Shown here: positions 1 to 64,000 of the stretch, piece after piece
How the letters are laid out: each line of letters opens with the position of its first letter
Position numbering within the stretch: position 1 is the first letter of the stretch
NCBI GenBank assembly: GCA_000434335.1
Contig: FR878314.1
Location: forward strand, 992 to 64,991
Length of the DNA stretch: 64,000 nucleotides
Direction of reading: 5' to 3'
Source: Clostridium sp. CAG:492
GTDB taxonomy: Bacteria > Bacillota > Clostridia > TANB77 > CAG-508
Program-made: the position numbers and the translations under genes
The notes under the pieces: model-generated
Databases searched by the model: none
Seen by the model: only the letters and a program-made list of their open reading frames with translations
Told to the model about the DNA's origin: nothing

Positions 1-956
1 CTCATGAATTATATAAAAAGTTAGAAAATTATTTAGAAGAAAATAATATAAATATGATGTTTGAAACTGAAGTTCAAGATTTAATAATTGAAAATAATTC
101 AGTAAAAGGAGTAAAAGTTTTAAATAAGAAAAGCAATAAAAAGCAAGAATTATTTTCTGACAATGTAATAATTGCAGTAGGAAGAAAAGGCGCAAACTGG
201 CTTGTTGAAATGTGTGATAAACACAATATTATAACAAAATCTGGTTGTGTTGATATAGGTGTAAGATATGAATTACCAGATGCAGTTATGAAAGATGTAA
301 ATAAATATATGTATGAAGGAAAATTTATTGGATATCCATACCCATACAAAGATAAAGTAAGAACATTTTGTCAAAATCCAAGTGGTTTTGTTTCATCAGA
401 AGTATATGATAATAATTTAAGTTTAGTAAATGGGCACTCATATAAAGAGAAAAAAAGCACAAATACAAATTTAGCGATTTTAGTATCACATAATTTTACA
501 TATCCATTTAATAAACCAATTGATTATGGAAGAAATGTAGCAAAAAATTTAAATGAGCTTGCAAATGGAAATGTTATAGTTCAAAGATTGGGTGATATAA
601 ATAGAGGAAAAAGAACTTGGCAAGAAGAATTAGACAAAAATTCAGTAGTACCAACATTAAAATCAGCAGTACCAGGAGATATAACATTTGCAATAGGTTA
701 CAGAACTATGACAGATATTTTGCAATTTATAAAAGAGATGGATAAAATAGTTGAAGGATTTGCAAATCCGGATAATTTACTATATGCTCCAGAAATTAAG
801 TTTTACAGTAATAAATTAGAAATAGACAACAATTTTGAATCAAGTGTAAGAGGCTTATACTCAATAGGAGATGGCGGAGGAATGACAAGAGGATTAATGA
901 TGGCATCATGCTCAGGAGTGCAAATGGCAAGAAATCTGGCTGGAAAAATTGATTAG
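1..956 (+). CDS. FAD-dependent oxidoreductase-like protein (COG2509-type uncharacterised dehydrogenase), 5' end cut by window edge
   Basis: The frame of the 54..956 ORF stays open back to position 3, so the gene starts upstream of the window. The C-terminal GDGGGMTRGLMMASCSG motif is typical of this flavoprotein family. Confidence 0.55.
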   Translation, partial: HELYKKLENYLEENNINMMFETEVQDLIIENNSVKGVKVLNKKSNKKQELFSDNVIIAVGRKGANWLVEMCDKHNIITKSGCVDIGVRYELPDAVMKDVNKYMYEGKFIGYPYPYKDKVRTFCQNPSGFVSSEVYDNNLSLVNGHSYKEKKSTNTNLAILVSHNFTYPFNKPIDYGRNVAKNLNELANGNVIVQRLGDINRGKRTWQEELDKNSVVPTLKSAVPGDITFAIGYRTMTDILQFIKEMDKIVEGFANPDNLLYAPEIKFYSNKLEIDNNFESSVRGLYSIGDGGGMTRGLMMASCSGVQMARNLAGKID

Positions 957-1047
957 TAATTAACTTAATATTATATTTTGCCAAAAGAATATAGGTTACA
1001 GTAAATATTGAAATTACAGATTATCAATCTAAAGTGCAATATCAATG

Positions 1048-1074
1048 TTTAAAGTGCAATTTTTGCACTTTAAA
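1048..1074. repeat. Perfect 12-bp inverted repeat TTTAAAGTGCAA-TTT-TTGCACTTTAAA, with an extra direct copy CTAAAGTGCAAT at 1029-1040
   Basis: Read directly from the sequence, between two convergent genes. Confidence 0.6.
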
Positions 1075-1093
1075 GTTGCATCAAATAACTAAT

Positions 1094-1126
1094 AAAAAAT
1101 TCAAGCCTTTTGGCTTGAATTTTTTA
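1094..1126. terminator. Bidirectional intrinsic terminator
   Basis: 10-bp stem AATTCAAGCC/GGCTTGAATT with a TTTT loop, flanked by an A-run and a T-run. It overlaps the stop codon of the Lon-family gene. Confidence 0.7.
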
Positions 1127-3508
1127 TTCTTCTATTTTTATATCAGCATATTTTTTTAATTTTTCATAAGCTAAATAATTTATTGTACCTGCTGGAAAGT
1201 TTCCGTTTGAATCTTTTTTTCCTGCTGGAACACCGGTTAAAAGTTCAATTCCTTCATCAATTGTACTTATAGCATAAATATGGAATAATCCATTTTTTAC
1301 AGCATCAACTACTTCGTTTGATAGGTTTAAATTCTTTTGATTTTGAATTGGAATCATAACAGAATGAGTTCCATCAAGTCCACGCATTTTACAAATTTGG
1401 AAAAATCCTTCTATTTTTTCATTTACACCACCGATTGGTTGAATTTCGCCTTTTTGATTTACTGAACCAGTAACTGCAAATGATTGATTAATTGGTACTC
1501 CAGATAAACTTGATAAAATTGCATATAGCTCTGTACTTGATGCACTGTCTCCATCAACACCATTATATAGTTGCTCAAAACATATACTTGCTGTAAGAGA
1601 TAGGGGAATATCTTGTGCAAATTTTTCACCTAAGTATCCACTTAAAATATATACACCTTTTGAGTGAGTAGAGCCAGATAAATCAACTTCTCTTTCAATA
1701 TTTATTACACCATTTTTTCCAGTATATGTTGTTGCTGTTATTTTTACGGGCTTTCCAAACATATAGTCACCAATATTCATTATTGTTAAACCATTTATTT
1801 GTCCGACTTTTGCTCCTGTTGTATCAATTAATAAAGTATTTTCTTTTATCATTTCTGTATACATTGAATCATATTTTTTTATTCTATTTGCTCTTTCAGA
1901 TAAAGCCATATCTACAAATTCAGCTGTTACAATTTTTGATTTTTTCATTTTTGCCCATGTTGCAGCTTCACCAATTATTTGTGCTAAATCATTAAATCTA
2001 GTAGAAAGTTTGTCTTGGTTATCAGCAAGTCGTGAAGAATATTCCATTATTTTTGCAACTGCAGATGGGTCAAGGTGAGGAAGTTGTTCTTGTTCACAGA
2101 AACCATGAATAAATCTTGCTAATTTGTTCATATTTTCTTCTGTATTATCAGAGCTATCTTCAAATTCAACTTTTATTTTAAATAATTTTCTAAAATCATA
2201 ATCAACTGCAAGTAGTGTTTGATATATTTGTTCATCTCCAACAATAATAACTTTTAAATCTAGTGGAATTGGTTCAGGCTTTAAAGAAACCATAACCATT
2301 GGTGAGCGAGGGTCTGCAGTATTTTCAATTAATAATTGTTTTTGACGTAATGCTTTTTTTAGTCCTTCATAACAAACTGAATTTTCTATTAAATCATGTG
2401 CTTGAAAAATTATATATCCACCGTTTGCTTTGTGTAGTAAACCTGGTTTTAACATAGTGTAATCTGTTTTCAAAGAACCATAGTAATTTTCATATTCAAG
2501 TTTTCCAAATATATTGTGATAAGAATAATTTGAATCCATAATTACAGGAGCACCTTCTTGTGCACTATTATCGATAAATAAGTTTACTCTATAATTTTCC
2601 CAAGGTTTTGGTGGCTCAGGTCTAGGACCAGGCATTTGTTGTGTTTCAATTTGAGGCTCTACTAAGAAGTAGTCAATATTTTTTAATATATCTTTTTTGA
2701 TATTTTCTAAAAAAGTACTAATTTTTTTATTTCTTTTAAACTTTGATCTTATATAATTTATATGTGCATTTATTGTTAATAAAGCAACATTAGATTGCCA
2801 TTCAGATAATTTCTTTTGAGATTCTTGTTCAATATTTTTTATTTCACTAATAACTTGTAAAATTTGCTCTTGAACAATGCTTGAATTATCTTCAAAGTTT
2901 TGTTTAGTTTTATCATCTAATTTTTCAAATTCTTCTTGTTCAATTGCTTTACCATTAATAATAGGCATCATATAAATTCCGTTTTGAGCTGATTTTACTT
3001 GAAATCCATATTTTTCTGACTTTTTATTTAATTTAACCATTAAGGCTTCACGTTTTTCTTCATAAGTTTGAGCTATTAAAGCTTTTTCTTTTTCAAAGTC
3101 TTCATTGTTAAATGTATTTTTCAAATCATTTTTTATATCTTTTATAAAAGCATCCATTTGCTCTTTAAATTCTTTACCTTGTCCAGCATGTAAAGGTAGG
3201 GCAATTGGTTCATTAGGATTTTCAAAGTTGTATATATAACACCAATCACAAGGAGTCTTTTGCTTTTTAGAAATTTTATCTAAATAATGTTTAGTATACA
3301 TTGTTTTTCCAACTCCAGCAGGACCTTCAAGATATAAGTTATATCCATTTATATCTACATTTAAACCAAACTCTAAAGCTTTAATTCCTCTTTCTTGTCC
3401 AATTCCAGTTTCAATATTGTCCAATTCTTCAGTTGTTTTAAATTTAAAAATACTTGGATCACAACTAATTTTTAAATTTTTGTAATTTAATTCATTTTTA
3501 TTTTTCAT
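1124..3508 (-). CDS. Lon-family ATP-dependent protease (N-terminal AAA+ ATPase plus C-terminal Lon Ser-Lys protease domain, LonC-like)
   Basis: 794 aa. Walker A LEGPAGVGKT near the N-terminus. C-terminal DGDSASSTELYAILSSLSG...PIGGVNEKIEGFF matches a Lon proteolytic domain. Confidence 0.75.
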   Translation of the reverse strand: MKNKNELNYKNLKISCDPSIFKFKTTEELDNIETGIGQERGIKALEFGLNVDINGYNLYLEGPAGVGKTMYTKHYLDKISKKQKTPCDWCYIYNFENPNEPIALPLHAGQGKEFKEQMDAFIKDIKNDLKNTFNNEDFEKEKALIAQTYEEKREALMVKLNKKSEKYGFQVKSAQNGIYMMPIINGKAIEQEEFEKLDDKTKQNFEDNSSIVQEQILQVISEIKNIEQESQKKLSEWQSNVALLTINAHINYIRSKFKRNKKISTFLENIKKDILKNIDYFLVEPQIETQQMPGPRPEPPKPWENYRVNLFIDNSAQEGAPVIMDSNYSYHNIFGKLEYENYYGSLKTDYTMLKPGLLHKANGGYIIFQAHDLIENSVCYEGLKKALRQKQLLIENTADPRSPMVMVSLKPEPIPLDLKVIIVGDEQIYQTLLAVDYDFRKLFKIKVEFEDSSDNTEENMNKLARFIHGFCEQEQLPHLDPSAVAKIMEYSSRLADNQDKLSTRFNDLAQIIGEAATWAKMKKSKIVTAEFVDMALSERANRIKKYDSMYTEMIKENTLLIDTTGAKVGQINGLTIMNIGDYMFGKPVKITATTYTGKNGVINIEREVDLSGSTHSKGVYILSGYLGEKFAQDIPLSLTASICFEQLYNGVDGDSASSTELYAILSSLSGVPINQSFAVTGSVNQKGEIQPIGGVNEKIEGFFQICKMRGLDGTHSVMIPIQNQKNLNLSNEVVDAVKNGLFHIYAISTIDEGIELLTGVPAGKKDSNGNFPAGTINYLAYEKLKKYADIKIEE

Positions 3509-3534
3509 TTGTTCCTCCTTAAATTTAAAGTTGG

Positions 3535-4014
3535 TTATATGTATAAAGTCATTATAATAGCAGAATCGGTGTTATTATAATATTTTTTTCTAAGACCAAC
3601 TTTAGTAAAATTAAATTTTTCGTATAGTTTTATTGCAGGTATGTTATGTTCATTTACTTCTAATGTTACTGAATTTAAATTTTGTTCTTTGGAAATTTGT
3701 ATTAGGTTTTGTAAAAGTAAAGTTCCAATACCTAAATTTCTTTTGTCTTTTTTTGTAACAATGTTCATAATATTTGCTTCATCAACAATTGTAAGAATTC
3801 CTGCAAAACCAACAATTGTTTCATTTTGTTTAGCAACAATATATGTTGTATTGGTATTTAAAAATTCTTGTTTTAAAATTTCATAGTTCCAAAAATTATC
3901 AAATTCTGTAATTAAATTTTCCTTTAAATATAATAAATCTTTATCACACATTTTGCAAATTGTAATATGATTTGCAAAAGTATTTAAAGTTTGTTCTTTT
4001 AAATTATCACTCAT
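3535..4014 (-). CDS. rimI: Ribosomal-protein-alanine N-acetyltransferase (GNAT)
   Basis: 159-aa GNAT fold with an RNLGIGTLLL acetyl-CoA motif. It sits directly after tsaB, matching the conserved tsaE-tsaB-rimI order. Confidence 0.75.
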   Translation of the reverse strand: MSDNLKEQTLNTFANHITICKMCDKDLLYLKENLITEFDNFWNYEILKQEFLNTNTTYIVAKQNETIVGFAGILTIVDEANIMNIVTKKDKRNLGIGTLLLQNLIQISKEQNLNSVTLEVNEHNIPAIKLYEKFNFTKVGLRKKYYNNTDSAIIMTLYI

Positions 4015-4707
4015 CTATTTTTCACCAGCTAAATTTCTTTCTGCTTGAGATTTTTTTAAATAAATAGGTAGTAGAGAATTTGAATCACCATATATACCAT
4101 TAGTAAACTTATTATATGCAGATTTGCCAATACTGATACTTGTTTGCAAATTTTGTTCACTATTAGCAAAAACAGGATTTTTTATTAATGTGATAATTAA
4201 ATCATGGTGAATTACAGAACCATCTCCAACAAAAATTAATTTGTCATCATATATAGATAAATCACTTAAAATATCATGGATAGAACATGATTTAAAATCA
4301 CCAATTTGTGTATATGCTGTTCCATTATTACTAAATAAAGAATAATAAACATTCTCATTTTTGGCATCAATTAAACTTACAATTAAACCAGATTCTGTAA
4401 CATTATAAGCTAAGCTCTCTAAAGATGTAACTCCAACTACTGGAATATTTTTGGCATCTGCAAAAGCTTTTATTGTTGCAATTCCGATTCTAATACCAGT
4501 AAAAGAGCCAGGACCTTGTGAACAAGCAAGTAAATCAATATTATCTAATGTTAAATTAGTATCTTTGAAAAGTTCATCAATTAGAGGCATCAGGTTTTGG
4601 GAATGTGTTTTTTCATCATTAGTATGTTTTTCTAGTATAACAGTGGTATCTTCTAAAATAGATACTGAGCAAATTTTAGAAGATGTATCTATTGATAATA
4701 TTTTCAT
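4015..4707 (-). CDS. tsaB: tRNA threonylcarbamoyladenosine (t6A) biosynthesis protein TsaB
   Basis: N-terminal MKILSIDTSS and GPGSFTGIRIG motifs. The stop codon abuts the rimI start. Confidence 0.85.
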   Translation of the reverse strand: MKILSIDTSSKICSVSILEDTTVILEKHTNDEKTHSQNLMPLIDELFKDTNLTLDNIDLLACSQGPGSFTGIRIGIATIKAFADAKNIPVVGVTSLESLAYNVTESGLIVSLIDAKNENVYYSLFSNNGTAYTQIGDFKSCSIHDILSDLSIYDDKLIFVGDGSVIHHDLIITLIKNPVFANSEQNLQTSISIGKSAYNKFTNGIYGDSNSLLPIYLKKSQAERNLAGEK

Positions 4708-4813
4708 TATTATTTTTAATTAATCATATAGAAAATCTATTGAATAATTAAATCCTCCTTGTATATATATTTAGATTTTTTAGGGGAAGACCTATAAACC
4801 CAAAATAATATAA

Positions 4814-5263
4814 TTAAAATAAATTTTGATATTTATTTCCAAAAGTTTCAACTTTCAATTTTCTGTAATTTTCATTAGAATCATCTTTTTCAAATGTTAT
4901 ATGAATGTAATCTTTAGGAAGTGCATCTTTTATAAGTTCACCCCATTCGATAATACAAATACCATTTTCAAAATATTCATCACCACCAATGGCATAAAAC
5001 TCATCAGTATCTGACAAGCGGTAAACATCAAAATGATAAATGTTTAAACCAGTATTACTATTATATTCATTAACAATTGTAAAAGTAGGACTAGAAATTT
5101 CATTTTCAAGTCCAAAATATTCTAGAAAACCTTGAGTGAATTTCGTTTTCCCAGATCCAAGTTCACCAGTTAAAACAATAATATCACCCTTATGTAGTTT
5201 AGAAGCTAAACCTTTTGCAAAATTAATTGTATCTTTTTCAGATTTTGAAATAAAATTATACAT
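4814..5263 (-). CDS. tsaE: tRNA t6A biosynthesis ATPase TsaE
   Basis: 149 aa. P-loop GELGSGKT, SPTFTI and HFDVYRL motifs are typical of YjeE/TsaE. Confidence 0.85.
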   Translation of the reverse strand: MYNFISKSEKDTINFAKGLASKLHKGDIIVLTGELGSGKTKFTQGFLEYFGLENEISSPTFTIVNEYNSNTGLNIYHFDVYRLSDTDEFYAIGGDEYFENGICIIEWGELIKDALPKDYIHITFEKDDSNENYRKLKVETFGNKYQNLF

Positions 5264-5591
5264 ATTTTCACCTTTTTTTATTAAATTATTCTGCGTATAT
5301 TTTATATTAATATGGCGATTTTGTAAATAAAAAGTGGAATTTTTGTTAAATGAATAACATAAAAAATAGTTTCTATATCAATTTATGTCTGTTTTTTCAA
5401 TTATTTTCTGAGATTTTGTGTATGAAATTACACATTTGAAAAAAATTGTGTCATAATAATAATACAGTTTAAATTGATTTTCAATATAAATCATACGACA
5501 ACATTTGATGTATAAATATCGAAAATACTACATTGACATTTAAAAATCTTTGTATTACTATAAGAAAAAAATTAGAAAGGAAAATTTTATT

Positions 5592-6257
5592 ATGAAAGAA
5601 TGTAAAATTGAAAATTTATATAATTTAAATGAAACAATTGCAAGAGATGTGTTTGATGGATGCACATATCCTTGGGAAGTATTACCTAAAATTAAAGATT
5701 TCATAATACATTTAGGAAATACATTAAGTAAAGAAGAATATGATAAGATAGGCGAAAATGTATGGATCGCTAAAACTGCAAAAGTTGCACCAACTGCTTA
5801 TATAAATGGTCCAGCTATTATTGGAAAAAATGCTGAGGTGAGACATTGTGCATTTATAAGAGGCAATGCCATAGTTGGCGAAAATGCAGTTGTAGGAAAT
5901 TCTACAGAGCTAAAAAATGTAATACTATTCAACAATGTTCAAGTTCCACATTATAATTATGTAGGAGATTCAATATTAGGATATAAATCTCATATGGGAG
6001 CAGGGTCTATTACTTCAAATGTAAAATCAGATAAAAAGTTAGTTATTGTAAAAAATGAAAGTGAAAAAATTGAAACAGGTTTAAAGAAATTTGGCTCAAT
6101 GCTTGGTGATAATGTTGAAGTAGGTTGTGGCTCTATTTTAAATCCTGGGAGTGTTATTGGAAGAAACACAAATATATATCCATTGTCTTCAGTAAGAGGT
6201 GTTATAAAATCAAATAGCATTTATAAAAGACAGGGAGAAATTGTAAAAAAAGTATAA
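5592..6257 (+). CDS. Hexapeptide-repeat (left-handed beta-helix) acyl/nucleotidyl-transferase-like protein
   Basis: Repeated [LIV]G-x4 hexapeptide pattern (IIGKNAEV, IVGENAVVGNS and others). Start moved to the ATG preceded by GAAAGG. A TTGACA-17-TACTAT promoter lies upstream. Confidence 0.55.
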   Translation: MKECKIENLYNLNETIARDVFDGCTYPWEVLPKIKDFIIHLGNTLSKEEYDKIGENVWIAKTAKVAPTAYINGPAIIGKNAEVRHCAFIRGNAIVGENAVVGNSTELKNVILFNNVQVPHYNYVGDSILGYKSHMGAGSITSNVKSDKKLVIVKNESEKIETGLKKFGSMLGDNVEVGCGSILNPGSVIGRNTNIYPLSSVRGVIKSNSIYKRQGEIVKKV

Positions 6258-6262
6258 ATTTA

Positions 6263-6291
6263 TTGACAATGTAAACATAATGTGATATAAA
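6263..6291 (+). promoter_or_regulatory. Sigma-A type promoter TTGACA-17-TATAAA with a TGn extended -10
   Basis: TTGACA at 6263-6268 and TGaTATAAA ending at 6291, about 30 nt upstream of the 64-aa ORF. Confidence 0.5.
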
Positions 6292-6322
6292 TAAATCATC
6301 ATTTTTTAGGAGGAAAATTCCA

Positions 6323-6517
6323 ATGGAAAGATTTTTTGTTGAAGAGGGGATTGCTTATTATAAGGACCCCGAAACAAATGAAGTTCAATACCTGGGGGTG
6401 GTTCAGTACAATGATAGAAATGAAATAACAGCTATCATTGACCTGGTGAATGGGGGAAATATTCTCAAAACTGTTCAGGTGAAAGAAAATGGAAAAAAAG
6501 TTTGGTATGTAATGTAA
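6323..6517 (+). CDS. Hypothetical 64-aa protein (orphan, atypical codon usage)
   Basis: AGGAGG RBS 7 nt upstream, with its own promoter and terminator. Uses CTG/CTC/GGG/GTG/CCC codons that are rare in neighbouring genes. Confidence 0.5.
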   Translation: MERFFVEEGIAYYKDPETNEVQYLGVVQYNDRNEITAIIDLVNGGNILKTVQVKENGKKVWYVM

Positions 6518-6543
6518 TCCTAGAGGAGAAAATTACTCAAAAG

Positions 6544-6587
6544 AGGCGCAACAGTCTAATGTTAGATTTGTTGTGCCTTTTGCTTTT
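6544..6587 (+). terminator. Intrinsic terminator of the 64-aa ORF
   Basis: 10-bp stem AGGCGCAACA/TGTTGTGCCT (one G-U pair), followed by TTTGCTTTT. Confidence 0.6.
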
Positions 6588-6660
6588 AGATTTATATTTT
6601 TATATAAAAAAGTGCTTGTAAAATTATGTTTATAATGATACAATAATAATATATTAAAAA

Positions 6661-6716
6661 TAGATTAAAAAAAAACCCCTAAAAACAGGGGACAATTTTT
6701 TTTAATCTATTTTTTT
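6661..6716 (+). promoter_or_regulatory. Terminator-like hairpin in the pyrG 5' leader (candidate attenuator)
   Basis: Long imperfect hairpin TAGATTAAAAAAAAACCCCT...AGGGGACAATTTTTTTTAATCTA followed by T7. It lies downstream of a TTGTAA-17-TGaTACAAT promoter (6616-6644) and about 35 nt upstream of the pyrG start. Confidence 0.4.
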
Positions 6717-6734
6717 GTTTTTAGAATAATTTAA

Positions 6735-8348
<1,614 letters not shown>

Positions 8349-8414
8349 CTTTGTGAAAGTTATGTGAATTTTAAGAAATAAATATTGACATTTAATACCA
8401 ATAGGTATAAATTA

Positions 8415-8441
8415 TTAGCAGTCTAGCAAATAGACTGCTAA
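8415..8441 (+). promoter_or_regulatory. CIRCE operator (HrcA binding site) in the groESL promoter region
   Basis: TTAGCAGTC-N9-GACTGCTAA matches the CIRCE consensus TTAGCACTC-N9-GAGTGCTAA. A TTGACA -35 lies at 8385-8390. Confidence 0.85.
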
Positions 8442-8487
8442 TAATTTTTATACATATTATTAATACAAGCTAAATATATATTAATAA

Positions 8488-10469
<1,982 letters not shown>

Positions 10470-10511
10470 TAAAATTGGGTGACAAATAAAAATTGAGTTG
10501 CCACAAAATTT

Positions 10512-10540
10512 TCCAGAGAAATCTTTCTCTGGATTTTTTT
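10512..10540 (+). terminator. Intrinsic terminator after groEL
   Basis: Stem TCCAGAGAA/TTCTCTGGA followed by T7. Confidence 0.7.
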
Positions 10541-10626
10541 GTTAATTAATAAAAAAATCTTCACATAATAGACATAAATGTACTTTATAATGTATAATAC
10601 ATAAAAAAACGAAAGGATGTAATGTT

Positions 10627-11310
10627 ATGGCAGATATAACAATTCTTGTAGTAGATGATGAGTCAAGAATGAGAAAATTAATTAAAGATTTTTTGAAAGT
10701 GAAAGGATACCATATATTAGAAGCTGGTGATGGTGAAGAAGCTCTTAAGGTTTTTGAAGAAAATAAAAATGAAATTAATTTAATTTTATTAGATGTAATG
10801 ATGCCTAAACTAGATGGATGGTCTGTTTTAAGACAAATAAGGCAAACATCAAATGTTCCAATTATAATGTTAACTGCTAGAGGAGAAGAGCAAGATGAAT
10901 TATTTGGATTTGAATTAGGAGTAGATGAATATATATCAAAACCGTTTAGTCCTAAAATACTTGTGGCACGAGTTGAGGCAATATTAAAAAGACTACAAGT
11001 GAAAGAAAAGGATATAAAAGATTATGGCGGAATAATTATAAATTCAGAAGGTAGAACAGTAGAAGTTGATTCTAAAAAAATTGATTTAAGTTTAAGAGAA
11101 TATGAATTATTAAAATATTTAGTAGACAATGAAGGAATTGCTCTTTCAAGAGATAAAATATTAAATAATGTATGGAATTATGATTATTATGGTGATTCAA
11201 GAACAATAGACAGCCATATAAAAAAGATAAGACACAAACTTGGTAAAAAAGGCAAATATATACATACTATGAGAGGGGTAGGTTATAAATTTGAAATCGA
11301 AGAAAAATAA
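10627..11310 (+). CDS. OmpR-family response regulator
   Basis: Receiver domain (ILVVDDE, LDVMMPKLDG) plus a winged-helix C-terminus (MRGVGYKF). Confidence 0.85.
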   Translation: MADITILVVDDESRMRKLIKDFLKVKGYHILEAGDGEEALKVFEENKNEINLILLDVMMPKLDGWSVLRQIRQTSNVPIIMLTARGEEQDELFGFELGVDEYISKPFSPKILVARVEAILKRLQVKEKDIKDYGGIIINSEGRTVEVDSKKIDLSLREYELLKYLVDNEGIALSRDKILNNVWNYDYYGDSRTIDSHIKKIRHKLGKKGKYIHTMRGVGYKFEIEEK

Positions 11311-12805
11311 AAAAATAAGAAAACCTATGTCCATACAGGTAAAGTTATTTTTTTCATTGTGTGTAGTAATTGTACTTACAATTTTATTTTTAATTATAAT
11401 AAATAATTTAGTACTTGAAACCTTTTATATTTATAATAAAAAAGATTCTGCAAAAGATTTGTATGAGCAAATAAACGAAAAATATAATAATAATGTAGCA
11501 GAGGAAGAAATTGAAGAATTTATTAAATATCAGGCTTCAAAAAATAATTTGGATATTTTAATAACAGATGTGAAAACGAATAAAGTTATAACCAATGACC
11601 AAACACGAATTGAAGCTTTGGAAAAACTAAAAACAATCGTAGAGTTTAATCAAAATGGAAAATGGGGAGAAACATTATATAATGCCAAAAATATTATAAT
11701 AAAGACTGTAAAGGATAACTCAATAAACCGTAATTATATAGTTTTAATGGCAAAGTTAGATAATAAAAATGAGTTATATATGAGAACTCCTATTTCAGCA
11801 ATAAAGGAAAGTTTGCGAATTAGTAATAATGTTTTATTATTGGTTGGATTTATTTCGGTTATTGTTGCAGGAGTAATTGCATCAATGATTTCTAAGCGTT
11901 TTTCAGATCCAATACTTGAATTAAATGATATTGCTAAACAAGTGTCTAAACTAAATTTTTCGCAAAGATATATTCCAAGTAAATCTAATGATGAAATGGA
12001 TCAACTTGGTGAAAGTATTAATATGATGTCTGATAAACTTGAAAACACAATTAATGAATTGCGAAAAAATAATGATGAATTAGAGCGTGATATTAAGGAA
12101 AAATCTAAAATAGATGAAATGAGAACACAGTTTATTTCTGATGTATCTCATGAATTAAAAACACCGATAGCGTTAATTCAAGGATATGCAGAAGGATTAG
12201 TTGAAAATGTAAATAATGATGAAGAATCAAGGAAGTTTTATGCAGAAGTTATTTTAGATGAAGCAGATAAAATGGATAAATTAGTAAAGCAATTATTAGA
12301 ACTTATGAAGTTAGAGTATGGAAAAAGAGAATTTAATAATACAAAGTTTGATATAGTATCTTTAATAAAAGAAGAGCTAAGAAAATGTGATGTTATGATA
12401 AAAGAGCAAAATATAAAAGCAACATTAAAAAATGAAGAGCCTATATATGTGGAAGCTGATGATTTTTATATAGAGCAAGTAGTTACAAATTACATAACAA
12501 ATGCAATAAAATATTCGAAAGAAATAAATGGTAAAAAAGAAATAAAAATTGAAGTTACAGAAGAGCTAAATGGAATGGCTAGGATATCTGTATACAATAC
12601 GGGAGATAATTTTACTGAAGATGAGATGAAAAAAATTTGGGGGAGATTTTACAAAATTGATTCATCAAGAAATAGAGCAAGTGGAGGAACTGGAATAGGT
12701 TTATCTCTTGTAAAAGCAGTTATGAATAATTATGGTAATAAGTATGGTGTTCAGAATAGAGTTGATGGAGTTGAATTTTACTTTGAGTTGAAAATGGTAA
12801 ATTAG
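11291..12805 (+). CDS. Sensor histidine kinase (two TM segments, HAMP, HisKA, HATPase)
   Basis: H-box FISDVSHELKTP plus N and G boxes (GGTGIGLSLV). The start is uncertain: either the TTG at 11291, which overlaps the regulator gene, or the ATG at 11327. Confidence 0.8.
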   Translation: MKSKKNKKIRKPMSIQVKLFFSLCVVIVLTILFLIIINNLVLETFYIYNKKDSAKDLYEQINEKYNNNVAEEEIEEFIKYQASKNNLDILITDVKTNKVITNDQTRIEALEKLKTIVEFNQNGKWGETLYNAKNIIIKTVKDNSINRNYIVLMAKLDNKNELYMRTPISAIKESLRISNNVLLLVGFISVIVAGVIASMISKRFSDPILELNDIAKQVSKLNFSQRYIPSKSNDEMDQLGESINMMSDKLENTINELRKNNDELERDIKEKSKIDEMRTQFISDVSHELKTPIALIQGYAEGLVENVNNDEESRKFYAEVILDEADKMDKLVKQLLELMKLEYGKREFNNTKFDIVSLIKEELRKCDVMIKEQNIKATLKNEEPIYVEADDFYIEQVVTNYITNAIKYSKEINGKKEIKIEVTEELNGMARISVYNTGDNFTEDEMKKIWGRFYKIDSSRNRASGGTGIGLSLVKAVMNNYGNKYGVQNRVDGVEFYFELKMVN

Positions 12806-12841
12806 AAAATTAATATGGAATAGTACCTTAGGTATGTTGTC

Positions 12842-12878
12842 AAAAGTCAAATTCAGATGTATGTTGAGTTTGACTTTT
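12842..12878 (+). terminator. Hairpin/terminator after the kinase gene
   Basis: 10-bp stem AAAAGTCAAA/TTTGACTTTT. Confidence 0.5.
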
Positions 12879-13011
12879 AACATTTTTAAGAATCTTCTAT
12901 TGATAAAGATACCATAAATATGGTATTATTATTATGCAAAATTATGAGCAATGAACAATTTTACAATATAGTATAATTGTATTTATATAAAAATATATAG
13001 GAGGAACTTTA

Positions 13012-14829
13012 GTGGAAGATAGAAAAAAGCACATTAGAAATTTTAGCATAATTGCACATATAGATCATGGAAAATCTACACTTGCAGATAGATTAATTGA
13101 AATGACAGGTGTATTATCAAAACGTGAAATGGAAAGTCAAGTTTTAGATAATATGGATATAGAGCGTGAAAGAGGTATAACAATAAAGTCTCAGGCTGTC
13201 AGAATGTTATATAAAGCGAAAGATGGACAAGAATATGAATTTAATTTAATAGATACACCAGGACATGTTGATTTTAATTATGAAGTTTCTCGTAGTTTAG
13301 CTGCATGTGATGGAGCTATTTTAGTTGTTGATAGTAGCCAAGGTGTTGAAGCTCAAACTTTAGCAAATGTATATTTGGCAATTGATAATAATTTGGAAAT
13401 TTTACCAGTTATAAATAAAATAGATTTGCCTAATGCAAGACCACAAGAAGTTAAAGATGAAATTGAAGAAATAATAGGTATACCAGCGCAAGATGCACCA
13501 TGTATTTCAGCTAAATCTGGATTAAATGTTGAAGAGGTTTTAGAGCGAATTGTTACAGATATTCCTGCTCCAACAGGTGATGAAAATGCAGCTTTAAAAT
13601 GTTTAATATTTGATTCTTTATATGATAATTATAAAGGAGCAATTGCATATGTAAGAGTTAAAGATGGAACTGTAAAAGTTGGTGACGAAATTTTACTTAT
13701 GGCAGCTAAGAAAAAATTTGTTGTAACTGAGGTTGGATATTTTGAACCAGGTGAATACATTCCTTCAAACAAATTACAGGCTGGTGAAGTTGGTTATATA
13801 GCTGCAAGTATTAAAAATTTATCAGATATAAGAGTTGGTGATACAATAACATTGGCTGATAAGCCAGCACCAGAACCATTACCAGGATATAAAAAAGTTA
13901 ATCCTATGGTATATTGTGGTTTATATCCAATGGATGGAAGTGATTATGAAAATTTAAAAATCGCATTAGAAAAATTAAAACTTAATGATGCAGCATTAGA
14001 ATACGAGCAGGAAACATCTGCTGCATTAGGATTTGGATTTAGATGTGGATTTTTAGGATTATTACATTTGGAAATAATTGAAGAAAGATTAGATAGAGAA
14101 TTTGATTTAAGTTTAATTACAACATCCCCATCAGTTATTTATAAAGTACATAAAACAAATGGAGAAGTAATTGATTTATATAATCCGTCAGAATTACCTA
14201 TGCCAAATGAAATTTCATATATTGAAGAGCCTTTTGTTACAGCAGAAATTTTAACTCCAAAAGATTATGTTGGAGGAATTATGGAAATATGTCAAAACAG
14301 AAGAGGTATATATGTTGATATGAAGTACCTTGACCAAAACAGAGTTACTTTAATTTATGAATTGCCATTAAATGAAATTATATATGACTTCTTTGATAAT
14401 TTAAAATCTAAAACAAAAGGATATGCTTCTTTTGATTACGAATTTAAGGAGTATAGAAGGTCAGAGCTTGTTAAATTAGACATTTGGGTAAATGGTGAAA
14501 GTGTTGATGCATTATCATTTATAGTTCATAAAGATATGGCATATGACAAAGGAAAGAAAATGGTAGAAAAGCTAAAAACAGTAATTCCAAGACATTTATT
14601 TACAATTCCAATTCAAGCTGTAATTGGTGGTAAAATAATTGCAAGAGAAACTATATCTGCAATGAGAAAAGATGTACTTGCAAAATGTTATGGTGGAGAT
14701 ATTACAAGAAAGAAAAAATTATTAGAAAAACAAAAGCGTGGTAAGAAAAAAATGCGTGAAATTGGAAATGTAGAAATTCCTCAAGAGGCATTTTTATCTG
14801 TACTAAAACTTGATGATGAGAATAAATAA
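13012..14829 (+). CDS. lepA: Elongation factor 4 (LepA)
   Basis: GTG start after [23 protein letters not shown]1 motif, DTPGHVDF, and the LepA-specific C-terminal domain. Confidence 0.95.
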
Positions 14830-14849
14830 TAAAATTTAAGGAGATAATC

Positions 14850-15614
14850 GTGAAAAAAAATAATAAAGAAAATGAAAAATTTGATGACCAAGTAGAAGGA
14901 CGTAACTCAGTTATAGAGCTACTAGAATCTGGAAGAGATATAAATAAAATTTATATTTCAAATGGTGAAAAACATGGCTCTATAAATAAAATTATTGAAC
15001 TTGCTAAAAAACGTAAAGTAGTAATATCACAAGTAGATAGAAACAAAATAAATCAAATGTCTCAAACTGATAATAACCAAGGTGTTATTGCAATTGTTCC
15101 TCCATTTGATTATTGTGATGTTGAAGATATTTTACAAGATGCCAAAAATAAAAATGAAGATCCATTTGTTGTTATATTAGATGGAATAGAAGATCCACAT
15201 AATTTAGGTTCTATTATAAGAACTGCAGAAACAGCAGGTGTTCATGGAATTATAATACCAAAAAGAAGAGCTGCACAGGTAAATAGTACAGTAAATAAAG
15301 TATCTGCTGGTGCTGTGGAACATATGAAAATAGCAAGAGTTAATAATATAAATGAAACCATTAAGTATTTGAAAGACGAAGGATTATGGGTTTGTGGAAC
15401 AGATATGAATACAAATACTTATTATTATGATCAAGATTTTAAAATGCCAATTGCAATTGTAATAGGTAGTGAAGGTTTTGGTATGAGCAGGCTTGTAAAA
15501 GAAAATTGTGACTTTTTAGTAAAAATTCCTATGAAAGGAAAGATAACTTCTCTTAATGCAGCAGTTTCTGCTGGAATTGTTATGTATGAAGTAGTAGAAC
15601 AAAGGATAAAATAA
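14850..15614 (+). CDS. rlmB: 23S rRNA (guanosine-2'-O)-methyltransferase, SpoU/TrmH family (RlmB-like)
   Basis: GTG start after AAGGAG. Carries the SpoU motifs DPHNLGSIIRTAE, IGSEGFG and SLNAAVSAGI. Confidence 0.8.
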   Translation: MKKNNKENEKFDDQVEGRNSVIELLESGRDINKIYISNGEKHGSINKIIELAKKRKVVISQVDRNKINQMSQTDNNQGVIAIVPPFDYCDVEDILQDAKNKNEDPFVVILDGIEDPHNLGSIIRTAETAGVHGIIIPKRRAAQVNSTVNKVSAGAVEHMKIARVNNINETIKYLKDEGLWVCGTDMNTNTYYYDQDFKMPIAIVIGSEGFGMSRLVKENCDFLVKIPMKGKITSLNAAVSAGIVMYEVVEQRIK

Positions 15615-15683
15615 ACTGATGGATGGAAAATTAGGAAAATTTAACAAAATTTTGTATCCTAAAGGAGATGAATATTAATAAAA

Positions 15684-17006
15684 ATGAGAAAAAGAAAAAT
15701 TATATTAATCATATTAATTGTTTTATTGTTAATAGTTGGTATATTAGCTTTTTTATATTATAAGACAGATATTCTAAAAACAGATGAACAGTTATTTTGG
15801 AAATATGCTGTGAAAAATAGTGAACTTACACAAATGTTTAATAATAATGATATAACAGAAATTGAAAAACAAAAAATAAACAATAGTTATAAAGTTGATA
15901 GTAATTTAGATATTAATACAAAGAACAGTGTATATAAAGTAGTATCAAAAACAAATGCTAATAATTCAAATGATATTTTTACACAAGTAGAATTTAGTAA
16001 AAATTCGGATAATATTATGAATTTTAATTTAGTTAAAAGAAGTAATATTATAGGAATAAAAATGGATGAACTAGCTAATGGATATATATCGTTAAAAAAT
16101 AGTAATTTAAAAAGCCTAGCAAGTAAAATTGGTGTTGAAAATACCGAAAAATTTCCTGATAATATAAATTGGGGAACTTGCTTAGATATATTAGAAATAT
16201 CTGATGATGATATGAGCTATATAACAGATAAATATAGTAAATTAATAATTTCAAATACAAACAAAAGTAATTATAGTAAAATTGGTACTGCGGGAATAAA
16301 AATTAATGAAAGAATTCATACAGCTAAAGGATATAAATTAACATTATCAGAAAATGAATCAAAAAATATTTTAGCTAATATTTTTGAAGAACTATCAAAA
16401 GATAGTAGAACATTGAATTTAATAACATCTAAAATGAAAATGTTAAATTTACCTAGTGAGTATACACAAATAAATTTGCTATCAAATAAATTCTTGGAAA
16501 TTTCAAATAACATAAAATCAATGGAAACCACTGATGATGAATTAATTGAAATTATTGTTTATGAAGAAAATTCGAGATTAATACAAACTGATATAAAATT
16601 TGGTAAAGACCGATTAATTAAAATTGTAAATGATAAAGAAAATAATAAAATAAATATTAAACAGGAGCTATTAACAGATAACTTTAGTAGCAAGTTTGTA
16701 TTAACGATTTCAGATTTATTAAATAAAATATGTAATCAAATAGAGGAAATTAATATATCAAATGAAATAAATGAAAAAAATATAATATCAACAAAAATAG
16801 AAATTTTATGTAAAAATGATGTAAATATTAACTATAGTTCTGTAACACAAATAACAGACGAAATTGATAAAAGCAATGATTATGAAAAATCAAACAAGAT
16901 TGTTTTAAACGATTTAAATGAAAATCAATTAAAAAATTTATATAATGCAATAACTAATACTGCTTTAAGTATTTATCAGGATAAAAAGGCTATTTTATTT
17001 AATTAA
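15684..17006 (+). CDS. Hypothetical membrane-anchored protein (single N-terminal TM segment, Asn/Lys-rich)
   Basis: 440-aa ORF with an N-terminal hydrophobic segment ILIILIVLLLIVGILAFLYY. No recognisable catalytic motif. Confidence 0.5.
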   Translation: MRKRKIILIILIVLLLIVGILAFLYYKTDILKTDEQLFWKYAVKNSELTQMFNNNDITEIEKQKINNSYKVDSNLDINTKNSVYKVVSKTNANNSNDIFTQVEFSKNSDNIMNFNLVKRSNIIGIKMDELANGYISLKNSNLKSLASKIGVENTEKFPDNINWGTCLDILEISDDDMSYITDKYSKLIISNTNKSNYSKIGTAGIKINERIHTAKGYKLTLSENESKNILANIFEELSKDSRTLNLITSKMKMLNLPSEYTQINLLSNKFLEISNNIKSMETTDDELIEIIVYEENSRLIQTDIKFGKDRLIKIVNDKENNKINIKQELLTDNFSSKFVLTISDLLNKICNQIEEINISNEINEKNIISTKIEILCKNDVNINYSSVTQITDEIDKSNDYEKSNKIVLNDLNENQLKNLYNAITNTALSIYQDKKAILFN

Positions 17007-17030
17007 AAATAAAGTTTAGGGGGAATACAT

Positions 17031-17729
17031 ATGAATTGGAATATTAAAGAAAATTACTTGAATTGGAATGAAGATATATCGAATAAAGAAGAAAAGATGA
17101 AGATAGCAATAGATGTTGCAAAAAAAGTAAAAGATGGAGATGTTATAGGTTTCGGATCTGGATCCACATCATTTTTGGCTGCTAAAGAGATTGCAAAAAA
17201 AGTAGAAAATGAAAATATAAAAATAACAGCAATTCCAACATCATATGAAATAAAGTTGTTATGTGTTTCTTTGAATATTCCGACAGCATCAATAATTGAA
17301 AAAAAGCCTGATTGGAGTTTTGATGGTACTGATGAGGTGGATGAAAATAACTGGCTAATTAAAGGACGAGGTGCAGCAATGTTCAAAGAAAAAATGAATA
17401 TTCTGAATTCGAAAAAAGTATATATACTTGCTGATAAAAGTAAGTTTGTAAAAAAATTAGGAGAGAATTTTTGTATTCCTATAGAATGCTACCCTGAAAG
17501 TATTAATTATGTGAAAACAGAGCTATACAAACTAGGAATAAAATCTTGTACTTTAAGATGCGGCAAGGGGAAAGATGGCCCTATAATTACAGAAAATAAT
17601 AATCTTATATTAGATGCTAAATTTGAAAAAATTGATGAAAGTTTGGAAAAAAATATAAAATTAATAACAGGTGTTATAGAAACCGGTTTATTTATAGGAT
17701 ATAATAATATAGAAATTATAAAATTATAG
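17031..17729 (+). CDS. rpiA: Ribose-5-phosphate isomerase A
   Basis: GFGSGSTS, DGTDEVD, KGRGAAMFKEK and GVIETGLF motifs match RpiA. Confidence 0.8.
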   Translation: MNWNIKENYLNWNEDISNKEEKMKIAIDVAKKVKDGDVIGFGSGSTSFLAAKEIAKKVENENIKITAIPTSYEIKLLCVSLNIPTASIIEKKPDWSFDGTDEVDENNWLIKGRGAAMFKEKMNILNSKKVYILADKSKFVKKLGENFCIPIECYPESINYVKTELYKLGIKSCTLRCGKGKDGPIITENNNLILDAKFEKIDESLEKNIKLITGVIETGLFIGYNNIEIIKL

Positions 17730-17763
17730 GTAAAAATAAATTAAAAAAGGAATGTGAAAAGTT

Positions 17764-18234
17764 GTGAAAAGGGTATTATTTATTTCAAGTACAGGTGGTC
17801 ATTTTAGTGAGCTTTTACAATTAAAACCACTATTTAAAAAATATGAATCATTTATAATAACAGAAAAAGATAAAACGAATGAGCATTTTAAAGATGAGTA
17901 TGGAGATAAATTATATTTTTTACCATATGGAACTAGAAGTAAATTGTTTACATATATTTTTAAATATTTGTATTTATGCCTAAAAACAATATACTTATAT
18001 TTTAAAATACGTCCAAAATATATTGTTACAACAGGTACTCATACTGCAGTTCCAATGTGTTATTTAGGAAAACTATTTGGTAGTAAAATTATTTTCATAG
18101 AAACATTTGCAAATTCTGAATCAAAAACTTTGTCTGGAAAAATGATATATCCAATAGCTAATTTGTTTATTGTTCAATGGAAAGAAATGTTAAAATTATA
18201 CCCTAAAGCAATATATGGAGGACCAATATATTAA
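17764..18234 (+). CDS. Alg14-like / PssD-Cps14F-like glycosyltransferase membrane-anchor subunit
   Basis: 156 aa. N-terminal VLFISSTGGHFSELLQL is typical of the PssD/Alg14 family. GTG start. Confidence 0.65.
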   Translation: MKRVLFISSTGGHFSELLQLKPLFKKYESFIITEKDKTNEHFKDEYGDKLYFLPYGTRSKLFTYIFKYLYLCLKTIYLYFKIRPKYIVTTGTHTAVPMCYLGKLFGSKIIFIETFANSESKTLSGKMIYPIANLFIVQWKEMLKLYPKAIYGGPIY

Positions 18235-18269
18235 TATTATAAAATTATATTGATGAAAGGATAATAAAA

Positions 18270-18749
18270 ATGATATTAGTATTATTAGGCACACAAAATA
18301 ATAGTTTTGTTAGATTGTTAAAGGCCATACAAAAAAATATTGATAAAAAAGTAATAACAGATGAAGTTGTTGTACAAGCAGGGTTTACAAAATTTGATTC
18401 AAAAGATATGAAAATATTTGGATTAATTGACAAGAAAAAGCTTTCAAAATTGCAAGATAAAGCAGATTTAATTATAACACACGGAGGAGTAGGTTCAATT
18501 ATTTCTTCATTGGAAAAAGAAAAAAAAGTGATAGTAGTTCCAAGATTAAAAAAATATAATGAACACGTTAATGACCATCAAATTCAAATTGCAGAAAAGT
18601 TTGAAAAAAATGGATATGTAAGAAGTGTAACAGACTTAGATAAATTAGGGGATACAATAAAATCGATGAAGGATTTTGAGCCTAAAAAATATATAAGTGG
18701 AAATGAAAAAATTCTATCAATAATTGAAGATTATATAAATAATAATTGA
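18270..18749 (+). CDS. Alg13-like / PssE-Cps14G-like glycosyltransferase catalytic subunit (GT28 C-terminal domain)
   Basis: 159 aa. Contains LIITHGGVGSI and an HQ..IA motif. Paired with the preceding Alg14-like gene. Confidence 0.65.
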   Translation: MILVLLGTQNNSFVRLLKAIQKNIDKKVITDEVVVQAGFTKFDSKDMKIFGLIDKKKLSKLQDKADLIITHGGVGSIISSLEKEKKVIVVPRLKKYNEHVNDHQIQIAEKFEKNGYVRSVTDLDKLGDTIKSMKDFEPKKYISGNEKILSIIEDYINNN

Positions 18750-18770
18750 AAACAGTAAAGAGGGGAAATA

Positions 18771-20663
18771 ATGTTAAATAAAGCAATTAATGTATTAAAA
18801 AAATATACGAATATAATAGTCAATTCAGATTTAATTATAATTTTTACAGGCTTAGTATTGTTTGGTAAAATGTGCTTTTTTTATGAAAGAACAATATATT
18901 TTTCTGATGTTATGCAAAAAGAAATTGTTGAAAAAACGTTTATTTATTCAATGTATTTAGTTACATTATTATTTATACTAAAAAATAAATCGAGATTTAT
19001 TTGTGCATATATTATAAATTTATTTATGAGTATTTTAATGTTGGCAGACGAGATATATTACAATTATTCTTCGAGTTTAATATCTATTGTTCAAATAAGT
19101 AATCTTCAATATTCAGATCAGATATCAGCAACAATAGGAGATTTAACGAATTTTTCGCAAATTTTATATTTTTTAGATTTAATAATTGTAATAGTATTGT
19201 TAATCACTAAATTTATAAAAATTGAAAATATAAAAAGAAAAAGTTGGAAACCAGCAATACTATACGTAACGATTATGACTATCATATTTGAATCTACAAT
19301 TCCTAATTATATCGCAGAAGCTAAAGAAAGTAGATACAATAAAAAAATGCAGTTAGAGCTTGGAACTTTATATACATTTCATTATTTAGATATACAAAGC
19401 AACATAAATTTAAAAAAGACAGCAAAATATAATTCAAAAAATGATGTCTTAAATGCATATAATAATTTGAAGCAAGATTATAATCAAAAATATGAAAAAG
19501 ATATATATAATTTAAAAAATGTAGCAGAAGGTAAAAATGTAATATTACTACAACTTGAATCATTACAAAATTTTGTTATTAATAAAAAAATCAATGATAA
19601 AGAAATAACACCAAATATTAATAAATTTTTAAATGAAAATATAAAAATTAATAATATGATAATTCAAAGCTATTCTACAACCGCAGATTCAGAACACTCA
19701 GCAATGTCATCACTATATCCTTTAGAAAATGGGATGGCTTTTGCACAATATAGTGGGAATAAATATAATGATATATTTGATTTATATAAAGAAAAAAACT
19801 ACTATACTGTATATATGCACGGAAATGAAGAAACTTTTTGGAATAGAAAAAATGTGTATAATGCAATGCAAATTGATGAAATAGATTTTATAGATAGTTT
19901 TGATCCAGATAGTGAATTAATTAATAATTGGATATCTGATGAAGCATTATACAAACAAGCTGTAGAAAAATTAAAAAAGACAGATACACCATTTTTTACC
20001 AGTATTGTAGCTTCATCATCACATACAGGATTTGATCTGCCAGGGTTAGATAATAAATATCAAAAAGTATCAATAGATGTAGGCAAATATAAAGATACAT
20101 ATTTTGGTAATTACTTAGAAGCTGTTAATTATGCTGATTACGCTTTTGGAGCTTTTATTGAAAAGCTAAAAGAAGAAAATTTATATGATGATACTGTAAT
20201 ATTTATATTTGGAGATCATTATGGAATGCAGATGCATAATGAAGAAATGTTAGATTTTATTAAAGAATGTGATCACGAACTAAATAACGTTGAAACTGAA
20301 ATTAATTACGTAAATGTAGTATGTGGTATAAAGATTCCAGAAATTGAAAACATAGAAATAGAAAAGACTGTAAGTAAATTAGACATAAAACCAACATTAA
20401 GTTATATATGTGGATTAAGCGATGAAGTATCATTAGGAACAAATATATTTGGAACCAAAGATTTTGCTTGTTTAAATAATGGAATAATTGTTTCTGATGA
20501 TTATTACTATAATGGTGTTTGGTATGAACGATTAAATGGAAAAGAAATAAATTTGGATAATTTAGACGATGGTAAAAAAAATTTATTAAATTATTATAAA
20601 AATAAAATGGAAGATGAGCTTACAATTTCTAATTCAATTGTATTAAATAATTTACTAAAGTGA
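18771..20663 (+). CDS. LTA-synthase-family (LtaS-like) sulfatase-fold phosphoglycerol transferase
   Basis: Multi-TM N-terminus followed by an extracellular sulfatase-like domain (LLQLESLQNF, TADSEHSAMSSLYP, FGDHYG). Confidence 0.75.
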   Translation: MLNKAINVLKKYTNIIVNSDLIIIFTGLVLFGKMCFFYERTIYFSDVMQKEIVEKTFIYSMYLVTLLFILKNKSRFICAYIINLFMSILMLADEIYYNYSSSLISIVQISNLQYSDQISATIGDLTNFSQILYFLDLIIVIVLLITKFIKIENIKRKSWKPAILYVTIMTIIFESTIPNYIAEAKESRYNKKMQLELGTLYTFHYLDIQSNINLKKTAKYNSKNDVLNAYNNLKQDYNQKYEKDIYNLKNVAEGKNVILLQLESLQNFVINKKINDKEITPNINKFLNENIKINNMIIQSYSTTADSEHSAMSSLYPLENGMAFAQYSGNKYNDIFDLYKEKNYYTVYMHGNEETFWNRKNVYNAMQIDEIDFIDSFDPDSELINNWISDEALYKQAVEKLKKTDTPFFTSIVASSSHTGFDLPGLDNKYQKVSIDVGKYKDTYFGNYLEAVNYADYAFGAFIEKLKEENLYDDTVIFIFGDHYGMQMHNEEMLDFIKECDHELNNVETEINYVNVVCGIKIPEIENIEIEKTVSKLDIKPTLSYICGLSDEVSLGTNIFGTKDFACLNNGIIVSDDYYYNGVWYERLNGKEINLDNLDDGKKNLLNYYKNKMEDELTISNSIVLNNLLK

Positions 20664-20675
20664 AGTTGAGGAAGG

Positions 20676-21698
20676 ATGAAATTTTTTATGGATAATAATC
20701 AATTAATAAGGCCAGAGCTTGAAGATGATTTAGAAGAAAATTTAGAGTCATCAATAAGACCTAGACTATTAGAAGAATATATTGGACAATCTAAGGTAAA
20801 AGAGAATATGAAAATATATATAGAAGCTGCAAAAAAGAGAGGAGAGCCATTAGATCATGTCTTACTTTATGGCCCACCAGGATTAGGTAAAACAACTCTT
20901 GCTAATATTATTGCAAATGAAATGAATTCAAATATAAAAGTTACATCTGGTCCAGCAATAGAAAAAGCAGGTGACCTAGCAGCATTACTTACAAATTTGA
21001 ATGAGTTTGATGTTTTATTTATTGATGAAATACATAGATTAAATAAAAATGTAGAAGAAATTTTATATCCAGCATTGGAAGACTTTACTTTAGATATAGT
21101 AATTGGTAAAGGTCCAACATCAAAATCTATAAGGATAGATTTACCAAAATTTACATTAATAGGTGCAACCACAAAAGCAGGATCTTTGTCAACACCACTA
21201 AGAGATAGATTTGGAATTGTAAACAGATTAGAGCTATATGATATAAATGATTTGAAAAAAATTGTAAAAAGAACAGCAAAAATTTTAGAAGTAAACATAG
21301 ATGATTCTTCAGCAGAAGAAATAGCAAGAAGATCAAGAGGAACACCTAGAATAGCGAACAGGCTCTTAAAAAGAGTGAGAGACTATGCAATAGTATTATC
21401 AGATAATGAAATAGATATAAAGCTTACAAAAGTGGCTTTAAATAGATTAGAAATAGATGAATTAGGATTAGATGAAATAGATAGAAAAATATTAGAAACA
21501 ATGATAGAAAAATATGGAGGTAGACCAGTTGGAATAGATACATTAGCAACAACAGTAGGTGAAGAAGTAGAAACAATTGAGGACGTGTACGAGCCATATT
21601 TAATTCAAATAGGATTTATATCGAGAACAATAAGAGGAAGGATTCCATTACCAGCTGCATATGCACATATGGGGTATAAAATTGAAAATAGAAATTAG
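20676..21698 (+). CDS. ruvB: Holliday junction branch migration helicase RuvB
   Basis: [14 protein letters not shown] Walker [20 protein letters not shown]. No ruvA is adjacent in this window. Confidence 0.95.
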
Positions 21699-21741
21699 TT
21701 GTAAAGTATGATTTATAAGGAATAAAAGGAGTTTTCTAATA

Positions 21742-23274
21742 ATGAAAAAATTAAGAGATATATTATTTTGGAGTGGAGTTTTTTTAGTAATTTTAACATA
21801 TATTTTAATAAAACCACTAGATGATTTAGATGAAATATGGAATTTTAATACTGCAAGATGTATAGCTGATGGTTTGATTCCATATAAAGATATTAGTATG
21901 ATAACTACTCCGCTTTTAGGTTTTATAACTGCGCTTTTTTTGAAAATATTTGGAACTGAAATGTTTGTAACAAGAATAATGGCAGCATTGTTGGCAGTTG
22001 TTAGTTTAATTGTAATATATAATATTTGCAGAAAATTAGAAATAGAAAAATCAATATCTAAATTATTAATATTAATAATTATGTTTATAATGAAGGAATA
22101 TTATTGTTTAGATTACAACTTTCTTGTTTTAACAATAACACTAATAATAATGTTATTAGAGCTAAAATATATAAAAAATAATAATCAAAGTACAAAAAAT
22201 GATATAATTATAGGAATTTTAGGTGGTTTATCATTTTGTACGAAGCAATCAATAGGTTTTCTAGTTAGTGTTATTGTTGTATTAAGTCCATTATTTGATA
22301 TAAAAAGTAAGTCAAATTTTAAAAAAATTTTGAAAAAAGCATATATGAGAATTATTGGAATTTTAGTTCCAATTTTAATATTTTTTATATATTTAATAAT
22401 AACAGGGGCTTTTTCTGAATTCTTTAGTTATTGTGTTTGGGGAATAAAAACATTTTCAAATAGTATGCCATATGAAAAACTAATAACATCTGAAGATATA
22501 ACAATAAAAATATTAAGCATAATAAGTCCAATTATTTTGATTATATCTATAGCAATTAATATAATATTTATATTATTGAAGAAAAGAAAAAATTTTTTAT
22601 TATTATTAACAGCATATTCTTTGCCAATATTTACAATGTCATATCCAATTTCAGACAACATACACTTTCTTATATCTATAGTACCGATGTATATATTGTT
22701 TATTTATGAAATAAAGTTATTATTGAAAGGTTTTAAAATTATAAATCTTAAATATTTGTTTGAATTTATAGAAATTATATCATTTGTTTTTATAATAATT
22801 TTTACAGGATATACAGAAATAAAATATAGAAATGAATTGGGAGAATTAAGTAAATATAAAGCATTAAAGCATTTTAATAATATTATAGTGAGTAAAAATA
22901 TTTTAAATTTAACAGAAAGAACAGATGAATATATTCTAACTTCTGAAAAGGATGTATATATATTAGATTCAAATGCAGCATTATATATGATACCAATTGA
23001 TAGATATAATAAAAATTTTGATATGTTTCAAAAAGGAAATTTTGGAAAAGATGGCGAGAATGGCCAAATAGATAAAATAAATAGTCAAGAAAATGTTAGA
23101 TATATGATTTTAAGAGAAGATTACATTCAAAATTGGCAAACACCACAAAGTGTAATAACATATGTAAGAGAGAATTTTAATAAAATTGGAGAAGTTGGTG
23201 TTTATGATATATATGAAAAGGGAAATGGCGTGAATATAAAAATAAAAGGTATAAAAAGTGAGGTAATAGAATGA
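21742..23274 (+). CDS. Polytopic membrane protein, GT-C (ArnT/PMT, GT39-like) glycosyltransferase candidate
   Basis: 510 aa with more than 10 predicted TM segments and an acidic DDLDEIW motif in the first loop, as in GT-C enzymes. Confidence 0.5.
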   Translation: MKKLRDILFWSGVFLVILTYILIKPLDDLDEIWNFNTARCIADGLIPYKDISMITTPLLGFITALFLKIFGTEMFVTRIMAALLAVVSLIVIYNICRKLEIEKSISKLLILIIMFIMKEYYCLDYNFLVLTITLIIMLLELKYIKNNNQSTKNDIIIGILGGLSFCTKQSIGFLVSVIVVLSPLFDIKSKSNFKKILKKAYMRIIGILVPILIFFIYLIITGAFSEFFSYCVWGIKTFSNSMPYEKLITSEDITIKILSIISPIILIISIAINIIFILLKKRKNFLLLLTAYSLPIFTMSYPISDNIHFLISIVPMYILFIYEIKLLLKGFKIINLKYLFEFIEIISFVFIIIFTGYTEIKYRNELGELSKYKALKHFNNIIVSKNILNLTERTDEYILTSEKDVYILDSNAALYMIPIDRYNKNFDMFQKGNFGKDGENGQIDKINSQENVRYMILREDYIQNWQTPQSVITYVRENFNKIGEVGVYDIYEKGNGVNIKIKGIKSEVIE

Positions 23275-24308
23275 AATTATTAATGCATACGTGCTGCGCT
23301 CCTTGTAGTGTGTATTGTATAGATGAATTAAGAAAAAATGGAATAGAGCCAACATTATATTGGTATAATCCCAATATACATCCCTATACAGAATATATAG
23401 CAAGAAGGGATTGTTTAAAAGAATATGCAAATATAATTAATGTAAAAACTATATTTAATGAAGAGTATGGTTTGGATGAATTTTGTAAAAATGTAGCAGA
23501 TAATATAAATGCTAGATGTGTAGAATATTGTTATCCAATAAGATTAAGAAAAACATTTGAATATGCAAAGAAAAATGGATACGATACAGTAACAACAACA
23601 CTGCTATATAGCATTTACCAAAAGCATGAATATATAAAAAAATTAATGGAAGACCTAAGCAAAGAATTTGATATAAATTTTTTATATATAGATTTTAGAA
23701 AAGGTTTTTGGATAGGTCACGATAAAGCAATAGAACAAGGTCTATATATGCAAAAATATTGTGGATGTATTTTTTCAGAAGAAGATAGATATCTCAATCG
23801 TAATATATCAAAACCTACATTACCAGAAGGCTATGAACAGTTAAAAAGACAGAGGTTAGAGCTAAAAAAAATAGAAAATAAAGAGGCATATATTGATTTA
23901 TTATTAGAAGCTATTCCGTCAAGAGATATTATTTTAAAGTATTTACAGGAATCAGATTGTTATGGATTAAAACGTGGAGATGAGATAGTTTCTTTGGCTG
24001 TTATTTTTAAAAGCAATAAAAAAACAATAGAGCTAAAAGCTTTAGTTACAAAGCAAGAATACAGAAACAAAGGATACGCTAAAAAAATATTAAAATCTTT
24101 GTGTGGAAACTATAAACAAAAATATGAAAAAATGTTAGTAGGAACAACTGAAAACAATATTCCATTTTATGTAAAATTAGGATTTGATAAATATGAAAAA
24201 ACAGTAAAAGATTATTTTATAACTAACTATAGCAAAGAAATAAAGTGCGGAAATTTTGTTTATACAGATCTGATATATTATTCAAAAAATTTAAACGAAA
24301 AAATGTAA
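23271..24308 (+). CDS. queH: Epoxyqueuosine reductase QueH (DUF208) fused to a C-terminal GNAT acetyltransferase domain
   Basis: N-terminal LLMHTCCAPCS and YCGCIFSEE cysteine motifs indicate QueH. C-terminal residues about 210-345 carry the GNAT motif EYRNKGYAKKIL. The ATGA start overlaps the upstream gene. Confidence 0.75.
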   Translation: MKLLMHTCCAPCSVYCIDELRKNGIEPTLYWYNPNIHPYTEYIARRDCLKEYANIINVKTIFNEEYGLDEFCKNVADNINARCVEYCYPIRLRKTFEYAKKNGYDTVTTTLLYSIYQKHEYIKKLMEDLSKEFDINFLYIDFRKGFWIGHDKAIEQGLYMQKYCGCIFSEEDRYLNRNISKPTLPEGYEQLKRQRLELKKIENKEAYIDLLLEAIPSRDIILKYLQESDCYGLKRGDEIVSLAVIFKSNKKTIELKALVTKQEYRNKGYAKKILKSLCGNYKQKYEKMLVGTTENNIPFYVKLGFDKYEKTVKDYFITNYSKEIKCGNFVYTDLIYYSKNLNEKM

Positions 24309-24310
24309 TA

Positions 24311-24353
24311 AAAAAGAATAAAATGAAATTTACTGCTTCATTTTATTCTTTTT
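24311..24353. terminator. Bidirectional terminator between queH and the DUF378 gene
   Basis: Perfect 14-bp stem AAGAATAAAATGAA/TTCATTTTATTCTT flanked by A and T runs. Confidence 0.7.
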
Positions 24354-24354
24354 A

Positions 24355-24549
24355 TTATTCACCTATTTTATTATAAAAGCTAATTGCCCAAATACCAGCT
24401 ATACCAACTAAAATATACACTATTCGTGAAACTATAGAAAATCCATTAAATAAAGTTTCAACAAGATTAAATTCAAAAGCACCAACTAATAGCCAATTAA
24501 GAGCACCTATAACAACAAGAGTAAGTACTAAATAATTTAAAAATTTCAT
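24355..24549 (-). CDS. DUF378 small membrane protein
   Basis: 64 aa. The IGALNWLLVG motif is typical of DUF378. Confidence 0.75.
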   Translation of the reverse strand: MKFLNYLVLTLVVIGALNWLLVGAFEFNLVETLFNGFSIVSRIVYILVGIAGIWAISFYNKIGE

Positions 24550-24788
24550 AAATAGATATCCTCCTTTTGTAATTATTATGTGAAAAAAAGTATAGATTAT
24601 TCAAAAAAATTAAAATAAAATTTTAAAACAATTGATTTTATAAAACACAATAATCCTTGATAAATTTAATAACATATAGTAAAATACTAATAAAATCAAA
24701 ACGAGTATTTACAAACTATTAATTAGTTTATAAAGATAACTAAAAAAATTGCAATGTAGCCAATGATAAGAAAGGAAGAAGATTAATA

Positions 24789-27503
24789 ATGAGTAGATTG
24801 TTACTGATAGATGGAAACAGCATATTAAATAGAGCATTTTATGGAATAATGGGAAGTAAAATGCTTACAACAAAGGATGGAACATATACAAATGCTGTAT
24901 ATGGATTTTTAGCAATAATGTTTAAGGCACAGGAGGATTTATCACCAGATCATATGGCTGTAACATTTGATTTAAAAGCTCCAACAGCAAGACACAAAAT
25001 GTATGAAGGATATAAAGCTAATCGTAAAGGAATGCCAAATGAACTTGCTGCACAAATGCCAATTATAAAAGATGTTTTAAGAAAGATGAATATAACAATA
25101 ATTGAAAAAGAAGGCTACGAGGGTGATGACATATTAGGAACATTTGCAAGATTAGGAGAAGAAGCTGGACTTGATGTAACAATTCTTTCTGGAGATAGAG
25201 ATACATTTCAACTTGCAACAGATAAAGTAACAATTCATATTCCACGAACAAAAGGTGGAAAAACAGAAATTGAAGATTTTGATAAAGAAAAAGTAATAAG
25301 CACATATGAAGTAGTACCAAAACAATTAATTGAAGTAAAAGGTTTAATGGGAGATTCTTCAGATAATATACCAGGTGTTCCAGGTGTTGGTGAAAAAACA
25401 GCATACAAATTAATAAAGGAATATAAAACAATTGATAATTTATATGATTTGCTTGAAAAAAATGAGGCAAAAACAATTAAGGGAAAATTAAAAGAAAATT
25501 TAATACAAAATAAAGATTTGGCTTTATTATCAAGAACTTTAGGAACAATAAATGTAAATGTTCCAATTGATGATATTTCAGTTGAAGACTTAAAAATTAA
25601 AGAATGGAATAAAGAAGAAGTATATAGTATTTTTAAGGAGCTAAATTTTAAAAGATATATAGATAGATTTGAATTATCAGGAGAGGAAACATCAGTAAAA
25701 GATTTAAAAGATTTATTTAAAATTGAAGAAAATGTTGAGTTAAATAAAATAGCTGATATTATAAAAAAACAAGAAGAATTGATATATTATTTATATAAAA
25801 ATGATGACAAAGATAGTAAAAATATAATAAAAAAGACTGTAAAATCTATTAGTATATATAATAAAAAAGAAGGAATTGTTTATTATTGTAAAATAAATTC
25901 TGAAAATTTGGTTAAGTATTTTAAAGAGATATTTGAAAATACATCAATAAAAAAATATGGCTATAAATTAGTTGAAGACTATGTTTTACTAAAAGAGCTT
26001 GGAATAAATCCAGAAAATATTTATTATGATGCAGAAATTGCTGCATATGATATAAATCCAACAAATAAATATAAATTAAATGATTTGTCAATGGAATATT
26101 TAGGAATCGATATTAACGAATTTATTGAAAAAGAAAATGAGAATAAAGACACTGTAAGTGGACAAATGAACTTTTTTGATTCTGTAGAAGAAAATGATAA
26201 TGAAAAATATGAAATTTCAATGTATGCATATGTAATTGGAAATTTATATGAAAAAACAATGAAAAAACTAGAAGAATACAATAGTGTTGATTTATTTAAT
26301 AATATAGAAATGCCATTATTACAAGTATTAGCAGAAATGCAATTTAATGGATTATATGCAGATAAAGAGGAATTAATTGAAATTGGTGATAAATTAAAAT
26401 TAAGATTAAATGAACTAACAGAAGAAATTCACAGTTTAGCAGGAGAAGATTTTAATATTAATTCTACAAAACAGTTAGGTGTAATTTTGTTTGAAAAGCT
26501 ACAATTACCAGTGATTAAAAAAACAAAAACTGGATATTCAACAGATGTTGATATATTAGAAAAATTGAAAAACAAACATCCTATAATAGAAAAAATTCTT
26601 GAATATAGAAGTTTAACAAAATTAAATTCAACATATGTAGAAGGTTTACTTCCATATATAAATGAAAAAACTGGAAGAATACATTCATATTTTCATCAAA
26701 CAATAACTGCTACTGGAAGAATAAGTAGTACAGAGCCAAATTTACAAAATATACCAACAAGATTAGATTTGGGAAAACAATTAAGAAAAGTTTTTAAACC
26801 AAAACAAGGATATATATATGTAGATGCTGATTATTCTCAAATTGAATTAAGAGTATTAGCACATATTTCTCAAGACGAAAATATGGTTCATGCATTTTTA
26901 AATGAGGAAGATATACACAAACAGGCAGCTTCAAAAGTATTAAATATTCCAATAGAAGAGGTAACAAAAGAGCAAAGAAGTTCTGCAAAAGCTGTAAATT
27001 TTGGAATTGTTTATGGAATAAGTGACTTTGGATTATCAGAGCAATTAGGAATATCAAAAAAAGAAGCTAAAAATTATATAGAGCAATATCTTGAAAAATA
27101 TAATGGAATAGATAAATTTATGAAAGATATTGTAGAACAAGCAAAAAAAGATGGATATGTAGAAACTTTATTTAATAGAAGAAGATATATACCAGAGCTA
27201 AGCTCTAATAATTATATGGTAAGACAATTTGGAGCAAGAGCAGCAATGAATACACCAATACAAGGAACTGCAGCAGATATAATGAAAATTGCAATGGTGA
27301 ATTTATATAAAGAGCTAAAAAATCAAAAATTAGATGCAAAAATAGTTCTTCAAATACATGACGAATTAATGATAGAATGTAAAGAAGAAGAATGTAAAAA
27401 AGTTGAAAAAATATTAAAACAATGCATGGAAAATGCAATAAAATTAAGTGTACCACTAGAAGTAGAAGTATCATGTGCACATAATTGGTACGATTTAAAA
27501 TAA
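24789..27503 (+). CDS. polA: DNA polymerase I
   Basis: 904 aa. 5'-nuclease domain (LLLIDGNSILNRAFY, GVPGVGEKTA) and pol domain motifs A, B and C (DYSQIELRVLAH, KAVNFGIVYG, QIHDEL). Confidence 0.97.
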   Translation: MSRLLLIDGNSILNRAFYGIMGSKMLTTKDGTYTNAVYGFLAIMFKAQEDLSPDHMAVTFDLKAPTARHKMYEGYKANRKGMPNELAAQMPIIKDVLRKMNITIIEKEGYEGDDILGTFARLGEEAGLDVTILSGDRDTFQLATDKVTIHIPRTKGGKTEIEDFDKEKVISTYEVVPKQLIEVKGLMGDSSDNIPGVPGVGEKTAYKLIKEYKTIDNLYDLLEKNEAKTIKGKLKENLIQNKDLALLSRTLGTINVNVPIDDISVEDLKIKEWNKEEVYSIFKELNFKRYIDRFELSGEETSVKDLKDLFKIEENVELNKIADIIKKQEELIYYLYKNDDKDSKNIIKKTVKSISIYNKKEGIVYYCKINSENLVKYFKEIFENTSIKKYGYKLVEDYVLLKELGINPENIYYDAEIAAYDINPTNKYKLNDLSMEYLGIDINEFIEKENENKDTVSGQMNFFDSVEENDNEKYEISMYAYVIGNLYEKTMKKLEEYNSVDLFNNIEMPLLQVLAEMQFNGLYADKEELIEIGDKLKLRLNELTEEIHSLAGEDFNINSTKQLGVILFEKLQLPVIKKTKTGYSTDVDILEKLKNKHPIIEKILEYRSLTKLNSTYVEGLLPYINEKTGRIHSYFHQTITATGRISSTEPNLQNIPTRLDLGKQLRKVFKPKQGYIYVDADYSQIELRVLAHISQDENMVHAFLNEEDIHKQAASKVLNIPIEEVTKEQRSSAKAVNFGIVYGISDFGLSEQLGISKKEAKNYIEQYLEKYNGIDKFMKDIVEQAKKDGYVETLFNRRRYIPELSSNNYMVRQFGARAAMNTPIQGTAADIMKIAMVNLYKELKNQKLDAKIVLQIHDELMIECKEEECKKVEKILKQCMENAIKLSVPLEVEVSCAHNWYDLK

Positions 27504-27524
27504 ACAAAAGAAAGGGAAGATAGT

Positions 27525-28094
27525 ATGCCAAAAGCACTTAAAGCAATTATTATTACTATATTAATAATATTGGTAACATACATAGGTACAGTAAAAATAT
27601 TTAATGTCCCAGAAAAGATAATGAAAAAAATCTACCCAAAAACATATTCAGAATATGTAACAGACTATTCAAAAGAATATGATGTAGATCCATTATTAGT
27701 ATATGCAGTAATAAAAGCAGAAAGTAATTTTAAAGAAGATGTAGTGTCAAACAGTAATGCGAAAGGATTAATGCAATTAATGGACTCAACAGCAGACGAA
27801 GTTGCAAGCAATATAATAACAGATACAACATTTGAATCAAACATGCTATTTGATGCCAAAACAAATATAAAAATAGGAACAAAATATTTATCAGAATTAT
27901 TACAAAAATATGACGGAAACTATTACCTAGCAGTAGCAGCATATAATGCAGGAATAGGAACAGTAGATAAATGGATACAAGAAGGCACAATAAAAAAAGA
28001 TGGCTCAGACATAGAAAATATACCATACAAAGAAACCAATAATTATGTAAGAAAAATAATAAGGGATTATGGAATATATCAGAAGTTATATTAA
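27525..28094 (+). CDS. Membrane-anchored lytic transglycosylase (SLT domain)
   Basis: An N-terminal TM segment followed by the AESNF...GLMQL...AYNAG motifs. Confidence 0.8.
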   Translation: MPKALKAIIITILIILVTYIGTVKIFNVPEKIMKKIYPKTYSEYVTDYSKEYDVDPLLVYAVIKAESNFKEDVVSNSNAKGLMQLMDSTADEVASNIITDTTFESNMLFDAKTNIKIGTKYLSELLQKYDGNYYLAVAAYNAGIGTVDKWIQEGTIKKDGSDIENIPYKETNNYVRKIIRDYGIYQKLY

Positions 28095-28154
28095 AAATGT
28101 GGACGGAATAAGAATTTAAATAAGCTTAAATTTTTGCTCCATCCACATTTTATT

Positions 28155-29996
28155 TTATTCTACAGTAACCGACTTAGCTAAATTACGAGGTTTATCAACA
28201 TCTAATCCTTTATCTTTTGAAATATAATATGCAAGTAATTGCAAAGGTATTACAGAAAGAATAGGGGATAGAAGCGGATTTGTATCTTCTATTTTTACGA
28301 CATTGTCAAAATTAGAATTTTCTATATCTTGATTTGTTACAATAAATGTTTTAGCACCACGGGTGATAACTTCTTCAATATTGCTTATAGATTTTTCTAA
28401 CAAATTTTTATCTGTTAAAATACTAATTACAGTAATTCCTTTTTCTATTAAAGCAATAGGTCCGTGCTTTAATTCTCCAGATGCATATGCTTCTGAATGA
28501 ATATATGAAATTTCTTTTAATTTTAAAGAGCCCTCTAAAGCAACATTGTAATCGCTTCCTCTACCGATGAAAAATACATCTTTTTCTTTTGAAATCTTTT
28601 TAGCGAATTTTTTTACTTCATCACTAGTCTTTAAAGATGTTTCAATTTTCTTTGGTAAATCAAATATATCTTTTTTCAAATTTTCCAATGTTTCAGAATC
28701 GGTACTTTCTAAAATTTCTGCGAAATATATAGCTAAAATTCCTAAAAGTACAACTTGTGAAGTGTAAGCTTTAGTAGAAGCAACTGCAATTTCTGGACCT
28801 GCATGTGTATAAATTGTATAATCGGCTTCCCTTGTTATTGAACTTCCTATAACATTTGATACAGCTAGTGTTTTTGCTCCTTTTGATTTTGATAATTTTA
28901 AAGCAGCAATTGTATCTGCAGTTTCTCCAGATTGGCTAATGAAAACACATAAAGTTTTTTCATCTATTATAGGATTTCTATATCTAAATTCAGAAGCAAT
29001 ATCAACTTCTACTGGGATATTACAAAGATTTTCGATAAATTTTTTCCCTGTTAAACCAGCGTGCATTGCTGTACCACAAGCTATTATAAAAATTTTGTTT
29101 ATTGTAGATAAATATTCTTTTGTAATATTTATATCACTAAAATTGCAAGGTTCACCTAATTTTAAACGAGATCCGATTGTTTCTCTTATTGCAGTTGGTT
29201 GTTCAAAAATTTCTTTTAACATATAATCTTCATAACCATTTTTTTCAGCTGCAGATGAATCCCATTCAATATTTTTTAGTTCTTTAGAGTGTTCTACTAA
29301 ATCTGAATTATAAAATTTTATAGAATTTTTTTCTATTAAAGCAAATTCATAATCATCTAATAAGTAAAAATTTCTAGTAAATTCTAATAAAGCAGGTATG
29401 TCAGATGCAATATGATATCCTGTCAATCCTTTTCCAATAACAAGAGGGCTATCTTTTCTAACAACAACCATTTTATCTGGATATAAATTACATAAAACTT
29501 CAATAGCAAAACTACCTTTTAAATCTTTAGTTGCACTTTGTACAGATCTTAAAAATTTATTTTCATCATCATTTGTATCTTTTGAAAAGTGATAATGAAT
29601 TAAATTTGGAATAACTTCTGTATCTGTTTGAGATAAAAACTTGTATCCATTATCTGTTAAAAATTTTCTTAATTCTGTGTAATTTTCTATTATACCATTA
29701 TGTACAACAGCAAAAGTTTCACTATTGTCCATATGTGGGTGAGCATTTTCTTTTGATGGTTTTCCATGAGTTGCCCATCTTGTATGAGCTATACCAATTG
29801 TTCCAGATAATTTATTTATGCCTCTTATGTTATTTAAATTTGCAACTCTGCCTTTGTCTTTCATTACACAAATTTTGTCGTCTTCAATGGAGGCAATTCC
29901 AGCTGAATCGTAACCTCTATATTCTAATGCTGTAAGCCCAGTTAATAAAATAGGGCATGCTTTTTTTTCTCCAATATAACCTACTATTCCACACAT
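28155..29996 (-). CDS. glmS: Glutamine--fructose-6-phosphate aminotransferase
   Basis: Start set at MCGIVGY (catalytic Cys2). Two SIS domains and a C-terminal KSVTVE. Confidence 0.97.
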   Translation of the reverse strand: MCGIVGYIGEKKACPILLTGLTALEYRGYDSAGIASIEDDKICVMKDKGRVANLNNIRGINKLSGTIGIAHTRWATHGKPSKENAHPHMDNSETFAVVHNGIIENYTELRKFLTDNGYKFLSQTDTEVIPNLIHYHFSKDTNDDENKFLRSVQSATKDLKGSFAIEVLCNLYPDKMVVVRKDSPLVIGKGLTGYHIASDIPALLEFTRNFYLLDDYEFALIEKNSIKFYNSDLVEHSKELKNIEWDSSAAEKNGYEDYMLKEIFEQPTAIRETIGSRLKLGEPCNFSDINITKEYLSTINKIFIIACGTAMHAGLTGKKFIENLCNIPVEVDIASEFRYRNPIIDEKTLCVFISQSGETADTIAALKLSKSKGAKTLAVSNVIGSSITREADYTIYTHAGPEIAVASTKAYTSQVVLLGILAIYFAEILESTDSETLENLKKDIFDLPKKIETSLKTSDEVKKFAKKISKEKDVFFIGRGSDYNVALEGSLKLKEISYIHSEAYASGELKHGPIALIEKGITVISILTDKNLLEKSISNIEEVITRGAKTFIVTNQDIENSNFDNVVKIEDTNPLLSPILSVIPLQLLAYYISKDKGLDVDKPRNLAKSVTVE

Positions 29997-30039
29997 ATTA
30001 ATCACAATCCTTTCGTTTTTAATTATTAAATTAATTAAA

Positions 30040-30197
30040 AGATATACAGGATTATTATGCTATAAATATTATTTTGTAATCAATATTACTATTGATTTTT
30101 GTAAATATTTTAATGACTAGCACTTGCCATAGAGCATCCGCCGAATTTTCGATAAACTCTAACCTCGTCAGCAATATATAATATTGCTCTGGCGCTT
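30040..30197 (-). promoter_or_regulatory. glmS ribozyme (GlcN6P-activated self-cleaving riboswitch) in the glmS leader
   Basis: The minus strand reads AGCGCCAGAGCAAUAUUAUAUAUUGCUGACGAGGUUAGAGUUUAUCGAAAAUUCGGCGGAUGCUCUAUGGCAAGUGC. This contains the conserved cleavage-site AGCGCC, GACGAGG and UAUCGAAAAUUCGGCGGAUGC core elements. The 3' boundary is approximate. Confidence 0.85.
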
Positions 30198-30322
30198 AAA
30201 ATGTAACCTCCTTATATATTTTTTTAGTATATCTTTTATGGGGATATAGTACATCAAAAATATTTTAATTGCAAGTGAATTTTTTGTGAAAATGACAATA
30301 TTAATTTTTACAAAAATATTAT

Positions 30323-30351
30323 TTGACACGTAAAAAAAATATAAGTATAAT
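30323..30351 (+). promoter_or_regulatory. Consensus sigma-A promoter TTGACA-17-TATAAT
   Basis: Read directly from the sequence. About 45 nt upstream of the 30399 ORF. Confidence 0.55.
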
Positions 30352-30398
30352 ACAAATAAATATTATAAAGAAAAGTAAACAAGAAGGGAGTAGTAATT

Positions 30399-30872
30399 AT
30401 GAGAGTAGAAGTTTCATACATATATTTGTATTTAGCAATTATAGTATCAATTGTAGTATGTTTTTGTATGATATTGGGGTTAATAAAAAAAATAGGTCAA
30501 TGGGGAATTTTTTCAAAAGCTGGCATATCAGAATGGAAATCGTTAGTTCCAGTTTATAATCAAATACAATTATTAAAAATATGCAAATTATCACCTTGGC
30601 TTGTTGTTTTATACTTAGATTTTTTAATACCAATTATTGGTTTTTATGCAGGAAGAGATGTTAGTTGGACTTTTATTATAATGTTAATTGGATTTTTATG
30701 TTACCGTTTTATGATAGCAGTAAGATTAGGATATTGCTATAAAAAAGGTGCAGTTTTACCATTTTTTATGGCATTTTTCCCATCAATATTTTTTCCAATA
30801 ATAGGATGCTCAAAAAAAGAAGAATATACTGAACTTGTTATACAAAAAAAATCAAAAAGAAAAGATAAATAG
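30399..30872 (+). CDS. Small polytopic membrane protein (DUF5684-like)
   Basis: GAAGGGAG RBS. The FSKAGISEWKSLVPVYN motif resembles the DUF5684 family. Four hydrophobic segments. Confidence 0.5.
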   Translation: MRVEVSYIYLYLAIIVSIVVCFCMILGLIKKIGQWGIFSKAGISEWKSLVPVYNQIQLLKICKLSPWLVVLYLDFLIPIIGFYAGRDVSWTFIIMLIGFLCYRFMIAVRLGYCYKKGAVLPFFMAFFPSIFFPIIGCSKKEEYTELVIQKKSKRKDK

Positions 30873-30924
30873 GGCAGATGGTTTTACCATTTGTCTTATT
30901 TAAATATTTTACGGAGGTAAATTA

Positions 30925-32718
30925 ATGTTCGACATAGAAAAAGAGCTAAAAAAACTACCTGCCAAACCAGGTGTATATATAATGCATGATAAAAATGACA
31001 AAATTATATATGTTGGAAAAGCAATATCTTTAAAAAATAGGGTTAGACAATATTTTAGAAAAAATAATAAAACAAAAAGAATTGAAAATATGGTTTCACT
31101 AGTAGATCATTTTGAATATATTGTAACCGAAAATGAGGCTGAAGCTTTAATATTAGAATGTAATTTAATAAAGAAAAATATGCCAAAATTTAATGTTTTA
31201 TTAAAAGATGATAAAACATATCCATACATAAAAATTACAGTTCAAACAGATTACCCAGATGTATATATAACAAGGAGAAAATTAAATGATGGTGCAAAAT
31301 ATTTTGGACCATATGCTAATCCAGGTAGTGCAAAAGAAATGGTTGATCTGATAAAAAGTAAGTTTAAAATTAGACAATGCAGAAATTTTAAATATAAAGA
31401 TAGACCATGTTTAAATTATCATATAAAAAAATGCTTAGCTCCATGTATGGGATATGTTTCAAAAGAAGACTACAAAAAGCAAATTGATGAAATAATCGAT
31501 TTATTAGAAGGTAAAGTTGATAAAATTTTGAAACAGTTAACAGAAGAAATGGAGGAAGCTTCAAAAAATATGCAATATGAAACAGCAGCATATTTGCGTG
31601 ACAAAATTATTGCAATTGAAAATGTTTCAAAACGTCAAAAAGTTTCTAATATGGGTGAAAATGATATTGATGTTATAGGTTTGGCAAGAAATGATACAGA
31701 AGTTTGTATTGAAATGTTTTTTATAAGAAAAAGTAAAATGATTGGAAGAGAACATTACTTTTTTAAAGGTCTACAGGATGAAGAAAAGTCTGAAATAATG
31801 TCAAGCTTTATAAAGCAATATTATTTAGAAAAAGATTTTTTACCAAGTAAAATAATGGTTAAAGAAACAATTGAAGATAAAGAGCTAATAGAGCTATTGT
31901 TAACTCAAAAAGCAGAGCATAAAGTAGAAATAAAATTGCCACAAAAAGGTGAAAAGTTAAGATTAGTAGATATGGCGGAAAATAATGCATATATAACTTT
32001 AAATAATAAAGAAAAAGACAAGTACAACGTTTTAACAGAGCTAAAAGAAGTACTAAAACTAGACAAATATCCAAGAAAAATTGAATGTTATGATATTTCA
32101 AATATTTCAGGTAACTTTATAGTTGCTGGAATGTGTGTTATGGAAAATGGGGTAATAAAAAAGAATTTATCAAGAAGATTTAAAATAAAATCTGTAGTTA
32201 ATAATCAAGATGATCCTAAGTGTATGAATGAAGTAATATATAGAAGATTGCAACATTCAATTAATGGAAGAAATGATGGTTTTGGGGCTCTACCAGATGT
32301 TATTTTTGTAGATGGTGGAATAACACAAATAAGATCTGCAAAACAAGCTTTATATGATTTAAATTTAAATATTCCTATATTTGGAATGGTTAAAAATGAC
32401 AAACATCAAACTAGAGCTTTAATGGACGAAAATAGAAATGAACTTACAATATCACAAAGTTTATTAAATGCTATTACAATGTTTCAAGATAGTGTTCACG
32501 ATACAGCAATTGGTTATCATAGAAAATTAAGAGATGAATCTATGATAAAATCAGCTTTGGATGAAATACCAGGAATAGGAACAGCTAAAAAGGCAATGTT
32601 ATTAAAAAAGTTTGGTAGTGTAGAAAAAATATCAGAGGCAAGTATTGAAGAGCTAACAAGTGTAAAAGGAATAAATGAAGATTTAGCTAAAAAAATATTA
32701 GAAAAAATATCAAAATAA
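30925..32718 (+). CDS. uvrC: Excinuclease ABC subunit C
   Basis: GIY-YIG N-terminus (GVYIMHDKNDKIIYVGKA), a UVR domain, an endonuclease domain and a C-terminal (HhH)2. Confidence 0.97.
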   Translation: MFDIEKELKKLPAKPGVYIMHDKNDKIIYVGKAISLKNRVRQYFRKNNKTKRIENMVSLVDHFEYIVTENEAEALILECNLIKKNMPKFNVLLKDDKTYPYIKITVQTDYPDVYITRRKLNDGAKYFGPYANPGSAKEMVDLIKSKFKIRQCRNFKYKDRPCLNYHIKKCLAPCMGYVSKEDYKKQIDEIIDLLEGKVDKILKQLTEEMEEASKNMQYETAAYLRDKIIAIENVSKRQKVSNMGENDIDVIGLARNDTEVCIEMFFIRKSKMIGREHYFFKGLQDEEKSEIMSSFIKQYYLEKDFLPSKIMVKETIEDKELIELLLTQKAEHKVEIKLPQKGEKLRLVDMAENNAYITLNNKEKDKYNVLTELKEVLKLDKYPRKIECYDISNISGNFIVAGMCVMENGVIKKNLSRRFKIKSVVNNQDDPKCMNEVIYRRLQHSINGRNDGFGALPDVIFVDGGITQIRSAKQALYDLNLNIPIFGMVKNDKHQTRALMDENRNELTISQSLLNAITMFQDSVHDTAIGYHRKLRDESMIKSALDEIPGIGTAKKAMLLKKFGSVEKISEASIEELTSVKGINEDLAKKILEKISK

Positions 32719-32754
32719 AAATTACATAAAACAAGTTGCAATAGGAGGAAGACA

Positions 32755-33477
32755 ATGATTTTTTCAGAAAAATTCTATATAGGATATAGAGACATAGATT
32801 CAAATTTAAAAATAAAAAATAGTGCAATACTAAACATTTTTGAGGATATATCAGGTATGCATGCAACCCAAGCAGGAGAAGGACTTAAAACTTCAGAAAC
32901 AACGTGGTTACTAACAGGATATAAAGTAAATATAATAAAAAGACCTGAATATGGTGATAAAGTTAATGTATATACATGGGGAACTGAAATAAAAAACATA
33001 ACTGCTTCAAGAGAATTTGAAATAAAATCAGAAGCGGGTGAGCTATTAATTACAGGAATTTCAAATTGGGTACATATAAATTTAAAAAGTAAAAAAATTG
33101 AAAAAGTAACAGACCAGCTTATAGATGCATATCAATTAGAACCTGAAAAAACGAATTTTAATGAACGTAAATTGAAAAAATTAAAAGAGCCAGAAACATA
33201 TTTAAATTGTATTGATTATAAAATTGATTTAAATTGGATTGATGTTAATAATCATATGAATAATATTTATTACCTAGAATTAGCAGATATGATATTACCA
33301 GAAGAAATAAGAAAAAGTAATAATTGTAGCAATTTTGAAATTATGTACAAGAAAGAAATTAAATATGGTGATATTATAAAATGTTATTATGCAGAGCCAG
33401 AAAATACATCACATGTTGTAACTCTAAAAAATTCTGAAACAGGGGAAATTTGTGCGATAATTAAACTATATATTTAG
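32755..33477 (+). CDS. Acyl-ACP thioesterase
   Basis: 240 aa with a double hot-dog layout. The N-terminal YRDIDSNLKIKNSAILNIFEDI and second-half VNNHMNNIYY motifs are typical of PF01643. Confidence 0.7.
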   Translation: MIFSEKFYIGYRDIDSNLKIKNSAILNIFEDISGMHATQAGEGLKTSETTWLLTGYKVNIIKRPEYGDKVNVYTWGTEIKNITASREFEIKSEAGELLITGISNWVHINLKSKKIEKVTDQLIDAYQLEPEKTNFNERKLKKLKEPETYLNCIDYKIDLNWIDVNNHMNNIYYLELADMILPEEIRKSNNCSNFEIMYKKEIKYGDIIKCYYAEPENTSHVVTLKNSETGEICAIIKLYI

Positions 33478-33660
33478 AAAACAAGCTGTCAATGGGTGTC
33501 AATGGGGACGGTTCTTTTTGACAACATTTTAATTAAAAAATCAAGTATACTTAAATGTGTAAACAAAATGACACATACTATGAAGCAATGTTAAAAAATG
33601 GATTTATTACTAACTAGGTAGATAGAAATTTCAAATTAATCTTTAGCTATAGCTAAAATG

Positions 33661-33689
33661 AAAAAAAGAAGTCGCATGACTTCTTTTTT
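33661..33689 (-). terminator. Intrinsic terminator after tRNA-Leu
   Basis: Stem AAGAAGTC/GACTTCTT with a 4-nt loop, followed by a U-run on the minus strand. Confidence 0.7.
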
Positions 33690-33773
33690 TGGTGCGGATG
33701 AAGGGACTTGAACCCCCACGTCGTTGACACTGGTTCCTAAGACCAGCGCGTCTGCCAATTCCGCCACATCCGC
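33690..33773 (-). tRNA. tRNA-Leu (anticodon UAG), CCA encoded
   Basis: The minus strand reads GCGGATGTGGCGGAATTGGCAGACGCGCTGGTCTTAGGAACCAGTGTCAACGACGTGGGGGTTCAAGTCCCTTCATCCGCACCA. Features are a 7-bp acceptor stem, the anticodon loop CTTAGGA, a long variable arm and a GTTCAAGTC T-loop. A TTGACA-18-TAATAT promoter lies at 33826-33797. Confidence 0.95.
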
Positions 33774-33922
33774 ATATGTTTTTGGAAACTTCTTAAATAT
33801 TAGCACAAATTACTGTCCTTTGTCAATAGTTTTTTTTACTTTTTAAAAATAAAAATCAGCAATAGACGAATAAGCTCATATATGATATAATTATTCCACA
33901 ATTAAATAATAGGAGGAAATCT

Positions 33923-34513
33923 ATGAACATAGGAATAGATATAGATGGTGTAATATTAGATAGTGAAAAAGTATTTAGAACAGTAGCTGATTTGTACAAC
34001 ACAATAGAACTAAATGACAGAGCAATAAGAGCATATGATGAACCACGAGTTCAAGAAAAATACAATTGGACTGATGAAGAGATACAAGAATTTGCTGATA
34101 AATATTTTATAGAATGTTCAAAAATTTCAAATTTCATGCCATGTGTAAAAGAAGTATTAAATATGTTAAAACAAGAAGGACATAACCTAATAATAATAAC
34201 AGCAAGAGGTCGTGACAAAAAAGAAATGAGAGCAATAGCAGAAGAAAAGTTTGAAAAAGAAGGCTTAAAATTTGACAAATATTATTGGGCTCAGAGAGGA
34301 AAAGCAGATGTATGTGTAAAAGAAAAAATTGATGTAATGATAGATGACAACTACATGAATTGCTTAGAAATAGCAGAAAAAAATATAAAAACATTATATT
34401 TTAGAGATGCAGGAATAAAAGAAATAAAAAATAATCCACACATAACAGAAGTTCACAATTGGGGTGAAATATACAAATATATACATATGTATAATAATGA
34501 AATAAATAGCTAA
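33923..34513 (+). CDS. HAD-superfamily hydrolase, 5'(3')-deoxyribonucleotidase-like
   Basis: N-terminal IGIDIDGVILD (DxDGV nucleophile motif). 196 aa. Confidence 0.5.
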   Translation: MNIGIDIDGVILDSEKVFRTVADLYNTIELNDRAIRAYDEPRVQEKYNWTDEEIQEFADKYFIECSKISNFMPCVKEVLNMLKQEGHNLIIITARGRDKKEMRAIAEEKFEKEGLKFDKYYWAQRGKADVCVKEKIDVMIDDNYMNCLEIAEKNIKTLYFRDAGIKEIKNNPHITEVHNWGEIYKYIHMYNNEINS

Positions 34514-34563
34514 AAATTGCATATAATGTTTAAAAAGTAAACAAAAAGATAGGAGAAAATATT

Positions 34564-34722
34564 ATGAGAGAAAAGTATTTTGAAGATCTTGGTTTAGATG
34601 ATGGACAAGATATATTAAGTAAATTTAAAATAAATATGGATGAGATATTAGAAGAATCAAAAGAGCATGAAGATAAAAAGCAAAAAGATGCTAAAGAAAA
34701 TGAGAAAAAAGATAATAAATAA
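34564..34722 (+). CDS. Hypothetical 52-aa highly charged protein (not in the supplied ORF track)
   Basis: ATG preceded by AGGAGA at an 8-nt spacing. Translates to MREKYFEDLGLDDGQDILSKFKINMDEILEESKEHEDKKQKDAKENEKKDNK and ends 14 nt before the next gene. Confidence 0.35.
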   Translation: MREKYFEDLGLDDGQDILSKFKINMDEILEESKEHEDKKQKDAKENEKKDNK

Positions 34723-34736
34723 TAAAGAAGGTGCTT

Positions 34737-36119
34737 ATGATTATGGAAATTCCTATACAAAAAAATAAGGAATATATAGTTGATGTAATTGATAATGGAT
34801 TTGAAGGAGAAGGGATTGCAAAAATAGATAATTTTACAATCTTTATTGATGGTGCAATAAAAGGCGAAAAATGTAAAATATTAATAGTAAAAATAACATC
34901 ATCACATGCATTTGGAAAATTATTAGAGCTAATAGAGCAATCTCCTGTAAGATGTACTCCAGATTGTGAAACATATAAAAGATGTGGTGGATGCAATTTA
35001 CGACATATTGATTATGAAGAAACATTAAACATAAAGCAAAAAAAAGTCCAAAATTTAATAAACAAAACACTAACTAAAAAAGTAGAAGTAGAAAAAACAT
35101 TAGGAATGGGAAATCCATATAATTATAGAAATAAAGCTCAATATCCAGTAGGCACAAATAAAAATGGAGAAAAAGTTTTTGGTGTGTTTGCTAAAAGAAC
35201 ACATGAAATTATACCAATAAAAGAATGTAAAATTCAAAAAGAAATATCATATGAAATAGCAAACTATATTTTAGACTATATAAAGAAAAATAACATAAGT
35301 GTATATAATGAAAAAAAGCAAACAGGATTAGTACGACATATTGTAACAAAAGTAGGGATTCAAACAAATGAAATTATGTGTATTATTGTAATAAACGGCA
35401 AAGAGCTACCACATGAACTAACTCTTGCTAATAATATAATTGATAAATTTCCAATGGTAAAAACAGTTGTAAAAAATATAAACACAAAAAATACAAATGT
35501 AATAATGGGTCAAAAAAATGAAGCAATAGTTGGAAGAGGTTACATTACAGATGTATTAGGTGATTATATTTTTAAAATATCGCCAATGTCATTTTATCAA
35601 GTCAATCCAATACAAGCAGAGGCTCTTTATAACATTGCAATTGAAAAAGCAAATATTACAAAAGATGATGTGGTATGCGACTTATATTGCGGAATTGGAA
35701 CAATAGGAATATTTGCATCAAAATTTGCTAAAAAAGTATATGGAATTGAAATAGTAAAACAAGCAATAGAAGATGCACACGGGAATGCAAAATTAAACAA
35801 TGTAAACAATATTGAATTCATATGCGGAGATGTGGAGCAAGCATTTGATAAACTAATTAAAAAGGAAAAAGTAGAACCATCAGTAGTAATAGTAGACCCT
35901 CCAAGAAAAGGATTAGATAATAATACAATTGAAAATATTATGAAATTGAATGTAGAAAGAGTTGTATACATAAGCTGTAATCCAGCAACTATGGTGAGAG
36001 ATTTGAAAATGATGGAGGAAAAGTACGAGATAAAGGAAGTTCAGCCAGTGGATATGTTTCCGTTTACATCACATGTGGAAACTATAATGGTTTTAACATT
36101 GAAAAATCAAGGATTATAG
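34737..36119 (+). CDS. 23S rRNA (uracil-5-)-methyltransferase, RumA/RlmD family, with TRAM domain and Fe-S cysteines
   Basis: TRAM N-terminus, a CxxxxxxCGGC cluster (CETYKRCGGCNLRH), the SAM motif DLYCGIGTIG, and DPPRKG. The start could be 34737 or 34743. Confidence 0.85.
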   Translation: MIMEIPIQKNKEYIVDVIDNGFEGEGIAKIDNFTIFIDGAIKGEKCKILIVKITSSHAFGKLLELIEQSPVRCTPDCETYKRCGGCNLRHIDYEETLNIKQKKVQNLINKTLTKKVEVEKTLGMGNPYNYRNKAQYPVGTNKNGEKVFGVFAKRTHEIIPIKECKIQKEISYEIANYILDYIKKNNISVYNEKKQTGLVRHIVTKVGIQTNEIMCIIVINGKELPHELTLANNIIDKFPMVKTVVKNINTKNTNVIMGQKNEAIVGRGYITDVLGDYIFKISPMSFYQVNPIQAEALYNIAIEKANITKDDVVCDLYCGIGTIGIFASKFAKKVYGIEIVKQAIEDAHGNAKLNNVNNIEFICGDVEQAFDKLIKKEKVEPSVVIVDPPRKGLDNNTIENIMKLNVERVVYISCNPATMVRDLKMMEEKYEIKEVQPVDMFPFTSHVETIMVLTLKNQGL

Positions 36120-36456
36120 CAAATAAACAAAAGAAAAATGTTGTAAATGTCAACCGTTTCTCAACTTATAATATATGGTTAAGTTCATTAGTTCCAGTAA
36201 TAGGATTTACATTATCAACAGTTTCTTTAAATTTAGTAAGAACTGTTTGGGAAAAGAATAGAAAATAGTATTACAAAGCAGTTATTAATATGAAATAATA
36301 ACTGCTTTAATTGTGGGTTTTAAATAGTATAAACATGAAAAATTGCTTTCTTTTTTTACTTTTTAATGATAAAATATGGGCAATTAATTAAGAAATAGAA
36401 ATGCAAATGACTGAACAGATTAAGGAATAATGAATTAAATAATAAGGAGGCATAAT

Positions 36457-36921
36457 ATGGAAACAACACTATGTCTATTAAAAAAAGATAATTCAATTTT
36501 GTTAGCAATGAAAAAAAGAGGTTTTGGCTCTGGAAAATACAATGGTATTGGAGGAAAAATAGAAAAGGGAGAAACACCAGACGAAGCAATGATTCGTGAG
36601 ACCAAAGAAGAAATAAAAGTAACTCCAATAAAATACGAAAAGGTTGGAATTATTAATTTCGATGAGTACTACAAAGGCAATAAAGAGCATGTAATACTAC
36701 ACTTATATATGGTATATGAATGGAAAGGAAATCCAAGTGAAAGTGAGGAAATGAATCCAAAGTGGTTTGATATAAAAAAATTACCATTTAACCAAATGCT
36801 ACCAGACGATAAATATTGGCTTCCGTTAATACTTGATGGTAAAAAAATAAAGGCATACTTTAAATTTGATGAAGAGTGGAATTTATTATCAAAAGAGATA
36901 GAAAACGTGCAAATACTATAG
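36457..36921 (+). CDS. Nudix hydrolase (MutT-like)
   Basis: Nudix box GGKIEKGETPDEAMIRETKEEIKV. Confidence 0.8.
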   Translation: METTLCLLKKDNSILLAMKKRGFGSGKYNGIGGKIEKGETPDEAMIRETKEEIKVTPIKYEKVGIINFDEYYKGNKEHVILHLYMVYEWKGNPSESEEMNPKWFDIKKLPFNQMLPDDKYWLPLILDGKKIKAYFKFDEEWNLLSKEIENVQIL

Positions 36922-37020
36922 AAAGATTCGTTGGTGTAAAATTAAAGTAGGCAAAATGAACATAAAATTTTGTCTACTTTTACTTGACACAAACGGCACA
37001 ATAGTTAAAGTAAAATATGC

Positions 37021-37049
37021 TTGATAAATGATAACGGTTTTGTTATAAT
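37021..37049 (+). promoter_or_regulatory. Promoter TTGATA-17-TGtTATAAT
   Basis: Read directly from the sequence. About 110 nt upstream of the large repeat-protein gene, just after the Nudix terminator hairpin (about 36944-36981). Confidence 0.5.
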
Positions 37050-37161
37050 TTTTATAAATTATAAGAACAGGAAGCTATTTTTAGAAACTAAAATATAAAT
37101 ATAAGTATGTAGAAATTATAAAATATAGTTTGAAAAGTAACTTCTAGTGGAGGTACAAAAG

Positions 37162-39675
37162 ATGCGTGAAGTAGATGTAGATAAATTGTTAGATATGATA
37201 AAAAACGAAGACGAAGAACATTTAGAGGAAATAATAGGTGGGTATGGAGAGGAAGAGCAATTTGATTACTTAAAAATGGCAATATGGATCAAAAATAAGA
37301 TTTATATAAAACCAGAGCAAAAAGAAAAGTTGAAAGAAGCGATTTATTTAGAGGATGAATACGACCCAGATATTATTGCTGTCTTTATATCAGCATTATT
37401 AGATAAAGATGAAATTAAAACTTTAATTAATGGAAAAAATAACTTGGAAAGTGAGATATATACAGTTTTTATAAAAACTACAGGAGAAATAGAACAATAT
37501 TTAACAGACGAAAAAATAAAAGAATTAGGATTGGATTCAAAAGATATCTATAAGTTAATAATAGAAACAGGAAAAATAGAACAATATTTAACAACAGAGA
37601 ATATAAGAGGATGGGGACTGGATTCATCACAAATTTGTGAGTTAATAAGAAAGACGGGAAAAATAGAAAAGTATTTAACAACAGAAAATATAAAAAAGTT
37701 GGGACTGGATTCATCTCAAATTTTTGAGCTAATAAGTGAGACAGGAAAAATAGAAAAATATCTAACAACAGAAAATATAAAAAAGTGGGGTTTGGATTCA
37801 TATCAAGTTTGCGAATTAATAGTGAAAACCGGAAAAATAGAAAAATATTTGACGCCAGAAAATATAAGAAAGTGGGGTTTGATACCAGATATTGCTTTTC
37901 AATTCATCAACGAAACATCAAATGATGATAATTTTCAGTTTATTTATAATATGGGGTTTGATCGTACAGAGATAAAAGATTGTAAACTTATATATAAATA
38001 TTTAGATTATTTTTTAGAAATAGAAAAGCAGACTGAAAAAAAAGATATTATAGAAAGAATGTACAAAAAAAACAATGATATAGTAAAGGTAAATTTTGAA
38101 ATATTAGATAATAAATATTTACAAGCATTAGGAGAAGATAAAATAAATCAAATATCTTGCTATCCAGAATATGTAGAGAAAATATTAAATTTAAGTGAAA
38201 CAGAACTAAATTTGTTAGGAAAATGCTTGGAAATTTATGAAAAAAATAATGAAACAGAAGATTGGACACCTTTATGTGAAAGAATATTAAAAAATATTGG
38301 TACTTATAGTAGACTGCTTGAAACAATTGAAGATATTGATCAATTATCTGTCCAAGATATTGATGATTTAATAATAATTCTACTGCAGGAAAATTACTTA
38401 GACATTGAATGTATTGAAGATGTGAGAAATTTTGAAAGTATAAAACAAAAGAAATGTGATGAGATGTTTAAAAATGGAAATATAGAAGAGAAAATAAATG
38501 CTATATGTATTTCAAAATTTGGACAGTCTAAATCAGAGACTGAAGAATTAATAAAAAAATATGCAGAAGGAATAGAATATATAAAAGACAATGATTTACA
38601 ATATTATATAAGAGCTGTAGATGAATTATTATCAATTAATGACCCAGAGATACTTAATCATATATTTAATGAAGTTGAGCCTGTACAAAATGTTAATAGT
38701 ATTTTAATGGAAAGAAATTTGAAAAATGAATATGGAAAATTATATAATGATGGATTATTTTCAATAATCCAAGCTCAAAAGTGTGAAAGTTTAGGAGATA
38801 ATATATACGAAGTTCCTACTGATGAAAATGGTAATATTACTAATTTTAATATGATTATCACATCAATAGCAGCTTTTTTCACAAATAAATCTGAAAATTT
38901 TTACGAAGATTGGAATAGACCAGCTATAGGTTCGCAACATTTTTGTGCAAGTTACATAAGAAGAGATATGTTGGGTAAAGCTAATATTTGGCATTTTTGT
39001 TATGGATTTAGTAATATAACAGACGATAGCTTAATGCTTTCAGGTAGTCGTGATATATTTTCTTCTGATTCTGAATTTGTGTCAAAAGCTGAATGCACAG
39101 AAGAAAGATATTTATCGCCAGATCAGCAAATAAATTGTACAAAAGAGTATAATGAAATGGATTTTAGAAGAATACAAAATGGAAAGAAAAAACAGCCAGA
39201 TTATATAGTTGTATTTAGAGAAAATGGAGAAATTTTTAATATAGATGAAGCAAAAATGGCTTCAGAACAATTTAAAAAAGCAACAGGAAAAGCTTTACCA
39301 ATAGTGATTGTTGACCAAGATAAATGTTTAGAAACCGAGAGAAGATTAGTTATTGAAATGATAGAAGAGTTTAACATAAGCCCATCAAAGGAAAAGGCAG
39401 ATTTAATTTGTCAGAAAATTAGGAATAATCAACAAACAAATATTGAGTTTGCGAGTGATATAGATATTAGTTATATACAAGAATATGATAAAAAAGATGA
39501 TAAAAGAACAGTAACAATAGATGAACTTAATGAGATTTTTGTACTGATAGATCCAAAAGATAGAGAAGAATTGTTAAAAAAATTTAAAGCATTTTGTATT
39601 TGTAAAAAAATAATGGAAAAACAAAGAGGAGAAAAGGAGGCAAAAGGTGATGAAAACGGGGAAATATGCAAATAA
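37162..39675 (+). CDS. Large orphan protein (837 aa) with five tandem 29-aa repeats; function unknown
   Basis: ATG after GGAGG. Long open frame with no signal peptide. The repeats follow TGKIEKYLTTENIKKWGLDSSQICELI.K. I could not assign any catalytic family by eye. Confidence 0.7.
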   Translation: MREVDVDKLLDMIKNEDEEHLEEIIGGYGEEEQFDYLKMAIWIKNKIYIKPEQKEKLKEAIYLEDEYDPDIIAVFISALLDKDEIKTLINGKNNLESEIYTVFIKTTGEIEQYLTDEKIKELGLDSKDIYKLIIETGKIEQYLTTENIRGWGLDSSQICELIRKTGKIEKYLTTENIKKLGLDSSQIFELISETGKIEKYLTTENIKKWGLDSYQVCELIVKTGKIEKYLTPENIRKWGLIPDIAFQFINETSNDDNFQFIYNMGFDRTEIKDCKLIYKYLDYFLEIEKQTEKKDIIERMYKKNNDIVKVNFEILDNKYLQALGEDKINQISCYPEYVEKILNLSETELNLLGKCLEIYEKNNETEDWTPLCERILKNIGTYSRLLETIEDIDQLSVQDIDDLIIILLQENYLDIECIEDVRNFESIKQKKCDEMFKNGNIEEKINAICISKFGQSKSETEELIKKYAEGIEYIKDNDLQYYIRAVDELLSINDPEILNHIFNEVEPVQNVNSILMERNLKNEYGKLYNDGLFSIIQAQKCESLGDNIYEVPTDENGNITNFNMIITSIAAFFTNKSENFYEDWNRPAIGSQHFCASYIRRDMLGKANIWHFCYGFSNITDDSLMLSGSRDIFSSDSEFVSKAECTEERYLSPDQQINCTKEYNEMDFRRIQNGKKKQPDYIVVFRENGEIFNIDEAKMASEQFKKATGKALPIVIVDQDKCLETERRLVIEMIEEFNISPSKEKADLICQKIRNNQQTNIEFASDIDISYIQEYDKKDDKRTVTIDELNEIFVLIDPKDREELLKKFKAFCICKKIMEKQRGEKEAKGDENGEICK
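37480..37914 (+). repeat. Five in-frame tandem 87-bp repeats
   Basis: Units start at 37480, 37567, 37654, 37741 and 37828. Copies 2-4 are near-identical at the DNA level, copy 5 is similar only over roughly its first 57 nt, and copy 1 is more diverged. Confidence 0.9.
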
Positions 39676-39799
39676 AAGAGAAGAAGAAAAAGCAATAAAA
39701 GGCGATTATGGTCGTGTAGCAAAAAAAATTTTAAATATTATAAATGAAAATAAATCAGGAAAAGGTGGTAAAGACGATAAAGGTGGAATGGAAAAATAG
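39650..39799 (+). CDS. Hypothetical 49-aa basic protein, or the N-terminal part of a frameshifted gene
   Basis: ATG 9 nt after GGAGG. It overlaps the end of the 837-aa gene and the start of the 163-aa ORF. Translates to MKTGKYANKREEEKAIKGDYGRVAKKILNIINENKSGKGGKDDKGGMEK. Confidence 0.3.
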   Translation: MKTGKYANKREEEKAIKGDYGRVAKKILNIINENKSGKGGKDDKGGMEK

Positions 39800-40235
39800 T
39801 ATAAATGCGAATACGATTAATAATGTTTTTTCAGAAGTATATGATATTATTTGTCATATGGATGAAGATTTAAGAAATAAAATTCCAAAAAGATTTATTA
39901 AAATAATAAAAGAAAATCGAAACTTAAATTATAATGTAAATATTGATTATAATCAAAACATAAACAAATGGAATATTATATATGATACAAAAGTAATGCT
40001 TTCTGTGATATATAGAGATTTTTTAGTGGATGATAAAAAAAGATATGAGCTTAAAAAGAATGATAGGCTATCAATAGAGGAAAAATATAATACAGAAAAT
40101 CTGTTTAAAAATAATAAAGACGACAAAGAGAAAGTATATAAAGAACAGATAAAAGATGAAAAATCATTAGTTGTAGTAAAAAAAGAAAGATTTTATCATA
40201 AAGTTATAAATTTTATAAGAAAAATTTTTCATTGA
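39744..40235 (+). CDS. Hypothetical 163-aa protein
   Basis: Long open frame in AT-rich DNA, but no RBS before the ATG at 39744. An in-frame stop lies immediately upstream. Confidence 0.55.
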   Translation: MKINQEKVVKTIKVEWKNSINANTINNVFSEVYDIICHMDEDLRNKIPKRFIKIIKENRNLNYNVNIDYNQNINKWNIIYDTKVMLSVIYRDFLVDDKKRYELKKNDRLSIEEKYNTENLFKNNKDDKEKVYKEQIKDEKSLVVVKKERFYHKVINFIRKIFH

Positions 40236-40315
40236 ATAATTAAAGATTATAAAGAAAATGATTTTATTGTTGCAGAAAAATATAATTTGACTTATCATAA
40301 AGAAGGAAGGTTCTC

Positions 40316-40372
40316 ATGAAAATATTAATAATAGGAGCAGGTGTGCTTGGCTCAAATAATAGAAGGGTATGA
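40316..40372 (+). pseudogene. Remnant of a Rossmann-fold NAD(P)-binding gene (18 codons, then a stop)
   Basis: GAAGGAAGG RBS followed by MKILIIGAGVLGSNNRRV*. The IIGAGVLGS stretch is a GxGxxG dinucleotide-binding N-terminus, with nothing following it. Confidence 0.4.
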
Positions 40373-40432
40373 TGAACTAAAACTATCATTATTAAATTAT
40401 GATAAATAAATATAAAAACGGAGGAAGAAAAA

Positions 40433-41533
40433 ATGTCAAATATATTAGATTACATTAAATGGAGAGGTGATTTAACAATACAAAATGATCCTTTTAATGA
40501 AATAGATAGTTTAATTTTATCTAGATTTTCATATTTACCATTTGATGGAATAATAGAAGAAAATGAAGTTGTAACAATAAGAGAGCTAAATGAAAGATTT
40601 CAAAAACAAGATAAAAACAATATAAATATTTTATGGGATGATGATATAAATTTATTTCCATTAATGGGAAATTCAAAAAGATTTGGCGAAATGAAAGCAA
40701 CAAAATATTCAAATAAATTAAATGTAGAAGAAGAGCTTCAGTTTTCTGCAATAACAATATTAGTTCCAGATGATACGATATTTATATCATATAGAGGAAC
40801 TGATAACACAATTGTTGGATGGAAAGAAGACTTTAATATGGGCTTTAAAAGTCATGTTGGAGCACAAATTGATTCTGTAAAATATTTAGAAGAAATAGCT
40901 GATAAATATCCAAAAAATAATATACGAATTGGAGGTCATTCAAAAGGGGGAAATTTAGCTGTATATTCTGCGGTTTTTGCAACAGAAAAAACTAAAAATA
41001 GAATTATAAAAATATACAATAACGATGGACCAGGATTTGATGATGAAATATCAGAATCAGATAATTACAAACAAATGATAACAAAAGTAAATACATATAT
41101 TCCTCAAGAATCTATATTTGGAATGCTACTAAATCATAAAGAAAAATATATAGTAGTAAGAAGTACACAAAAAGGCGTTATGCAACATGATGTGTATTCA
41201 TGGCAATTACTAGGGAAAAATTTTGAATGTTTAAAAGAAGTAACAAATGGTAGTAAAATTATAGATAAATCAATAAAAGATTGGTTTAAACAAATAGATA
41301 TAAAACAAAGAGAGCAAATGATTGATATAATATTTGAAGTAATAAATTCAACACAAATGGATACAATGAGTGATATAAAAGCAGGCGGAATATCAAGTAT
41401 AACAACAATTTTAAAATCATATAAAATGATAGATGCAGAAGACAAAAAAATGCTTTTAAAAACAGTATCAGCATTACTAAAAACAGCAAAAGATAATTTT
41501 TTAGAGCTTAATAAACTAAAAAATGAAGAATAA
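40433..41533 (+). CDS. DUF2974 (Mbeg1-like) alpha/beta-hydrolase/lipase-like protein
   Basis: N-terminal ILDYIKWRGDLT...LILSRFSYLPFDGI and the nucleophile elbow GGHSKGGNLA. Confidence 0.75.
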   Translation: MSNILDYIKWRGDLTIQNDPFNEIDSLILSRFSYLPFDGIIEENEVVTIRELNERFQKQDKNNINILWDDDINLFPLMGNSKRFGEMKATKYSNKLNVEEELQFSAITILVPDDTIFISYRGTDNTIVGWKEDFNMGFKSHVGAQIDSVKYLEEIADKYPKNNIRIGGHSKGGNLAVYSAVFATEKTKNRIIKIYNNDGPGFDDEISESDNYKQMITKVNTYIPQESIFGMLLNHKEKYIVVRSTQKGVMQHDVYSWQLLGKNFECLKEVTNGSKIIDKSIKDWFKQIDIKQREQMIDIIFEVINSTQMDTMSDIKAGGISSITTILKSYKMIDAEDKKMLLKTVSALLKTAKDNFLELNKLKNEE

Positions 41534-41543
41534 AAATCTTTAT

Positions 41544-41572
41544 TTGACATATATTAAAACAAATGCTATAAT
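41544..41572 (+). promoter_or_regulatory. Consensus promoter TTGACA-17-TGcTATAAT driving a short non-coding transcript
   Basis: Perfect -35 and -10 elements with an extended -10. No ORF lies downstream before the terminator. Confidence 0.6.
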
Positions 41573-41578
41573 ATCTAT

Positions 41579-41650
41579 AGCATTAAGCAAAGCAAGTTTT
41601 TTAATTAGAACACAAAAAAAGACTAGGAATCGCACTCCTAGTCTTTTTGT
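41579..41650 (+). ncRNA. Predicted sRNA of about 70 nt (candidate type I antitoxin RNA)
   Basis: Bounded by the consensus promoter and the bidirectional terminator. It contains AGCAAGTTTTTTAATTAGAACAC (41591-41613), a near copy of 41710-41734. That makes it complementary to the start-codon region of the convergent small ORF mRNA. Confidence 0.5.
41614..41650. terminator. Bidirectional intrinsic terminator shared by convergent transcripts
   Basis: Perfect 8-bp stem GACTAGGA/TCCTAGTC (41621-41643) with a 7-nt loop, A7 upstream and T5 downstream. Confidence 0.75.
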
Positions 41651-41657
41651 TGTTTTG

Positions 41658-41723
41658 TTAGTCTTTATCATTTAATATAATATAAACAATAATAAGAGCT
41701 AACATTTTTAGCAAGTTTTTCAA
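41658..41723 (-). CDS. 21-aa hydrophobic peptide MKNLLKMLALIIVYIILNDKD (candidate type I toxin)
   Basis: TTG start 8-10 nt after AGGGAGGTG. A single TM-like core with a charged tail. The stop lies about 14 nt before the shared terminator. Too short to appear in the ORF track. Confidence 0.45.
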   Translation of the reverse strand: MKNLLKMLALIIVYIILNDKD

Positions 41724-41771
41724 TTAGTGAACACCTCCCTTCTTAGAGGGAATGTCCGATAGGACTTGCTA

Positions 41772-41800
41772 ATTATATATTAAATTACAAATACAATCAA
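41772..41800 (-). promoter_or_regulatory. Promoter TTGATT-17-TATAAT for the small-ORF transcript
   Basis: Read on the minus strand. It would place the TSS near 41765, at AGCAAGUCC. Confidence 0.45.
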
Positions 41801-41819
41801 TAAATTATAGTGCAATTCT

Positions 41820-41848
41820 TTGACTTATTGAATAAAATTATATATAAT
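41820..41848 (+). promoter_or_regulatory. Promoter TTGACT-17-TATAAT for the DUF368 gene
   Basis: Read directly from the sequence. Divergent from the small-ORF promoter. Confidence 0.55.
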
Positions 41849-41917
41849 TACTCAAAATTAAAAATAAAAAGTTAAAAGTGCGTAGACTTTTTATAACAAG
41901 GAAAGGAAAATTTTATT

Positions 41918-42781
41918 ATGAAAAATTTTTTCAAAGGAATAATAGTTGGAATTGGAGGAATAGCACCAGGACTAAGTGGTAGCGTTTTACTTGTAATATT
42001 TGGATTATATCAAAAAACAATAAATGCTATTGGAACATTATTTAAAAACTTCAAAAAGAATATAATGTTTTTAGTACCATTATTCTTAGGATTTGGAGTA
42101 GGTGTATTGTTATTTAGCAAAGTAGTAGATTATTTATTAAACACATTTGAAATGCAAACAAGATTTGCATTCTTGGGGCTAGTAATAGGAACAATACCAC
42201 TGTTCTATAAAGAAGTAAAAAAAGAAGGATTCTCAAAAAAATATTATATTTTAATTGCTATATCTGCAATTGCTGGACTACTATTATTTTCACTAAATAA
42301 AGGAGCATTTCCACAAATAGAAAATCCAAATTTAATACAATCTATTATGCTAGGAGTAGCTGTAGCTGGATCATCAATAATACCAGGTGTTGATAGTGCT
42401 GTAATTTTATCTTCACTAGGATTATATGAATTATATGTAAGTTCATTAGCTAACTTTAATTTAAGTGTATTAATACCAGCAGGATTTGGCCTAGTAATAG
42501 GTGCTCTTATAATTTCATTTATAATAAACAAATTAATAAAAAGATTCTATACAGCAACATTTTCAATTATATTTGGATTATTTATATCAATAATTCCAAA
42601 TGTATTAAATGAAAATTGTAAAATGATGTTAGATATAAAAACTGCGGTATCAATTTTAAGCTGTTTAGTAGGCTTTTGCTTATCTTATTATTTAGAGGAT
42701 ATTGAAGGAAATAATGCTAAAATAAAAAATATAATAAAATATTCATCAAGAAAAAGAATTGGAGGAGAAGGCAACGAATAA
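41918..42781 (+). CDS. DUF368 family membrane protein (family recently linked to undecaprenyl-phosphate recycling)
   Basis: Internal duplication with IAPGLSGSVLLVIFGLY and IIPGVDSAVILSSLGLY motifs. Polytopic. Confidence 0.6.
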   Translation: MKNFFKGIIVGIGGIAPGLSGSVLLVIFGLYQKTINAIGTLFKNFKKNIMFLVPLFLGFGVGVLLFSKVVDYLLNTFEMQTRFAFLGLVIGTIPLFYKEVKKEGFSKKYYILIAISAIAGLLLFSLNKGAFPQIENPNLIQSIMLGVAVAGSSIIPGVDSAVILSSLGLYELYVSSLANFNLSVLIPAGFGLVIGALIISFIINKLIKRFYTATFSIIFGLFISIIPNVLNENCKMMLDIKTAVSILSCLVGFCLSYYLEDIEGNNAKIKNIIKYSSRKRIGGEGNE

Positions 42782-42901
42782 TTGGTATTGAATACGGATG
42801 GCTACATTTTTGTGACATTGCAATTACATAATATAGTTAAGAATTATTGTTAAAAACAAAAATATTAATATTTTTTGAAGTATGAAAAAGGAGTAAGAAA
42901 A

Positions 42902-43915
42902 ATGATATATTCAGATTTTTTAAAGCAAGGAAGTTGTATAGGTGTTCCAGCACCATCAAGTGGAGCATATAACAATTTATATAATAATAGATATAATAAT
43001 GCAAAGAAAAAACTAGAAGAAAAAGGCTATAAAGTTGTATTATCAAAAAATATATTTAATTCATATAAAATGCGTAGTGCACCTGCAAAAGAAAGGGCAG
43101 AAGAGCTAAATAAAATGATAGAAAATAAAAATATTAATTTTATTATTTGTGCAGCAGGTGGAGAATTTTTAGTAGAAATGCTACCATATGTGAATTTGCA
43201 AAAAATACAAACAAATCCAAAATTTATTCAAGGATTTTCAGATCCAACAGGTATACTATTTCCAGTAACCACAAAATATGATATAGCAACAATATATGGA
43301 AATAATTTTGGTGATTATGGTGCAGAATGCGATGATAAAAGCATACTTGACAATATTCAAATAATTACAGGCAATATAATAAAACAAAAAAATTACGAAC
43401 TATTCGAGGATGAAAGAGCAGAAAGAATAACAGGATTAGAAGGCTATAATTTAACAAAAAAGGTCGAATGGAAAAGCTTAAATAATAGCGAAATAACTGT
43501 AACAGGAAGAATAATTGGTGGTTGTTTAGATATAATATCAGAAATAGCAGGAACAAAATATGATGGTACAAATGAATTTAACAAAAGATATAAAAATGAC
43601 GGAATTATTTGGTATTTTGATAATTGTGAGTTATCAAAAGAAGAGCTAATTCGTACGATATGGAAACTAAATGAACTTGATTATTTTAAATATGCAAAGG
43701 CAATTATATTTGGAAGAAACGGAGAAGAAACATCGTGTATAGGATATACAATGGAAGAAGCTTTACAAGATAGCGTTATATCAAATTTAAACATTCCAAT
43801 TATATATGATACTGATATATCACATAAAGGGCCATGTTTGACAATAATAAATGGTGCAATTGCAACAATATGCTATGATAATGGAAAAGGAAGTATAAAT
43901 TTTGAGTTAAAGTAG
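42902..43915 (+). CDS. LD-carboxypeptidase (peptidase S66, LdcA/MccF-like)
   Basis: Start at the ATG after AAGGAG. Contains the GFSDPTG serine nucleophile motif and a C-terminal DISH. Confidence 0.75.
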   Translation: MIYSDFLKQGSCIGVPAPSSGAYNNLYNNRYNNAKKKLEEKGYKVVLSKNIFNSYKMRSAPAKERAEELNKMIENKNINFIICAAGGEFLVEMLPYVNLQKIQTNPKFIQGFSDPTGILFPVTTKYDIATIYGNNFGDYGAECDDKSILDNIQIITGNIIKQKNYELFEDERAERITGLEGYNLTKKVEWKSLNNSEITVTGRIIGGCLDIISEIAGTKYDGTNEFNKRYKNDGIIWYFDNCELSKEELIRTIWKLNELDYFKYAKAIIFGRNGEETSCIGYTMEEALQDSVISNLNIPIIYDTDISHKGPCLTIINGAIATICYDNGKGSINFELK

Positions 43916-44124
43916 AAAAATGATAAGATAATAAAGTAAGTAATTGCAACATAATAAACAAAAATATTACCAAAAAAGCAATTATTTTCCTTGCAATGAC
44001 TAAAATTATATGATAAAATATCAAGGTATTAAAAATACAAAAACCTTATACTTAGTTCAAGGATAATTAACACCACTTAAACTCAGTTTAAGGATAAAAA
44101 ATAATAATGGAGGTGCATTGTAAA

Positions 44125-44388
44125 ATGACAAAGGAAAGAAAACAAGAAATAATCGCTACTTATAAAAGAGATGAAAACGATACTGGTTCACCAGAAGTTC
44201 AAATAGCTCTTTTAACAGAAAGAATCAATGAATTAACAGAACATCTAAAAGTTCATAAAAAAGACAATCATTCAAGAAGAGGTCTTTTAAAAATGGTAGG
44301 AAGCAGAAGAAACTTACTTAACTACTTAGCAAAAAAAGATGTTCAAAGATACAGAGATATCGTAGAAAAACTTGGATTAAGAAAATAA
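44125..44388 (+). CDS. rpsO: 30S ribosomal protein S15
   Basis: [10 protein letters not shown]...[38 protein letters not shown]. Confidence 0.95.
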
Positions 44389-44395
44389 TAACTTT

Positions 44396-44434
44396 TGGAC
44401 GTTTTGCATAAATAAATTGCTAAACGTCCATTTT
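44396..44434 (+). terminator. Intrinsic terminator after rpsO
   Basis: Stem TGGACGTTT/AAACGTCCA followed by TTTT. Confidence 0.75.
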
Positions 44435-44583
44435 AATTAAATGGTGTTAAAAATGCTTAAAAATTAGTAAGTAGCTTGGATAAAGTACTTTAAAAAATTA
44501 TATTAAATAAAAGTAAATTAAAGTAATTTATCGAGGTTACAGCTAATTTTAGGCAAATAATAATTTATAAAGGAGAGAAGTAT

Positions 44584-46722
44584 ATGTTTAAATGTTATGA
44601 AACAGAATTAGCTGGAAGAAAATTAACAATTGAAACTGGAAAAATTGCAGAGCTTGCAAATGGAAGTGTTATGGTAAGATATGGAGATACTGTAGTAATG
44701 GTAAATGTTACAGCATCAAAAGAGCCAAGAGAAGGAATTGACTTTTTCCCATTATCAGTAGATTATGAAGAAAAACTATATGCTGTAGGAAAAATACCAG
44801 GAAGTTTTACAAAAAGAGAAGGAAAACCTGCAGATAAAGCTATATTAACATCGAGGGCAATAGATAGACCAATAAGACCATTATTCCCAAAAGATTTCAG
44901 AAATGATGTATGTGTAGTAGCAACAGTATTATCTGTAGAGCAAGATAACTCACCAGAGGTTTGTGCAATGATAGGAACAGCAGCAGCACTTGCAATATCA
45001 GACATTCCATTTGGAGGACCAACAGCAGCTGTTAATGTAGGATATGTAGATGACAAAATAGTAATAAATCCAACAGAAAAGCAAAGAGAACACAGTAGAT
45101 TACGTTTAACTGTAGCTGGAACACAAGAAAAAATAACAATGATTGAGGCCGGAGCAGATGAAATACCAAATAGCACAATGTTACAAGCAATAAAAGATGC
45201 TCATGTTGAAATAAAAAAATTATGTGATTTTATATCAAAGATACAAGCAGAAATAGGAAAACCAAAATTTGAATATCAATCATTTGCAACAGATAAAGAT
45301 GTATATGAAGAAATAAAATCAAACTTCAAAGAAAGAATGTACAAAGATGTTCAAGAAGTTGATAAAACTGTAAGAGATACAAATATAGAAAAAATAACTG
45401 AAGATATAACAAATTATTTTATAGAAAAATATGGAGAAGAATCAGCAGAAGAAAAGAAATCTGATATTGCAAATAGTGTTCATGATCTAGAAAAAGAATG
45501 TGTAAGAGAAATGATACTAGAAGAGCATAAAAGACCAGATGGTAGAAAAATAGATGAAATAAGACCACTATCTTGTGAAGTTGGAGTATTACCACGAGTA
45601 CACGGAAGTGCTATCTTTACAAGAGGTCAAACACAAGTAATGTCAATAGTAACTTTAGGAATGAAAAGTGAAGAGCAATTATTAGATGGATTAGATGAAG
45701 AAACAGGAAAAAGATATATGCATCAATATAACTTCCCATCATATAGTGTTGGAGAAGCAAGACCATCAAGAGGACCAGGAAGAAGAGAAATTGGCCATGG
45801 AGCATTAGCTGAAAAAGCATTAGTTCCAGTAATTCCATCAGAAGAAGAATTCCCATATGCAATAAGAGTTGTATCAGAAGTATTAAGCTCAAATGGTTCA
45901 ACATCACAAGCTAGTATATGTGGAAGTACATTAGCTTTAATGGATGCAGGTGTTCCAATTAAAAAGCCAGTAGCTGGAATATCAACAGGATTAGTAACAG
46001 ACAAAAATGATCCAAATAGATATGTAATGTTAACAGATATTCAAGGTATTGAAGATTTCTTTGGAGATATGGACTTTAAAGTAGGTGGAACAAAAGATGG
46101 TATAACTGCTATACAAGTTGACATTAAAATAGATGGATTAACATATGATATAATAGAACAAGCTTTTGAAAGAACAGAAAAAGCAAGAATGTATATATTA
46201 AATGACATAATGTTACCACAAATAGCAGAGCCACGTGCAGAAATTTCAAAATATGCTCCAAAAATAATAACAACAAAAATTAGTGTAGACAAAATAAAAG
46301 ATGTAATTGGAACAGGTGGAAAAGTTATAAACAAAATAATTGCTGAAACAAATGTAAAAATAGACATTGAAGAAGATGGTTCTGTATGTGTATATTCTAA
46401 TGATTCAAAAAATGCAGAAACAGCAATGAAAATGATAAAAGATATAGCAAGAGAAATAGAAGCAGGAGAAATTTATGATGGTGTTGTAACAAAAATAATG
46501 CCATTCGGAGCATTTGTTGATTTAGGTGGAGGAAAAGAAGGATTACTTCATATTTCAAAAATATCAAGTAAAAGAGTAGAAAAAGTAGAAGATGTATTAG
46601 CAATTGGAGACGAAATAAGAGTAAAAGTATCTGAAATTGATTCTCAAGGAAGAGTAAATTTAACAATGAAAGACCTAGAATCTACAGCTCAAAATAAAGA
46701 CGAAAACAAAGAAGAAAAATAA
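44584..46722 (+). CDS. pnp: Polyribonucleotide nucleotidyltransferase (PNPase)
   Basis: 712 aa with two RNase PH domains plus KH and S1 domains. Confidence 0.97.
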   Translation: MFKCYETELAGRKLTIETGKIAELANGSVMVRYGDTVVMVNVTASKEPREGIDFFPLSVDYEEKLYAVGKIPGSFTKREGKPADKAILTSRAIDRPIRPLFPKDFRNDVCVVATVLSVEQDNSPEVCAMIGTAAALAISDIPFGGPTAAVNVGYVDDKIVINPTEKQREHSRLRLTVAGTQEKITMIEAGADEIPNSTMLQAIKDAHVEIKKLCDFISKIQAEIGKPKFEYQSFATDKDVYEEIKSNFKERMYKDVQEVDKTVRDTNIEKITEDITNYFIEKYGEESAEEKKSDIANSVHDLEKECVREMILEEHKRPDGRKIDEIRPLSCEVGVLPRVHGSAIFTRGQTQVMSIVTLGMKSEEQLLDGLDEETGKRYMHQYNFPSYSVGEARPSRGPGRREIGHGALAEKALVPVIPSEEEFPYAIRVVSEVLSSNGSTSQASICGSTLALMDAGVPIKKPVAGISTGLVTDKNDPNRYVMLTDIQGIEDFFGDMDFKVGGTKDGITAIQVDIKIDGLTYDIIEQAFERTEKARMYILNDIMLPQIAEPRAEISKYAPKIITTKISVDKIKDVIGTGGKVINKIIAETNVKIDIEEDGSVCVYSNDSKNAETAMKMIKDIAREIEAGEIYDGVVTKIMPFGAFVDLGGGKEGLLHISKISSKRVEKVEDVLAIGDEIRVKVSEIDSQGRVNLTMKDLESTAQNKDENKEEK

Positions 46723-46734
46723 TAAAATAAAAGC

Positions 46735-46770
46735 AAAAACAATAGTATATTTTAGTATACTATTGTTTTT
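46735..46770 (+). terminator. Intrinsic terminator after pnp
   Basis: Perfect 15-bp stem AAAAACAATAGTATA/TATACTATTGTTTTT. Confidence 0.8.
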
Positions 46771-46899
46771 GAAAATAATCAAAAAATAAGGGGCTTTTTT
46801 GTGAATTATTTGTGAAAATATAAAAAAAAGTAACAAAATGTTGAAAAAAAGAATATAAGTAAGTATAATATATATGAATTTAAAATTAAGGAGTAAAAG

Positions 46900-48126
46900 A
46901 TGGAATATTTATATATAATACAACAGGCACTTATTTGGATTGTAACTATATATTGGTTATATCAATTCATAATTAGTTTGTGCTCTTTTGTTAAAATTAA
47001 AGAAAAACCTTTAAAAGAAGATAAACAACACAGATTCATGACAATAATACCAGCTCATAATGAAGAAAAAGTTGTAGTAAATTTAATAGAAAGTTTAAAA
47101 AAATTAGACTATCCAAAAGATTTATACGACATATATGTAATTGCAGATAACTGCACAGACAAAACAGCAGAAGTTGCAAAAAAAGCAGGAGCAATAGTAT
47201 ATGAAAGATTTGATGAAGCTCATAAAACAAAAGGTCATGCTCTTCAATGGTTTTTAGCTCAAAAAATTGAAGAAGATGCACCATATGATGCATTTTGTAT
47301 ATTTGATGCTGATAATATAGTAGATGAAAATTTCTTAAAAGTAATGAATAAAAAATTGTGTCAAGGAGAAGAAGTTGTTCAAGGATATAAAGACATAAAA
47401 AATCCATCAGACAGTTGGGTATCTGCAGGATATGCAATATTCTATTGGACAATGCATAGATTTTATCATTTAGCAAGATATAATATAGGTCTTTCACCTT
47501 TAATGAATGGAACAGGTTTTATGGTAAAATTTGATGTAATAAAACCTCAAGGATGGAACACAAAAACATTAACAGAAGATATAGAGTTTTCATTAAAAAG
47601 AATTATAGAAGGTAAAAAATTGGGTTGGGCAAGAGATGCAATAGTATATGATGAGCAACCAGTAGGATTTAAACAATCATGGACACAAAGATCAAGATGG
47701 ACAGTAGGACATATGCAATGCCTAAAAGAATATACAAAACCATTAGCTGAAGCTGTAGTAAAAAATAAAACAGTAATGAATTTTGACGGTTTATTATATA
47801 TGTTAGGAACAACACCAATGTTAATATTAACTTTAGTATTAGTAATAGTAAACATAGTGTTATTTGCAACAGGAGCAATGACAGGATTAGACTTTACAAT
47901 ACAAATGTTAAAATATATTATACCAACATTATTAGTATTACCATTTATGGGATTAGTAGTATTATACTTAGAAAAAAAGCCAATAAAACCAATGATAAAA
48001 GGATTATTAACATATCCAATTTTCATGGGATCATGGTTATTAATAAATATAAAATGTCTATTCAAAAGAGACACAGAATGGAAGAAAATAGACCATGTTG
48101 ATGATAAGAAAATAGAAGACCTTTAA
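46900..48126 (+). CDS. Family 2 glycosyltransferase, membrane-embedded processive type (PgaC/IcaA-like)
   Basis: IIPAHNEE, DNCTDKT, FDADN, TEDIEFS and QRSRW motifs. TM segments at both ends. Confidence 0.7.
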   Translation: MEYLYIIQQALIWIVTIYWLYQFIISLCSFVKIKEKPLKEDKQHRFMTIIPAHNEEKVVVNLIESLKKLDYPKDLYDIYVIADNCTDKTAEVAKKAGAIVYERFDEAHKTKGHALQWFLAQKIEEDAPYDAFCIFDADNIVDENFLKVMNKKLCQGEEVVQGYKDIKNPSDSWVSAGYAIFYWTMHRFYHLARYNIGLSPLMNGTGFMVKFDVIKPQGWNTKTLTEDIEFSLKRIIEGKKLGWARDAIVYDEQPVGFKQSWTQRSRWTVGHMQCLKEYTKPLAEAVVKNKTVMNFDGLLYMLGTTPMLILTLVLVIVNIVLFATGAMTGLDFTIQMLKYIIPTLLVLPFMGLVVLYLEKKPIKPMIKGLLTYPIFMGSWLLINIKCLFKRDTEWKKIDHVDDKKIEDL

Positions 48127-48384
48127 ACTAAAAAATTATAGACAATGTAAAAAATAAGGTTGTCATAAAATATATTAAGCAGAATTGTTAAATTGTTATT
48201 TAATGATTTTGCTTTTTTTATTGTAATATTAATTAAGCCTTTAAAATACTATTCTAGTCTATTTTATAATGTGAATAAATCATAGAATTATCAATTTGTA
48301 GATATGAAAAAATTTAAAAAACCCCTTTTTCTTTGTAAACAATAATGATATAATACATACAAATGTTTTAGGAGGAATAAAATT

Positions 48385-49224
48385 ATGTTCGAAACAATAA
48401 GAGTTTATGCTTTTGTTGGACCATCAGGAACAGGAAAGAGCTATAGAGCTCAAATGGTTGCGGGTGAAAATAATATTAAATACATAATAGATGACGGATT
48501 ACTTGTAAATGACAATGAAGTAGTTGCTGGTACATCAGCGAAAAAAGCACCAACTAAAATAGAAACAATAAGGCATGCTCTTTTTATTAATGAAGACGAA
48601 AAAAATGTGATTGTTGAAGCTATAAAAAAATATAAGCCAGAATCTATTTTAATATTAGGAACATCAGATGGAATGGTATCAAAAATTGCTCAAAATTTAG
48701 AATTACCACCAATAAGTAAAACTATTTATATATCAGATGTTGCAACAGAAGAAGAAATGCAAAAAGCTAGAAGAATTCGTGTAACACAAGGTAAACATGT
48801 TATACCAGTGCCTACATTTGAAATAAAAAAAGATTTTTCAGGATTTTTATTAGATCCTTTGCAAATATTTAAAATGAAAGGTGGAGGTCAAGATCCATAT
48901 ATTGCGGAAAAATCAATAATAAGACCTACATTTAGTTATTTAGGAAATTTTACAATTTCAGATACAGTATTTAGACAAATAATACAAATGTTAGTAAAAA
49001 AGGAAAAAGACATAGTTAAAATTTCAAAAATAAGAATAGATAAATATGGTGAAGGAATGTCAATTTATATGCAATCTATAGTAAAATATGGTTGTAATAT
49101 AGAAGAATGTCATAAAAAGTTTCAAAACAAGGTAAAAAAGGAAATTGAAAGATTGACATCAATGAATGTTCAAAAAATAGAAATCTTAGTAAAATCTATA
49201 ATAATGGATGAAACCAATAACTAA
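48385..49224 (+). CDS. P-loop NTPase domain fused to an Asp23/Gls24-like domain (hypothetical)
   Basis: Walker A GPSGTGKS at the N-terminus. The C-terminal approximately 100 aa has the Asp23-like pattern (ISDTVFRQI...IYMQSIVKYGCNI...VKKEIERLTSMNVQKIEILVKSI). Confidence 0.5.
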   Translation: MFETIRVYAFVGPSGTGKSYRAQMVAGENNIKYIIDDGLLVNDNEVVAGTSAKKAPTKIETIRHALFINEDEKNVIVEAIKKYKPESILILGTSDGMVSKIAQNLELPPISKTIYISDVATEEEMQKARRIRVTQGKHVIPVPTFEIKKDFSGFLLDPLQIFKMKGGGQDPYIAEKSIIRPTFSYLGNFTISDTVFRQIIQMLVKKEKDIVKISKIRIDKYGEGMSIYMQSIVKYGCNIEECHKKFQNKVKKEIERLTSMNVQKIEILVKSIIMDETNN

Positions 49225-49264
49225 TCAAGCTATTGGTTCAATTATAATACAAGGAGGAGTAAAA

Positions 49265-50572
49265 ATGTCATTTGTAGTTGCAATAGATGGACCTGCAGGA
49301 AGCGGAAAGGGAAGTATAACAGAAATAGTAGCCAAAAAATTAGGCTTAGAATGTATAGACACAGGAGCTATGTATAGATGTGTAACATTAGATATGATAA
49401 ATAAAAATATTAAATTAGATGAATTAGATAAAATAAAAGATCTATTGAACAATATAGATATAAATTTAGATGAAGAAAACAAAAAAGTATTTTTAAATGG
49501 AGAAGATGTTACTGAGAAAATAAGAAGTATGGAAGTAACTAAACTTGTGTCAAAGGTTTCAAGTATAAAAGAAGTAAGACTTAAACTTGTAGATTTGCAA
49601 AGAGCAATAGCTAAAAATAAAGACATAATAATGGAAGGTAGAGATATAACAACAGTTGTATTTCCAAAAGCAGATGTAAAAATTTATTTAGATGCAGATG
49701 TAGAAGAAAGAGCAAAGAGAAGATTTAAACAAAATCAGCAAAAAAATATAGAGTCAACATATGAAGAAGTATTACAAAATATGAAAAATCGCGATGAAAA
49801 TGACAAAAATAAAGAATTTGGTGCATTAAAAGTTGCAGAAGATGCAATAGTGATTGATTCAACAAATATGACAATAAAACAAGTTACTAAAAAAATTGTA
49901 AAATTAATAAAAGATACTAAAAAAGAGCAAAGACTTGAACAAAAAGTTTATGAAGAAACACCAGATACAGCTGTTAAAAGATTTAGATTAAAGCTTACTA
50001 AAGTTATAGTATATAATGTATTTTATAAATTAGTATATAGAATAAAAAAAGTTGATGAAAAAAACCTACCTGATGAAGGAGCATATATATTATGTGCAAA
50101 TCATGTAAATATGTTAGATGCTCTTGCTGTTGTTTGTGGATGTAAGAGAAAAGTTAGATTTATATGTAAAGAAAGTATGTTCAGAAACAAAGCCTTGGGA
50201 TGGGCTCTTAAACTATCAGATACGATACCAATAAATAGAGAAAAAAATGATATTGAAGCAATGAAAAGATCTTTAAAAGCATTGAAAAATGGCGAAGTAT
50301 TAGGAGTATTTCCAGAGGGGACAAGAAAAGGTATGGCAAAAAATTTAAAGGCAAAAAGTGGAGCTGCATTCTTTTCTTTAAAAACAGGAACAAAGGTAAT
50401 TCCAATGGGAATTCAAGGTTCATTTAAACCATTTACGAAAGTAAAATTAGTTTTTGGAGAGCCACTAGATTTTTCAGAATACTACGGCAAAGAAAAAGAT
50501 AAAGAAGCCTTAGAAAAAGTAACTAATATTATTATGGATAATATAGTTATGTTGACAAATAAAGATAAATAA
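49265..50572 (+). CDS. cmk: Cytidylate kinase fused to a 1-acyl-sn-glycerol-3-phosphate acyltransferase (PlsC-like) domain
   Basis: Start at the ATG after GGAGG. The Cmk part has VAIDGPAGSGKGS. The acyltransferase part has the NHVNMLD (HX4D) and FPEGTRK motifs. Confidence 0.8.
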   Translation: MSFVVAIDGPAGSGKGSITEIVAKKLGLECIDTGAMYRCVTLDMINKNIKLDELDKIKDLLNNIDINLDEENKKVFLNGEDVTEKIRSMEVTKLVSKVSSIKEVRLKLVDLQRAIAKNKDIIMEGRDITTVVFPKADVKIYLDADVEERAKRRFKQNQQKNIESTYEEVLQNMKNRDENDKNKEFGALKVAEDAIVIDSTNMTIKQVTKKIVKLIKDTKKEQRLEQKVYEETPDTAVKRFRLKLTKVIVYNVFYKLVYRIKKVDEKNLPDEGAYILCANHVNMLDALAVVCGCKRKVRFICKESMFRNKALGWALKLSDTIPINREKNDIEAMKRSLKALKNGEVLGVFPEGTRKGMAKNLKAKSGAAFFSLKTGTKVIPMGIQGSFKPFTKVKLVFGEPLDFSEYYGKEKDKEALEKVTNIIMDNIVMLTNKDK

Positions 50573-50609
50573 TATATAATAAAAAAATGTTAAGGTAGGT
50601 AAGAAATTT

Positions 50610-51827
50610 ATGGAAAAAATTAATGAAAATATTACATTTGAAGAATTATTAAATCAAACTTTAAAAGAAATTAAAGTTGGTCAAACTGTTACAGGAACAG
50701 TAATTGAAATAACACCTAAAAATGAAGTGTTTATAGATATTGGATATAAAGCTGATGGAATAATTCCAGCAAACGAATACATTTTAAATGCTGGTGAAAC
50801 AGTACAAGAAAAATTTAAATTAGGTGACAGGGTAACTGCTGTTATTGTAAAATTAAATGATGGATTAGGTAATGTATTATTATCATATAACAGAGCAAGA
50901 AGAGAAATTGATAAAAAAGAATTTGAAAGCAAAGTAAATAATAATACAATATTTAAAGCTATAGTTTCAGAAGTAAATGAAAAAGGATTAATAACAAACT
51001 TTAATACAATAAAAATATTTATACCATTATCATTATCTGGAATAAATAGAAACGAAGATCCACATACATATAAAGGAAAAGAAGTAAAATTCAAAGTAAT
51101 AGAGTATAATCCAAAAACAAATAGAATAATAGGATCAATAAAACAAATAGCTGATGAAGAAAAGAAAGCGAAACTTGATGAATTCTGGAATAATGTAGAA
51201 GTTGGAAAAATGTATACAGGAACAGTAACAAGTTTAAGTGAATATGGTGCTTTTGTTGATATAAACGGAGTAGTTCAAGGATTATTACATATATCAGAAA
51301 TGACATGGGAAAGAGATAAAAAACCAAAAGATATATTAGAAGTTGGACAAGAAATAAAAGTTAAAGTAAAAGAAGTTGATAAAGAAAATAAAAGATTAAA
51401 ATTAATTTATGACAAAAAAGGTCCAGATCCTTGGGAAAAAGTAGAAGAAAAGTATAAAGTATCAGATGTAATTCCAGTTAAAGTACTACACTTTGTTCCA
51501 TTTGGTGCATTTGTAAAAATAGAAAAAGGTATAGAAGGTTTAATTCATATATCACAAATATGTGAAAGAAGAATTGCAAAACCTGAAGATGCATTAAAAA
51601 TAGGACAAAAAGTAAATGCAAAAATAATTAGCATAGATAAAGAAAACAAAAAAATAGAATTATCAATAAGAGAAATAGAAGGCACAAGCCAAGATACAGA
51701 CTTAATGGTAAATGAAGAAAAATCAGTAGCAGTACAAGATGAAGAAAAAGGAATGACAACAACTAAAGAAACAGAAAAATCAATGATAAATACAGATAAC
51801 AACAAAGAAATAATAACAAAAGATTAA
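50610..51827 (+). CDS. rpsA: 30S ribosomal protein S1 (four S1 domains)
   Basis: Repeated S1 OB-fold motifs (GTVIEI.., GTVTSLSEYGAFVDI, VLHFVPFGAFVKI). Confidence 0.85.
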   Translation: MEKINENITFEELLNQTLKEIKVGQTVTGTVIEITPKNEVFIDIGYKADGIIPANEYILNAGETVQEKFKLGDRVTAVIVKLNDGLGNVLLSYNRARREIDKKEFESKVNNNTIFKAIVSEVNEKGLITNFNTIKIFIPLSLSGINRNEDPHTYKGKEVKFKVIEYNPKTNRIIGSIKQIADEEKKAKLDEFWNNVEVGKMYTGTVTSLSEYGAFVDINGVVQGLLHISEMTWERDKKPKDILEVGQEIKVKVKEVDKENKRLKLIYDKKGPDPWEKVEEKYKVSDVIPVKVLHFVPFGAFVKIEKGIEGLIHISQICERRIAKPEDALKIGQKVNAKIISIDKENKKIELSIREIEGTSQDTDLMVNEEKSVAVQDEEKGMTTTKETEKSMINTDNNKEIITKD

Positions 51828-51852
51828 TGCAATAAAAATTGCATGCAAATAA

Positions 51853-51883
51853 ATGGCAGACATTAAAATTCTATGTCTGCCAT
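51853..51883 (+). terminator. Hairpin after rpsA
   Basis: 11-bp stem ATGGCAGACAT/ATGTCTGCCAT with a weak T-tract. Confidence 0.5.
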
Positions 51884-51932
51884 CAAAATGATTTTTGATA
51901 AATAAAAAATGAATATAAAAGGAGTAATAAAA

Positions 51933-53747
51933 ATGAATAATAAAAACATAAGAAACATAGCTATTATAGCACACGTTGACCACGGAAAAACTACATTAGT
52001 AGATGCTTTATTAAAACAAAGTCATGTATTTAGAGCAAATGAACAAGTTGCAGAAAGAGTAATGGATTCAAATGATATTGAAAAAGAAAGAGGAATAACA
52101 ATTCTTTCAAAAAATACATCTGTTATGTATAATGATATAAAAATAAACATAGTAGATACACCAGGACATGCTGACTTTGGAGGAGAAGTTGAACGTGTTT
52201 TAAAAACCGTTGATGGTGTTTTGTTATTAGTAGATGCTTTTGAAGGACCAATGCCTCAAACTCGTGAAGTTCTAAAAAAATCACTAGCATTAAATTTAAA
52301 ACCAATAGTTGTAATTAATAAAATAGATAGACCAGGAGCAAATCCTTTAAAAGTTGTTGATCAAGTATTAGAATTATTTATTGAATTAAATGCATCTGAT
52401 GAACAATTAGATTTCCCTGTAATTTACGCATCAGCTAAAAATGGAATTGCAAAAATGCATTTAGATGATGAATCTGATAATGTTCATTGTATTTTTGATA
52501 CTATAATAAATACAATAGAACCACCAAAATGCGATATGGATGGAACAGCTCAAATGTTAGTTTCAAATATTGATTATGATGATTATTTAGGTAGAATTGC
52601 TGTTGGAAGAATCGAAAGGGGAACAATAAAAAACGGTATGGCAATTTCTATATGCAAAGGTGAAAAAGTTGTTCAAGGTAAAATTGCTAAATTATTTACT
52701 TATATGGGACTTAAAAAAGTTGAAGTTGATGAAGTAAAAGCTGGTGATATAGTAGCATTATCTGGAATTGCAGATGTTAATATAGGTGATACAATATGTG
52801 ATATAGATCACCCAGAAAAAATTCCTTTTGTTGATATTGATGAACCAACAGTTTCTATGACATTTAGTGTAAACAATGGACCTTTAGCTGGAAAAGAAGG
52901 ACAATTTATAACATCAAGACATATTAGAGACAGATTATTTAAAGAGCTAGAAAGAAATGTAAGTCTACGTGTTAAAGAAACAGATTCAGCTGATAGCTTC
53001 GAAGTATGTGGACGTGGAGAACTTCATTTATCAGTATTAATTGAAACAATGAGAAGAGAAGGATTTGAATTATTAGTATCTCGTCCAAAAGTTATTTTCA
53101 AAGAAATAGATGGTGTAAAATGCGAACCAATTGAAAAATTAGTTTGTAATGTACCTGATGATGCAATTGGAACTGTAATTGAAAAATTAGGAAGACGTAA
53201 AGCTGAAATGAATAATATGGAACCAGCAGAAGCTGGACATACAAAACTAGAATTTGATATACCAGCAAGAGGTTTAATTGGATATAGAACAGAATTCTTA
53301 ACAGATACAAAAGGTGTAGGAACAATGAATAGTGTATTTGATAGATATGAACCTTACAAAGGAGAAATATCATCAAGAACAAGAGGTGTTTTAGTAGCAT
53401 TTGAACCAGGTGTATCTGTAACATACGGATTATACAATGCACAAGAAAGAGGAGAATTACTAATAGGACCAGGTGTTGAAGTATATGAAGGAATGATAGT
53501 TGGAATAAATTCAAGAAATGAAGATATTGCAATAAATGTATGTAAAGAAAAACATTTAACAAACACAAGAGCTTCAGGATCAGATGATGCACTTCGTTTA
53601 GTTCCACCACTACAAATGTCACTAGAAAAAGCAATTGAATTTATAGCAGAAGACGAATTAGTTGAAGTTACTCCAAAGAATATTAGATTAAGAAAAGTAA
53701 TATTAGATAGCAAAACTCGTGAAAGAGAAGCTAGAAGGGGAAAATAG
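51933..53747 (+). CDS. typA: Translational GTPase TypA/BipA
   Basis: Start at the ATG after [42 protein letters not shown]. Confidence 0.95.
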
Positions 53748-53748
53748 T

Positions 53749-54063
53749 ATGGCAAGAGTAAGAAAAAATAATGCTGAAGACTTTAGAGCAGTTCGTGGAA
53801 TATCAAGAAAACCAGGTATTTAAAATGGTATCACAACAACAATAATAAATCAGCGAAAACAGTTAGAAAGAGCTGAAAAGAGATCCACTGTATTAAAATA
53901 TGCAACTGAATGCTTAAAAAAAGGAGAAGACAAAGAAAAGGTTCGTATAAAATCAAGATTATATGCTATTAAATTAAACATAAATCCAGAGTCTATAACA
54001 GATGCTACAATGGAAATGTTATTAAATAAAATTCAATCACAAAGAGAAAATAAAGAAAGATAA
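53749..54063 (+). pseudogene. 104-codon reading frame interrupted by an in-frame TAA at codon 25 (53821-53823)
   Basis: ATG after GAAGGGGA, 24 codons, TAA, then 79 further sense codons in the same frame with no canonical start. It ends 3 nt before the next gene's ATG. Confidence 0.45.
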
Positions 54064-54066
54064 ATT

Positions 54067-54702
54067 ATGGAAGATGATAAAAATATGAATGAATTGGAAT
54101 TAGAAAAAATTAAAGAAAAAGCATTAGAAAATCACATACCAATAATTATGGATGATACATTAGAAGTAATTGCAAAAATTTTAACTGAAAAGAAACCAAA
54201 AAGAATTTTAGAAATAGGTACAGCTGTAGGATACTCAGCAATGTGTTTTTCAAAATATTTAGCAGAAGATGGATTAATAGATACAATTGAAAGAGATGAA
54301 GAGCGTATAGAAGAAGCTAAACAAAACTTTAAAAAAGTAGAAGTTGAAAACAAAATCAATTTATACGAAGGAGATGCTGTTGAAATTCTTCCAACACTTA
54401 ATGAAAAATATGATGTCGTATTTATTGATGCAGCTAAAGGGAAATATCCATTTTTCTTAAAAGAAGCTCTTAGAATGCTAAACCAAGATGGAATTATATT
54501 TGCAGACAATATATTATATAAAGGATATGTTATGAGTGATTATAATAAGCACAAGCAACGTACTGCAGTTAGAAATTTAAGAGAATATATAAAAGAAACT
54601 ACAGAAAATCCAAATTTAGAAACTGAAATTTTAGAAGTTGGAGATGGCTTAGCAATTAGTAAAATGAAATCTAATACAAAAATAGAATCTAGTATTAACT
54701 AG
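54067..54702 (+). CDS. Class I SAM-dependent O-methyltransferase (family 3, YrrM/TrmR-like)
   Basis: ILEIGTAVGYSA SAM motif and VFIDAAKGKY. Confidence 0.75.
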   Translation: MEDDKNMNELELEKIKEKALENHIPIIMDDTLEVIAKILTEKKPKRILEIGTAVGYSAMCFSKYLAEDGLIDTIERDEERIEEAKQNFKKVEVENKINLYEGDAVEILPTLNEKYDVVFIDAAKGKYPFFLKEALRMLNQDGIIFADNILYKGYVMSDYNKHKQRTAVRNLREYIKETTENPNLETEILEVGDGLAISKMKSNTKIESSIN

Positions 54703-54714
54703 ATTCTATTTTTT
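54682..54714 (+). terminator. Intrinsic terminator overlapping the methyltransferase stop codon
   Basis: 11-bp stem ATAGAATCTAG/CTAGATTCTAT followed by T6. Confidence 0.75.
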
Positions 54715-54818
54715 GTAACATTGAATTTGATTATTAAGATATTTTTTTATATAAAATAGAGAATCATTATTAAAAGCCACAAAAATACCAACTATTTAAC
54801 TAAAAAAACAGATAAATA

Positions 54819-54847
54819 TTGAAAAAATTAATAATGCGTGATATTAT
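54819..54847 (+). promoter_or_regulatory. Promoter TTGAAA-17-TGaTATTAT
   Basis: Read directly from the sequence. About 55 nt upstream of the 84-aa ORF. Confidence 0.45.
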
Positions 54848-54903
54848 AACAATATGTTCGAATGTACACAAACGTCATCTACAATGTAGAGGAGGAATGG
54901 TCA

Positions 54904-55158
54904 ATGAATATATACGAAGTTGGTCATATAACTTTCAAAACTGAACGAGAATGGGTGCAGTTAATGCCACCATATTTTATACTTCGGTTTACATTGAAAC
55001 AAGAAGGACCACATGGAGAGTGGATGGAAATGAATCAATCCACAATTGCCATCGACCAAGAAGGCAATTATGATATTACCTTCCAAACAAAGATGTTCGA
55101 AAAGGAGTTCACAAAATTTATTTTGGAAGAGACTAAAGAGTCTATTTCAAAGTTCTAA
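54904..55158 (+). CDS. Hypothetical 84-aa protein (orphan, atypical codon usage)
   Basis: ATG after GGAGGA. Codons such as TTC, ATC, GAC, ACC, CGA, CGG, GTG and CAG are enriched relative to its neighbours. It has its own promoter and terminator. Confidence 0.5.
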   Translation: MNIYEVGHITFKTEREWVQLMPPYFILRFTLKQEGPHGEWMEMNQSTIAIDQEGNYDITFQTKMFEKEFTKFILEETKESISKF

Positions 55159-55160
55159 CA

Positions 55161-55205
55161 AATCAAGCCAACAGATATATGCCGTATCTGTTGGCTTGAT
55201 TTGTT
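55161..55205 (+). terminator. Strong hairpin terminator
   Basis: Perfect 17-bp stem AATCAAGCCAACAGATA/TATCTGTTGGCTTGATT. Confidence 0.7.
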
Positions 55206-55259
55206 ATATAAAAATGTAAATTAATTTTAGAATAAATTATACAATATTTGAATTTTTTG

Positions 55260-55288
55260 TTGTTAAAAATAAATAATAGATATATAAT
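55260..55288 (+). promoter_or_regulatory. Promoter TTGTTA-17-TATAAT of the V-type ATPase operon
   Basis: Read directly from the sequence. Confidence 0.5.
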
Positions 55289-55317
55289 AAAGAAAAATTT
55301 TAAGGAGATATTACAAA

Positions 55318-55625
55318 TGAAAGATACAATTGATAAATTAGTTGATATCGACAATCAATCAAGAGCAATAATAAACAAATGTGAAGAAAAAGAAGAAAAT
55401 TTAGATAATTATGTAACAATAGAGCTTGAAAAAAGGAAAGCAGAAATAAATGCGAAATATAAATACAAAATAAATTTTTTGAAATCAGAATGTGACAAAG
55501 ATTTTTCAAATAAAAAAGAAGAAATAGATGAAAACACAAAAAAAGTGATTCAAGACATACAAAATGACTATAATGAAAAAAAAGATGAAAAAATAAACGA
55601 GATGATAGAAAAAATACTTAGATAA
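55318..55625 (+). CDS. Coiled-coil protein, putative V/A-ATPase peripheral-stalk subunit (G/H-like)
   Basis: 102 aa, charged and helical. AAGGAG RBS. It is the first gene of the ATPase operon. Confidence 0.45.
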
Positions 55626-55675
55626 ATTATTAAATAGTAGTATTAGACATTAATAAGACTAGAGAGGTGAAAAAA

Positions 55676-56677
55676 ATGTCAATTTCAGCAATAAAATATC
55701 CGAGTATCAATGCAAAATTAAAAGGAATGTATTCTAAAAGGTTAAAAAATGATGACTTACAAGACTTAGCAAAACAAAATAATTTGAAAAGTGCAGTAGC
55801 AATATTAAAAAATAAAAGTTCAAGTTTAAATGTATTATCAGAAGATGCAGATAGGGAACAAATTGAAAAAGTATTAAATGGTGAAATTATATATGATATA
55901 GAAAAAATTGTAAAATATTTAGATAAAAATGATACGCAAATTTTTAATTTATTAATTTCTAAATATGAAATAAGATGTATAAAAAGAGCCATAAAATTAT
56001 TATATTCAAAAAATGAGTATGATGAAAATATAAAAATTTGGACAAATACAATATTTACAGATTTAAAAGGTCTTGAAAGTATTAAAAGTATTGATGAATT
56101 TTTAAAAATTATTAATAATACAAAATATATAAAAATATTAAAAAAATATTTTGAAAATAAGGATACAGAATATAGTATTTTTGAGATAGAAAATGAACTG
56201 GATAAAATGTATTTAAAAAGCATATATAATTCAGCAGGTAATAATAAAAACTTAAAAAAAATGATAGGAGCAAAAATCGATTTTACAAATATTTTATGGA
56301 TATATAGAATGAAAAAATATTATAATTTTTCAGAAGATAAAATTGAAAAGTCAATAATAGACATAAATTATGCACTTAAAAAAAATCAAATATTGTTATT
56401 GGTAAAAGCTAAAAATATTGAAGAGTTAAATGAAATATTGAAAAGAACGGTTTATTCAAATATTGCAACAGATGATATTTATGAGCTAGAATGCAATATG
56501 AAAAAATATTTATATGGATTATATATAAAAAACTTTAAATCAAATTTATTAAGTATTAACTGTATATATTCATATTTAAATTTAGTAGAGCTTGAAAATA
56601 AAGATATTATAAGTATAATAGAAGCTGTAAGATATGGAATTGATAAAGAAAAGTTACTTAAAAAATTGATAAATTAG
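55676..56677 (+). CDS. ntpC: V-type ATP synthase subunit C (eukaryotic d homologue)
   Basis: About 333 aa. Assignment rests on position in the operon and a helical repeat pattern. Start at the ATG after AGAGAGG. Confidence 0.7.
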   Translation: MSISAIKYPSINAKLKGMYSKRLKNDDLQDLAKQNNLKSAVAILKNKSSSLNVLSEDADREQIEKVLNGEIIYDIEKIVKYLDKNDTQIFNLLISKYEIRCIKRAIKLLYSKNEYDENIKIWTNTIFTDLKGLESIKSIDEFLKIINNTKYIKILKKYFENKDTEYSIFEIENELDKMYLKSIYNSAGNNKNLKKMIGAKIDFTNILWIYRMKKYYNFSEDKIEKSIIDINYALKKNQILLLVKAKNIEELNEILKRTVYSNIATDDIYELECNMKKYLYGLYIKNFKSNLLSINCIYSYLNLVELENKDIISIIEAVRYGIDKEKLLKKLIN

Positions 56678-56731
56678 ATAAAAATAAAATTTAATTTTAT
56701 AATAGATACACTTAGGAGGAATGATAAAAAG

Positions 56732-58621
56732 ATGGCTGTTGAGAAAATGAAGCTCTTAAGTATAACAGGTAAGGATACTGATCTAGAAAAATTTTTGGCC
56801 AAAAATATAATAAATTTAGATATACAAATAGAAGATGCAAAAAAAGTATATAAAAAAGGTTGGAAATTAGAGTATTTTAGCTATGATTATACTGTAAAAG
56901 AGTATATAAAAAAATGTGAAAAAATACTTGATGAGTTACAAATTGAAAAAGATGATGATTATTGGAATTATAATATAATAAACTCAGTAAGTGAAATAAA
57001 AGAAAAAATTGATAATATTAATAACCAATATACTGAGTATATAAACAAAATAGTTGATTTAGAAAAAGAAAATGAATTAATGCAAAAAAATTACGATATT
57101 ATAAAAAATTTAGTTTCTGTGGATTCAAAAATTGAAAATTTATATAATTTAAAGTATATGAAGTTTAGATATGGAACTGTACCAACTAAGAATTTAGAAG
57201 AAATAAATAGAAAAATAGATAATATAGATGCAATATATTTTGAATTAAAAAGAGAAGAAGAATATACATGGATATTATATTTAACTACAGAAGAATTTTT
57301 AGGAAAAGTTGATAGTTTTTTTAATGTACAAGACTTTGAAAGAATTTGGTTACCAAAAGAAGCAAGCGGAACACCAGAGGAATTTATCAATCAAATTGAA
57401 AAAAATATAAAAGAAAATTTGACAAAAATTGATAAAGAAAAAGAAGAATTACGAAATTTAAGAATTGATGCAAAAGAAATATTGATAGGTGCATATAAAC
57501 AATTATTATTATATGAAAATGTTAATATTTTAAAAAAATATATAGTACATGATCAAAATGGAACATTTTATATAGTATTATGGGTGTCTAAAGATAATGT
57601 AGAAAATATAAAATCTATATTGTCAAATTATAAAAATGTAGATTACGACATTTTTGATGATGATGAAGATATACAAGCACCAACAAAACTGAAAAATATA
57701 AAAATATTTAGACCATTTGAAACATTAATAAAAATGTATGGTGTTCCAAATTCAAAAGAAATTGATCCAACTGGACTTGTAGCAATAACTGCATTTATAA
57801 TGTTTGGATTTATGTTTGGAGATGTTGGACATGGATTAGTAATTTTTATATTAGGTTTAATTTTAGCTAAACGAAAAGCATCTTTAGGTCCTGTTCTTGC
57901 AATAGGAGGAATATCTTCTATTATATTTGGTGTTTTATATGGAAGTGTATTTGGAAAAGAAGATATAATAAAACCAATACTAATAAGTCCAATGAATAAC
58001 ATACAAACAATGCTTATATCGGGTATTGCAGTAGGAAGTATATTTATATTAATTGCAATGATCTTTAATATAATAAATGGAATAAAAAATAAAGATTTAC
58101 AAAAATGTTTATTTGATAAAAATGGAATTTCAGGATTTTTATTATATGGATTAATTTTAGCTGATGTAGCAGTATATTTTCTAAAAGGACAAATGTTAAT
58201 TCCTATTAATGTAATTGTAATAGTTTCAATAATATTGATATTATTAATTTTATTTGGAGATACAATTTCATCAAAATTGGAAAAGAAAAAAGAGCAAGCT
58301 AAAACTCCGATGGTAGAAAAAATATTTGAAATTATAGAAATGACACTATCATTTGCAAGTAATACAATATCTTTTTTAAGACTTGCAGCATTTGCAATAA
58401 ACCATGTTGGACTATGTATGGCAGTATACCTATTAGCTGATATGTCATCAGGAGTAGGAAATATAGCAATTGCAATAATAGGAAACATAGTAGTAATTGC
58501 TTTAGAAGGTCTTATAGTAGGAATTCAGGTACTAAGACTAGAATATTACGAACTATTTAGTAGATTCTATGAAGGAAATGGTAGAGAATTTAAATCAATA
58601 AAAAAACAAATACAAGAGTAA
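56732..58621 (+). CDS. ntpI: V-type ATP synthase subunit I (a subunit)
   Basis: 629 aa. Soluble N-terminal half plus a polytopic C-terminal half with a conserved ISFLRLAAFA..H arginine region. Confidence 0.9.
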   Translation: MAVEKMKLLSITGKDTDLEKFLAKNIINLDIQIEDAKKVYKKGWKLEYFSYDYTVKEYIKKCEKILDELQIEKDDDYWNYNIINSVSEIKEKIDNINNQYTEYINKIVDLEKENELMQKNYDIIKNLVSVDSKIENLYNLKYMKFRYGTVPTKNLEEINRKIDNIDAIYFELKREEEYTWILYLTTEEFLGKVDSFFNVQDFERIWLPKEASGTPEEFINQIEKNIKENLTKIDKEKEELRNLRIDAKEILIGAYKQLLLYENVNILKKYIVHDQNGTFYIVLWVSKDNVENIKSILSNYKNVDYDIFDDDEDIQAPTKLKNIKIFRPFETLIKMYGVPNSKEIDPTGLVAITAFIMFGFMFGDVGHGLVIFILGLILAKRKASLGPVLAIGGISSIIFGVLYGSVFGKEDIIKPILISPMNNIQTMLISGIAVGSIFILIAMIFNIINGIKNKDLQKCLFDKNGISGFLLYGLILADVAVYFLKGQMLIPINVIVIVSIILILLILFGDTISSKLEKKKEQAKTPMVEKIFEIIEMTLSFASNTISFLRLAAFAINHVGLCMAVYLLADMSSGVGNIAIAIIGNIVVIALEGLIVGIQVLRLEYYELFSRFYEGNGREFKSIKKQIQE

Positions 58622-58651
58622 AAAATTTTAAAAGAAGGGAACGAGAGAAAA

Positions 58652-59023
58652 ATGAAAAATGTATTTTTAAAAATAACTTTTATAATGGTTTTTTGTCTAG
58701 TAATATGCATAGGAGGTTTTAAAATTTCAAAAGCAGATGAAGTAACAGTAACATCAACAGAAAATACTGTTGCAACAGAAAGTAATTCTTCAAATGAGGA
58801 AAATTCAAAAGATAAAGGAATTGGAATGATAGCAGCAGCATTAGCAGTTGGACTAGCTGCAATTGGATCTGGTATAGCAGTTGCTGTAGTTGCATCAAGT
58901 GCAGTTGGAGCAATAAGCGAAAATCCAAGTTTATTAGGTAAAACAGTTATATTTGCAGGTCTAGCCGAAGGTATTGCGATATATGGTCTTATAATTTCTA
59001 TTATGATTTTAAGTAAAATTTAA
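58652..59023 (+). CDS. ntpK: V/A-type ATP synthase proteolipid (subunit K/c), single-hairpin type with an N-terminal signal-like extension
   Basis: The C-terminal approximately 70 aa form a two-helix hairpin (GLAAIGSGIAVA...ISENPS...GLAEGIAIYGL) with the carboxylate Glu. The N-terminus is MKNVFLKITFIMVFCLVICIGGFKISKA followed by a Ser/Thr/Asn/Glu-rich linker. Confidence 0.8.
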   Translation: MKNVFLKITFIMVFCLVICIGGFKISKADEVTVTSTENTVATESNSSNEENSKDKGIGMIAAALAVGLAAIGSGIAVAVVASSAVGAISENPSLLGKTVIFAGLAEGIAIYGLIISIMILSKI

Positions 59024-59042
59024 AGTAAGAAAGGCAAAAATT

Positions 59043-59276
59043 ATGAAATTATATTGTATTAGTGATGATGTTGATACAGCTGTTGGATTGAAATTAACCG
59101 GAATAAAATCTGTAATTTTAAAAAACAAAGAAGAAATTGAATTAGAAATAGAAAAGGTTGTAAAAGACAAAGAAATTGGAATTTTAATTGTAACAGAAAA
59201 AATATATAATTTAGCAAATGAAAAGTTGGATTATATAAAAAATAATAAAAATTTGCCTTTAATTGTTAAAATTTAA
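59043..59276 (+). CDS. V-type ATP synthase subunit F (short, 77 aa)
   Basis: MKLYCISDDVDTAVGLKLTGI matches the subunit F N-terminal pattern. Confidence 0.65.
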   Translation: MKLYCISDDVDTAVGLKLTGIKSVILKNKEEIELEIEKVVKDKEIGILIVTEKIYNLANEKLDYIKNNKNLPLIVKI

Positions 59277-59295
59277 AATGGAGGATTTTACTTTT

Positions 59296-59847
59296 ATGGA
59301 CTTAGATAATAAGATAAAAAAATTTGAGCAAAGTTGTGAAAGACTTGCTCAAATTGATGCTGAAAAACTTAATGAAAAAATAAATACAGAAATAGAAGAG
59401 CAAATAAATGTAGAGCTAACTGAATATGTAAAAAAGCAAGAGGTTTCATATAAAAAACAGTGTGAAAAAATTGTTAAAGATTATAATAAAGCTTTATTTG
59501 AGTATGAAGTTGAATGTAAAAAAAATGTTCAAAATGTTAAGAATATTATAAAAAAAGAGCTAAAAGAAGAAGTAAAAAGAAAGTTACAAATATTTACTGA
59601 AAAAGAAGAATATTTGCAATATTTGATAAAAACAATAAATGATTCTTTAAGTGTTGTGAATAATGACAGCTCTTCTATAATTTTTGTTACAAATAATGAT
59701 AAACAAAAATATGAAGAAGTTTTAAATAGATATAATATAAAAATAGATGTATTAGATAATGATTTTATAGGTGGTTGTAAATTAAAAAATGATAAATTAG
59801 GTGTTATTATAGATAATACATTAAAAACGAATTTAGATGAAATATAA
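59296..59847 (+). CDS. ntpE: V-type ATP synthase subunit E
   Basis: N-terminal coiled coil plus a C-terminal globular part ending FIGGCKLKNDKLGVIIDNTLKTNLDEI, typical of subunit E. Confidence 0.7.
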   Translation: MDLDNKIKKFEQSCERLAQIDAEKLNEKINTEIEEQINVELTEYVKKQEVSYKKQCEKIVKDYNKALFEYEVECKKNVQNVKNIIKKELKEEVKRKLQIFTEKEEYLQYLIKTINDSLSVVNNDSSSIIFVTNNDKQKYEEVLNRYNIKIDVLDNDFIGGCKLKNDKLGVIIDNTLKTNLDEI

Positions 59848-59883
59848 AATAAAAGCACGTAAGAGAAATGGAGGTGCAATATT

Positions 59884-61653
59884 TTGCAAACTAAGAAAAT
59901 TATTTCAATAAATGGACCTGTTATTTTAGCAAAAGGTGATGGCGACTTTTCTATGCATGATATTGTGTATATTGGTAAAGAGCAAATATTGGGAGATGTA
60001 ATAAAAATTAATAAAGATATTGTTACAATTCAAGTGTATGAAAATACTACAGGACTAAAAATTGGCGAAGATGTAGTTAGTGATGAAAATCCACTTTCTG
60101 TTACATTAGGACCAGGTCTTATGGGAAATATTTTTGATGGAATACAAAGACCACTTGAGGATTTAAGAAAAAAAGATGGAGACTTTTTAAAAAGAGGTAC
60201 AAAATCTTTAGGAATTAGTACTGAAAAAAAATGGCATTTTAGACCAAAAGTTTTAATTGGTGATAAAGTTAGTTTTAATACAATAATTGGTGAAGTTCCA
60301 GAAACCAAATTGATTATTCATAAAATTTTGAATTATTTTGATGGTGATGGTATTGTTGTTGAAATTGCAAATGAAGGAGAATACAAAGTTACTGATACAA
60401 TTGCTAAAATAAAAATTGGTAATAGTGTTGTAGAGCTAACAATGATGCAAAAATGGCCTGTTAGAAAACCTAGACCATATAAAGAGCGTTTAGTTACAAA
60501 TACACCACTTGTTACTGGGCAAAGGGTAATTGATTCTATTTTTCCAATTGCCAAAGGCGGTACTGGTATGATTCCAGGAGGATTTGGTACTGGTAAAACA
60601 ATGCTTCAACATCAATTTGCCAAGTGGAGTAATGCTGATATTATTGTGTATATTGGTTGTGGAGAGCGTGGAAATGAGATGACTGATGTTTTAGAGGAGT
60701 TTCCTCGTTTAATAGATAAGAGAACCGGTATGCCAATGATTGAAAGAACTGTACTTATTGCTAATACTTCTAATATGCCTGTGGCCGCCAGAGAAGCATC
60801 TATTTATACGGGTATTACTATTGCTGAATATTATAGAGATATGGGATTTGATGTTGCTATCATGGCGGATTCAACTTCAAGATGGGCAGAAGCATTAAGG
60901 GAAATTTCTGGTAGACTTGAGGAGATGCCAGCTGAGCAAGGTTTTCCATCTTATTTACCATCTAGACTTTCAGAGTTTTATGGTAGAGCTGGTTTAGTAA
61001 AAAGTTATAGCGGAAAAATGGGATCTGTTACAATTATTGGTGCTGTTTCTCCACAAGGTTCAGATTTTTCAGAACCTGTAACTCAAAATACTAAAAGATT
61101 TGTTCATACCTTTTGGGGATTGGATAGAGATTTAGCATATTCAAGACATTATCCAGCTGTTAATTGGAATATTAGTTATAGTGAATATCTTGATAATTTG
61201 CAAAGCTGGTATGAGGAGAATGTTGATGTAGACTTTTTAGAGTGTAGACAAAAAATTGTTTCAATTTTGGAAGAAGAAAATGAATTATTGGAAATTGCTA
61301 GAGTTGTTGGACAAGATGTTTTGTCTGATAATAAACGATTAGTTTTGGAAGTAGCAAAGGCTATTAGGGTTGGATTTTTGCAACAAAATGCTATGTCTGA
61401 TATTGATAGTCAGGTACCTCTTATTAAGCAATATAAAATGATGCAAACTATTATTTTGTTGTATGAGAGGGCTCTTAAACTTATTGAAAAGAGAATTCCA
61501 CTTTCTGAGATTAAGAAACTTGGATTTTTTGAGGAGTATGTTAAGCTTAAGATGAATGTGGCTAATGATGATCTGGGAAAGTTTAGTGAGCTTAATTCTA
61601 GGATTAAGAATAGGCTTAAGAAGTTAGAAGATGAGTATGTGGAGCATATCTAA
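59884..61653 (+). CDS. ntpA: V-type ATP synthase catalytic subunit A
   Basis: TTG start after GGAGGTG. Walker A PGGFGTGKT, the non-homologous insert region, and [22 protein letters not shown]. Confidence 0.97.
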   Translation: MQTKKIISINGPVILAKGDGDFSMHDIVYIGKEQILGDVIKINKDIVTIQVYENTTGLKIGEDVVSDENPLSVTLGPGLMGNIFDGIQRPLEDLRKKDGDFLKRGTKSLGISTEKKWHFRPKVLIGDKVSFNTIIGEVPETKLIIHKILNYFDGDGIVVEIANEGEYKVTDTIAKIKIGNSVVELTMMQKWPVRKPRPYKERLVTNTPLVTGQRVIDSIFPIAKGGTGMIPGGFGTGKTMLQHQFAKWSNADIIVYIGCGERGNEMTDVLEEFPRLIDKRTGMPMIERTVLIANTSNMPVAAREASIYTGITIAEYYRDMGFDVAIMADSTSRWAEALREISGRLEEMPAEQGFPSYLPSRLSEFYGRAGLVKSYSGKMGSVTIIGAVSPQGSDFSEPVTQNTKRFVHTFWGLDRDLAYSRHYPAVNWNISYSEYLDNLQSWYEENVDVDFLECRQKIVSILEEENELLEIARVVGQDVLSDNKRLVLEVAKAIRVGFLQQNAMSDIDSQVPLIKQYKMMQTIILLYERALKLIEKRIPLSEIKKLGFFEEYVKLKMNVANDDLGKFSELNSRIKNRLKKLEDEYVEHI

Positions 61654-61674
61654 AAATGCCTTCGGCATTTTTTG
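61652..61674 (+). terminator. UUCG-tetraloop hairpin with T-run immediately after ntpA
   Basis: AAAATGCC-TTCG-GGCATTTT followed by TTT. It overlaps the ntpA stop codon. Confidence 0.6.
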
Positions 61675-61773
61675 CTTATGTGTGTGGTGTTGAGGCTTTG
61701 AGCTTTTGGCTCTGGTTGAGAGGAGAAGTTGGTAGGGGGAAGAGTGAATTAGAGAAAGGCTTGGTGCTGGTTT

Positions 61774-63108
61774 ATGAAGATTCAGTATGTTGGACTTGAT
61801 TCGATTAATGGCCCTTTGGTGTTTATTAGGACTCCTAAGGATGTGTCGTTTGAGGAGAAGGTTACTTTAATTTTAAAGAATGGTGAGCGTAGGCTTGGTA
61901 ATATTATTAGGTTGGATGATGATATTACTACTATCCAGGTGTATGAGGGTACTAATGGTATTGATACTAAAGAGGTTAGCTCTGTTTTTATGGGAGAGCC
62001 TTTGAAGCTTAAGTTGTCTCCTAGCATGTTGGGGAGAATTTTTGATGGTACTGGTAATCCTATTGATGATTTAGGTGAAATTGAAGCTTGTGTTGAGCGT
62101 GATATTAATTCTAGCTCTATTAATCCAGTTTCTAGAAAGTATCCTAGAAATTTTATTCAAACTGGTATTTCTACTATTGATGGTTTGATGACTTTGATTA
62201 GGGGTCAGAAGTTACCTATTTTTTCTGGTAGTGGTATTAATCATAATGAACTTGCTGAAAGAATTATTAGACAATCTGATATAACAGATGGTGGTGATTT
62301 TGCCATTGTTTTTGGATTAATGGGAGCAGAGTATGAGACTGCGGAGTTTTTTAAGAAAAGTTTTAAGGAGAATGGTGTTCTTTCTAAAGTTGTTATGTTT
62401 GAAAATTTGTCGAATGATTCTTCTATTGAGCGTATTTTGACTCCTAAGTTGGCTTTGACTTGTGCTGAATATTTGGCTTTTGATTTAGACATGCAGGTTT
62501 TGGTCGTTTTGACAGATATGACTGCTTATGCAGAGGCTTTAAGAGAAATTTCTACTTTAAAGGGGGAAATACCAAGTAGAAAAGGTTATCCGGGGTATTT
62601 GTATAGTGATTTTGCTTCAATTTATGAAAGAGCTGGTCAAATAAAGGGAAAAGATGGGTCTATTACACAAATACCTATTTTGACTATGCCTAATGATGAT
62701 ATATCACATCCAATACCAGATACAACTGGATATATAACAGAAGGACAAATTGTTTTAAGTAGAGATTTGTATCAACAAGGTATTACACCACCGATTAATA
62801 TATTAGATTCGCTTTCAAGATTAATGAAAGATGGAATTGGCAAAGGTGTAACTCGTGATAACCATAGTAAAATATCAGATCAAATTTTTGCTTCATACTC
62901 TAAAGTTCAAGAGGTAAGAGCTTTGGCGAAAGTATTAGGTGAAGCAGATTTAACACTAAAAGATAAGAAATATCTAGAATTTGGAGAACAGTTTGAAAAA
63001 AAATTTATAAATCAAGGTAAATATGAATTTAGAGATATAAATCAAACATTAGATTTAGCTTTGGAGCTATTAAAGATATTACCACCAGAAGAGCTAGATA
63101 AATTATAA
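61774..63108 (+). CDS. ntpB: V-type ATP synthase subunit B
   Basis: 444 aa. Contains [14 protein letters not shown] and GYPGYLYSD. Weak RBS. Confidence 0.97.
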
Positions 63109-63192
63109 TTAAATAAATGAAAGTTTTGTGAAAAAATTGAATAATCCTTTAAAATATGCTATTATATAAAATATGTATAAAAAGGAGAAGAA

Positions 63193-64000
63193 AATGAAAA
63201 AAATATCAATAATAATACCTGCATACAATGAAGAGGAATCATTACCCTTATTATATGATAGGTTGAGTAAAGTAATATTAAATTTAAAAAATTATGAATT
63301 CGAATTATTATTTATAAATGATGGAAGTAAAGATAATACATTAAAAATAATAAAAGAGCTAAGAGAAAAAGATTCAAAAATAAGCTATGTTGATTTTTCA
63401 AGAAATTTTGGAAAAGAAGTTGCAATGATAGCTGGTTTAGATTATGCAAAAGGAGATTGTGTAATTTTTATAGACGCTGATTTACAAGATCCACCTGAGC
63501 TAATTCCAGAATTAATAAAATACTGGGAAGAGGGATATGATGATGTATATGCAAGAAGAAAATCAAGAAAAGGTGAAACATTCCTAAAGAAATTTACATC
63601 AAAAATGTATTATAAAGTATTACAAAGTTTAACAAGAGTAGAAATACAAAAAGATACTGGTGATTTTAGATTGTTAGACAGAAGATGCGTAAATGCATTA
63701 AGGCAATTAAGAGAAACACAAAGATGTTCAAAAAGTATATTTAGTTGGATTGGATATAATAAAAAAGAAGTTTTATTTGATCGTGATCCAAGAGTTGCAG
63801 GAACAACGAAATGGAATTATAAAAAATTAATAGATTTAGCTATAGACGGAATAACATCATTTACAACATCTCCATTAAGAATATCTACATATTTATCAAT
63901 ACCAACATTTTTAGCATTAGTAGTTTATTTTGTATATGTAATTGTGAAATGTGTAACACAACATGTTGCAATACAAGCTTTTCAAGCGATAATATTATTA
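63193..64000 (+). CDS. Family 2 glycosyltransferase, polyprenol-phosphate sugar transferase type (GtrB/CsbB-like), 3' end cut by window edge
   Basis: ATG after AAGGAGAAG. MKKISIIIPAYNEEESL, INDGSKDNT, IDADLQDPPE. The frame stays open to the window end. Not in the supplied ORF track. A TTGAAT-17-TGcTATTAT promoter lies upstream. Confidence 0.8.

What the first reader, a model, noticed from the sequence alone, without database searches (positions are those of the whole stretch)
41544..41800. Candidate type I toxin-antitoxin cassette with par(Fst)-like architecture in the DUF2974/DUF368 intergenic region
Seen in sequence:
(1) A perfect TTGACA-17-TGcTATAAT promoter (41544-41572, + strand) sits right after the DUF2974 stop. 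No ORF follows it. It runs about 70 nt into a perfect 8-bp stem terminator GACTAGGA/TCCTAGTC (41621-41643). That terminator is flanked by A7 and T5, so it can terminate in both directions.
(2) On the minus strand, a TTGATT-17-TATAAT promoter (41800-41772) precedes AGGGAGGTG and a 21-codon TTG-initiated ORF (41723-41658). The ORF encodes MKNLLKMLALIIVYIILNDKD, which has one hydrophobic helix and a charged tail. It ends about 14 nt before the same terminator.
(3) A direct repeat AGCAAGTTTTT(T/C)AATTAG(+/-TG)AACAC occurs at 41591-41613 and 41710-41734. The first copy lies in the + strand sRNA. The second copy spans the ORF start codon and abuts its SD. The sRNA can therefore pair in trans with the translation-initiation region, with 18 consecutive pairs including one G-U. 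This is in addition to the roughly 37-nt fully complementary overlap at the terminator.
(4) In the ORF mRNA, the SD can be partly sequestered by UUCCCU/AGGGAG. The predicted 5' end AGCAAGU is complementary to ACUUGCU in codons 3-5.

Established knowledge: the par locus of pAD1 (fst RNA I / RNA II) has exactly this layout. It uses convergent transcription across direct repeats and a shared bidirectional terminator. Type I toxins are small hydrophobic peptides (Fst 33 aa, Ibs 18-19 aa).

Inference: this is a chromosomal type I TA. The peptide is shorter than Fst and lacks an obvious Fst motif, so it may be an undescribed family.
Basis: partly seen in the sequence, partly recalled or inferred. 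Interest (0 to 1): 0.8.

Follow-up and report, generated by a model that had tools for sequence, protein, structure and literature searches.

The report
Phage-related small toxin and antisense RNA
A 265-base block between two ordinary genes of an uncultured gut Clostridium encodes a 21-residue membrane peptide and a convergent small RNA that can block its translation; related cassettes in gut phages show it belongs to an apparently undescribed family of toxin/antisense-RNA modules.

Summary
These are a consensus sRNA promoter, a bidirectional terminator, a TTG ORF of 21 codons with a strong SD, and an 18-nt direct repeat. The repeat lets the sRNA pair across the start codon.

New evidence:
- The whole ~265-nt block is missing from the nearest syntenic species, so it is a discrete module.
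- Homologous cassettes occur in about 20 gut phage contigs and one GenBank phage.
- They encode at least 16 distinct 21-26 aa peptides under purifying selection (pooled pN/pS 0.33-0.38).
- Members share convergent promoters, a shared terminator with a conserved GACTAG stem, and an SD-sequestering hairpin.
- Each lineage has direct repeats that copy its own ORF 5' codons. Cognate pairing averages -30 kcal/mol against -16 for non-cognate pairs.

The RNA layout matches par (Fst/RNA II). The peptide lacks the Fst signatures (tryptophan, PxxxG). Nothing matches in Pfam, NCBIfam, PHROGs, Rfam or the literature searched.

Verdict: a well-supported candidate type I toxin-antitoxin module. It has par-like regulation, a new very short toxin family, and a chromosomal copy here. 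Toxicity and transcripts are untested.

The parts
41537..41805 (.). Whole cassette. This block is absent from the DUF2974-DUF368 spacer of the nearest syntenic species.
   Evidence: Alignment A1. L083 (DUF2974 74% identical) has a 90-nt spacer that keeps only the DUF368 promoter. The window and the other 9 same-species contigs (10 sequences in all) carry the extra ~265 nt.
41544..41572 (+). Promoter of the antisense sRNA (candidate antitoxin): TTGACA-17-TGcTATAAT
   Evidence: 12/12 match with TGn extension. The hexamers are invariant in 10 strain sequences. All 15 family members with enough flanking sequence have a convergent promoter scoring at least 10/12 at the same place.
41579..41652 (+). 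Predicted sRNA of about 74 nt: an open 5' recognition region followed by the terminator hairpin (ends inferred)
   Evidence: No ORF. Fold -19.3 kcal/mol, z = -4.6, with the 5' 37 nt mostly unpaired.
41591..41613 (+). Direct repeat copy 1, inside the sRNA (18-nt core 41591-41608 plus a 5-nt extension)
   Evidence: Invariant among strains.
41616..41648 (.). Shared bidirectional intrinsic terminator: AAAAAGACTAGGA-loop-TCCTAGTCTTTTT
   Evidence: Called on both strands. The GACTAG/CTAGTC stem is conserved in all family members. The inner pairs show compensatory changes (GA/TC versus AG/CT) and the loops vary.
41658..41723 (-). TTG-initiated ORF of 21 codons: MKNLLKMLALIIVYIILNDKD (candidate toxin)
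   Evidence: Homologous ORFs of 21-26 aa have pooled pN/pS of 0.33-0.38, and 0.11-0.23 for close pairs. Identical in the 10 strain sequences.
41710..41734 (+). Direct repeat copy 2. On the mRNA it spans the spacer after the SD, the start codon and codons 2-5.
   Evidence: Predicted duplex with the sRNA is -28.5 kcal/mol, z = -4.95. The cognate sRNA ranks first among 16 sRNAs.
41732..41740 (-). Shine-Dalgarno sequence AGGGAGGTG, 8 nt upstream of the TTG start
   Evidence: All 3 GGAGGTG sites in the window precede a start codon at 7-9 nt.
41735..41752 (-). SD-sequestering hairpin UUCCCU-CUAAGA-AGGGAG in the toxin mRNA leader
   Evidence: Across the family the SD is unpaired with mean probability 0.11, against 0.49 for 150 control genes.
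41772..41800 (-). Promoter of the toxin mRNA: TTGATT-17-TATAAT
   Evidence: 10/12 match. The same TTGATT-17-TATAAT aligns in the phage homologue L122 and recurs in most members.
41612..41766 (-). Predicted toxin mRNA of about 155 nt (ends inferred)
   Evidence: Fold -45.8 kcal/mol, z = -6.07.

Best explanation
The block 41537-41805 is a self-contained type I toxin-antitoxin-like module of the par (Fst/RNA II) design. It is a chromosomal member of a family otherwise found in temperate phages of low-GC gut bacteria.

Proposed mechanism (inferred, by analogy with par):
1. A moderately strong promoter drives a ~155-nt mRNA for a 21-residue hydrophobic peptide on the minus strand.
2. The mRNA's own leader hairpin hides the SD, so translation is low by default.
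3. A consensus promoter on the + strand drives a convergent ~74-nt sRNA that ends at the same bidirectional terminator.
4. The two RNAs are fully complementary over about 41 nt at their 3' ends.
5. A direct repeat also lets the open 5' part of the sRNA pair with 18 (+5) nt across the start codon and codons 2-5. This blocks ribosome binding and probably triggers cleavage of the duplex.
6. If the sRNA level falls, the peptide is made, inserts into the membrane and arrests or kills the cell. In phages this would stabilise the prophage or exclude competitors.

Shown here: the sequence elements, their conservation, purifying selection on the ORF, and co-variation of the sRNA with its target. Inferred: that both RNAs are made, that they pair in vivo, and that the peptide is toxic.
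For: - Elements and statistics.
- Discrete module: it is absent from the syntenic spacer of the closest species, while the DUF368 promoter is conserved.
- Homologous cassettes: L122/L125 align over the whole cassette. More than 15 further phage loci and GenBank phage PQ006095.1 also carry it.
- Phage context: Ant antirepressor and small terminase subunit nearby, the CI repressor next door, and tRNA genes adjacent.
- ORF selection: pooled pN/pS is 0.38 and 0.33 with pS near saturation, and 0.11-0.23 for close pairs.
- Convergent promoter: at least 10/12 in 15 of 15 members, and 12/12 in 8.
- sRNA-target co-variation: cognate duplex mean -30.3 kcal/mol against -16.2 +/- 4.7 for non-cognate pairs, and the cognate sRNA ranks first in 14 of 16.
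- SD sequestration: mean unpaired probability 0.11 against 0.49 in 150 control genes.
- Specificity control: a generic scan for an SD, a small hydrophobic intergenic ORF and a terminator over ~0.8 Mb of related DNA found only this cassette.
- Size is compatible with toxicity: IbsC is 19 aa and remains toxic when cut to 15 aa (PMC8309996).
- par architecture as described in PMC7472228.
Against: - There is no expression or toxicity data of any kind.
- The window peptide is the most divergent member at the C-terminus (ILNDKD instead of the near-invariant K[LM]FD). It could therefore be an attenuated or decaying copy.
- The window copy lacks the 5' stem-loop of the phage sRNAs and has a single contiguous repeat, not the two separated repeats seen in most phage members.
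- Strain-level variation is too low to show selection within the species.
- The purely hydrophobic run is only 11 residues (M7-L17), or 14 counting from L4 across Lys6. That is short for a membrane span.
- The sRNA-direction U-tract is weak (U4) in many phage members.
- Identity between the two repeat copies could in principle be kept by recombination or gene conversion and not by selection for RNA pairing.
Confidence: 0.7

Rival explanations
1. An antisense-regulated small membrane protein that is not a toxin. The peptide would be a phage 'moron' product such as a superinfection-exclusion factor, a lysis or holin modulator, or a regulator of a host membrane protein. The sRNA would simply tune its level.
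For: - Purifying selection shows only that the peptide matters, not that it is toxic.
- The conserved aromatic and charged C-terminal motif IY.I.K[LM]FD could be a specific interaction surface.
- Family members sit in lysogeny or moron positions.
- In the window it lies next to DUF368, a membrane protein gene.
Against: - Three layers of repression (a hidden SD, an sRNA over the start codon, and a consensus sRNA promoter stronger than the mRNA promoter) are the pattern of genes whose product must be kept off (PMC7472228).
- Family members have unrelated neighbours, so no fixed partner gene exists.
- One phage contig carries two diverged copies, as type I toxin loci often do.
Confidence: 0.2
2. 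The window copy is a decaying remnant of a phage-derived cassette. The elements are homologous to a functional phage module but are no longer functional in this chromosome.
For: - The window peptide has lost the near-invariant Lys18 and Phe20 (NDKD tail).
- The sRNA is the shortest in the family and lacks the 5' stem-loop.
- No prophage genes flank the cassette.
Against: - All functional elements are intact: both promoters, the SD, the start codon, the ORF, the terminator and the 18-nt repeat.
- They are identical or nearly so in the 10 strain sequences from different samples.
- The cognate sRNA-mRNA duplex is as strong as in the phage members (-28 kcal/mol, ranked first).
- L241 (ILNSFN) shows an intermediate tail, so the tail tolerates change.
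Confidence: 0.07
3. Chance or a non-coding feature. The terminator merely ends the DUF2974 gene, the promoters are AT-rich look-alikes, and the ORF is not translated.
For: The genome is 27% G+C, so promoter-like hexamers are common (26 found against 20 expected in the region).
Against: - The repeat and duplex statistics exclude chance.
- Perfect promoters are rare and otherwise precede genes.
- The cassette is conserved across phage lineages with a coding substitution pattern.
Confidence: 0.03

Closest known systems
par locus of Enterococcus faecalis plasmid pAD1 (fst RNA I / RNA II) and the par/Fst family of Firmicutes
   Same: As described in PMC7472228, both have:
- convergent promoters;
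- a shared bidirectional intrinsic terminator that gives 3' complementarity;
- direct repeats transcribed in opposite directions, so that the sRNA pairs with the toxin translation-initiation region;
- an intramolecular stem-loop hiding the SD;
- a small toxin with a charged N-terminus (MK[DN]L...), a hydrophobic helix and a charged tail;
- repeat sequences that are poorly conserved between loci.
   Different: - The peptide is 21-26 aa, against about 27-35 aa (my recollection; Fst itself is 33 aa).
- It lacks the conserved tryptophan and the P/D/S/TxxxG(C) motif that is essential in Fst.
- It has no Pfam or NCBIfam Fst hit and no Rfam hit.
- Neither terminator loop has a YUNR U-turn motif.
- The window copy has one contiguous repeat, not DRa and DRb.
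- The family has its own conserved terminator stem (GACTAG) and C-terminal motif (IY.I.K[LM]FD).
SprA1/SprA1AS (PepA1) of Staphylococcus aureus, an Fst-family locus
   Same: This is from my own knowledge; the locus and PepA1 are mentioned in PMC7472228. The antitoxin overlaps the toxin mRNA only at the 3' end. It represses translation through a separate, non-overlapping 5' domain that pairs with the initiation region.
   Different: PepA1 is 30 aa and has the Fst-type motif. There is no sequence similarity, and the host and genomic context differ.
ibs/Sib of Escherichia coli
   Same: A very short hydrophobic toxin: IbsC is 19 aa and stays toxic when reduced to 15 aa with at least 10 hydrophobic residues (PMC8309996). 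This shows that a 21-aa peptide can be a type I toxin.
   Different: - The Sib sRNA is encoded directly opposite the whole ibs gene (my own knowledge).
- It occurs in Proteobacteria only.
- IbsC lacks a positively charged C-terminal end.
- There is no sequence similarity.
Prophage-borne type I toxin-antitoxin modules of Clostridioides difficile (CD0956.2/RCd10, CD0977.1/RCd11 and others)
   Same: They occur in a Clostridia host and on prophages, have convergent overlapping toxin and antitoxin genes, encode toxins with a hydrophobic N-terminus and a charged C-terminus, and are proposed to help maintain prophages (PMC6563280; PMC7699646, abstract).
   Different: Their toxins are 34-59 aa with lysine-rich tails. 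No sequence similarity to the present family was detected. A repeat-based, par-like layout is not reported for them in the passages I read.

Membership tests
par / Fst type I TA family | Convergent promoters for the toxin mRNA and the antitoxin RNA | tested here: met
   41800-41772 on the minus strand (10/12) and 41544-41572 on the plus strand (12/12). The same arrangement occurs in 15 of 15 family members. These are predictions, not mapped transcription starts.
par / Fst type I TA family | Shared bidirectional intrinsic terminator that gives complementary 3' stem-loops | tested here: met
   41616-41648 is called as a terminator on both strands. It is conserved in all members.
par / Fst type I TA family | Direct repeats (DRa, DRb) transcribed in opposite directions, giving sRNA complementarity to the toxin translation-initiation region | tested here: met
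   An 18-nt repeat at 41591-41608 and 41710-41727. In the window it is one contiguous repeat (plus a polymorphic 5-nt extension), whereas most phage members have two separated repeats. Cognate versus non-cognate pairing: -30.3 against -16.2 kcal/mol.
par / Fst type I TA family | Intramolecular stem-loop in the toxin mRNA that sequesters the SD (5'-SL) | tested here: met
   Predicted hairpin UUCCCU/AGGGAG. Family mean unpaired probability of the SD is 0.11, against 0.49 in controls. Prediction only.
par / Fst type I TA family | Helix that sequesters the mRNA 5' end (5'-UH) | tested here: inconclusive
   It forms in the window only if transcription starts at 41769-41771, which is 1-3 nt after the -10 box. 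It appears in some phage members, but the cognate versus non-cognate test was not significant (-6.8 against -5.2 kcal/mol).
par / Fst type I TA family | YUNR U-turn motif in the terminator loop of the toxin RNA (not present in all known members) | tested here: not met
   The loops are GUGCGAU (mRNA) and AUCGCAC (sRNA), as printed. Read directly, neither contains YUNR.
Fst/Ldr toxin superfamily | Conserved tryptophan between the transmembrane helix and the charged C-terminus | tested here: not met
   MKNLLKMLALIIVYIILNDKD has no Trp. No family member has a Trp at the junction between the hydrophobic helix and the tail; most have Phe two residues from the end, and the only Trp (L161) is at position 4. 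Definition from PMC7472228.
Fst/Ldr toxin superfamily | P/D/S/TxxxG(C) motif in the transmembrane helix (Pro and Gly essential in Fst) | tested here: not met
   The hydrophobic core of all 16 peptides contains no Pro, Gly or Cys.
Fst/Ldr toxin superfamily | Match to curated toxin profiles (Pfam, NCBIfam) or to Rfam antitoxin RNA models | tested here: not met
   No family at E up to 10 for the window peptide or for six relatives. No Rfam toxin-antitoxin RNA hit at E up to 10 in the window region, or up to 1 in six family loci. Sensitivity is low for peptides of 21-26 aa.
Type I toxin-antitoxin systems (generic) | Small (under 60 aa) hydrophobic peptide with a predicted membrane helix and charged termini | tested here: met
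   21 aa, GRAVY 0.94, hydrophobic run M7-L17, with K2/K6 and a D19-K20-D21 tail. Criteria from PMC6563280.
Type I toxin-antitoxin systems (generic) | [quoted passage not shown] | tested here: met
   Predicted ~41-nt 3' overlap plus an 18-23 bp duplex over the initiation region. Co-variation across 16 lineages. In silico only.
Type I toxin-antitoxin systems (generic) | Peptide is toxic on over-expression and is neutralised by the RNA; the antitoxin RNA is less stable than the toxin mRNA | not testable with these tools
   Needs experiments.

The most novel reading that the evidence does not exclude
This is the founding chromosomal example of an undescribed family of type I toxin-antitoxin modules carried by temperate phages of low-GC gut Firmicutes. 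The toxins would be the shortest known in Gram-positive bacteria (21-26 aa, motif IY.I.K[LM]FD). They share no sequence signature with Fst, yet they sit in a full par-type RNA architecture. That would mean either that the par regulatory scaffold is older and more widespread than the Fst toxin, and can host unrelated peptides, or that it evolved twice.
Probability: 0.55. Interest if true: 0.65.

Novelty: new variant of a known kind. Interest (0 to 1): 0.55.

Why it matters
[quoted passage not shown] They are hardly known in uncultured gut Clostridia or their phages.

This finding gives a testable family with built-in natural compensatory variation: 16 toxin/sRNA pairs with different recognition sequences. 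That makes it a ready-made set for studying the specificity of sRNA-toxin pairing.

It also separates the par regulatory architecture from the Fst toxin fold. It adds very short membrane peptides (21-26 aa) to the list of candidate phage-borne addiction or exclusion factors in the gut. And it shows that these ORFs are unannotated in a deposited phage genome (PQ006095.1).

Tried and rejected
- Rfam, whole window at gathering score and the region at E up to 10: only weak terminator-driven hits.
- Pfam, NCBIfam and PHROGs on the peptides: nothing.
- GTDB species representatives found through DUF2974 (80 loci): no cassette and no DUF368 synteny. An apparent tblastn hit in L011 is the first membrane helix of a 342-aa protein.
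- Other DUF2974 relatives at about 70% identity: different neighbours, so uninformative.
- blastn of the cassette against plasmids and phages: only short AT-rich noise.
- Exact back-translated peptide pattern in viral contigs: 0 hits.
- Fixed-length hydrophobic/polar codon pattern: 1 chance hit in viral contigs. In metagenomes it gave 6 same-species cassettes plus 9 chance hits lacking an SD.
- Strain comparison within the species: only 6 variable sites in the cassette and none in the ORF, so there is no power to test selection.
- Test for a covarying 5'-end helix: not significant, partly because the transcription starts are uncertain.
- Riboswitch or leader of DUF368, rejected. DUF368 has its own promoter, conserved across species, downstream of the cassette. 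Only 37 nt precede the terminator.
- Miniature transposable element, considered. No convincing terminal inverted repeats or target duplication at the block's edges.
Full report
**Observation**

The region 41537-41805 lies between a DUF2974/Mbeg1-like gene (40433-41533, +) and a DUF368/VCA0040-like gene (41918-42781, +). The genome is 26.6% G+C and belongs to an uncultured gut Clostridium (contig UMKE01019601.1).

- A 12/12 promoter with a TGn extension lies at 41544-41572 (+). No ORF follows it.
- A hairpin at 41616-41648, flanked by A7 and T5/T7, scores as an intrinsic terminator on both strands.
- The minus strand carries TTGATT-17-TATAAT (41800-41772), the SD AGGGAGGTG (41740-41732) and a TTG ORF at 41723-41658 encoding MKNLLKMLALIIVYIILNDKD.
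- An 18-nt direct repeat lies at 41591-41608 and 41710-41727.

These features are not chance.

- Perfect promoters are rare: 3 in 64 kb against 0.31 in shuffles. The other two precede real genes.
- GGAGGTG occurs three times in the window, each time 7-9 nt before a start codon.
- No shuffle of the cassette gave an 18-nt repeat (0 of 300).
- The predicted duplex between the sRNA 5' part and the mRNA initiation region is -28.5 kcal/mol, z = -4.95.
- Both predicted RNAs fold far better than shuffles (z = -6.07 and -4.60). The mRNA fold hides the SD in a UUCCCU/AGGGAG hairpin, and the sRNA keeps its 5' 37 nt open.

Two sub-claims are weak. The 5-nt extension of the repeat loses its pairing in three of the other strains. 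The proposed 5' end helix (AGCAAGU/ACUUGCU) requires a transcription start only 1-3 nt after the -10 box.

**A discrete module**

The closest species that keeps the DUF2974-DUF368 adjacency is represented by L083-L088 (DUF2974 74% identical). Its spacer is only 90 nt. The DUF368 promoter (TTGACTTATTGAATAA...TATAAT) aligns almost base for base, and the ~265 nt of the cassette are simply absent.

Within the window's own species the cassette is present in all 10 sequences compared. These are the window, L001 (the window's own contig record) and L002, both identical to it over the 600 nt compared, and 7 further contigs that differ at 1-8 positions over those 600 nt. Six sites vary inside the cassette and none inside the ORF, which is too little to test selection.

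**Homologues**

Standard routes found nothing: Rfam, Pfam, NCBIfam, blastn against phages and plasmids, GTDB representatives, and a fixed-length codon-class pattern in metagenomes.

A viral-contig scan for an SD followed by M-K-N-h-h-K-h-h... then found L122 and L125. They encode a 22-aa ORF, MKNLFKLLALLLIYLIFKNFDN. The DNA aligns with the window over the entire cassette:
- the same TTGATT-17-TATAAT toxin promoter;
- an anti-SD/SD hairpin and the ORF;
- the terminator AAAAGACTAG..CTAGTCTTTTTTT, with two compensatory inner base pairs;
- a post-terminator copy of that lineage's own ORF 5' sequence;
- a convergent TTGACT-17-TATAAT promoter.

The neighbours in L122 are phage genes: an Ant antirepressor, a regulator and the small terminase subunit.

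A second scan used the shared terminator stem, followed by an ORF filter and nhmmer. Together these raised the family to at least 16 distinct peptides of 21-26 aa in about 20 phage contigs. Examples are MKNLLRIIALIVVYLIVKLFD, MEQIIKLIVLILIYLILKMFD and MGEYIKLFLKAFALVLIYKILKMFD. The common core is [AV]L[IV]xIY[LK]IxK[LM]FD.

A scan defined by the peptide alone returned only loci that also carry this terminator. The terminator stem is therefore a family trait and not a result of how I searched.

One GenBank phage, bajarodcaudo virus 4 (PQ006095.1, from rodent faeces), carries an unannotated member next to its CI repressor gene. One phage contig carries two diverged members.

**Family-level tests**

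1. Coding. Pooled pN/pS is 0.38 for the 21-aa group and 0.33 for the 25-aa group, with synonymous sites near saturation. Close pairs give 0.11-0.23. The ORF is therefore a protein-coding gene under purifying selection.
2. Antisense promoter. All 15 members with enough flanking sequence have a convergent promoter scoring at least 10/12, and 8 score 12/12. It lies 41-140 nt beyond the terminator.
3. Co-variation of the sRNA and its target. In every lineage the sequence just after the terminator repeats that lineage's own mRNA 5' end and/or codons 2-9, although these differ between lineages. The predicted duplex of each sRNA recognition segment with its own mRNA averages -30.3 kcal/mol, against -16.2 +/- 4.7 for the 240 non-cognate pairs. 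The cognate partner ranks first in 14 of 16; the two exceptions are near-identical relatives or an anti-SD artefact.
4. SD sequestration. The mean probability that the SD is unpaired is 0.11 in the family, against 0.49 in 150 control genes from the same loci.
5. A helix closing the mRNA 5' end onto the first codons is seen in several members, but the test was not significant.

**Mechanism**

The anatomy is that of par, as summarised by Weaver (PMC7472228):
- convergent promoters;
- a bidirectional terminator providing complementary 3' stem-loops;
- direct repeats that let the regulatory RNA cover the toxin's initiation region;
- an intramolecular stem-loop over the SD.

I therefore propose the following. 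The consensus-promoter sRNA is made in excess. It binds the toxin mRNA through the ~41-nt 3' overlap and the 18-nt repeat across the start codon. This prevents translation of a mRNA that is already poorly translatable. When the sRNA is lost, the membrane peptide is synthesised.

The sequence elements, their conservation, the coding selection and the co-variation are shown. Transcription, pairing in vivo and toxicity are inferred. A 21-residue peptide can be toxic: IbsC is 19 aa and tolerates trimming to 15 aa (PMC8309996).

**Membership and novelty**

The RNA-level features of the par family are met: promoters, terminator, repeats and SD stem-loop. The 5' end helix is inconclusive and the U-turn motif is absent.

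The toxin-level features of the Fst/Ldr superfamily are not met. There is no tryptophan at the junction between the hydrophobic helix and the charged tail, no P/D/S/TxxxG(C) motif, and no profile hit. So the module works like par but is not an Fst-family member.

No Pfam, NCBIfam, PHROGs or Rfam model matches. No paper in the searchable library contains the peptide strings. The deposited phage genome leaves the ORF unannotated. I could not query T1TAdb or TADB directly. I rate it a new variant of a known kind: par-type regulation with a new, very short toxin family, mainly phage-borne, with a chromosomal copy here.

**Caveats on the window copy**

- It is the most divergent member at the C-terminus (NDKD instead of K[LM]FD).
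- It has the shortest sRNA, lacking the 5' stem-loop.
- It has a single contiguous repeat.
- No phage genes flank it.

It may be a domesticated or decaying copy. Even so, all its functional elements are intact and fixed in the species, and its cognate duplex is as strong as in the phage members.

**Scores**

- Confidence that this is an sRNA-repressed small membrane-peptide module of type I toxin-antitoxin design: 0.7.
- Interest: 0.55. This is a solid candidate for a new family with unusually rich natural co-variation, but of a well-known kind and untested experimentally.

Noticed in passing
window 30054-30207 (-) and 33693-33773 (-): A glmS ribozyme (106 bits) lies upstream of the 616-aa ORF at 28155-30005 (-). 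A tRNA gene was also found. These were the only Rfam hits at gathering score in the window.
   Followed up: no
window 37147-40235 compared with L089 1-2983: The genes upstream of DUF2974 differ between strains that are 98% identical in DUF2974. The window has an 842-aa repeat-rich protein plus ORFs of 50 and 163 aa. L089 has a ParE toxin gene, a TPR protein and a NUDIX hydrolase. This looks like a strain-variable island right next to the cassette.
   Followed up: partly
window 41820-41848 (+): The DUF368 promoter TTGACT-17-TATAAT is conserved almost base for base in a species whose flanking protein is only 74% identical (L083). The rest of the spacer is unalignable.
   Followed up: yes
window 30323-30351 (+) and 50552-50580 (+): These are the only other perfect TTGACA-N17-TATAAT promoters in the window. 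Each lies just upstream of a real ORF (30399-30872 and 50610-51827).
   Followed up: partly
L122 3440-3500; also L139, L149, L152, L182, L241, L153 and L200, downstream of the terminator: In most phage members the sRNA 5' region contains CCUCCUU(UC). On the toxin strand this reads as a GAAAGGAGG SD-like box followed by ATG and a short, non-conserved ORF. It could be an anti-SD element in the sRNA that targets the toxin SD, or it could be part of the sRNA's own 5' stem-loop. The window copy lacks it.
   Followed up: partly
IMG/VR contig IMGVR_UViG_3300006213_002330 (L125 448-491 and L244 1098-1136): One 42-kb phage contig carries two diverged family members: a 22-aa MKNLFK... type and a 25-aa MRELLK... 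type.
   Followed up: partly
L252 2406-2862 (PQ006095.1, bajarodcaudo virus 4): The deposited annotation calls two 37-aa 'hypothetical proteins' (L252 2406-2519 and 2749-2862). The first covers the cassette's toxin promoter and leader and the second lies just beyond the sRNA promoter, while the conserved 25-aa ORF (2516-2593) next to the CI repressor gene is missed.
   Followed up: yes
L139 208-278; L169 2329-2497: tRNA genes lie about 200-250 nt from the cassette in two phage contigs. This suggests that these copies sit at a prophage end near a tRNA attachment site.
   Followed up: no
L098, L099 and L111 (metagenome contigs Ga0209208, Ga0116226, Ga0116230): A recurrent 21-codon ORF, MKQVLKVLSFLLIVFFLDQHD, matched the codon-class pattern in three metagenome contigs. 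It has no SD or terminator, so I treated it as unrelated.
   Followed up: no
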